This document shows, in pieces, positions 1 through 35,334 of a stretch of 35,334 nt of DNA (positions within the stretch are counted from its first letter, which is position 1; each line of letters begins with the position of its first letter). A program made the translations under genes and the position numbers. The stretch is taken from the IMG/VR virus record IMGVR_UViG_2713896776_000008. One strand, 5' to 3'. Source of the stretch: a virus (Duplodnaviria > Heunggongvirae > Uroviricota > Caudoviricetes). A model generated the notes under the pieces. It did no database searches. It was not told the origin of the DNA and saw only the letters and a list, made by a program, of their open reading frames with translations.

Positions 1-330
1 TCAGTAACCAAACAACGCCCATTTTAGTAGTGCATCTGCATCATTCTTCAAACTTCCAAGGTCTTTTCCTGGTGAAATTGTTGCCGCTACACCAAGCGCA
101 TTAAGTCGAAGCTGTGCCTGATGGAATCGACTCTCTTGCTGTAGGCCCAGAATTTCATTTTTATTCGCGACAGCATAACGCTGAATGGCTGACTTCGATA
201 CGCTGTAACCTTTATCGGCTAACCAGAGCGAGAGCCATTCATAACCGGTGAAGTTTGTGCGCGATAATTCGCTATGAAGCTCGGCACGAACATCCTCTGG
301 CAGTTTATCAATATTGCTTGGTCTGGCCAT
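1..330 (-). CDS. DUF3486-like protein, short paralogue of the Mu gp27-like putative small terminase subunit (N-terminal DNA-binding part)
   Basis: ATG at 330 with AGGAGG 5-6 nt upstream; MARPSNIDKLPEDVRAELHSEL...GYEWLSLWLADKGYSVSKSAIQRY parallels the N-terminus of the 13282-13830 product (MARRSTIEKLPEDVRRWLERAL...GYNELESLLREQGYVISKSAIHRY). Stop at window position 1-3. Confidence 0.6.
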   Translation of the reverse strand: MARPSNIDKLPEDVRAELHSELSRTNFTGYEWLSLWLADKGYSVSKSAIQRYAVANKNEILGLQQESRFHQAQLRLNALGVAATISPGKDLGSLKNDADALLKWALFGY

Positions 331-349
331 CTGTCCTCCTATAAATAGC

Positions 350-739
350 TTAGCTATTTTCCACCTTCTCTGAATCAGAGTCACCATCAAACAGTTTGCC
401 CTGCATCCGATCCAATTCTTCTTTTCTGACCCGCTTCACCACGCTGTAAACCCACTGTAGTGAAACACCGAATTTGCGGGCCAGTTCGTGATGGTTGCGT
501 CCGTCAAACTCCAGGAATATTTCCCGGTCGCGCTGACTGACCTTCCAGACCATGCCCATCGGAAAATAGACGTTTTGCCCACCCCAGACCTGCATCATGC
601 GGTTCGCGACGGCCTGACCAATCTGGTCGGCAACTGCGGGTTCGATATCAATAATCTCGCGGACGGTCTCAGAGGTATGCTGTGCCAGTTCTACCAACAG
701 TTCCGGCCCTTTACTACGAAACTGATTCAGGTCGCTCAT
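350..739 (-). CDS. mor: Mor/C-family transcriptional activator (middle/late activator), 129 aa
   Basis: ATG at 739 preceded by GGGAGTGA; GGQxVYxP...GRNhhELarkfGVS...VYsvvKRvR pattern typical of the Mor family; position downstream of gemA-like gene as in Mu. Confidence 0.8.
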   Translation of the reverse strand: MSDLNQFRSKGPELLVELAQHTSETVREIIDIEPAVADQIGQAVANRMMQVWGGQNVYFPMGMVWKVSQRDREIFLEFDGRNHHELARKFGVSLQWVYSVVKRVRKEELDRMQGKLFDGDSDSEKVENS

Positions 740-1164
740 TGCTTCACTCCCGCAGCTCTGCGCTGCCACTTCTTCAGTTTCTCAATCACGCTACTTGCCT
801 GCTCATTGCTGAGCCAGCGTAACGCGCTGATGCCTGTTTCCCGTTTAACCCACAGCGCCAGCGCCTGCTCTGAACTGTCTCGGACGATGCCTGCGGCAGC
901 CATTTCAAGCCATAGCGCACGGATTTTCTTTGACTGCGGATGACTATCCAGCGGTAAGCCGGACTTGGCTTTCCCGGCAGGCTTAATGCGAAAGCCTTTA
1001 TTTTTCATGGATTCCAGCACGCGGTTTAGCTGTGGGGTATCCATCCCTTTGGTTGAGGCTTTGCCGGTCAGCCCCTGTAGCATCTGGCGGTAGGTGTCCT
1101 CATCCATCTGGAGGTCATTGCGGGCAATATGGATGAGTTGAATAAGACGCTGCTTAGTCATCAT
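736..1164 (-). CDS. gemA: GemA-like regulatory protein (Mu gp16 family, DUF1018)
   Basis: MMTKQRLIQLIHIARNDLQMDEDTYRQMLQGLTGKAS... signature; AAGGAG upstream of ATG at 1164; stop overlaps mor start. Confidence 0.7.
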   Translation of the reverse strand: MMTKQRLIQLIHIARNDLQMDEDTYRQMLQGLTGKASTKGMDTPQLNRVLESMKNKGFRIKPAGKAKSGLPLDSHPQSKKIRALWLEMAAAGIVRDSSEQALALWVKRETGISALRWLSNEQASSVIEKLKKWQRRAAGVKQ

Positions 1165-1369
1165 CGTCGCTCCTTTTACCTGCGCCACCGATATAATCGA
1201 CATATAAAGGAAGCGCAACAGGCCAGCACATGAACATAACGGCCCAACTGATCCAGTGTCCGGCACCGCTGTAACGTGAGTAAAAACCTGAGCGGCGGTG
1301 CAGTTCAGCAGTACACCACCCCACGAGACCATACCAGAACAGGGCACATACAATTGATTCAGCCATCAT
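1154..1369 (-). CDS. small hydrophobic (probably 2-TM) protein, unknown function
   Basis: In-frame ATG pair at 1369/1366 in ORF 1154-1483; hydrophobic segments ESIVCALFWYGLVGW and WISWAVMFMCWPVALPLY; overlaps neighbours by a few nt (operon packing). Confidence 0.4.
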   Translation of the reverse strand: MMAESIVCALFWYGLVGWCTAELHRRSGFYSRYSGAGHWISWAVMFMCWPVALPLYVDYIGGAGKRSDDDD

Positions 1370-1586
1370 AATGAATCCCACCCCAGTTAATATGAATGTT
1401 ACGGGCTGTAGTAACCGGATCGTTATTCCACCATGCACCTGACATGTAATTTTTAACCTGCTCTCGTCCAGCAATAATGCCAATTTGAATGCCGGGCCTT
1501 ACGTTCTTAAAAAAGGCGCGAGCAAAAAGATATTTAGCAGCTGTACGACAAGGGTTCGGTGCTTTCTTCTTACGCGATAACATCAT
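1359..1586 (-). CDS. hypothetical small basic protein (75 aa)
   Basis: ORF with tandem ATG at 1586; overlaps stop of upstream DUF2786-like gene by 4 nt (translational coupling); no recognisable domain. Confidence 0.4.
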   Translation of the reverse strand: MMLSRKKKAPNPCRTAAKYLFARAFFKNVRPGIQIGIIAGREQVKNYMSGAWWNNDPVTTARNIHINWGGIHYDG

Positions 1587-2272
1587 CTTTCAGCCCTCAG
1601 TTTATGCTGCTCCTGCCCGCCAACGGGCTGATGCAGGCGGACGTTTTCCCCTTCTCTGTAACCGATGTGGCGGGACATGTCTGCGTCACGTGACTTCCCG
1701 GCCCCACGGCCCGTAGTTGTGCCTGAGTCAGGGTATTTTTGTTCAAGCCAGAGGCTTGCCAGCTCCCGTTCTTCGCGGGACATAGCAAATAAATGAACCT
1801 CGCTGCGCACGGCCAGAACCCAGCCTTCGGCAAACTTGTCACCACGACTGGTCTTGGTCGTGTTTTTGATTCTTTTATTCTGCTGTCGAATATAGTTTTT
1901 ACGGGCCACGATTAATTGTCTGGCCAGTACCTCCCATGTATATGAGGCCAGTTCAACCCGGTCTTTATTACCGTAAAAACCAACGCTGGGTTTAAAGCCG
2001 GAGTGAATAATAGACTTAACGCCAAATGCCACCTGGATAATATCCAGCAGACCCAGCATGTATCGCGGTGGGTTAACGCTACCTGCTGCCCAGTAGTGAC
2101 TGACGCTTTCATCAATATCGCTGAGTGCGAGGTCAGCCTGGGTGATGTTATAGGCCTGCATCAGCTTCTGGGCGCGTTGTAGGGCCAGTGCAGCTTCATG
2201 GGGGTTGTCAGATTTAGCCAGCGCCAGCAGCTTTTTTAACTTCTCCAGCAGCTTTTCATTATTCTGCGGCAT
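1583..2272 (-). CDS. DUF2786-like domain protein (common early-region protein of Mu-like prophages)
   Basis: N-terminal LLEKLKKLLALAKSDNPHEAALALQRAQKLM motif characteristic of DUF2786; ATG at 2272. Confidence 0.6.
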   Translation of the reverse strand: MPQNNEKLLEKLKKLLALAKSDNPHEAALALQRAQKLMQAYNITQADLALSDIDESVSHYWAAGSVNPPRYMLGLLDIIQVAFGVKSIIHSGFKPSVGFYGNKDRVELASYTWEVLARQLIVARKNYIRQQNKRIKNTTKTSRGDKFAEGWVLAVRSEVHLFAMSREERELASLWLEQKYPDSGTTTGRGAGKSRDADMSRHIGYREGENVRLHQPVGGQEQHKLRAER

Positions 2273-2741
2273 AAGTCACCCCCAGGCGTTCGGCAAGGCG
2301 TTCCAGCTTTTTCTGCTTATGAAAATCAATCATCAGGCCCATCCCGTTGAGGCGGAACTGTTCAATCATGATTTCAACGTCAGCCAGTTCGCCAGCCAGA
2401 TCAACTTCACTGCCCAGTCCGTTCATGTTGCGGGCGGCAGCAGCGGCCAGCTCGGCGGCTTCTTCCATCAGCTTCAGCGCCTGTGCTTCAGGGCCAAAGG
2501 TTTTCAGGGCCAGATTGTATATAGTGGAGCGGTTATATAATTTCATGCCTTTCATTTTTTTTGCCTCGCAGGGGATGAACTCCATGGCCGGAACTTCGGT
2601 GTAGTAATGCTGGCTGCAGTGAGGGCATACCAGCGTGATGAGGACGGCTGGCACACGGTACTTACCGGAGGTAATGACGCTGGCGTCGCTGAACTTCAGG
2701 GTGGTGATACCTTTCTGGCAGTTGGTACATTTGATGGACAT
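2259..2741 (-). CDS. Zn-ribbon (CxxC...CxxC) fused to MazG-like all-alpha NTP pyrophosphohydrolase domain
   Basis: ATG at 2741 with AAGGAA upstream; N-term CTNCQ...CPHCSQ; C-term EEAAELAAAA...AGELADVEIMIEQ acidic motifs resembling MazG/HisE-type metal-binding helices. Confidence 0.55.
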   Translation of the reverse strand: MSIKCTNCQKGITTLKFSDASVITSGKYRVPAVLITLVCPHCSQHYYTEVPAMEFIPCEAKKMKGMKLYNRSTIYNLALKTFGPEAQALKLMEEAAELAAAAARNMNGLGSEVDLAGELADVEIMIEQFRLNGMGLMIDFHKQKKLERLAERLGVTYAAE

Positions 2742-2819
2742 GTTTTATTCCTTAATGCTGTTTTCGGCGTGCAGAAACCCACAGCGCTGACGCCGAAATA
2801 AAAAGAAATTGAATTAAAA

Positions 2820-3431
2820 TTAAATGGCAGCGATATCTAACGGGATATTAATTAGCTTCCCGTGTTTATCTTTCTCCCGGAAATTAATATAGGTTTTGGA
2901 CATTGCCACTTGCAGTGATTCCGATATAGCCTCCATTGCCCGGTTCCAGCGCTCGTCCTGAATCTTGACGCGGCGCAGGGAAAGAATACGTCCGGTATTA
3001 AGCTGGCCCTCTTTGTCCACCTGAAAAGCATCGCTGATGATGGCCCGCAGGTTGGCGTTCGCGCCTTCCGACCACTCGGTGACGCACTCGTCTATCAGGT
3101 CTTTGGCAATCTGCAGCTCTGGCCCGAAGGTCAGGGTTTCCTGCACGCGGATGGTGATCTGCTGAGCACCGTCGAAGCTGCTGAAGGTCACGTTGCCTTT
3201 GGCACCGCCGCGTGTTCTGCCGTACTTCTCGGCCACAAGGTCAAGCCAGGCATAGCACTCGTCAAAGGCACGACGCTTGAAGTCGCTGAGTTCATCGCGT
3301 TTAACCTTCGCGGCGGCAACCTGTTCTTTAACGAAAGAGTCCATCGCAAGGTCATAGTCAGACACCTGGTCAACCGGCACCAGACGCCCCTTGCGGTCTT
3401 TCATGTAGTTTTCTTTATTTACTTCGCTCAT
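2820..3431 (-). CDS. DUF3164-like protein (Mu-like early-region protein), 203 aa
   Basis: ATG at 3431 with AAGGTGA upstream; size, position after B and family resemblance; function unknown. Confidence 0.55.
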   Translation of the reverse strand: MSEVNKENYMKDRKGRLVPVDQVSDYDLAMDSFVKEQVAAAKVKRDELSDFKRRAFDECYAWLDLVAEKYGRTRGGAKGNVTFSSFDGAQQITIRVQETLTFGPELQIAKDLIDECVTEWSEGANANLRAIISDAFQVDKEGQLNTGRILSLRRVKIQDERWNRAMEAISESLQVAMSKTYINFREKDKHGKLINIPLDIAAI

Positions 3432-3448
3432 CTCTGTTCACCTTATGG

Positions 3449-3718
3449 TTAATGTAACGACTCTGACCAGGTAATACGGCAGCCATGCAACTCAAAGACG
3501 CCCTGACGGAAGCGCCCTGAGCCGTCATGGCCAACATGGGTATAACTCGCTTTGCCCTGCTCCAGCAGGCGGGCACAGTGCCCGTTGCGGGCGATACGGA
3601 TAACCGGCTTACTGCCAGCAATCATGACGCTCTGCACGGTAGTGTTCATGGCGTTGAGCGCCATAATGGCGGACTGCACCTTGTTCATCTGCTGGTTGAT
3701 ATCGGCGATGGATTTCAT
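3449..3718 (-). CDS. hypothetical 89-aa protein immediately downstream of B (Kil-position gene)
   Basis: ATG at 3718 with AGGAG upstream; begins 3 nt after B stop; no recognised domain. Confidence 0.5.
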   Translation of the reverse strand: MKSIADINQQMNKVQSAIMALNAMNTTVQSVMIAGSKPVIRIARNGHCARLLEQGKASYTHVGHDGSGRFRQGVFELHGCRITWSESLH

Positions 3719-3720
3719 GA

Positions 3721-4887
3721 TTAAACTCCTTTGACGACGTCGGCGTTGACCTGCGGAACCCCGATTTCAGCAGCCAGATTCATGGCGGCTATCACCAGGT
3801 TACTGACGGCCAGCGGATACAGCAGGCTGACCATGCTTTTACGGTTGCTGCCCAGATTGCTCAGACGGGCGCGGATGGCTTCCACTGCGCTGGCGTCCAT
3901 GATGTCAGACAGCTGCTTACCGGCGCGTTGCAGTTTGAACGTCAGAAACTCTTCGAGGCTGTTGTCCAGCGGCAGCAGTTCAACCACCTCGCAGCGCTGG
4001 ACGACCTCACGGACTTCCATGTTGCGTTCGGACAGTTTGTCCGCCAGCTCAGGCTGGCCAATCAGCACGATGGACAGCAGTTTTTTGAAGCCGGATTCCA
4101 GCTCAAAGAAGCGTTTGAGGTGCTTCAGCGTCGGAATGGGCAGACTGTGGGCCTCCTCAATCACCAGAACGTGGCTGAAACCCGCCTGACTGCTGTCCTT
4201 CAGGACGCGGTGCAACTGGCGGAAACGGGCGTCCTGGCTGCGTTTGATACTCTCCAGCGGCGCGATGGTGCTGATGATGGCCTCGGCGATAGCTGCCGCC
4301 TTCAGGGTTTTGCCCTTCACGTCGTTGTCTTCCATGGCGATGATGTATGGCTCGATAACAATCACCGGCGCGTTCTCGCGGTTGACGCGTTCAATCAGGT
4401 CGCGGCGCAGCGTGGATTTACCCGCACCGGACTCGCCGATAACCGCCAGAAAGCCACCGTGGCGGGCGGTCTGGAACAGCGCCTCACGCACGTAGCGGAT
4501 ATCCGGCGTGGTGAACACATCGTCCGCGCCCTGCATGGCTTCATCGGCGAACGGGTCACGGAAAAGACCAAACGCTTTTTTGGTTGCTGGAAATAACACC
4601 TGCTTTTTGAGTAACATGTTCTCTTCCTCACTGAGGTTGGTTTTATCGGTAGTACCCGCTGTACGGGGTGTGACAGCGCCCTGTGCAGCATCAAAACTTT
4701 TCGCTGTATCAATCCCCTTACTTTCCAGATACAACGCCAGACGCTGGCGTACCTCTTCGGGGCTGGTGCGGGGCCACTCGTTATGGTTCACAATCTGGGC
4801 CAGCGTGGCCTCGGAAACGGCGACGGCTCTTGCCACCGCCGCCTGCGGGATGCGGGCCTCTTTCAGTTGTTGCTTCAGTACCAGCAT
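3721..4887 (-). CDS. DNA transposition protein B-like AAA+ ATPase (target DNA activator)
   Basis: Walker A AVIGESGAGKST, N-terminal HTH-like segment, Walker B-like hVLVIEEAH; GGAGG RBS; directly downstream of transposase as in Mu A-B. Confidence 0.85.
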   Translation of the reverse strand: MLVLKQQLKEARIPQAAVARAVAVSEATLAQIVNHNEWPRTSPEEVRQRLALYLESKGIDTAKSFDAAQGAVTPRTAGTTDKTNLSEEENMLLKKQVLFPATKKAFGLFRDPFADEAMQGADDVFTTPDIRYVREALFQTARHGGFLAVIGESGAGKSTLRRDLIERVNRENAPVIVIEPYIIAMEDNDVKGKTLKAAAIAEAIISTIAPLESIKRSQDARFRQLHRVLKDSSQAGFSHVLVIEEAHSLPIPTLKHLKRFFELESGFKKLLSIVLIGQPELADKLSERNMEVREVVQRCEVVELLPLDNSLEEFLTFKLQRAGKQLSDIMDASAVEAIRARLSNLGSNRKSMVSLLYPLAVSNLVIAAMNLAAEIGVPQVNADVVKGV

Positions 4888-4897
4888 GCCTTCCTCC

Positions 4898-6667
4898 TCA
4901 GTTACCGTTAACGATGCTGATAACGCTGTTGCGGGCCGGAGTGGTCAGGGTGACCATGACCTCATCCAGAGCGGCTTCCGGTACGCCGTCCGGGTACTGT
5001 GCCGTTAACTGGCGGTAATGTTCCGGCGTCCAGATATGGCCGTTAGCGCCAAACTTCTCGCGCAGGGCTTTCGCCGCCTCCACATGGGTCAGCGGACGCT
5101 GCTCAATACGCGGCCCGCGCACGTCTGAAGCCTGACCGCGCTTCGGCATATAGGCCGGAAGCGTGGTGTCGTCGATATGTTTGTACGGGTCAAGTCGCCC
5201 GCCGAACGGCAGCGCCTTCGCCTTGCGTGCAGCAGCTGCATCGGTGGCGTTATCGGTGCCCGTAACCAGCTCTTCGATTTCTTTTGCCGCCGTCTGCGCC
5301 GGGGTCTCCGGCAGGGCTTTGTAGTTTTCGCCAAATACCGCCGCGCTTTCGGCAAAGCCGAACTCGTTCTTTCTGACCTCCTCGACCAGGAAGAACGTCT
5401 CGTGACCGTCCTCACCGGTCAGCACCACCTGCGCCACATCGCTGCGCCACGGGTTACGGGTAATCATCAGTTTTTCGCCGACCAGTACGCCCGGTACCGT
5501 CGAAACGTCAAACTCATTGCCCCGGAACGAGACGCGCAGTTTTGGTGTGACCTTACGGAGTTCCGGTGCGGCCACCGCCAGTTCGCGGCAAACCTCAACG
5601 GATGGCGCTTTTTTCAGCTGGTCAGCAGTAATCTTCAGCCAGATATCCGTGCGGGTTTTACCGTGGCGGCTGTGGACCGCCGTGGCGTTAAAGTGGCTGC
5701 GCCATTTCACCGCCAGTGCGTTCAGTTCGTCCAGGCTATGAACCGGCTGGAATTTGAGACCCGGCTCCAGTTTACGTTCGATAATGTCACGGGCCTTTTC
5801 CACCTGCCCGGTGGCGCGGGCGTTATGCGGCTTGTGCGCTATCAGATTGATGCCCAGCGAGCGGCACATGTTTTTCGTCATGCCAGCGGTGTTCGCCGAA
5901 CCGGGATCAAGGTAGAGTATTTTCGGCACGCCGTGCAGCACGTCCGCGCCGCCGCGCTCCTGCATGGCGTTGATAAGCACAGAACAGAGGTTCTCACCAG
6001 ATTCCGCACCCATCACGTACTCAACGTAAATCCAGCCGCTGGTATGGTCGGTAATCTCGTAACTCCACACGCGGTCACTGGCGATGCGGGCGATGTTGGC
6101 AGGCTTGTTCTTGTAGAACTTCGAGCTGTCCATCACCTGCAACCCTTTATGGCCGTTGCTCAGGTAGTAAAGCGTACAAAGTGAGGCATCAATCTCCCAG
6201 ACGTGATTGGGATGCAGGCTGGCCATCTCGGACGACGGGGCCGGTGCGTCAAGCTGTTCCGGGTGCAGACCATAGTTCCGCAGGGCGCGGCTGATGGTGT
6301 CCTCGGACAGCGGGAAAAACTCGCCTGTGGCCTCGTCCGTTCTGCCAGCAGTGATAAAGCCGTTTGACCGCAGGGTCTCCACCGCATCCGCGATGGAATA
6401 CAGGCGTTTACCGTTCTTACGGGTGGCCTCGCGCAGCGTGGCGGAGATCAGCGCGGCCTCGTCGCGGCTCAGGGCGCTGCGCCCGGCATCGGCGCGTTTT
6501 TTGCGTTTGTCAGTCACTGATACCTCCTTCAGCTTGCGCAGCAGGGTGGCGCGGGACATGCCCAGTTCAGCGCAGGCGGCGTCGTATATCGCACCGCGCT
6601 TACCATGCCCCGCGTCACGTGCCGCGCGGGCAACATAAACCAGTCGTTCAGTCAGGGCGGCACTCAT
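4898..6667 (-). CDS. Mu-type DDE transposase (A protein), 589 aa
   Basis: N-terminal HTH (GMSRATLLRKLKEV), central DDE/rve-like core (HVWEIDAS ... YLDPGSANT ...), GGAGG RBS, followed by B. Confidence 0.85.
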   Translation of the reverse strand: MSAALTERLVYVARAARDAGHGKRGAIYDAACAELGMSRATLLRKLKEVSVTDKRKKRADAGRSALSRDEAALISATLREATRKNGKRLYSIADAVETLRSNGFITAGRTDEATGEFFPLSEDTISRALRNYGLHPEQLDAPAPSSEMASLHPNHVWEIDASLCTLYYLSNGHKGLQVMDSSKFYKNKPANIARIASDRVWSYEITDHTSGWIYVEYVMGAESGENLCSVLINAMQERGGADVLHGVPKILYLDPGSANTAGMTKNMCRSLGINLIAHKPHNARATGQVEKARDIIERKLEPGLKFQPVHSLDELNALAVKWRSHFNATAVHSRHGKTRTDIWLKITADQLKKAPSVEVCRELAVAAPELRKVTPKLRVSFRGNEFDVSTVPGVLVGEKLMITRNPWRSDVAQVVLTGEDGHETFFLVEEVRKNEFGFAESAAVFGENYKALPETPAQTAAKEIEELVTGTDNATDAAAARKAKALPFGGRLDPYKHIDDTTLPAYMPKRGQASDVRGPRIEQRPLTHVEAAKALREKFGANGHIWTPEHYRQLTAQYPDGVPEAALDEVMVTLTTPARNSVISIVNGN

Positions 6668-6670
6668 CGG

Positions 6671-7579
6671 TTATGCCTCCTGCCCGTTAATCTGTGGCGT
6701 CGGTTCAGTCAGCCATGAAGGGGCGGCGTTACCTGTCGGCTCATCCGGCAGGTCAAATGTGGAGCGCAGGCTACGCGCGGTGCTTTCCAGCTGGCAGACC
6801 AGACCGGCCATAAAGTCTCTGGGGGTATCAATCATATTTTCAGCACAGTATGCGCACAGGGTCTCAAAGGCGCTGGACAGTCGAACGGCGATGGCAGATT
6901 CCGCCTCAACCGCTAATGCCGTCACTTCCGCGCGCAGTTTCTTCACCTCTTCGTCAGGCTTAGGGGGCTGGATACGGGATTTCTTCTCCAGTTTGGTGGA
7001 GAGAGAGTCGATTTTTTCGTTTTTGTCGGCGAGCACGCGCTGTTGTGCTGCGTTGGTTTCGCGGGCTTCGCGTAATGCAGCCCGGAGTTCGCGGCTGGTC
7101 ATGCGATCGATATCATCTAGGGTTAAGCCTGCAATGGTGCCGCCTTCGGCTAACTCTGATAGCTCTTCGTCGTCCTCTGCTATTAATTCGAACAGTTTAG
7201 TTTTGCCCAAATGTGCCAGCGCTGGCACATTTGATTTCAGTGTGGGAGATAAATATTTAGTAGCAGCCTGCATCATTCTTACGGAAGTTCGGTATGGTAA
7301 GCCCAACTCATTTTCGAGGACGTTAATAAACTCCCCATGCGGCTCATTCTCTTTCAATATCACCAAACGCTTACCGGCTTCGAGCATAGACTCGGCACTT
7401 TGCGCCATATAAAAGCGAGCCTCATGAATAATCCGATCACGTTCATACGGCAGGCCATCACCGAACTGCTGCATGATTTCGAGGCGATGTTCAGTCATGG
7501 CATTAAGACTAATGTTGAGGCCATCACTTACCGGCGCATCTTCCATCAGTTCAACTGGTTGTGATTTTGTGCGTCCCAT
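6671..7579 (-). CDS. conserved phage protein, DUF3102-like N-terminal region with coiled-coil C-terminus (302 aa)
   Basis: ATG at 7579 with AAGGAG upstream; long heptad-like charged stretch (RELRAALREARETNAAQQRVLADKNEKIDSLSTKLEKK); family assignment from memory, tentative. Confidence 0.5.
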   Translation of the reverse strand: MGRTKSQPVELMEDAPVSDGLNISLNAMTEHRLEIMQQFGDGLPYERDRIIHEARFYMAQSAESMLEAGKRLVILKENEPHGEFINVLENELGLPYRTSVRMMQAATKYLSPTLKSNVPALAHLGKTKLFELIAEDDEELSELAEGGTIAGLTLDDIDRMTSRELRAALREARETNAAQQRVLADKNEKIDSLSTKLEKKSRIQPPKPDEEVKKLRAEVTALAVEAESAIAVRLSSAFETLCAYCAENMIDTPRDFMAGLVCQLESTARSLRSTFDLPDEPTGNAAPSWLTEPTPQINGQEA

Positions 7580-7588
7580 TTCAACTCC

Positions 7589-7894
7589 TTAGCGACTGCC
7601 AGCCATAACACGCTGGTTGATTTCATTAATACGATCCTGCGCCCGCGCCATCTCGGTGCTGTGCGCCATGGCGATTTGTAAGAGCTGGACTCCAGGGGCG
7701 AAGCGCCCGTTATCCAGTTTCAGGGCCAGTCCTTCTTCGATAAGGGTATTGAGCGCACGATTGATATTCGCCGGTGACTCGCCCAGAGCCGATGCCAGTT
7801 CACCGTTAGAAACACCGTTCAGGGCGTGGCCACGCAGTGCTTTAAGAACGCGCAGAATGCGGGAGCCAGAACTGGATACATTTGCCTTACTCAT
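7589..7894 (-). CDS. winged-helix (IclR/MarR-like HTH) DNA-binding protein
   Basis: ATG at 7894 (alternative upstream start at 7957); RILRVLKALRGHALNGVSNGELASALGESPANINRALNTLIEEGL resembles wHTH recognition module. Confidence 0.55.
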   Translation of the reverse strand: MSKANVSSSGSRILRVLKALRGHALNGVSNGELASALGESPANINRALNTLIEEGLALKLDNGRFAPGVQLLQIAMAHSTEMARAQDRINEINQRVMAGSR

Positions 7895-7946
7895 GTCACA
7901 TTCCCCTTTTTGCGATATGTGATAATCTGTTACACGGACTAAAACG

Positions 7947-8135
7947 TTACGCCGCATTCGAATCTGGTTTCAGACCCAGCTTCACGGCAATTTCGTGTGA
8001 TTTGCCGTAACGAGCTTTGGTGAAGCCGTTAAGAACACGGTAGACCTCATTGCGGCTGTAGCCGTTTTCTTCAGCCCAGCGGGTGAAAGTGACCCCGCGC
8101 TGGCGGAAGAGAGATTTGACTTGTTCTGCAGTCAT
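7947..8135 (-). CDS. Ner/Cro-like small DNA-binding protein, first gene of early operon
   Basis: 62 aa, AAGGAG upstream of ATG at 8135, divergent from repressor gene; HTH-like GYSRNEVYRVLNG; functional call by position and size. Confidence 0.55.
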   Translation of the reverse strand: MTAEQVKSLFRQRGVTFTRWAEENGYSRNEVYRVLNGFTKARYGKSHEIAVKLGLKPDSNAA

Positions 8136-8235
8136 CGTTGTCTCCTTTGTTCATGCAATGATGTTTGCCTTATGTGTGATAGATTATGGTGCAGATTTCC
8201 TCACCAGTCAACTTTAAGAGTGCAGAAATACTCAC
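8136..8235. promoter_or_regulatory. divergent early/repressor control region with direct GTGCAGA repeats (8189-8196, 8220-8227)
   Basis: 100-bp intergenic region between divergent ner-like and repressor genes; two GTGCAGA(T/A) copies 31 bp apart; AT-rich. Confidence 0.4.
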
Positions 8236-8574
8236 ATGATCGGTTTACGTATTAAAGAAGAAAGAGAACGTCTATCCCTTACGCAGCAAGGGTTAGCTGA
8301 CGCTATAGGTGTGGCGAAGAGAACTTTCATAGATTGGGAGAAAGATCGCACCTCCCCAACTGCAGTGCAGTTATCTGCACTATCAGAAATCGGCGTGGAT
8401 GTTTTGTATGTAGTTACTGGGATGAGGAGCCAACCTGTTGTTGCACCTTACGAGTCACAAGAAAAGAAAGAGTTAATGGACGCGTTCGACGACATGAGTC
8501 CCGAGCAGCGGAGGGCTATTCTTGAGGTCGGCAAAGTCCTCACTCAGCCAAAGCCCAGCAAGTTTGCTAGTTGA
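8236..8574 (+). CDS. XRE-family HTH repressor (c-repressor analogue)
   Basis: N-terminal HTH LSLTQQGLADAIGVAKRTFIDWEKDRTSP; divergent from early operon. Confidence 0.75.
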   Translation: MIGLRIKEERERLSLTQQGLADAIGVAKRTFIDWEKDRTSPTAVQLSALSEIGVDVLYVVTGMRSQPVVAPYESQEKKELMDAFDDMSPEQRRAILEVGKVLTQPKPSKFAS

Positions 8575-8662
8575 GCACACTGGTAAAAAGGGGCTGAAAG
8601 TAAAGATAATGTGGTCGATTTTGCTACCTTTCGCAGGCTAAGTTACAAAAAGAATAAATAGG

Positions 8663-8678
8663 GTTAGAACGTTCTAAC
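8663..8678. promoter_or_regulatory. perfect 16-bp palindrome GTTAGAACGTTCTAAC, candidate operator upstream of lipoprotein gene
   Basis: Read directly; centred about 28 bp upstream of the ATG at 8698, just upstream of AAGGA RBS. Confidence 0.45.
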
Positions 8679-8697
8679 AGACAACATAAGGATATAT

Positions 8698-9636
8698 ATG
8701 CGTAAGATGTTTTTGGTCTTAGCTCTGTCATTGCTGGTCGGTTGTGATAGTGGATCAGATGGTGTATCGGATTCTCCTTCTACTCCGTCCGTAGAATTCA
8801 ATGTAAAAACGGACGATTTGACTGTAAACAAGCTGTTGCCTGCTATCAAAAATCTACTGCCAGGGTTAAATCGGTACGCAGATCAGTTCGAAAATATTCA
8901 CGTTGAGCAAAATCATTGGCTCACTATCGTGTTTCATGTTCCCGAAAATGCAAACATACCCGCAGATTATCTCTCTCAGGGGAATAATTGCTTCATCGAG
9001 ATCAATAAAGAAGGTACAGCTATAAAAGTGCCTAAAAGAGCCTGTAAATCCGTTGCCCTAGATAGAGTTGTGCAGGATTTAGATAGCGACTATTGGTTCT
9101 ATTTCAATGCCGACGAATTAACCTATGTGCCGTATGATTTTGCAAAGTTAAACGACAAACAACGTGTAGATATTGGTGTCGCATATCTAAAAAAAATGTG
9201 GGATATCGTGCAGATGGTTAAGCAAAAAACAGACTGGCAACCAGATGATTTTCCTAACTACGCCAGATTGTTCAGGCAACTGGAGAGTGAGGGTAAGCAG
9301 TTTGTAATGGAGGGGGATATGTTCCCAGCTTATGGCTCTTGCAGGATGGCGGGGGCTAACGCTCAGCAATGGTGGTCTACACAAATTAGCTCACTTAAAG
9401 ATTTATCTTCAAATGACCCTCAACGAGCGGGTTCCGCTTTAAAACAAATTAAACGTCAATATGACTCATATCATGAAAGCGCTGTGAGTTGTGCAAAAGA
9501 AATCAGGCAAGCTCCACCAGTAGAGAAAAAAATGGAGGTGTTACCCCCTACGTCAGACAATAAACCTCCAAGAGCGGGCTGTCTGATGATATTTACACCT
9601 GATGACAAGACTAGCTGGAGCTGCCCGATAAACTGA
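8698..9636 (+). CDS. lipoprotein (312 aa), lipobox LLVGC with Asp at +2, AT-rich cargo gene
   Basis: MRKMFLVLALSLLVGC|DSG signal peptide and lipobox; AAGGA RBS; local GC visibly lower than flanking phage genes; several Cys pairs in mature part. Confidence 0.7.
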   Translation: MRKMFLVLALSLLVGCDSGSDGVSDSPSTPSVEFNVKTDDLTVNKLLPAIKNLLPGLNRYADQFENIHVEQNHWLTIVFHVPENANIPADYLSQGNNCFIEINKEGTAIKVPKRACKSVALDRVVQDLDSDYWFYFNADELTYVPYDFAKLNDKQRVDIGVAYLKKMWDIVQMVKQKTDWQPDDFPNYARLFRQLESEGKQFVMEGDMFPAYGSCRMAGANAQQWWSTQISSLKDLSSNDPQRAGSALKQIKRQYDSYHESAVSCAKEIRQAPPVEKKMEVLPPTSDNKPPRAGCLMIFTPDDKTSWSCPIN

Positions 9637-9638
9637 CA

Positions 9639-9896
9639 TTAGCAAGGCTTTCTGCTTTGGGGATTGGCGCTGATGGTCAGTCTTATCTCTCCAATGAGTA
9701 TTCCTTTCAGCTTATTTTCAGGGAGCATTCGTGGCGTTTTCTCCACCTGCTCAAGCGCGGCCTGCATCTCTCTTATTGCCTCTGCCAGATTGTCGGCATT
9801 GACGCTAAGTGTGTAGATTTTTGCTGCAGTTTCATGCTCATCGCAGGTTATTCCCATTAAGTATGAGTGTTTGGGTTTATTAGTTGCTGAACTCAT
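9639..9896 (-). CDS. hypothetical 85-aa protein co-transcribed downstream of dam-like gene
   Basis: ATG at 9896 with AAGGAG upstream, 12 nt after methyltransferase stop; stop lies 2 bp from lipoprotein stop (convergent). Confidence 0.5.
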   Translation of the reverse strand: MSSATNKPKHSYLMGITCDEHETAAKIYTLSVNADNLAEAIREMQAALEQVEKTPRMLPENKLKGILIGEIRLTISANPQSRKPC

Positions 9897-9908
9897 GCGT
9901 TTCTCCTT

Positions 9909-10673
9909 TCAGAAATTGCATATCACAAGTTCCTGGCGCGGTGATGACTTACCCGACAGGCTGTAGTTGATGCAAACGGTCTGGATGTTGAGGCCTTTGA
10001 AAGCCTGCCTCATCTCTGGGATATCGTTCACCGATATAATCATTTTCCCTTTGATACTCCGCGCCAGTTCCGACATGTGGATATAGTTCCCTATTGGAAA
10101 ATCCACCCCATAGCCCTCTGTTCCCCAGTACGGTGGATCACAGTAGAACAGCGTATGCGGGCGATCATAACGCTCTATGCATTGGTGCCAGTCCAGATGC
10201 TCTATCAGCGTTCTGGACAGGCGCAGGTGTGCCATCGACAGTTCTTCTTCGATGCGCAGGAGGTTAAAGCGCGGCGCACTTGTGGTGGAGGTTCCGAACG
10301 AGTGATCGGCCACCTTGCCGCCAAACGCCTGTTTCTGCAGGTAGTAGAACCGGGCCGCCCGCTGAATGTCGGTGAGCGTTTCTTCCGGCGTATCCTGCAA
10401 CCATTTATAAATCTGACGGCTGACCAGCGCCCATTTGAACTGGCGAACAAATTCTTCCAGATGATGCTTGACCACCCGATAGAGGTTCACCAGCTCCCCG
10501 TTGATATCGTTAATGACTTCGGTCTTGCTGGGCGTCTTGAGAAAATAGAGCGCAGCTGCCCCGCAGAACGGCTCCACATAGCAGGTATGGGCCGGAAACA
10601 GCGGCAGAATATGTTTAGCCAGACGACGTTTGCCGCCAATCCATGGGACGATGGGTAAAGATTGTTCTTTCAT
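9909..10673 (-). CDS. Dam-like N6-adenine DNA methyltransferase (D12 class), orphan
   Basis: N-terminal PWIGGKRR...FCGAAALYF (AdoMet motif) and DPPY catalytic motif; ATG at 10673 (ORF track begins at TTG 10697). Confidence 0.8.
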   Translation of the reverse strand: MKEQSLPIVPWIGGKRRLAKHILPLFPAHTCYVEPFCGAAALYFLKTPSKTEVINDINGELVNLYRVVKHHLEEFVRQFKWALVSRQIYKWLQDTPEETLTDIQRAARFYYLQKQAFGGKVADHSFGTSTTSAPRFNLLRIEEELSMAHLRLSRTLIEHLDWHQCIERYDRPHTLFYCDPPYWGTEGYGVDFPIGNYIHMSELARSIKGKMIISVNDIPEMRQAFKGLNIQTVCINYSLSGKSSPRQELVICNF

Positions 10674-10714
10674 TATCCGTAAGCCTTTTGCAATCAATGA
10701 AAATATGGCAGGCT

Positions 10715-10737
10715 AGTCAGGTCTCGCGAGACTGACT
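10715..10737. promoter_or_regulatory. near-perfect palindrome AGTCAGGTCTCG/CGAGACTGACT in dam-holin divergent intergenic region
   Basis: Read directly; lies between divergent methyltransferase and lysis operon starts. Confidence 0.3.
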
Positions 10738-10776
10738 GAACCCTGGTCGGCTCACAGTGCATACCTGTGGGTTGAT

Positions 10777-10808
10777 GACCAGCCTGGTGTTACAGCACCG
10801 GGCTGGTC
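10777..10808. promoter_or_regulatory. inverted repeat GACCAGCCTGGTG-N6-CACCGGGCTGGTC
   Basis: 12/13 arm complementarity, 6-nt spacer, in the same divergent intergenic region. Confidence 0.3.
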
Positions 10809-10861
10809 GTTCTTTCAAAGCCATCATGCGGTTCACGTCCGCATCCTCACTATTAACGCTG

Positions 10862-10899
10862 TTTAAAATCCCTTTCCCCGACCATTTGTGATGCTGTCT
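10862..10899 (+). promoter_or_regulatory. candidate late promoter element (weaker third copy of TTTAAWATC-N20-ATRCTGYCY motif) upstream of lysis operon
   Basis: TTTAAAATCCCTTTCCCCG ... ATGCTGTCT with the same 20-nt spacing as copies at 24459 and 30287. Confidence 0.35.
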
Positions 10900-10921
10900 C
10901 CACTACACAAGGAGACGCACC

Positions 10922-11272
10922 ATGAAAAACCTGAAAAAACTTATTCCCCCTGTTAAAAAGCCACGTCTCAGCGGCTGGCTGCTGACCGCAGTGCTGTTGC
11001 TCGGTACCATCGGTCTTGTATCGCCCCAGCAGCTTCCGGTGGTTGTCTACAAGCTGTCACTCATCACGCTAGCGGCAGTATTGGGCTACTGGCTTGACCG
11101 TTCGCTTTTCCCCAAAGCCAGGCCAGGTCAGTACCTGAAGCATGACGACAGGCTGATGGCCGACGGGCGTTACCCGGTACAGACAGGCCTTCACCTGGTC
11201 TTTTCCGCTGCGCTAATCCGCCGTGCGCTGATTGTTGCCGCAGTCTGTCTGGCCGTAGCGACGGGGCTTTAA
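10922..11272 (+). CDS. putative holin / small lysis membrane protein (about 3 TM)
   Basis: AAGGAG RBS; hydrophobic segments WLLTAVLLLGTIGLV, LSLITLAAVLGYWL, ALIVAAVCLAVATGL; first gene of lysis cassette. Confidence 0.5.
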   Translation: MKNLKKLIPPVKKPRLSGWLLTAVLLLGTIGLVSPQQLPVVVYKLSLITLAAVLGYWLDRSLFPKARPGQYLKHDDRLMADGRYPVQTGLHLVFSAALIRRALIVAAVCLAVATGL

Positions 11273-12009
11273 TGATGACCCTCTATATGTACTGGCCTCA
11301 GGTTGTCTGGGCCGTGCTGGTACTGCTGGGGCTGGGCATCGAACTGGCCCGCCACGGGCAGGTCCGCACGGGTAAGCACAGTTTCTGGTGGCAGCTCTTT
11401 GGTTCAGTAACGGTAGCCTGGCTGCTCTGGTGTGGCGGCTTCTTCAGTCAGGCCCGCGCAGCCCAGCCACCGCAAGCCGCGCTGCAGTATCGCGACGATG
11501 TGATCCGTAATGCCCGGCTTGAATGGGGAATGGCTGCGCCGGTGGCAGACTTCGCCGCGCAGCTGCATCAGGAGAGCGGCTGGCGACCTGATGCGGTCTC
11601 GCCGGTTGGCGCTCAGGGGCTGGCGCAGTTTATGCCCGCCACCGCCGACTGGATAAGCCAGCTGATGCCGGGGCTTAACAGCCGTGAGCCGTTCAATCCG
11701 GCATGGGCCATCCGGGCGCTGGTCAGCTATGACCGCTGGCTGTGGCAGCGCGTCAGCGCCGTCAACGGCTGCGAGCGTATGGCCATGACGCTGTCGGGCT
11801 ATAACGGCGGTCTGGGCTGGGTACAGCGGGACAAGCGGCTGGCCTCGCAGCAGGGGCTGGACAGCACCCGCTGGTTTGGTCATGTCGCCACGGTGAATGC
11901 CGGACGCAGCGCTGCCAACTGGCGGGAGAACCGTCATTATCCGCAGCGCATCCTGCACGAACTGGCCCCCCGTTATCTGACATGGGGGGGCGGCAGCTGT
12001 GTGGACTAA
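11272..12009 (+). CDS. endolysin, lytic transglycosylase (SLT domain) with N-terminal signal-anchor (SAR-like) segment
   Basis: QLHQESGW catalytic-Glu motif and GAQGLAQFMPATA; N-terminal weakly hydrophobic Gly-rich segments; start overlaps upstream stop (TAATG). Confidence 0.75.
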   Translation: MMTLYMYWPQVVWAVLVLLGLGIELARHGQVRTGKHSFWWQLFGSVTVAWLLWCGGFFSQARAAQPPQAALQYRDDVIRNARLEWGMAAPVADFAAQLHQESGWRPDAVSPVGAQGLAQFMPATADWISQLMPGLNSREPFNPAWAIRALVSYDRWLWQRVSAVNGCERMAMTLSGYNGGLGWVQRDKRLASQQGLDSTRWFGHVATVNAGRSAANWRENRHYPQRILHELAPRYLTWGGGSCVD

Positions 12010-12652
12010 CCTGCTAAAAAATCTGCCGTGGCGCAGTCTGCTGCTGGCAGTGGTCATAAATGCTTTTCTGATTGGACTTTATTACCTGGGCTACAAAAGC
12101 GGGCATGAAAACGCCACGCGCGACGGCGATAAGGCGATCAGTGAGTTGCAGTCAGCATTCGACACGTACAAAACGGAGCAGGCAACGCTTGAGAACGCTG
12201 CGCTGCGGGCCTGGGCAAAACGGTATCAGGAGCAGGTTGCCGCCGGGCAGCAGGCTGAAGCCAGTTACCTTGAGCAGATTGCTCAACTGGAGAGCCAGAA
12301 CAAACAACTACAGGGGCAAATTAACGATGTCACACAGCGCTGGATTGATGAAAAAGGTAAGAGCCATCCCATTGAGTGCGTGTTTACTCGCGGTTTCGTG
12401 CGCCAGTACAACGCCGCGCTCGGATATGTCAACGCATCCGTCGACACCGGTCATTCAGACTCAGTTTCCGCCGCTGGCACCGGCTCTGGGGCAGCGTCCG
12501 GGCGACCTGAAACCGCTGACGCCTGGCTACGCGACTCAGGCGTCTCCCAGCGTGACGTCCTCGCCAACATCATCGACAACGCGAAGCAGTGCCGCAGCTG
12601 GCGCAGCCAGATAAACGGGCTGCTGGACGAACGGGAAGGATTACAGAAATGA
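11999..12652 (+). CDS. Rz-like i-spanin (N-terminal TM, periplasmic coiled coil)
   Basis: TM LLLAVVINAFLIGLYYLGY then coiled-coil (LESQNKQLQGQINDV); GTG start; embedded +1-frame lipoprotein ORF. Confidence 0.6.
   Translation: MWTNLLKNLPWRSLLLAVVINAFLIGLYYLGYKSGHENATRDGDKAISELQSAFDTYKTEQATLENAALRAWAKRYQEQVAAGQQAEASYLEQIAQLESQNKQLQGQINDVTQRWIDEKGKSHPIECVFTRGFVRQYNAALGYVNASVDTGHSDSVSAAGTGSGAASGRPETADAWLRDSGVSQRDVLANIIDNAKQCRSWRSQINGLLDEREGLQK
12348..12614 (+). CDS. Rz1-like o-spanin (proline-rich lipoprotein) embedded in Rz in the +1 frame
   Basis: ATG at 12348; MKKVRAIPLSAC lipobox (LSAC) followed by proline-rich PSTPVIQTQFPPLAPALGQRPGDLKPLTPGY; lies entirely inside Rz. Confidence 0.5.
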   Translation: MKKVRAIPLSACLLAVSCASTTPRSDMSTHPSTPVIQTQFPPLAPALGQRPGDLKPLTPGYATQASPSVTSSPTSSTTRSSAAAGAAR

Positions 12653-12981
12653 CGTTGCAGGTTGAATTCTGGACGGTGGTGGGCTTTCTCATCACATTCA
12701 TGAGCTTTGTCGGCGGTATGGCCAAGTGGCTGTTCAGTAAAGCGGAAGAGCGTCAGGCGGCGCGGTTCGCCTCCCTTGAGCAGTCGCTACAACAGTCCGC
12801 CTCCAACTGGGGCGAGCTGGAAAAAGAATTTATGCGGTTTAAGGCGGATTTACCGCTGAACTACGTCCGCCGCGAGGATTACATCCGTGGCCAGACGGTC
12901 ATCGAGGCCAAGCTGGACGCACTCTACAACAAGCTGGAAGTGGTACAGCAGTACCGTCATACAGGAGGTCACCATGGTTGA
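12649..12981 (+). CDS. small N-terminal-TM protein (Mu gp25-like, possible releasin)
   Basis: ATG at 12649 overlapping Rz stop (ATGA); TM FWTVVGFLITFMSFVGGMA; position after spanins. Confidence 0.45.
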   Translation: MTLQVEFWTVVGFLITFMSFVGGMAKWLFSKAEERQAARFASLEQSLQQSASNWGELEKEFMRFKADLPLNYVRREDYIRGQTVIEAKLDALYNKLEVVQQYRHTGGHHG

Positions 12982-13285
12982 TATCGCCCGCGTGCGCCGG
13001 GAATCCCTGCGCTGGAGTCTGCTGGTTGCTCTGAACAAAACCCGCCCCTACACCGCCAGCGAGACGCTGCTGCTGGACGTGTCCCGCGCCATATACCCGG
13101 ACACCACGCCGCTGGAGCTGCGCCGTGAGCTGGATTATCTGGCTGACCGCAAGATGGTTGATCTGGAGAAAAAGCCCTCCGGCGACTGGTTTGCTGACCT
13201 GACACGCCTCGGCGTTGACCTGGTGGAATACACCGTGGAATGCGGCCCCGGTATCGCCCGCCCGGAAAAGTACTGGAGTGAATGA
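12974..13285 (+). CDS. hypothetical protein (Mu gp26-position gene)
   Basis: ATG at 12974 with AGGAGG upstream; overlaps neighbours; 103 aa. Confidence 0.45.
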   Translation: MVDIARVRRESLRWSLLVALNKTRPYTASETLLLDVSRAIYPDTTPLELRRELDYLADRKMVDLEKKPSGDWFADLTRLGVDLVEYTVECGPGIARPEKYWSE

Positions 13286-13830
13286 TGGCCAGACGCAGCA
13301 CGATAGAAAAGCTGCCGGAAGACGTGCGTCGCTGGCTTGAGCGGGCGCTGACTGAATCCGGCTTCAGCGGGTATAACGAGCTGGAGTCCCTGCTGCGTGA
13401 GCAGGGTTATGTCATCAGCAAATCGGCTATCCATCGCTATGGCCAGAAGATTGAGCGCCGCTATGGCGCTATCCGTGCAGCCACTGAAGCGGCCCGGATG
13501 CTGACCGAAGGTGCGGCTGACGATCAGGATGCACGTTCGGAGGCGGTGATCGCCCTGATTCAGACCGAGCTGTTCGAGAGCATCGTCCAGCTGCAGGAAG
13601 CGGAAGAAGGCGAAGTCGACCCCAAAGAGCGCGTGGCGCTGTTGTCGAAGGTGGCAAAGAACGTGGCCACGCTGTCCCGCGCTTCCGTCAACCTCAAGAA
13701 GTTCCAGTCTGAAGTCCGGGCCAGAGCGCAGCAGGCGGCCAGCAACGCCGAGAAAATTGCCCGTAAGGGTGGACTGTCAACCGATGCGGTACAGGCGCTG
13801 CGTCGTGAAATTCTGGGGATTGCCTCATGA
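13282..13830 (+). CDS. DUF3486 protein (Mu gp27-like, putative small terminase subunit)
   Basis: MARRSTIEKLPEDVRRWLERALTESGFSGY...SKSAIHRYGQ signature; immediately upstream of large terminase. Confidence 0.7.
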   Translation: MMARRSTIEKLPEDVRRWLERALTESGFSGYNELESLLREQGYVISKSAIHRYGQKIERRYGAIRAATEAARMLTEGAADDQDARSEAVIALIQTELFESIVQLQEAEEGEVDPKERVALLSKVAKNVATLSRASVNLKKFQSEVRARAQQAASNAEKIARKGGLSTDAVQALRREILGIAS

Positions 13831-15350
13831 GCCAGCTTGCTCCTGTTTTGCCTGACACCTCGGCGCTGGATATCCCCGCCGTTCTGATGCCCTACCAGCA
13901 GCGCTGGGTGGCTGACACGTCTCCGCTCAAGGTGATTGAGAAGAGCCGCCGAACCGGTATCACCTGGGCTGAGGCGTCCGATGACGTGCTGACCGCAGCC
14001 TCTTCAGCCCCTGCGGGTGGGATGAACGTGTATTACATCGCCTATAACCAGGACATGACCGTCGAATATATCCAGGCGTGTGCGATGTGGGCGCGGGCAT
14101 TCAACTATGCCGCCAGTGAAATCGAAGAGGGTTTCTGGGAAGAGGACGAAGACGACAAGCATATCAAGACCTACACCATCAAATTCCCTGACTCCGGCTT
14201 CCGCGTTGTCGCGCTCTCCAGCCGTCCGTCTAACCTGCGTGGCCGTCAGGGCATCATCGTTATCGACGAAGCGGCGTTCCATGAGCAACTGGACGAACTG
14301 CTGAAGGCGGCGCTGGCGATGCTTATCTGGGGCGGTAAAGTGCGCGTTATCTCCACCCATGACGGTGACGATAACCCGTTCAATACGCTTATCGGTGATA
14401 TCCGGGCCGGGCGTCAGGGGGGCAGCGTACATCGCATTACTTTTCAGGAGGCTGTGTCCCAAGGGCTGTTCCACCGCGTCTGCCTGCGTACCGGGAAAGA
14501 ATGGTCGGAAGCATCCGAGCAGGCGTGGATGGCATCGGTGTACAAATTCTACGGTGCCGGTGCATCGGAGGAGCTTGACTGTGTTCCGGCCAACGGTGGC
14601 GGAGCCTGGCTGTCCCGCGCCCTGATTGAGTCCCGTATGTCGGTTGGCACGCCGGTGTTGCGTCTGACCTGCCCGGAGGGTTACGAGCTGAAGCCCGATG
14701 ATGTCCGCTGGAGCGAGACGCAGGAGTGGCTTGATACACATCTGAAACCGTTGCTGGAGGCGCTCCCCGCTGACGCACGTTCTTTCCTGGGTCGCGACTT
14801 TGGCCGCAGCGGTGACCTGTCGGTGGACTATCCCCTGCTGCAGGAGAAGAACCTGGTTCGCCGCGTGCCGTTCGTGCTGGAGCTGCGCAACGTGCCGTTC
14901 AAACAGCAGGAGCAAATCGCCTGGTACCTGATGGACGGCCTGCCAAACCTGATAGGCGCGGCGCTTGATGCCCGTGGTAACGGCTCTTACCTCGCCGAAT
15001 ACGCCATGCAGCGCTACGGCTCCAGCCGGGTTAAGCAGGTGATGCCAACTGAAAACTGGTATCGCGAGCATATGCCGCCGGTCAAGGCTGCGCTGGAAGA
15101 TGGCAACCTGGTGGATTTACCGAAGGATGAAGATACGCTGGATGACCTGCGGGCCGTTCAGGTGGTAAACGGCGTTCCCCGCGTGCCGGAACAGCGCTCA
15201 AAAGCGAAGTCTGACAGTGGCAAGCGTCACGGGGATTCAGCCATCGCACTGGCGCTGGCGTACTTCGCCAGTCGTGAAATTAACAAAGGGCCGGTGAAGG
15301 CAAGCTCACGCCGTCGTCGTCAGGCGGCCCGTATGCTGGAGGATTACTGA
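13827..15350 (+). CDS. terminase large subunit (Mu gp28-like)
   Basis: 507 aa; ATPase-like GIIVIDEAAFH (Walker B-like) and nuclease-type C-terminal region; gene order gp27-gp28-portal. Confidence 0.8.
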   Translation: MSQLAPVLPDTSALDIPAVLMPYQQRWVADTSPLKVIEKSRRTGITWAEASDDVLTAASSAPAGGMNVYYIAYNQDMTVEYIQACAMWARAFNYAASEIEEGFWEEDEDDKHIKTYTIKFPDSGFRVVALSSRPSNLRGRQGIIVIDEAAFHEQLDELLKAALAMLIWGGKVRVISTHDGDDNPFNTLIGDIRAGRQGGSVHRITFQEAVSQGLFHRVCLRTGKEWSEASEQAWMASVYKFYGAGASEELDCVPANGGGAWLSRALIESRMSVGTPVLRLTCPEGYELKPDDVRWSETQEWLDTHLKPLLEALPADARSFLGRDFGRSGDLSVDYPLLQEKNLVRRVPFVLELRNVPFKQQEQIAWYLMDGLPNLIGAALDARGNGSYLAEYAMQRYGSSRVKQVMPTENWYREHMPPVKAALEDGNLVDLPKDEDTLDDLRAVQVVNGVPRVPEQRSKAKSDSGKRHGDSAIALALAYFASREINKGPVKASSRRRRQAARMLEDY

Positions 15351-16846
15351 TGGCCCGTGGACTCTGGGTTTCACCCAGTGAGTTCGTCAAATTTGCCGAA
15401 CCTAATAAAACACTGACGGAGCAGATCGCCTCGCGCAGCCGTTCCATCGACTTCTTCGGGCTGGGGATGTACCTGCCTAACCCTGACCCCATTCTGAAAT
15501 CTCAGGGCCGGGATATCCGCATCTATCGCGAGCTGCGTACCGACCCGCTGGTCGGTGGCTGCATCCGCAGGCGTAAGGCGGCGGTCAAATCGCTGGAGCG
15601 CGGTCTTGAACGTGGTCATGCCCCGGCGCGGGTATTCAGCTTCATCCGGGATATGCTCGACGATCTGGATCTGTCCCGCATCATCGGCGAGATGACCGAC
15701 GCCGTTCTCTACGGGTATCAGCCCTGTGAGATCATGTGGGGACGCTCTGTTAAATCCTGGGCCATTGCCGATATCGTAGGTAAACCCCCTGAGTGGTTCC
15801 AGTTCGACAACGACAACCTGCTGCGCTTTCGCGCCAAGGACGCCGGGCTGGAAGGCGAGCCGGTACCGCTGAACAAGTTTGTGGTACCGCGTCAGGACGC
15901 GACCTACGATAACCCGTATGGCTTCCCTGACCTGTCGATGTGCTTCTGGCCCGTGACCTTCAAAAAAGGCGGCATGAAGTTCTGGGTGCGCTTTGCCGAG
16001 AAATATGGCTCACCGTGGGTTATCGGCAAGCATCCGCGCGGTACCGCTCAGGGTGAGATTGACCTGCTGCTGGATTCCATGGAGGCAATGGTGGAAGACG
16101 CGGTGGCCGCTATCCCCGACGATTCCTCCATTGAAATTAAGGAGGCCGCAGGCAAGGCCGACAGCAGCGATATTTATCAGAACCTGATCACGCTTGCCCG
16201 CAGTGAAATCTCCATCGCCCTGCTGGGGCAGAACCAGACCACCGAGGCCAACAGTAACCGCGCCTCCGCGCAGGCCGGACTGGAAGTCACCGATGATATC
16301 CGTGACGCTGACGCTGATATCGTGGAAAGCGCGGTGAATCAGGCCATCAGGATGGCGGTATCAATGAACTTTGGCGATGTGGCCAGCCCCGTCTGGAAGA
16401 TGTGGGAACAGGGAACGGTCGACGATACCCAGGCAACCCGCGACGAGAAACTCAGCCGTGCCGGTGTGGTCTTCACCCCGCAATACTTCAAGCGTGAGTA
16501 CCAGCTGCAGGACGGTGATATTGACGAGACACCACCGTCAGAACGCCAGAAGAACATGCTGCCGCTGTCATTTGCCGAGGCGATTGATGCCGATATTCAG
16601 GCACAGCAGGCCCTGGACGACGCGCTGGATATTCTGATGAACGGAGGCGCGTTAAATGGCACGCTGGAACCCGTACTGGCTCCTCTGTTTAAGCGGGTTG
16701 AAGATGGCGTCAATCCGTCTGAGCTGCTGGGCGAACTGGCCGAGCTGTACCCGCAGATGAACGCTGAAGACCTGCAGGAACGGCTGGCACGGATTATGTT
16801 TGTTGCAACTGTCTGGGGGCGTCTGCATGAGCGTGACAACGGCTGA
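15350..16846 (+). CDS. portal protein (Mu gp29-like, DUF935)
   Basis: 498 aa, GGAGGA RBS, position after terminase; family resemblance. Confidence 0.8.
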   Translation: MARGLWVSPSEFVKFAEPNKTLTEQIASRSRSIDFFGLGMYLPNPDPILKSQGRDIRIYRELRTDPLVGGCIRRRKAAVKSLERGLERGHAPARVFSFIRDMLDDLDLSRIIGEMTDAVLYGYQPCEIMWGRSVKSWAIADIVGKPPEWFQFDNDNLLRFRAKDAGLEGEPVPLNKFVVPRQDATYDNPYGFPDLSMCFWPVTFKKGGMKFWVRFAEKYGSPWVIGKHPRGTAQGEIDLLLDSMEAMVEDAVAAIPDDSSIEIKEAAGKADSSDIYQNLITLARSEISIALLGQNQTTEANSNRASAQAGLEVTDDIRDADADIVESAVNQAIRMAVSMNFGDVASPVWKMWEQGTVDDTQATRDEKLSRAGVVFTPQYFKREYQLQDGDIDETPPSERQKNMLPLSFAEAIDADIQAQQALDDALDILMNGGALNGTLEPVLAPLFKRVEDGVNPSELLGELAELYPQMNAEDLQERLARIMFVATVWGRLHERDNG

Positions 16847-17648
16847 ACTGGCGTACTGCATGACGCTGCCCCCCAAACGGGCTATCAGTTACCTGAAGTC
16901 CAAAGGGTATAGCTTCACGTGGGACTGGGAGGAGATGTGGCAGGATGCCCATGCCCGCGCCTTTACCGTCGCCAAAGTGACCCGCCTTGATATCCTGGAA
17001 GATATTCGCGGGGCACTGCAGCAGGCTGTCGATGAAGGAAAAACAGGCCGCTGGTTCCGGCAGGAGCTGGAGCCGGAGCTGCAGCGCAAGGGATGGTGGG
17101 GGCCACGTGATACCACCGACCCGGTAACGGGCGAGCCGGTCACCATCCAGCAGGGCAGCCCGTGGCGGCTCGACACCATCTTTCGCACCAATATGTCCGT
17201 ACTCTACAGCGCCGGTCGCTGGGCCGAGCAGATGGAGAACGTCGACGACAGGCCGTACTGGATGTATACCGGCATCAACGACAGCCATACCCGCAAGAGC
17301 CATCTGGCGCTGCATGGTCTGGTGCTGCGCTATGATGACCCGTTCTGGCAGGCGTTCTACCCGCCGAACGGCTGGCGCTGCCGTTGTGGCGTGATTGCCC
17401 TGAGCGCGGCGGATGTGCGTGCCCGTGGCCTGAAGGTGTCAGGTTCTGGCTCAGCCATGGGATGGGAGCTGAAGCTGGTCTCAGAGAAAACAGGCGAGAT
17501 GCAGAATGTCGCTACCTTCAATACCGGCACCACGAAGGTGGCCACCGACGTCGGCTGGTCTTATGCGCCGGGGGCTGCATACCGTCCCGACCTTGCCCGC
17601 TATCAGGGTACGCTTCAACCGCTGGCACAGCAGGAACTGAGAGGATAA
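16827..17648 (+). CDS. head morphogenesis protein (Mu F / gp30-like)
   Basis: ATG at 16827 overlapping portal 3' end; conserved ...HTRKSHLALHGLVLRYDDPFW...NGWRCRCGV motif region. Confidence 0.7.
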   Translation: MSVTTAELAYCMTLPPKRAISYLKSKGYSFTWDWEEMWQDAHARAFTVAKVTRLDILEDIRGALQQAVDEGKTGRWFRQELEPELQRKGWWGPRDTTDPVTGEPVTIQQGSPWRLDTIFRTNMSVLYSAGRWAEQMENVDDRPYWMYTGINDSHTRKSHLALHGLVLRYDDPFWQAFYPPNGWRCRCGVIALSAADVRARGLKVSGSGSAMGWELKLVSEKTGEMQNVATFNTGTTKVATDVGWSYAPGAAYRPDLARYQGTLQPLAQQELRG

Positions 17649-17650
17649 CG

Positions 17651-18109
17651 ATGGCTTCCGATAACCTGGTCAATGTCACCATTAACGATGAATCCCTGCG
17701 CCGGAGCCTCCGTGCGCTGGATCTGGCTGCCACAGACCTGGAACCCGCGATGCGCAAAATCGCCGGAACCCTGCTGGCGGAAACGCAGTTTAACTTTCTC
17801 GATGAGGGGCGTCCGGGGTGGACTCCCTCGCTGGCAGCGCAGGAGCGCGACGGGCAAACACTGCAGGATACCGGGCGTCTGATGGGGTCAGTATCAACCG
17901 ATCATGATGACCGGCAGGCTGCTGTCGGCACTAACGTTGTTTACGGCGCTATTCACCAGTGTGGGGGTAAAACGGGGCGTAATGAGTCCGTCGAACTTCC
18001 GGCCCGTCCTTTCCTGCCGCTGACGGGGGACGGTGAACTGCAGCCTGAAGTGGTTGTCCCCATCCTCGATACGATTGTCCGCCATCTTGAAGCAGCGGCC
18101 CGTCGCTGA
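17651..18109 (+). CDS. virion morphogenesis protein (Mu G-like)
   Basis: ATG at 17651 after GAGGA; 152 aa; position after F. Confidence 0.65.
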   Translation: MASDNLVNVTINDESLRRSLRALDLAATDLEPAMRKIAGTLLAETQFNFLDEGRPGWTPSLAAQERDGQTLQDTGRLMGSVSTDHDDRQAAVGTNVVYGAIHQCGGKTGRNESVELPARPFLPLTGDGELQPEVVVPILDTIVRHLEAAARR

Positions 18110-18153
18110 GTTTTGTCTCTACAGGCGGGTGATTTATCATTGCCAGCCGCTGA

Positions 18154-18189
18154 GGGGCTGTATTACCTTTATAAAGGCTTTACAGCCCC
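18154..18189 (+). other. nested stem-loop GGGGCTGTA-[tta CCTTTATAAAGG ctt]-TACAGCCCC downstream of G
   Basis: 9-bp perfect stem enclosing a 12-bp perfect palindrome; 45 nt after G stop; no U-run follows. Confidence 0.35.
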
Positions 18190-18323
18190 CGCTTTGCACC
18201 ACTATTCGCCTGCAGCGTGACATTCCCCGTACTGATACCCCCGATTTTTTCTAAAGCAGATTAAAAGCGCCGCTGACGCTTTTTCCACAGACTGTCCCCG
18301 ACAACGTAACGCGGGACAGCAAA

Positions 18324-19421
18324 ATGCCAGCCATTCACATTTTTAAAGCCGGTACTCATACCGATATGCACGGCACGAAACTGCCGTTCACGCAAAGCGA
18401 TCTTGCCGCCTGCGTGAAAGCCTATGACCCGTCCGTCCATGAAGCACCACTCGTTATTGGCCACCCAAAAACGGAAGACCCGGCGTGGGGCTGGGTGAAG
18501 TCCCTGTCGCTTAACGGCGGCGATCTGCTGGCAGAGCCTGACCAGCTCGACCCGCAGTTTGCCGAACTGGTGGGCAACGGACGCTTCAAGAAGGTCTCCG
18601 CCTCGTTCTATCTCCCTGACTCACCGAACAACCCGAAGCCCGGCACGCTTTACCTGCGTCATGTCGGCTTTCTGGGGGCGCAGCCACCTTCCATTAAGGG
18701 GCTGAAGCAGGTTTCGTTTGGTGAGAAAGAAGAAGGCGTCGTGGAGTTTGCCGACTGGAGTGATATCACCAATGCCTCTTTATGGGGCCGTCTGCGCGAT
18801 TTTCTGATTGCTCAGTTCGGGCTGGACGAGACCGATAAGGTGCTTCCTTCATGGCAGGTGGACTCCCTGCGTGAAGAGGCTTACCGCGACACCGGGAAGT
18901 CTGAACCGGACTTCAGTGAGCACAATCCCAACCCTCAACAAGAGAACAGCACCATGACTGAAGAAGAAATCAAAGCGCTTCAGGCGGAAAACACACGTCT
19001 GAAAGCGGAAGCCACCCAGCGGGCAGAACAGGAAGCGAAGAGCAAGCAGGACAAACTGCACGCGGAGAACGTCTCCTTTGCCGAGAAGCTGGTTGGCGAT
19101 GGCCGCCTGGCCCCCAAAGCGAAGTCGGTAGTCGTGGCCATCCTGGACGCGGTTTCTGCAGGTGACAAGCCGGTTGAGTTTGCTGAAGGCGATACCCGCA
19201 CCCCGCTGGCCACGGCGTTTAAGACGCTGCTGGACAGCACTGATCCGGTACTGAATTTCAGTGAGCACGCGACCAAAGACCGCGTGAACACGGATATCAA
19301 AACGACGTCAGCGGAGTTTGCTGAAGCCGACCCGGAACGTCTGGCGCTGCATCAGAAAGCGCTGGAACTGTCGAAAAAAGAAGGCATCAGCTACGACGCT
19401 GCTGTCTCCCGCTGCCTGTAA
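18324..19421 (+). CDS. head protease/scaffold protein (Mu I-like)
   Basis: MPAIHIFKAGTHTDMHGTKLPF... N-terminus typical of Mu I family; Ala/Glu/Lys-rich coiled-coil C-terminal half (scaffold). Confidence 0.75.
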   Translation: MPAIHIFKAGTHTDMHGTKLPFTQSDLAACVKAYDPSVHEAPLVIGHPKTEDPAWGWVKSLSLNGGDLLAEPDQLDPQFAELVGNGRFKKVSASFYLPDSPNNPKPGTLYLRHVGFLGAQPPSIKGLKQVSFGEKEEGVVEFADWSDITNASLWGRLRDFLIAQFGLDETDKVLPSWQVDSLREEAYRDTGKSEPDFSEHNPNPQQENSTMTEEEIKALQAENTRLKAEATQRAEQEAKSKQDKLHAENVSFAEKLVGDGRLAPKAKSVVVAILDAVSAGDKPVEFAEGDTRTPLATAFKTLLDSTDPVLNFSEHATKDRVNTDIKTTSAEFAEADPERLALHQKALELSKKEGISYDAAVSRCL

Positions 19422-19434
19422 TTAAGGAGAGAAC

Positions 19435-20388
19435 ATGTCTGACTATTTAAAGGGTAAGCGCGTCGTTGACCCGGTGCTGACCAGCATCGCACGCGGTTAT
19501 AAAAATGCCGCGTTCATCGGCGAACGCATCTTCCCCATTGTCCTTACCGATAAGGAAGGTGTGACCGTGCCGACCTTCGGTAAATCCGCTTTTGTGGAGT
19601 ACGACACCGAGCGTGCCGTGGGGGCTGACAGTAACGTTCTGGTGCGCGAGAAAACCGGCAAGCTGGACCTGGTTCTCAACGAGCACGATCTGGCTGCGCC
19701 GGTGGACTATCGCGAGCAGGCGGAGTCGATGTTCAACGAAGAGGCCAAAGCCATTCGCCGTGTGACGAGCGGCGTCAACCTGAAGCGCGAACTGTATGCG
19801 GCCCGTCTGGCCCAGGACAAAAACGTCTATCGCGCGGCTAACGTCAAAGCGCTGGCTGCGGCTGACCGCTGGGGCGGTGGCAAGGGTGACCCGATTGGCA
19901 TCATTGAAGGCGGGATCGAAGCGGTGCGTAACGCCACCGGCCTGCGTCCGAACCTGATGACCATGGGGGCCAGCGTGATGTCGCTGCTGAAGTTCCACCC
20001 GGCGATTCAGGCCGCGATTGGTGCCAACGAGCGCAAGCGTATCACCATCGAAATTCTGAAAGACCTTTTCCAACTGGAAGATGTGGCGATCGGCGAGCCG
20101 GTCTCCATGGCCTCCATGAAAGACGCGCAGAACAAGGACAAAGTCCCGACCGATATCTGGGGTGACAACCTGATGCTGCATTACGTTGGCAAACCGCAAC
20201 CAGGCACCGACAGCGCCGACGAAAACGAGCCGTCATTCGGTTACACCCTGCGCCGTAAAGGGATGCCGGTGGCGGATAAATACGACGGTGTCGGCGGCAA
20301 AGTGAAGTACTGCCGTTATACCGATATCTACAAAGTCGCCGTGGTCGGTGGCGATGCCGGGTATCTCGTCACCAACATCGTGAAATAA
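19435..20388 (+). CDS. major capsid protein (Mu T-like)
   Basis: 317 aa, AAGGAGA RBS, follows protease/scaffold; family resemblance. Confidence 0.8.
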   Translation: MSDYLKGKRVVDPVLTSIARGYKNAAFIGERIFPIVLTDKEGVTVPTFGKSAFVEYDTERAVGADSNVLVREKTGKLDLVLNEHDLAAPVDYREQAESMFNEEAKAIRRVTSGVNLKRELYAARLAQDKNVYRAANVKALAAADRWGGGKGDPIGIIEGGIEAVRNATGLRPNLMTMGASVMSLLKFHPAIQAAIGANERKRITIEILKDLFQLEDVAIGEPVSMASMKDAQNKDKVPTDIWGDNLMLHYVGKPQPGTDSADENEPSFGYTLRRKGMPVADKYDGVGGKVKYCRYTDIYKVAVVGGDAGYLVTNIVK

Positions 20389-20398
20389 GGAGACGGTC

Positions 20399-20755
20399 AT
20401 GGGTACAACTCAACAGGTCATTCTGACCACCACCGTGACGGCCAGCGCGGCGCTGACGCAACAGCGCTTTGTCGGTGCCGATAATGGCCCCTGTCAGGCC
20501 GGTGCCGTGGCGCTCGGTGTGGCAGAGGTGGATGCTGCTGCCGGTGATGTAACGCCGGTCAACGTACTGGGTATTGTTGCCGTCGAGGCTGGTGCTGCGA
20601 TTGCTAAAGGGCAGAACGTCCAGTCGGATGAGAATGCCTGCGCCGTTCCCCAGACAGCCGCATCGGGCGAGACCCCGGCGGGCATTTCTGCCGGGATTGC
20701 GCTGGATGAGGCGCTGGCCGAAGGTGACGTTATCCGTATCCTGCGCGGGGTGTGA
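20399..20755 (+). CDS. small Ala/Gly-rich head-associated protein (DUF2190-like)
   Basis: 118 aa, AAGGAGAC RBS, immediately after capsid gene. Confidence 0.45.
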   Translation: MGTTQQVILTTTVTASAALTQQRFVGADNGPCQAGAVALGVAEVDAAAGDVTPVNVLGIVAVEAGAAIAKGQNVQSDENACAVPQTAASGETPAGISAGIALDEALAEGDVIRILRGV

Positions 20756-20756
20756 T

Positions 20757-21203
20757 ATGTACTGCACCCTCGCGGATTTGCTTGAACAGGTTCCTGAGCG
20801 GACGCTAATCCAGCTCACCAATGAGGAGCTGGACTTCGACTCGCCCGCGACGGTGAAAACTGAGGTGGTGGACAGCTGTATTCGCTATGCCGATGAACTG
20901 ATTGATGCCCATCTGCGCGGACGCTATACCCTGCCGCTGGCGGAGATACCGACCGTTCTGCGGGACATTGCCATCACGCTGGTGCGTTACCGGCTCTACA
21001 CCCGCCGCCCGGAAGGGGCTGTCCCGGATACCGTGAAGGATGACCACAAAGAGGCCCGGCGACAGCTGGAGGGGTTGCGTGACAACAAGCTGACGCTGGG
21101 GCTGCAGTCCACTCAAAAAGACGTGCCTGAGTCCGGTGAAATCCGGGCGCGGGCACGTCGCCCCACCTTTGGCGGGCGCGATGGCTTACTGGAGAAATAC
21201 TGA
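20757..21203 (+). CDS. Mu gp36-like protein (DUF1320), head completion/connector candidate
   Basis: ATG at 20757; 148 aa; position and family resemblance. Confidence 0.55.
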   Translation: MYCTLADLLEQVPERTLIQLTNEELDFDSPATVKTEVVDSCIRYADELIDAHLRGRYTLPLAEIPTVLRDIAITLVRYRLYTRRPEGAVPDTVKDDHKEARRQLEGLRDNKLTLGLQSTQKDVPESGEIRARARRPTFGGRDGLLEKY

Positions 21204-21667
21204 TGAACGTTCTGCCCGTCCTCGATGCAGTACTGACCCGGTTACGGGAGAAGCTGCCGCAGCTGCAGGTGGAGTACTTCCCGGAGAAACCGGCTGAGTA
21301 TCGCCTGAATCATCCGGTTGGGGCGCTGCTGGTGAGCTATGCCGGGTCGCGCTTCGATAAGCCGAATGATATCGGTGCGGTGCTCCAGACTCAGACTATC
21401 CAGCTCTGCGTCACGGTAGTTTTCCGCCAGCTCAACGGTAAAAGAGGCGCGATTGACGTTCTGGATGCAGTCCGTCGCATCCTCGGTGGCTACACCCCGC
21501 CGAACTGCCGCCGTCGCATCTGGCTGACCCGCGAGGTGTTTATCGGTGAGGTCAAGGGGCTGTGGCAGTACGCCCTCGACTTTGCCACTGAAAGCGTCTT
21601 TATCGAAGACAGCGATTTACCGTCCGGCCCGCTGTTAACCGAAGTGAACTATGAGGAAAGCGAGTGA
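21203..21667 (+). CDS. Mu gp37-like protein (DUF1834)
   Basis: 154 aa; start overlaps upstream stop; position. Confidence 0.5.
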   Translation: MNVLPVLDAVLTRLREKLPQLQVEYFPEKPAEYRLNHPVGALLVSYAGSRFDKPNDIGAVLQTQTIQLCVTVVFRQLNGKRGAIDVLDAVRRILGGYTPPNCRRRIWLTREVFIGEVKGLWQYALDFATESVFIEDSDLPSGPLLTEVNYEESE

Positions 21668-21918
21668 TGAAAGAATACCGCTATTCCGGCCCGGCCAGCG
21701 GCGTCACGCTGTCGGACGGAACCGAAATCCTGCTCTGGCCGGGGAAGAATGTTTCCCTGCCGGAGGAGCATGACTATGTGAAGGTACTGGTGGCGCTGAA
21801 GCATCTGACACCGGTATCTGAAGAGACTAAACCCGCCAGCACACCGGTTGTGCAGTCACCAAAGCGCAGGAACGCCGGCGACAACGATGTGAAAACGGAG
21901 GACTCCCATGGCAGCTAA
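21664..21918 (+). CDS. small hypothetical protein (84 aa) preceding sheath
   Basis: GTG/ATG start 21664/21667; overlaps sheath start. Confidence 0.4.
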   Translation: MMKEYRYSGPASGVTLSDGTEILLWPGKNVSLPEEHDYVKVLVALKHLTPVSEETKPASTPVVQSPKRRNAGDNDVKTEDSHGS

Positions 21919-23335
21919 CTATCTGCATGGCGTCGAAACCATTGAGGTGGAAAACGGTGCCCGCCCGGTAAAAACGGTGAAGTCTGCCGTCATTGGCCTG
22001 ATTGGTACCGCCCCGATGGGGGACGTCAATACGCTGGTGCAGTGCCTGTCTGAGAAAGATGCAGCGGCGTTTGGCAGCCAGCTCACCGGTTTTACCATTC
22101 CGCAGGCGCTGGATGCGATCTACGACCATGGGGCAGGCACCGTTCTGGTCATTAACGTGCTTGATCCGGCTGTGCATAAAACCGCTGTGGCCGATGAAGA
22201 TGTAACGTTCGACAAGGCGACGGGCAAGGCACAGCTGGCTAATCCGGTGGTCGCGCAGCTGGTACTGAAACCGGACAGCGATGGCCAGCCTTATGTGGAA
22301 GGTCAGGACTACTCGCTTGATGCACAGACCGGAGTGATTACCAACCTTGGTAAGAGCATTGCCGCAGATGCAACGGTGAAGGCCAGCTATAACTATGCTG
22401 ATCCAACTAAAGTCACCCCGGCTGATATCATCGGTGCCGTTAACGCTGCGGGCAACCGTACCGGCATGAAGCTGCTTAACGACAGCTTCAACCTGTTTGG
22501 CTACTTCGCAAAAATACTGATTGCCCCGGTCTTCTGCACCCAGAACAGCGTCTCGGTTGAGCTTATCGCCATGGCTGAGAAGCTGGGCGCGGTGACCTAC
22601 ATCGACGCGCCGATTGGTACCACTTTTGCGCAGGCTCTGGCGGGGCGTGGCCCGGAAGGCACCATTAACTTCAACACCAGCTCCGACCGCGTCCGTCTGT
22701 GCTACCCGCACGTCAAGGTGTACGACGCGGCCACCAACAGCGAACGGCTGGAGCCGCTGAGCCAGCGTGCTGCAGGTCTGCGTGCCAAAGTCGACCTGGA
22801 CAAGGGCTACTGGTGGTCGTCCTCCAACCAGGAAATTCTGGGTATCACCGGCGTGGAGCGCCAGCTGTCGGCAATGATTGACGACCCGCAGAGCGAGGTG
22901 AACCTGCTCAACGAACAGGGCATCACCACGGTCTTCAGCAGCTACGGCAGCGGCCTGCGTCTGTGGGGCAACCGTATGGCGGCATGGCCAACGGTCACCC
23001 ATATGCGCAACTTTGAGAACGTTCGCCGTACCGGTGATGTGATCAACGAGTCCCTGCGTTACTTCAGCCAGCAGTACATCGACATGCCGATTACCCAGGC
23101 GCTGATTGATGCGCTGACGGAGTCGGTCAACGCCTACGGTCGCAAGCTGATTGGCGACGGTGCGCTGCTGGGCTTCAGCTGCTGGTTTGATCCGGCCCGC
23201 AACGAAGAGACGGAGCTTGCCGCCGGTCACCTGTTGCTGAGCTACAAATACACGCCACCACCACCGCTGGAGCGACTGACGTTTGAGACCGAGATCACCT
23301 CGGAATATCTGTTAACCCTGAAGGGGAATAGCTGA
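21908..23335 (+). CDS. contractile tail sheath protein
   Basis: 475 aa; precedes tube; family resemblance to Mu L / P2 FI sheath. Confidence 0.8.
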   Translation: MAANYLHGVETIEVENGARPVKTVKSAVIGLIGTAPMGDVNTLVQCLSEKDAAAFGSQLTGFTIPQALDAIYDHGAGTVLVINVLDPAVHKTAVADEDVTFDKATGKAQLANPVVAQLVLKPDSDGQPYVEGQDYSLDAQTGVITNLGKSIAADATVKASYNYADPTKVTPADIIGAVNAAGNRTGMKLLNDSFNLFGYFAKILIAPVFCTQNSVSVELIAMAEKLGAVTYIDAPIGTTFAQALAGRGPEGTINFNTSSDRVRLCYPHVKVYDAATNSERLEPLSQRAAGLRAKVDLDKGYWWSSSNQEILGITGVERQLSAMIDDPQSEVNLLNEQGITTVFSSYGSGLRLWGNRMAAWPTVTHMRNFENVRRTGDVINESLRYFSQQYIDMPITQALIDALTESVNAYGRKLIGDGALLGFSCWFDPARNEETELAAGHLLLSYKYTPPPPLERLTFETEITSEYLLTLKGNS

Positions 23336-23856
23336 TGGCAAAGATTGAGATCAACCGCATCACGAATGCCAACATCTACCTGGATGGCGCTAACCTGCTG
23401 GGCCGGGCCGAGGAGGTCAAACTCCCGGACGTCTCCATGACCATGCAGGAGCATAAGGCGCTGGGGATGGTGGGCAAAGTGGAACTCCCGGCAGGCTTCG
23501 ACAAGCTGGAGGGTGAGATCAAGTGGAACAGCTTTTACCGCGACGCGATGCTGTCTGCTGCGAACCCGTATAAGTCGCTGGCGCTGCAGTGCCGTTCCAG
23601 CGTCCAGCGCTACAGTTCGCAGGGGCTGATTGACGAAATCCCGCTGGTCACATTCCTGACGATCATGTTCAAGAAGAACCCGCTGGGGACGTTCAAACAG
23701 CACGAGAACGCCGAGTTCTCTAGCAGCTTCACCTGCACGTACATCAAGCAGGTACTGGATGGTGAAGAGCTGCTGGAGCTGGACTATCTGGCCAACATCT
23801 TCCGAGTCGGCGGCGTTGACCAGTTGACTGATTACCGCATCAATATCGGAGGGTGA
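23335..23856 (+). CDS. tail tube protein
   Basis: 173 aa directly after sheath with overlapping stop/start (TGATG). Confidence 0.7.
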   Translation: MAKIEINRITNANIYLDGANLLGRAEEVKLPDVSMTMQEHKALGMVGKVELPAGFDKLEGEIKWNSFYRDAMLSAANPYKSLALQCRSSVQRYSSQGLIDEIPLVTFLTIMFKKNPLGTFKQHENAEFSSSFTCTYIKQVLDGEELLELDYLANIFRVGGVDQLTDYRINIGG

Positions 23857-23858
23857 TC

Positions 23859-24152
23859 ATGGTGGTACCCAAAGTTGAGCGCAAAACGATAGACGACCTG
23901 GTGGCGTCGCTGAGTTATCAGACCCACCACTTTCCGGGCACCACGCTGACAATTGCTGTCGCGCTGATGCCAGATGGCTTTATGGTCAGCAGTGGATTCA
24001 GAGCCACGGCGCATCCGGGGTTGTTCGATGAAGAGACCGGCAGGAAGGTGGCCATCGCTAAAGCGCAGCACAATGCGACTGAAGCGCTGTGGCAGTTTGA
24101 GGGGTACAGGCTGAAGTCCCGGCTGGCATCGGGGAACAACGATGACCGTTGA
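23859..24152 (+). CDS. hypothetical protein (possibly Gp49-like family), inserted between tube and chaperone
   Basis: ATG at 23859 after GGAGGG; 97 aa; no equivalent at this position in the canonical Mu or P2 gene order (from memory). Confidence 0.45.
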   Translation: MVVPKVERKTIDDLVASLSYQTHHFPGTTLTIAVALMPDGFMVSSGFRATAHPGLFDEETGRKVAIAKAQHNATEALWQFEGYRLKSRLASGNNDDR

Positions 24153-24423
24153 GATCGAAGATAAAGGCGGGAACTGTGGTTCGATTGGCATGGGGAATGG
24201 CACCTGGTTTACCATCCTCGATATTCCGGGGGTGGAAAACCTTTTTAATACCCGTAAAACCAATGACCCGATTGACTGCACCCGCTCCAAAGCACGGAAG
24301 CTCGCTGACCTGATTGAGGCATGGGAGCCACCTGACCACTGGTTCACCGGCATCGGCAAATCCGAAGGAAAGGCACTTCTTATCGCCTTCCTGCGTAACT
24401 GCAAAGGCTTTCGTACTCACTGA
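24142..24423 (+). CDS. hypothetical 93-aa protein
   Basis: ATG at 24142 overlapping upstream stop; followed by a strong intrinsic terminator. Confidence 0.45.
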   Translation: MTVEIEDKGGNCGSIGMGNGTWFTILDIPGVENLFNTRKTNDPIDCTRSKARKLADLIEAWEPPDHWFTGIGKSEGKALLIAFLRNCKGFRTH

Positions 24424-24430
24424 TATCACA

Positions 24431-24456
24431 GGGGCTTCGGCCCCTTTCTTCTTAAT
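24431..24456 (+). terminator. rho-independent terminator GGGGCTTCGGCCCC + TTTCTTCTT
   Basis: Perfect 5-bp GC stem with TTCG tetraloop followed by a T-rich tract, 8 nt after the stop at 24423. Confidence 0.65.
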
Positions 24457-24458
24457 CC

Positions 24459-24498
24459 CCTTTAATATCCGTTCCCCGCGTCACCGGACATACTGCCC
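24459..24498 (+). promoter_or_regulatory. candidate late promoter: CCTTTAATATC-N20-ATACTGCCC upstream of chaperone/tape-measure operon
   Basis: Bipartite motif identical in sequence and spacing to the copy at 30287-30326; a CATACT -10-like hexamer would give a short leader containing AGGAG. Confidence 0.5.
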
Positions 24499-24515
24499 TG
24501 AACTTACACAGGAGC

Positions 24516-24836
24516 ATGAACATGTCACAGGTACAACTCGAAGTATTTATTCCGGCCTATCCATTCACGACCGCTGTCGGAACGCGTATTGAGCGCATTG
24601 AACTCAAGCGTCTGACTGTTAAGGACCTGAAGCAGGTTCGAAAAACCTCTAAAGACCCGGCTGACTGGGACGAACCGCTGATTGCCCGCAGTACCGGCCT
24701 GCTCCCGGAGGACCTGGATAATATGGACCTGGCTGATTATCTGGAGCTGCAGAAACGATTTCAGCAAGTCACTGGGCTGGGCAAGAGCGACGAAAACGCT
24801 GATGCAGGCGCAGGGTCTCCTGGCGAGGTGGTTTAG
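24516..24836 (+). CDS. tail assembly chaperone (P2 gpE / Mu gp41-like)
   Basis: 106 aa immediately upstream of tape-measure gene; overlapping +1-frame ORF extends past its stop. Confidence 0.6.
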   Translation: MNMSQVQLEVFIPAYPFTTAVGTRIERIELKRLTVKDLKQVRKTSKDPADWDEPLIARSTGLLPEDLDNMDLADYLELQKRFQQVTGLGKSDENADAGAGSPGEVV

Positions 24837-24939
24837 ATTTCAGCCGGGGGAGATTGATGCCCTCGATACTGACGATCTGGAGATGTGGCTGGAGCAGGCT
24901 GAAGAGCAAATCAGAAGCGAGTTCGGCGATAATCAGTAA
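24682..24939 (+). CDS. frameshift extension of tail chaperone (E'-like; open +1/-2 frame 24682-24939)
   Basis: Second open frame overlaps the 3' part of the chaperone gene and runs 103 nt beyond its stop; no SD before its internal ATG. Confidence 0.45.
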   Translation: MPAVPACSRRTWIIWTWLIIWSCRNDFSKSLGWARATKTLMQAQGLLARWFRFQPGEIDALDTDDLEMWLEQAEEQIRSEFGDNQ

Positions 24940-24953
24940 CTCCTCATCACTTA

Positions 24954-24974
24954 ACAGCCGCTACTCGCGGCTGT
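24954..24974 (+). other. hairpin ACAGCCGC-tactc-GCGGCTGT between chaperone and tape-measure genes
   Basis: 8-bp perfect stem, 5-nt loop; no U-tract. Confidence 0.3.
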
Positions 24975-25031
24975 TCTGCATGGCTCTCAGACATTTTCCT
25001 TCCGTTTTTCCGCTTTCAGAGGATAACCACC

Positions 25032-27509
25032 GTGGCCAGTGAATTTTCAGTCGGCGTCATTATTGGCGGCATTGTCGGGAGCAGCTTCCGTTCTGCCGTC
25101 AGCGGTACCCGACGCGCCCTTGATTCCCTGGGCGATACATCGCGCCGCCTGCAGGAACGCCAGAACGCCTTAACCCGTGCAACTGAACGTTATGGGCAGT
25201 TAGGCTCTTCCCGAATGCAGCGCCTCAACAGCGAGCTGCTGCGGGTAAGCCGCACAATGGAGCAAATTGAGCGCCAGCAGCGCCGTCTGTCAGCAGTATC
25301 AGCCACCAGTGACGCGCTGAAAGCTAACCGCATGGCGTTGTATGGTCAGGGCGTTGAGGCGTATGCCATGGCACAGACCGTTTATCATACGGTCTCCCCG
25401 GCAGTTCAGCAGTCTATGTCTTTTAAAGACAAAATGATTGATATGTCGATCACCGCCAAATATGACGATAAAACGCGGGATGCTCTTGCCGAACAAATAA
25501 AAGGCTGGGCACTTAAATACAATCAGTATCAGGATGATATGCAGGACGCTGTGGGTTCACTCATCAGTGACAACATCGATAATGTATCTGATATTGGGTA
25601 TTTAATGCCGGACATTGCCCGCGCGGCAACCGCAACACGCACATCGGGACAGGACTGGGCCAAAGTAGCTGCGGTCTGGCAAAACTCACTGAAAGGTGCT
25701 GCCAAAGATTTTGGTGCCGTCCAGAATATTATGGCTTATGCCGGTGACCAGGGGTCATTTGAAATCCCGGATCAGGTCAAATGGATGCAGTCTCTGGCCC
25801 CCATGATGGCGGGAGTTGCCAGCGGGAAAGAGGCTGTAGCTGAAATCGGTGCCAGCCTCCAGATAGCGAAAATTGGTGCGGGTTCCACCGATGAAGCTGC
25901 CAATAACTTTAAAAACTTTCTCACCAAAATTTTTGCCCGCGATACTCAGAAACAATTTGCCGATTTGGGTGTTGACCTGCAGGGTTCAATCGAAAGTTAC
26001 AAGGCTGCTGGCATCTCTCCGATTGAAGGCATGATGAGCGTCATAGAGCGCTACCTCAATGCTAAAAGCCCTGAAGCTCTGGCCGGGTTCAAATCCGCCA
26101 TGAAAATAAAGAACGATACGGCGAGGGATGAGGCTCTTCAGGCGCTGGCAAAAAATTTCGGCCTGGGCGAGATGTTCGCTGATATGCAGGTCATGGCGTT
26201 TGTCCGTCCGATGCTGTCCAACATGGACAGGTACCGTGAAATACGTGCCGGTGCTCTCAAAGCAGCGGATAACGATCTTCTTGGAAACTCTTACGACCAG
26301 CGCCTGAAATCCCCTCTTGAAGCGACCAAAGCTCTGGTGGTCAACAGTCGCGATCTGGCTATTACGCTGGGCGATCAATTAGCTCCATCTTTTATTTCTC
26401 TGGCGCAGGAGCTTCTCCCTCTGATTCAGGGGGCAAAACAATGGGTCGCGGCTCATCCACAACTTGTCAGTGGTACTTTTAAAGTTATTACCGCGCTCAT
26501 TGCTTTTAAAATTGCGGTTATTGGTCTCAAGCTGGGGATAAACCTTCTTATTTCCCCATTTGTCAACGTCTGGAAAAGTATCGTACTGCTGCAATCCAGT
26601 TGGCTTCGGCTGACGCTTGCACTCGGTGAAGGCGGTAAACTCCGCTGGCTGGTGACCGGCTTCAGCGCCGTCGCCAGAGGTGCCAGAACTTTGGGAGGAG
26701 TGCTGTCAGGTGGGCTGGTTCGCGGCATTATGATCGCCGGGCGTGCCGTTCTCTGGATTGGCCGGGCACTGCTAATGAATCCCATTGGTCTTGCCATCAC
26801 CGCCGTCGCGGCGGCAGCTTACCTTATTTACCGCAACTGGGGCGCAGTCAGTAGCTGGTTTAAACAGCGTTGGGCTGACATTAAAGAGGCGTTTAACGGC
26901 GGTGTCGTGGGGATTGGTAAGCTGCTGATTAACTGGTCGCCGGTTGGTCTGCTCTATAAAGCCTTTGCGGCTGCGCTGAAATATCTCGGCGTTGATCTGC
27001 CGGCGAAGTTCACCGACTTCGGTGGTCATCTTATCGACGGCCTGATTAACGGCATCAAAAACAAATGGGAGTCGCTCAAAACCACCGTCACAGACATGGG
27101 CGACAGCGTTGGCGGCTGGTTTAAAGAAAAGCTGGGTATCCATTCGCCAAGCCGGGTATTCATGGGCTTTGGTGACAACATCGCGCAGGGTGCCGCTATC
27201 GGCCTGCAGCGTACCACACCACTGGCAGCGCTCGCCGGACAACGCCTGGCAACAGAGATGACTCCCGATGTTCCCCGTATCCCGTCGCCGGAAATCATGG
27301 CAGCGGGATATTCAGGTCGTGGCGCAGTTGCAACTGGCGGCGGAACATCTGGCGGTATCCAGGTCAGCTTTAATCCTCAGTTTTTCCTCAATGGCAAAGA
27401 AACCGCAGCGCCTGCCGGACTGACCGGCGCACTGAATATGAGCCTGCATGAACTGGAGAAAATGCTGGAGCGTCTGCTGGCTCAGAAACAACGTCGGGGG
27501 TACGAATAA
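25032..27509 (+). CDS. tail tape measure protein
   Basis: 825 aa, long predicted helical N-terminal region and hydrophobic glycine-rich central segments; GTG start after AGAGGA. Confidence 0.8.
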   Translation: MASEFSVGVIIGGIVGSSFRSAVSGTRRALDSLGDTSRRLQERQNALTRATERYGQLGSSRMQRLNSELLRVSRTMEQIERQQRRLSAVSATSDALKANRMALYGQGVEAYAMAQTVYHTVSPAVQQSMSFKDKMIDMSITAKYDDKTRDALAEQIKGWALKYNQYQDDMQDAVGSLISDNIDNVSDIGYLMPDIARAATATRTSGQDWAKVAAVWQNSLKGAAKDFGAVQNIMAYAGDQGSFEIPDQVKWMQSLAPMMAGVASGKEAVAEIGASLQIAKIGAGSTDEAANNFKNFLTKIFARDTQKQFADLGVDLQGSIESYKAAGISPIEGMMSVIERYLNAKSPEALAGFKSAMKIKNDTARDEALQALAKNFGLGEMFADMQVMAFVRPMLSNMDRYREIRAGALKAADNDLLGNSYDQRLKSPLEATKALVVNSRDLAITLGDQLAPSFISLAQELLPLIQGAKQWVAAHPQLVSGTFKVITALIAFKIAVIGLKLGINLLISPFVNVWKSIVLLQSSWLRLTLALGEGGKLRWLVTGFSAVARGARTLGGVLSGGLVRGIMIAGRAVLWIGRALLMNPIGLAITAVAAAAYLIYRNWGAVSSWFKQRWADIKEAFNGGVVGIGKLLINWSPVGLLYKAFAAALKYLGVDLPAKFTDFGGHLIDGLINGIKNKWESLKTTVTDMGDSVGGWFKEKLGIHSPSRVFMGFGDNIAQGAAIGLQRTTPLAALAGQRLATEMTPDVPRIPSPEIMAAGYSGRGAVATGGGTSGGIQVSFNPQFFLNGKETAAPAGLTGALNMSLHELEKMLERLLAQKQRRGYE

Positions 27510-28393
27510 TGTTTGCGGTACTGGGTGATATTGAGTTTGAACTGATTACCTACTGGGACGGCTTTGAGGCCACTTTCGGTGTCGATTATGCGGAACATGC
27601 CCGCATAGAGGGTAAGCCCGGCCTGCAGTTCGTCGGCGACAAGCTGGACGAAATCCAGATAAGCCTGGTCTTCCATCAGCATTATTGTGTGCCCGACGTG
27701 GAGCTGGCGAGACTGAGAACGGCCATGAAAGCCCATCAGGCGCTGGCACTGGTTTTCGGCAACGGTGACTATCGCGGCTGGTTTGTGATTACCGACGTGA
27801 CCGCGACCAGCGAGCAGACCGACAGCACAGGCAACGTGCTGGCCGTCAATGCCACCGCATCTCTCCGGGAGTACATCGGCGACCCGAAGAACCCGCTACA
27901 GCCTCCTGCGATACGCACGCAGGTTCCCGGCGTCGGGGCGGTCTCCGGTGCCGTACCTTCTCCCTCCGGGGTGGCGCAGTACGTTCGCGACGGCGTCAAC
28001 TATGCCAAACAGGCGCAGTCTGTTCTCCAGACCACCATCAGCGCCGTTCGGGTGGCGCAGAAAATGAAGGATAACCCCGCCGTCGCGCTGACCCGCGTGC
28101 CGGGGCTGATGAGCGGACTGGGCAACGTGTCCGGGGCGTTAGGCCAGAGCGTTCCGGCATTCAATGCGCTCTCTGAATCCATGCCTGATGCCATCAGTCT
28201 GGCCAGAGCCACCAGCGATGCGGCCACGTATGTACAACAGGCACAGTCTTCGCTGAGCGGCGTGGACGGCAGCAATATCGCGGCAGCGCTGGATGCCGTT
28301 TCCGGGCAGCTTAACTCCGCCAGCACCACCTTCACTCGTATGTCGCCGGGGTTAAGCACCATGGCAGCTAAAATTCTGGCGAGGAGTGTGTGA
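27509..28393 (+). CDS. tail protein (Mu N / DNA-circularisation N-terminal-domain-like)
   Basis: 294 aa; position right after tape measure; Ala/Ser-rich C-terminal half. Confidence 0.5.
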   Translation: MFAVLGDIEFELITYWDGFEATFGVDYAEHARIEGKPGLQFVGDKLDEIQISLVFHQHYCVPDVELARLRTAMKAHQALALVFGNGDYRGWFVITDVTATSEQTDSTGNVLAVNATASLREYIGDPKNPLQPPAIRTQVPGVGAVSGAVPSPSGVAQYVRDGVNYAKQAQSVLQTTISAVRVAQKMKDNPAVALTRVPGLMSGLGNVSGALGQSVPAFNALSESMPDAISLARATSDAATYVQQAQSSLSGVDGSNIAAALDAVSGQLNSASTTFTRMSPGLSTMAAKILARSV

Positions 28394-28605
28394 TGTTTCT
28401 TGAACATGTTACCCGTGACGGAGAGCGCTGGGACTCTCTGGCATGGCAGTACTACGGCGACCCACTGGGCTATCCCCGGATAATTGCCGCCAATCCGCAC
28501 GTGGCCATTACGCCGGTGCTGCCCTCCGGGCTGTTGTTACTGATCCCGGTTATCGAGGCTGAAGAAGCCACCACAGAAGAGGATATTGCCCCATGGCTGA
28601 GATAA
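28393..28605 (+). CDS. tail protein X-like (LysM-like small tail protein)
   Basis: 70 aa, GAGGAG RBS; ERWDSLAWQYYGD motif resembles P2 gpX family. Confidence 0.55.
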   Translation: MFLEHVTRDGERWDSLAWQYYGDPLGYPRIIAANPHVAITPVLPSGLLLLIPVIEAEEATTEEDIAPWLR

Positions 28606-29762
28606 ACAGCACTGCACAGGTCGCATCAGCGTTAACCGGCGTCAGCGATGTTCTGAGTCCGGTGTTCACGCTGTGGTATCTGCAGAAGAACATCACCACC
28701 GATATCGCCCCCTATGTCACCCGCGTAACCTACAGCGATAACATCAAAAGCGAGTCCGATACCATTGAGGTGGAGCTGGACGACACCGATGGCCGCTGGC
28801 TGGATAAGTGGTATCCGGGCAAGGGTGACACGCTGACGCTGAAAATGGGTTATCAGGGCGAGAAGCTGCTGTCCTGTGGTACGTTCTCGATAGACGAGAT
28901 CGAGGTGAGTTCGCCCGCGTCCGTTGTCGCTATCCGGGGCGTGGCCACGTCGGTCAACAACGCCCTGCGGACAAAATCCAGTCGTGGTTTCGAGAGCACC
29001 ACGCTGGCGGCTATAGCCGGACGGATTGCCAAAAAGCATCAGCTGAAGCTGGTTGGCAGTATTGAGTCCATCAAAATTGACCGGGTGACCCAGTATGCTG
29101 AAACGGACGTGGGCTTCCTGCGTCGACTGGCCAGCGAGTATGGTTATGCCGTGAAAGTGGTCAGCGACCAGCTGATTTTCTCTCATCTGGCCACGCTGCG
29201 CGATCAGGAGCCGGTAAAACAGTTGAAGCCACAGGATGTGGCCAGCTTTTCCCTGCGTGACACCATCAACCGCGTCTACAAATCCGCAAAGGTAAAACAC
29301 CAGAAGAGCAGCGATAAAAAGCTGATCGTCTACGAAGCTGATGGCGGTACCAGCGAAAGCGACAAACAAACCAAAGGCGGTAAGGTCACCAGTGCCGACT
29401 CACTGAAGGTCAACAGCCGCGTCAGTGATCCGGACAGCGCCCGGATTAAAGCAGATTCGGCGCTGGCCAGGCATAACGAATACCAGCAGAACGGCTCGCT
29501 GTCGCTGATGGGGACGCCTCAGTTGACTGCAGGCAACAAAATTGAACTGGTGGGTTTTGGTCAGTTATCCGGGCCATGGCTGATAACTACTGCCCGCCAT
29601 GCGTTTGACCGTAACAGCGGCTACATCACCGAACTGGAAGTGGCACGAGGGCCGGTTACGCAGGGCAAAGCGAAGAAAGGTAAAAAGACCGGAAAAACCC
29701 AGACGCTGACCGTCTATAAACCGGACGGCAGCACGTCCACGGTAATAAAGGAGAAAAAATAA
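28593..29762 (+). CDS. baseplate hub / late control D-like protein (P2 gpD, Mu P-like)
   Basis: 389 aa; position and family resemblance. Confidence 0.7.
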   Translation: MAEINSTAQVASALTGVSDVLSPVFTLWYLQKNITTDIAPYVTRVTYSDNIKSESDTIEVELDDTDGRWLDKWYPGKGDTLTLKMGYQGEKLLSCGTFSIDEIEVSSPASVVAIRGVATSVNNALRTKSSRGFESTTLAAIAGRIAKKHQLKLVGSIESIKIDRVTQYAETDVGFLRRLASEYGYAVKVVSDQLIFSHLATLRDQEPVKQLKPQDVASFSLRDTINRVYKSAKVKHQKSSDKKLIVYEADGGTSESDKQTKGGKVTSADSLKVNSRVSDPDSARIKADSALARHNEYQQNGSLSLMGTPQLTAGNKIELVGFGQLSGPWLITTARHAFDRNSGYITELEVARGPVTQGKAKKGKKTGKTQTLTVYKPDGSTSTVIKEKK

Positions 29763-30274
29763 TGGCAGGCGTCACCCGTCAGGTCGGTACGGTCAGCGCC
29801 GTCGATGCCGACAAGGTTCAGGCCCGCGTTCGTCTGCCTGAGTGCGATAACCTGCGCACTAACTGGCTTAACGTACTGCAGCGCAACACCCAGGATAACA
29901 AGGATTACTGGCTACCTGACGTGGGGGAGCAGGTTGAGGTGCTGCTCGATGCCAACGGCGAGGATGGTGTCATTCTGGGCGCGGTGTATTCAGACGTCGA
30001 TAAGCCACCGTTCAGCGACAAAAACGTCCGGGGCACGAAATACGCGGATGGCGCAGAGTTCAGCTATAACCGCGCGACCCATACGCTGACGGTCAAAGGT
30101 GGTATCGAGCGCGTAGTAATCGAGGTTGCGGTAGGTATCAGCCTGAAGGGGAAAACCATTGATTTGACCGCTGACACCACCACGGTGAACGGCAACCTTG
30201 AAATCAACGGCAATGCCCACTCCACAGGCAGCATGCTCTCTGACGGCCAGAACTCCAATCATCACTCCCACTGA
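29762..30274 (+). CDS. baseplate spike (gpV-like)
   Basis: 170 aa, AAGGAG RBS; order hub-spike-W-J-I. Confidence 0.7.
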   Translation: MAGVTRQVGTVSAVDADKVQARVRLPECDNLRTNWLNVLQRNTQDNKDYWLPDVGEQVEVLLDANGEDGVILGAVYSDVDKPPFSDKNVRGTKYADGAEFSYNRATHTLTVKGGIERVVIEVAVGISLKGKTIDLTADTTTVNGNLEINGNAHSTGSMLSDGQNSNHHSH

Positions 30275-30286
30275 CCTTCTTAAACG

Positions 30287-30326
30287 CCTTTAATATCGGC
30301 GTTCCCGCACAGGGGCAATACTGCCC
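30287..30326 (+). promoter_or_regulatory. candidate late promoter: CCTTTAATATC-N20-ATACTGCCC ending 2 nt before the ATG of the gp25/W-like gene
   Basis: Same bipartite motif and spacing as 24459-24498; downstream gene has no SD. Confidence 0.5.
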
Positions 30327-30328
30327 CC

Positions 30329-30676
30329 ATGAAAACAACTTCCGTATTCTGGCAACCGGCCCTGCAGGCCCCTGGCGAAATCGTCCGGGGGCTGGATGAT
30401 ATCTGGCAGGCCATTCAAATCATCCTGCGAACTCCTCGCGGCAGCGACCCGCATCGCCCGGAGTTCGGCAGCAACCTGCATCTTTATATCGACTGGCCCA
30501 TCGACCGGGCTATCCCACATGTGGTGCGCGAGTCCGTTGATGCCATCCGGCGCTGGGAGCCTCGCTGCCAGCTTATGTCGGTTAAACCCGCCGTCGACGG
30601 TGAACATCTTACGCTCCGGGTGAGCTGGAAAGGCTCTGACGGACAGCCCCGGACTCAGGAGCTTTTATGGCGCTGA
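30329..30676 (+). CDS. baseplate wedge protein (gp25 / GPW-like)
   Basis: 115 aa with conserved family layout; ATG at 30329 with no SD. Confidence 0.7.
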   Translation: MKTTSVFWQPALQAPGEIVRGLDDIWQAIQIILRTPRGSDPHRPEFGSNLHLYIDWPIDRAIPHVVRESVDAIRRWEPRCQLMSVKPAVDGEHLTLRVSWKGSDGQPRTQELLWR

Positions 30677-31770
30677 CAGAACCCGATTTTATTGAACGCG
30701 ATGCCGACAAAATCACGGCTGAAATGATTGCTCAGTACGAAGCCGCAACCGGCAAGACGCTGTACCCCGCCCAGGCTGAGCGCCTGTTGATTGACCTGTG
30801 GGCATACCGCGAAATGCTGGTCAGGGTAGCGGCGCAGGAAGCGGCCAAACAGAATCTGGTCGCCTTTGCCCGTGAGCCGATGATTGATTACCTCGGTGAA
30901 CTGGTCGGTGTTTACCGCCTTGCCGCGCAGCCTGCCACCACCACTCTCCAGTTCTCCGTGGATGAGGCACTGGCCATTGATGTGCTGATTCCGGCAGGCA
31001 CCCGCGTCAGCGCTTCCGACAGCATTATTTTTGCCACCGATACGGACGTGGTGCTGAAAGCCGGATTGCTTCTGGTCAATGCCACGGCCACCTGTACCGA
31101 ACCGGGAGCCGCTGGCAATGGCTGGCAACCTGCGCAGGTCAGTCAGTTGCTCGATGAGATTGATAACGTCGACCTGCAGGTGACCAATCTGATGGCAAGT
31201 TCTGGCGGTTCAGAGCAGGAAGACAATGACAGGCTCCGCGAGCGTATCAAACTGGCCCCGGAGTCATTCACCAACGCCGGAAGCCGTATGGCATACCGCT
31301 TTCATGCCATGCAGGCCCATCCCAACATCGTCGACGTCGCTGTGCTCTCCCCGGTTCCCGGCACCGTAGAACTGTATCCGCTGCTCAGTACCGGCCTGCC
31401 GGAGGACAGCATCCTTACGCTGGTAGAGAGTTTCTGCTCGGACGAAAAAGTCAGGCCGCTCACTGACACCGTGCGGGCTAAAACACCTGTGCAGGTGGAT
31501 TACGCCATTGAAGCCAACATCACTATCTATCGTGATCAGGATGCCAACTCGATAAAGGACAACGCCAACAGCGCCATACAGAACTGGGTGGCGTCCCGTA
31601 CCGCCACGCTGGGGCGCGATATTGTCCCCAGTCAGATTATCAGCGTGCTGTCCGTTGCCGGAGTGTATCAGGTCGAACTGGTGACACCAGTGCTGAAGGT
31701 AGTGGCAGAAAACGAATGGGCAAACTGTACGGCGATCACTCTTAACATGACCGGGGTGTCCGATGGCTGA
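30667..31770 (+). CDS. baseplate J-like protein
   Basis: 367 aa; overlaps W-like stop; family resemblance. Confidence 0.75.
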   Translation: MALTEPDFIERDADKITAEMIAQYEAATGKTLYPAQAERLLIDLWAYREMLVRVAAQEAAKQNLVAFAREPMIDYLGELVGVYRLAAQPATTTLQFSVDEALAIDVLIPAGTRVSASDSIIFATDTDVVLKAGLLLVNATATCTEPGAAGNGWQPAQVSQLLDEIDNVDLQVTNLMASSGGSEQEDNDRLRERIKLAPESFTNAGSRMAYRFHAMQAHPNIVDVAVLSPVPGTVELYPLLSTGLPEDSILTLVESFCSDEKVRPLTDTVRAKTPVQVDYAIEANITIYRDQDANSIKDNANSAIQNWVASRTATLGRDIVPSQIISVLSVAGVYQVELVTPVLKVVAENEWANCTAITLNMTGVSDG

Positions 31771-32341
31771 GCCGCTACAACTCCCGCCACCGCTTGAGGG
31801 TGATATCAGTCTCAGAACGCTGGGAAGACTCGCCGGGCGGCTGGATAACATCGACCTGAGCGTACTGATGGTCTATCTCGTCGATATTGTCGACAGTTCC
31901 GCGCTGCCATGGCTGGGCGAGCAGTTCTCACTGTTCGGCGATGGCTGGGAGCTGGCGGAATCTGACGATGTACGCCGCATGCTTATCAAATCCGCTATCG
32001 AGCTGCACCGCTACAAAGGGACGCCGTGGTCAATCAGGGAAATTATCCGCCGTTTCGGCTTCGGCGAAGTGGATCTGATTGAAGGCACTGGCCAGATTGG
32101 CTACGACGGCAAACACACTTACAACGGGCTTTTCGTTCATGGCGATGCGGAAGCCTGGGCGGTATATCGCGTCATCCTTCAACAGCCCATCACTAACGAT
32201 CAGGCGGCGCTGTTACGCCAGACGCTCGCTGCTTTTGCTCCGGCCCGCTGCCATCTGGCAAGCCTGGAGTATCTGTCTGTCGCCATTCGCTACAACAACA
32301 CCGTCAACTATGACGGCAGCTATAACCACGGGAGCAGTTAA
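31763..32341 (+). CDS. tail protein I-like (baseplate/fibre-attachment protein)
   Basis: 192 aa following J, preceding tail fibre. Confidence 0.65.
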   Translation: MAEPLQLPPPLEGDISLRTLGRLAGRLDNIDLSVLMVYLVDIVDSSALPWLGEQFSLFGDGWELAESDDVRRMLIKSAIELHRYKGTPWSIREIIRRFGFGEVDLIEGTGQIGYDGKHTYNGLFVHGDAEAWAVYRVILQQPITNDQAALLRQTLAAFAPARCHLASLEYLSVAIRYNNTVNYDGSYNHGSS

Positions 32342-32343
32342 TT

Positions 32344-33327
32344 ATGGCAAACCTACCTGAAACCCCGCAGTGGGAAGAAGGCATCTACCAGATTGAGGTC
32401 TCTGACCCCGTTCTGGGTGGGCCTGACGGAATCTCTAACCGTCAGGGTAAACAACTGGCCAGCCGCACGCTGTACCTGAAGCAACAGGTTGAAAAAGGCG
32501 GTTCTGAACTTGCGAAACACATCGCGGCAGCAGACCCGCATACCCAGTACGCACCGAAAGCCAGCCCGACATTCACCGGCACGCCAACAGCGCCTACGCC
32601 TGCAAATAGTGATAACAGCAAGAAGCTGGCGACGACAGAGTTTGTGGCCAAAGCACTTGCGGCGCTTGCTGGCAGCGCTCCTGAGACGCTGGATACGCTC
32701 AAAGAGCTGGCTGATGCCCTCGGCAACGATCCGAATTTTGCGACCACGGTGTTGAACAAGCTGGCGGAAAAGCTGGCCAAAGACCAGCACGGCGCAGATA
32801 TTCCTGACCCGGCGCTCTTTGTCAAAAACCTTGGTTTGGGAGAAGGTTCGGCATTACCCGTTGGGGTGCCTGTTCCGTGGCCTTCAGCCACACCACCAAC
32901 AGGCTGGCTGAAATGCAACGGTGCACCTTTTTCTGCCGAAGAGTACCCAAAACTGGCAAAGGCTTACCCAAAGTTAAAATTACCGGATTTGCGCGGTGAG
33001 TTTATTCGCGGGTGGGATGATGGGCGAGGTGTTGATTCCGCGAGACTGCTACTTTCAAGTCAGGCAGCATCTATCCTTGAACATAACCATGAAATGCAGG
33101 GATGGACCGGCAACCCACTCATGGCTAGTGATGTTTATTCATCCATGTCATCCGTATTTGCGGTGCAGTTGAGCATTGGCGATGGCGGGTTATTGTATTC
33201 GTGGAAGGATGGGAGTGGAACAACAAATGACAGTAAACGAATGAATAGAACAAATCATGTCAGTTCCGGCGCCGGTGATGGTAGCCCGCGAAACATTGCA
33301 TTTAACTACATTGTGAGGGCTGCATAA
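32344..33327 (+). CDS. tail fibre protein (constant N-terminal part fused to variable C-terminal part in current orientation; tail-collar domain)
   Basis: N-terminal conserved fibre region; gix-like site encodes KNLGLGE at 32819-32844; C-terminal GWLKCNGAPFSAEEYPKLAKAYPKLKLPDLRGEFIRGWD tail-collar motif. Confidence 0.8.
   Translation: MANLPETPQWEEGIYQIEVSDPVLGGPDGISNRQGKQLASRTLYLKQQVEKGGSELAKHIAAADPHTQYAPKASPTFTGTPTAPTPANSDNSKKLATTEFVAKALAALAGSAPETLDTLKELADALGNDPNFATTVLNKLAEKLAKDQHGADIPDPALFVKNLGLGEGSALPVGVPVPWPSATPPTGWLKCNGAPFSAEEYPKLAKAYPKLKLPDLRGEFIRGWDDGRGVDSARLLLSSQAASILEHNHEMQGWTGNPLMASDVYSSMSSVFAVQLSIGDGGLLYSWKDGSGTTNDSKRMNRTNHVSSGAGDGSPRNIAFNYIVRAA
32819..32844. repeat. gix/hix-like recombination site (left), TTGTCAAAAACCTTGGTTTGGGAGAA
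   Basis: 26-bp site with AAACC..GGTTT core; inverted copy at 34666-34691 (24/26 identical). Confidence 0.65.
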
Positions 33328-33930
33328 ATGGAACAGGCTATTTTGGGAAAAGACGGTTACGCTTTAAATGATGGGGAAATCATCGTACATAACTATGATG
33401 GCGAAACGCGGGAATATATTTCTACATCAACTGAATATCTCGCTGTCGGCGTCGGTATCCCGGCATGTTCCTGTCTGGATGCACCAGGTACACATAAAGC
33501 TGGTTATGCAATCTGTCGCTCTGTAGATTTAAATTCATGGGAATATGTGCCAGACCATCGCGGTGAAGTTGTCTATAGTACCGAAACGGGAGATACCAAA
33601 GAAATCACAGTTCCGGGTGATTACCCTGAAAATACAACCACTATCGCCCCATTAACGCCATACGATAAATGGGATGGTGAGAAATGGGTGACGGATACCG
33701 AGGCACAGCATAGCGCCGCACTAGACGCGGCAGAAGCACAGCGCCAGTCACTGATTAATGCAGCAATGGCTTCCATTAGTCTGATTCAGCTGAAATTACA
33801 GGCCGGACGGAAGTTGACGCAGGCAGAAACAACCCGACTTAACGCCGTGCTGGATTACATTGACGCGGTGACGGCAACAGATACCAGCACCGCGCCGGAT
33901 GTCATCTGGCCTGAACTGCCGGAGGAGTAG
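33328..33930 (+). CDS. tail fibre assembly chaperone (U-like)
   Basis: C-terminal LDYIDAVTATDTSTAPDVIWPELP motif typical of Tfa proteins; AT-rich. Confidence 0.75.
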   Translation: MEQAILGKDGYALNDGEIIVHNYDGETREYISTSTEYLAVGVGIPACSCLDAPGTHKAGYAICRSVDLNSWEYVPDHRGEVVYSTETGDTKEITVPGDYPENTTTIAPLTPYDKWDGEKWVTDTEAQHSAALDAAEAQRQSLINAAMASISLIQLKLQAGRKLTQAETTRLNAVLDYIDAVTATDTSTAPDVIWPELPEE

Positions 33931-34342
33931 GCCATTCAATATCTGGTGCACTGGAAGTATCGACCAGCTCCAGTGCGTCCAGATAATCCAGCCACAAATT
34001 ATATTGCGCCAGTTCCTCACCTTTCAGACGACCAATAGCCGCTTTACCAGCCCATTGTCTACTGTTCATATAATCGTTGGCCTGATTAATCAATTGCTGC
34101 TTTTTAGTTTCGGCTGATGCAATTTGTTCTTCACGTGTTGGCGGTGGAACATCTGCCCATGCTGGCATTCCATCGTCTCCGGTAATTCTGTACTTACCGT
34201 CAGGCGGCGTATCATGGAAATATTCCCTGAAAATAGCTTCGTCTATATCCACGCCTTTACCTTCGGGCCATTGGCCTTTTGCAGCGTAAACAGACTGGAG
34301 GGCATAAGGGTACGCCAGATTATCAACATACAAATATTTCAT
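33902..34342 (-). CDS. alternative tail fibre assembly chaperone (U'-like)
   Basis: C-terminal LDYLDALELVDTSSAPDIEWPTPP motif; convergent with U, 3' ends overlap 29 bp. Confidence 0.7.
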   Translation of the reverse strand: MKYLYVDNLAYPYALQSVYAAKGQWPEGKGVDIDEAIFREYFHDTPPDGKYRITGDDGMPAWADVPPPTREEQIASAETKKQQLINQANDYMNSRQWAGKAAIGRLKGEELAQYNLWLDYLDALELVDTSSAPDIEWPTPPAVQAR

Positions 34343-34344
34343 AA

Positions 34345-34704
34345 TTAACGCCCTTTCGCGTAGAAGGCTCCACCTTCAAAGCCATAGTTACAATGAGCAA
34401 CGAAACCTGTTTTCGTCCAGTTAGTTGCGCCCCACATATTCCCACCACCAAAACCGCCGTCATATACAATCACTACGTCTGGCTCCTGCGTAAAAGGAAT
34501 GGTGAAAGTCACATTTGTAGATACCGCCGCGGCGTTATTCGGGAAATTAATTCTTCCCCACTGCTCAATTGAACCATCAGGCAATTTTTGCCAGCCAGAT
34601 CCTGATGAATAAGCTGACATATCAGGTATCTGATTTTCCCCTGTTCCCACATTCCGTTTTGCCGCTTCTCCCAAACCAAGGTTTTTGGAAAAGCAGTTAC
34701 ACAT
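34345..34704 (-). CDS. alternative tail-fibre C-terminal segment (S'v), promoterless cassette joined to the constant part after inversion
   Basis: ORF contains the same gix-encoded KNLGLGE heptapeptide near its 5' end; Gly-rich distal domain differs from the current Sv. Confidence 0.65.
   Translation of the reverse strand: MCNCFSKNLGLGEAAKRNVGTGENQIPDMSAYSSGSGWQKLPDGSIEQWGRINFPNNAAAVSTNVTFTIPFTQEPDVVIVYDGGFGGGNMWGATNWTKTGFVAHCNYGFEGGAFYAKGR
34666..34691. repeat. gix/hix-like recombination site (right), inverted copy
   Basis: TTCTCCCAAACCAAGGTTTTTGGAAA; reverse complement matches the left site at 24/26 positions. Confidence 0.65.
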
Positions 34705-34752
34705 AGAGAAATCTGCAAAAATCCTCCCACTATGATGTGAAGGAGGAAATTG

Positions 34753-35334
34753 ATGGCCGTTATTGGTTATATCCGCGTATCAACAATCGACCAGAACAGC
34801 GATTTGCAGCGTAATGCACTCACAAGCGCAAACTGTGACCGCATTTTTGAAGACCGTATGAGTGGAAAAGTTGCCAGTCGCCCTGGTCTTAAAGGCGCTT
34901 TAAAGTGCATTAATAGCGGAGACACCCTGGTAGTGTGGAAACTGGACAGGCTGGGACGTAGCGTTAAGAACCTGATTGCACTCATATCAGAGTTACATGA
35001 ACGTGGTGCCCACTTCCGCTCTTTAACAGACAGTATTGATACCAGCACTGCCATGGGGCGCTTCTTTTTCCATGTAATGTCGGCATTGGCGGAGATGGAG
35101 CGCGAGCTAATTGTCGAACGGACACTGGCCGGGCTGGCAGCAGCCAGAGCACAGGGACGCGTAGGTGGAAGGCCCAACGCATTAAAAACCCATGAGCGAG
35201 AGCAGATTGGGCGGCTATTGACGAAGGGGCACACCCGCCAGCAGCTGGCAATTATCTACGGTGTAGGGTTATCGACGCTTTACCGATACTTTCCGGTGGA
35301 TGGTCATAGGAAGGATAACGCAGCAGGAATGTAA
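34753..35334 (+). CDS. gin: Gin/Hin/Pin-family serine DNA invertase
   Basis: N-terminal resolvase catalytic region GYIRVSTIDQNSDLQRNAL with active-site Ser, DRLGRS motif, C-terminal HTH; AGGAGG RBS; adjacent to invertible segment. Confidence 0.9.
   Translation: MAVIGYIRVSTIDQNSDLQRNALTSANCDRIFEDRMSGKVASRPGLKGALKCINSGDTLVVWKLDRLGRSVKNLIALISELHERGAHFRSLTDSIDTSTAMGRFFFHVMSALAEMERELIVERTLAGLAAARAQGRVGGRPNALKTHEREQIGRLLTKGHTRQQLAIIYGVGLSTLYRYFPVDGHRKDNAAGM

Follow-up and report, generated by a model that had tools for sequence, protein, structure and literature searches.

The window analysed here, a stretch of 35,334 nucleotides, is a BcepMu/Mu-like transposable prophage (it encodes a transposase-like DDE protein and a Mu-type portal, sheath, tape measure and baseplate), and with a probability of about 0.88 it carries an invertible tail-fibre switch of the G-segment type. 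Alternative 3' ends of the fibre gene lie in opposite orientation inside an invertible segment and join the constant 5' part in frame via the crossover site; each fibre end is then followed by its own chaperone gene, U or U', both with a Caudo_TAP domain. Tail-fibre inversion by invertases of the Hin/Gin family has been known since about 1980; the switch is of a well-known, ordinary phage type, and inversion at the same repeat sequence is already documented experimentally for E. coli prophages.

Two 26-bp sites of the hix/gix/pix type lie in inverted orientation at 32819-32844 (left site, minus strand, TTCTCCCAAACCAAGGTTTTTGACAA, within the coding sequence of the fibre gene S) and at 34666-34691 (right site, plus strand, TTCTCCCAAACCAAGGTTTTTGGAAA) and enclose a segment of 1.85 kb. 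An earlier note on this DNA had placed inverted sites at these positions around about 1.85 kb, and a repeat finder and a mismatch scan showed the coordinates to be exact. The two sites are identical at 24 of 26 positions, with mismatches at positions 23-24 only, in the outer half-sites; the best inverted pair returned by the repeat finder was 32817-32845 and 34665-34693 (29 nt, 93% complementary, 1819 nt between the arms). The central dinucleotide is TT in the left site (32831-32832) and AA in the right site (34678-34679). The dinucleotides are thus no palindromes, and the sites point in opposite directions with a common asymmetric AA/TT core. At up to three mismatches, the 26-bp site matches only these two positions in the 35-kb window and nothing in 100 shuffles (none being expected by chance), and a search of the window found the core AAACCNNGGTTT solely at the two crossover sites. 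We rejected a shufflon, which would need more than two sites: even with up to three mismatches the window has only two, and hence two states; Min-type systems, of the same enzyme family as Cin, are multi-site shufflons of this kind. The 19-nt core has 19 matching stretches in a one-genome-per-species collection, mainly in Enterobacterales (E. coli, Shigella, Salmonella, Morganella, Erwinia, Lonsdalea and Pseudocitrobacter) plus a few in MAGs, and an exact 27-mer over the Sc-specific side of the left site has no match in this collection. Positions 32826-32846 are identical to the repeat of the e14 P segment and positions 32826-32844 to the repeat of the EPEC Mu prophage; both repeats flip experimentally, with measured ratios of about 50:50 in e14 and about 60:40 in the EPEC Mu prophage (Goldberg 2014, PMC4272514, Table S1).

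In the present orientation, S (32344-33327, plus strand) is an open reading frame for a fibre of 327 amino acids. Its constant N-terminal part, Sc, extends from the ATG to the crossover dinucleotide (32344-32832, plus strand) and lies outside the invertible segment: residues 1-160 match PHROG tail-fibre families and the final 25 residues, LAKDQHGADIPDPALFVKNLGLGE, can be aligned at gixL with the terminal stretch of Mu Sc, LAKDRNGADIPNKPLFIQNLGLQE. The presently expressed C-terminus, Sv (32833-33327, plus strand), is of the tail-collar, StfE-like type: S has a Pfam Collar domain (PF07484) in residues 174-221 (E=1.1e-14) and Sv is 51% identical to e14 StfE at the protein level and about 84% identical at the DNA level over the first 221 nucleotides, while its distal half is unlike StfE. 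It is followed by U (33328-33930, plus strand), a TfaE-like chaperone for the assembly of tail fibres with Sv: it matches PHROG 105 (tail fiber assembly) and Pfam Caudo_TAP (PF02413, E=1.3e-31), and is 85% identical to e14 tfaE at the DNA level.

The silent cassette faces the other way. U' (33902-34342, minus strand), the assembly chaperone for S'v (Caudo_TAP, E=3.7e-32), converges on U with an overlap of 29 nucleotides, and its similarity to U is restricted to the C-terminal 66 residues (39% identity, E=2e-11). S'v (34345-34677, minus strand; open reading frame 34345-34704) is a gp53-like alternative fibre C-terminus (Pfam Gp53-like_C PF21882, E=1.6e-8) that joins Sc only upon inversion. Open reading frames and Pfam domains thus agree with the layout proposed before, Sv-U on the plus and U'-S'v on the minus strand. 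The two distal domains had been described as unrelated, one of the collar type and one rich in glycine: they are indeed unrelated (no similarity is detectable between Sv and S'v; BLASTP E=22) and the first is a collar, but the second is a Gp53-like_C domain rather than merely a glycine-rich tip. As the tips are unrelated in sequence, they are likely to use different receptors. An NCBIfam search returned nothing for the fibre or chaperone proteins. Consensus scans of 32200-35334 for promoters and terminators stayed at chance level (3 found versus 3.9 expected and 4 versus 3.0) and gave no support for an own promoter of the silent cassette or the invertase gene.

The crossover site itself is coding. 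The heptapeptide KNLGLGE is encoded at 32824-32844 on the plus strand and at 34686-34666 on the minus strand, and since it begins at site position 6 in both copies, the frame is the same. The claim that both C-termini start with this heptapeptide needs to be refined: the coding in the same frame is confirmed, but the central dinucleotide lies within a Leu codon, so that KNL stays with the constant part and only GLGE moves with each cassette. Because both cassettes share this frame, each inversion attaches the other tip; as had been proposed, the fibre C-terminus is swapped in frame, and inversion in silico yields an uninterrupted Sc-S'v fibre of 273 amino acids.

The gene for a serine DNA invertase of 193 amino acids (34753-35334, plus strand; Pfam Resolvase, E=4.4e-46, plus HTH_7; PHROG 125, DNA invertase) starts 61 nucleotides downstream of the right crossover site and is preceded by a Shine-Dalgarno sequence, AAGGAGGA, at 34740-34747. 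The protein matches the Gin structures 4m6f and 3uj3 (E=6e-78) and the Hin DNA-binding domain (E=5e-17). A specific family could not be assigned from NCBIfam, where its only matches were weak and far below the cut-off. It is 86.7% identical to the Salmonella Hin-like protein of loci L036 and L039, the C-terminus of which matches the full 52-residue chain of the Hin DNA-binding domain (1hcr, 103 bits), and only 66.5%, 65.8% and 64% identical to Gin, PinE and Cin, respectively. The earlier note was thus right in placing an enzyme of the Hin/Gin/Cin/Pin group just downstream of the segment, but its closest relative is Salmonella Hin and we rejected the specific name Gin (about 87% versus 64-67% identity). 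Judged from its sequence, the enzyme is intact and lacks none of its catalytic residues: R8, S10, D65, R66, R69, Q151, R154 and L155 are conserved, and Y6, R8, S10, D65, R66 and R69 are invariant across 66 invertase relatives. Of the residues that contact Fis or the enhancer in Hin, the invertase has Q151, R154, L155, K47 and K51, but at position 48 it carries a Gly for the Arg of Hin and Gin, a replacement common to just two of the 66 distinct relatives.

A putative Fis-dependent recombinational enhancer may reside within the 5' end of the invertase gene (34774-34845, plus strand). This stretch is homologous to the annotated enhancer of P1 cin (cin nucleotides 19-90) and highly similar to the matching stretch of hin, and its distance from the right site, about 100 bp, matches that in hin (PMC3798978). 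Synonymous codon diversity among the 66 distinct invertase genes has its minimum here (0.43 versus 0.70 elsewhere), although these sequences are phylogenetically related and low values at the 5' end could have other causes. In relatives, the outer half-site of the right site and the 60-nucleotide leader stay linked to the invertase gene; both are similar to the hix/hin leader of Salmonella.

The segment is found both ways round in close relatives, while the window itself is a single sequence with one orientation. E. coli Ecol_542 has the same prophage with flanks of 98.6% and 100% identity, an invertase gene that is 100% identical and a reversed block that corresponds to 32817-34693 of the window; the breakpoints therefore coincide with the repeats. 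The fused 273-amino-acid Sc-S'v fibre is annotated as an intact gene in Ecol_542. Since the segment is only 94.4% identical, compared to 98.6-100% for the flanks, one recent flip is not enough to account for the difference between the two prophages. The contigs L075 and L077, which belong to one genome, have 99.9% identical flanks and a segment that is inverted at 99.96% identity, and L016 and L014 likewise have near-identical flanks with an inverted segment. Among the records listed for complete E. coli genomes, Sc continues through the site into a collar tip in at least 26 and into a gp53-like tip in 6. KP12 comes nearest among named phages, with 96% over the backbone, but was rejected as an orientation control for its different segment content. 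A single orientation together with an inactive invertase had been named as the observation that would speak against a switch; what was found is the opposite orientation in Ecol_542, with breakpoints at the repeats, and an intact invertase.

The switch is probably active in the window genome. The Hin-like invertase would bind both crossover sites as dimers and would be activated by Fis on the enhancer in the 5' coding region of its own gene; cleavage at the central AA/TT dinucleotide would be followed by a 180-degree strand rotation. Each inversion would then bring the other tip onto Sc and the chaperone of this tip behind the late promoter, and the virions released by a population of lysogens would be of two kinds, each with its own receptor specificity. 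By analogy with Mu and P1, we infer that the two orientations correspond to two host ranges.

It is rather improbable that the switch is instead frozen or strongly slowed in the window genome, with a Gly48 invertase that engages Fis and the enhancer poorly and with flips that are rare or rely on invertases that other prophages provide in trans. Gly48 is rare (2/66) and the basic residues 47, 48 and 51 of Hin helix B serve enhancer activation, but the R48A exchange in Hin by itself causes merely a moderate decrease of Fis-activated inversion (PMC3798978). Decayed systems exist among the relatives: L017 has an in-frame stop and L030 has lost the segment. Action in trans is also real: in the Mu-like prophage of EPEC E2348/69, both orientations coexist (60 +/- 8%; Goldberg et al. 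2014, PMC4272514) and, since this prophage retains just an invertase remnant, its segment is flipped in trans. The EPEC locus resembles the window in its identical repeat core and in the order of S, U, U' and a gp53-like S'v, but its prophage has a true Mu-type baseplate, and outside the site and the 3' end of U the two are little alike in DNA. Against a frozen switch argue the opposite orientation in Ecol_542 in spite of an identical invertase gene, and the intact state of the catalytic and Fis-contact residues, of both sites and of the enhancer-like stretch.

Among characterised systems, the G segment of Mu with its invertase Gin (also in D108 and SfMu) has the same anatomy: Sc lies outside, Sv-U and U'-S'v face each other inside, and the invertase gene is directly downstream, all of this at the right end of the genome of a transposable myovirus. 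The order S, U, U', S', gin is common to Mu and the window. In both, S is read in frame through the crossover site, with homologous junction peptides (...GADIPNKPLFIQNLGLQE in Mu, with QNLGLQE at gixL, and ...GADIPDPALFVKNLGLGE in the window). Differences are the size of the segment (about 3 kb in Mu versus 1.85 kb), the tips, which in the window come from other families (collar and gp53-like), an invertase with only 66.5% identity to Gin, a central dinucleotide that is GA in gix and AA in the window, as in hix, and the phage backbone, which in the window is of the BcepMu type. The H segment of Salmonella has in Hin the closest characterised enzyme and the same AA core dinucleotide, and it resembles the window in its leader, in the outer half-site (GGTTTTTGA/GxAAAGC) and in the stretch of the enhancer; however, Hin is encoded inside its own segment and flips a flagellin promoter, whereas the invertase gene of the window is outside the segment and the switch exchanges coding sequence. 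The C segment of P1/P7 is alike in enzyme family and in its product, a tail fibre, and its enhancer is annotated in the 5' end of the invertase gene, where the putative one of the window would lie; Cin is only 64% identical, and the side of the segment on which it is encoded is the opposite one.

The P segment of e14 in E. coli K-12, inverted by PinE, has a repeat (AAACCTTGGTTTGGGAGAAGG) identical to that of the window, an stfE-tfaE pair homologous to Sv-U (84-85% DNA identity) and a two-cassette switch with an adjacent invertase for which flipping was shown experimentally (PMC4272514). It differs in being a defective lambdoid element with StfP/TfaP as the other cassette, and PinE is 65.8% identical to the invertase of the window. 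In K-12, PinQ-driven inversion of the e14 P segment is reported to produce the chimeric fibre protein StfE2, which blocks adsorption of unrelated phages (PMC12529663). The likeness of site and cassette to e14 would fit an inversion that mainly serves the host in the lysogen, with the chimeric fibre of one orientation blocking adsorption of unrelated phages as StfE2 does, but we regard this as very unlikely: the prophage appears complete, the distal half of Sv differs from that of StfE, and S lies in the terminal part of the late tail operon and should therefore stay unexpressed as long as the lysogen is repressed. Hardly any weight can be given to the idea that the inverted repeat is just the footprint of a conserved peptide in convergent fibre fragments with no role in recombination: the NLGL(G/Q)E motif is kept in fibre proteins of Mu, e14 and the EPEC prophage, but the identity is at the nucleotide level and includes synonymous positions, the repeat forms a 26-bp dyad with an asymmetric hix/gix-like core and adjoins the invertase gene, and relatives inverted exactly at the repeats (Ecol_542; L075/L077) contradict it.

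The module of cassettes and invertase is compositionally foreign (GC content 48% versus 56%). In many E. coli genomes the same cassettes and an invertase, with up to 96-98% identity, are found in both orientations with another Sc before them or none at all; judged from the phage matches, these are probably P2-like prophages. Relatives with the same Sc (88-100% identity) have it attached to many different cassette pairs. A preprint describes exchange between P88-like and phiE255-like prophages in ST131. More speculatively, and doubtful in our view, the cassette pair and the Hin-like invertase may be a self-contained module that moves among BcepMu-like, P2-like and lambdoid prophages via the NLGLGE-coding site, with one orientation also yielding a superinfection-blocking fibre chimera in lysogens (compare e14 StfE2); transfer might occur by invertase-catalysed exchange between sites of different prophages in one chromosome.

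For annotation, the switch means a split fibre gene with two possible fibre proteins (327 and 273 amino acids), of which either orientation may appear in assemblies, and host-range prediction for this phage group must weigh both tips. One Sc combined with many cassette pairs is a tidy example of the modular exchange of receptor-binding domains.

The repeat finder returned one outstanding inverted pair, 32817-32845 / 34665-34693 (29 nt, 93% complementary), which includes the two inverted 26-bp hix/gix/pix-type sites at 32819-32844 and 34666-34691 described in the earlier note. The 26-bp sequence matches just two places in the whole window at up to three mismatches, and no shuffled sequence had a match. 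The two sites mismatch at positions 23-24 alone, in the outer half-sites, and each is an imperfect dyad with central AA/TT. The site-encoded heptapeptide KNLGLGE starts at site position 6 on both coding strands and the frame is therefore common to both fibre tips: in-silico inversion between the central dinucleotides yields an open 273-aa fibre that joins Sc, the constant N-terminal part of fibre gene S, to the alternative C-terminus S'v. The in-frame swap is thus as previously claimed, but the exchange point falls inside the heptapeptide that heads both tips. A 19-nt site core occurs once each in four MAGs labelled Lysobacterales, Ekhidna, Saprospiraceae and Bacillota (L093, L102, L105, L107); these could be chance, contamination or true distant occurrences.

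The ORF table and Pfam agree with the predicted gene order. S (32344-33327, 327 aa, collar domain in its variable part Sv) and the chaperone gene U (33328-33930, 200 aa) are on the plus strand, the chaperone gene U' (33902-34342, 146 aa) and the silent S'v ORF (34345-34704, 119 aa) on the minus strand, and the recombinase gene (34753-35334, plus strand) is just downstream, with the Shine-Dalgarno sequence AAGGAGGA (34740-34747) ahead of it. Pfam domains are Caudo_TAP for both chaperones, Gp53-like_C for S'v and Resolvase plus HTH_7 for the recombinase, and PHROGs assignments are consistent with them. Similarity between Sv and S'v was not detectable (E=22): the distal domains are unrelated and one is of the collar type, as had been noted, but the second, called Gly-rich, is a Gp53-like_C domain. 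Similarity between U and U' is confined to the C-terminal 66 residues; the two genes are convergent with a 29-nt overlap (33902-33930). An 18-nt inverted repeat (33849-33866 / 33975-33992) was rejected as a recombination site, as it is homologous chaperone C-terminal coding sequence (LDYIDA / LDYLDA). A consensus scan found promoter-like sites at the locus at chance level only, so fusion to Sc is the only evident way for the silent cassette to be expressed.

The window is a BcepMu/Mu-type transposable myovirus prophage. In a sequence search, Klebsiella phage KP12 had 96% identity across 93% of window 10000-33000 and Escherichia phage PhiKM 86% identity to the window; BcepMu and phiE255 were more distant matches. 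Encoded are a DDE (rve) transposase-like protein, an AAA+ ATPase, a Mu-type portal, tail sheath and tape measure and, just upstream of the invertible locus, baseplate proteins J and I. The locus lies at the far right end: the window ends with the invertase stop codon, and a related prophage in E. coli is followed by annotated host genes from about 80 bp past this codon. GC content is 48.2% in the segment (32845-34665) versus 56.1% in the rest of the prophage, and 51.5% in the invertase. In E. coli JCH8249 (NZ_CP132021.1; search matches H80, H135), a prophage of the same type whose Sc leads into a gp53-like tip appears as its own 40,540-bp replicon record outside the chromosome; this could be a form of the transposable phage that has excised or is replicating, or else a product of assembly.

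Both orientations, which the earlier note had proposed to look for, were found among relatives. When the in-silico inverted form was compared with E. coli complete genomes, strain Ecol_542 aligned unbroken (100% of the 3035-nt query, 96.7% identity), and its 273-aa fused fibre gene is annotated as intact. Direct comparison of the window with Ecol_542 gives collinear blocks at 26440-32845 (98.6%) and 34665-35334 (100%) and a reversed block at 32817-34693 (94.4%); the breakpoints therefore coincide with both repeat arms. Among the matches listed for left-junction queries, Sc runs through the site into a collar tip in at least 26 genomes and into a gp53-like tip in six. We collected 80 viral-contig relatives of the invertase, many of which combine the same Sc, site pair (TT...AA) and invertase with differing cassette pairs. 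In one genome, contigs L075 and L077 are 99.9% identical in the flanks, and their segments, which lie in opposite orientations, are 99.96% identical; the pair L016 and L014 likewise differs by an inverted segment between near-identical flanks.

Both orientations coexist in clonal cultures for the Mu prophage of EPEC E2348/69 (60 +/- 8%) and for e14 of K-12 (51 +/- 6%) (Goldberg et al. 2014, PMC4272514, Table S1). The repeats reported there, AAACCTTGGTTTGGGAGAA for EPEC and AAACCTTGGTTTGGGAGAAGG for e14, match window 32826-32844 and 32826-32846, respectively, at every position. The EPEC prophage (L087, NC_011601.1 2749478-2751552) has the same site core, a gp53-like silent cassette and only a truncated invertase remnant, yet flips about 60:40; such sites are therefore also flippable in trans, which implies an invertase acting from another prophage. 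Judging from sequence, inversion is probably active in the window's own genome too.

The lower identity of the segment to Ecol_542 (94.4%, versus 98.6-100% in the flanks) suggests cassette replacement in addition to inversion. Within window 32823-33982, siphovirus HK97 (H22) has about 91% DNA identity to parts of Sv-U, in its tfa and the C-terminus of its side tail fibre, and P2-like phages, pro483 among them, match other parts, so that cassettes are common to different phage morphotypes. In L030 (3438-4579), Sc (88% identical) runs directly into a single site followed by the invertase; the entire invertible segment is absent and the fibre gene therefore lacks its C-terminal tip. L017 has an in-frame stop codon in the invertase (4001-4579), and L013, L017, L020 and L029 (~3900-3945) retain the invertase-proximal half-site AAGGTTTTTGGAAAAGC with unrelated sequence as inner half, an arrangement suggestive of decay or of recombination with secondary sites. 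Tail-fibre switching and translocation involving a Bcepmuvirus-type prophage with an invertase have been reported in a preprint on ST131 isolates.

The gene order S/U/U'/S'/gin of Mu matches that of the window, the Mu junction ...GADIPNKPLFIQNLGLQE is homologous to the window junction ...GADIPDPALFVKNLGLGE, and stfE-tfaE of e14 is homologous to the Sv-U cassette. The recombinase matches Gin crystal structures (E=6e-78), in line with the proposed Gin family, but its nearest relative is Hin-like: identity is 64-67% to Gin, Cin and PinE versus 86.7% to a protein of L036/L039, whose C-terminus matches all 52 residues of the Hin DNA-binding-domain chain 1hcr (103 bits). This protein and its upstream site, TTTTCCTTTTGGAAGGTTTTTGATAA, we take to be Salmonella Hin and hix. 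The enzyme is therefore Hin-like and the switch architecture Mu-like.

Catalytic Y6, R8, S10, D65, R66 and R69 are invariant in all 66 distinct relatives, as are Q151, R154 and L155, the Fis-contact residues of Hin (PMC3798978). A putative enhancer at 34774-34845, homologous to the Cin enhancer annotated at cin nt 19-90 in the P1 record, shows good conservation in comparison with cin, gin, pinE and most of all hin; its distance from the right site, about 100 bp, is like that in hin (PMC3798978). Normalised synonymous codon diversity across the 66 genes is 0.43 in codons 8-31 versus 0.70 in the remaining codons, and all 66 have one and the same codon for Ser10 and one and the same for Thr11; the low diversity indirectly supports a DNA element overlapping the 5' coding region. 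The switch would, on these sequence features, depend on Fis. Codon 48 (34894-34896), in helix B, which contacts enhancer DNA, encodes Gly (Arg in Hin and Gin), restricted among the 66 to the window and L007. In Hin, the R48A substitution causes a moderate drop in Fis-activated inversion and a looser association with the enhancer. The Ecol_542 invertase gene is 100% identical, Gly48 included, with the segment in the opposite orientation; Gly48 therefore does not obviously freeze the switch.

Save for the tip domain name, the nearest enzyme relative and the exchange position, the earlier observation and interpretation are correct, and the locus belongs to a thoroughly known kind of switch. A host-defence role was described for an e14 inversion product in 2025 (PMC12529663). 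By analogy with known systems, the two orientations would correspond to two host ranges.
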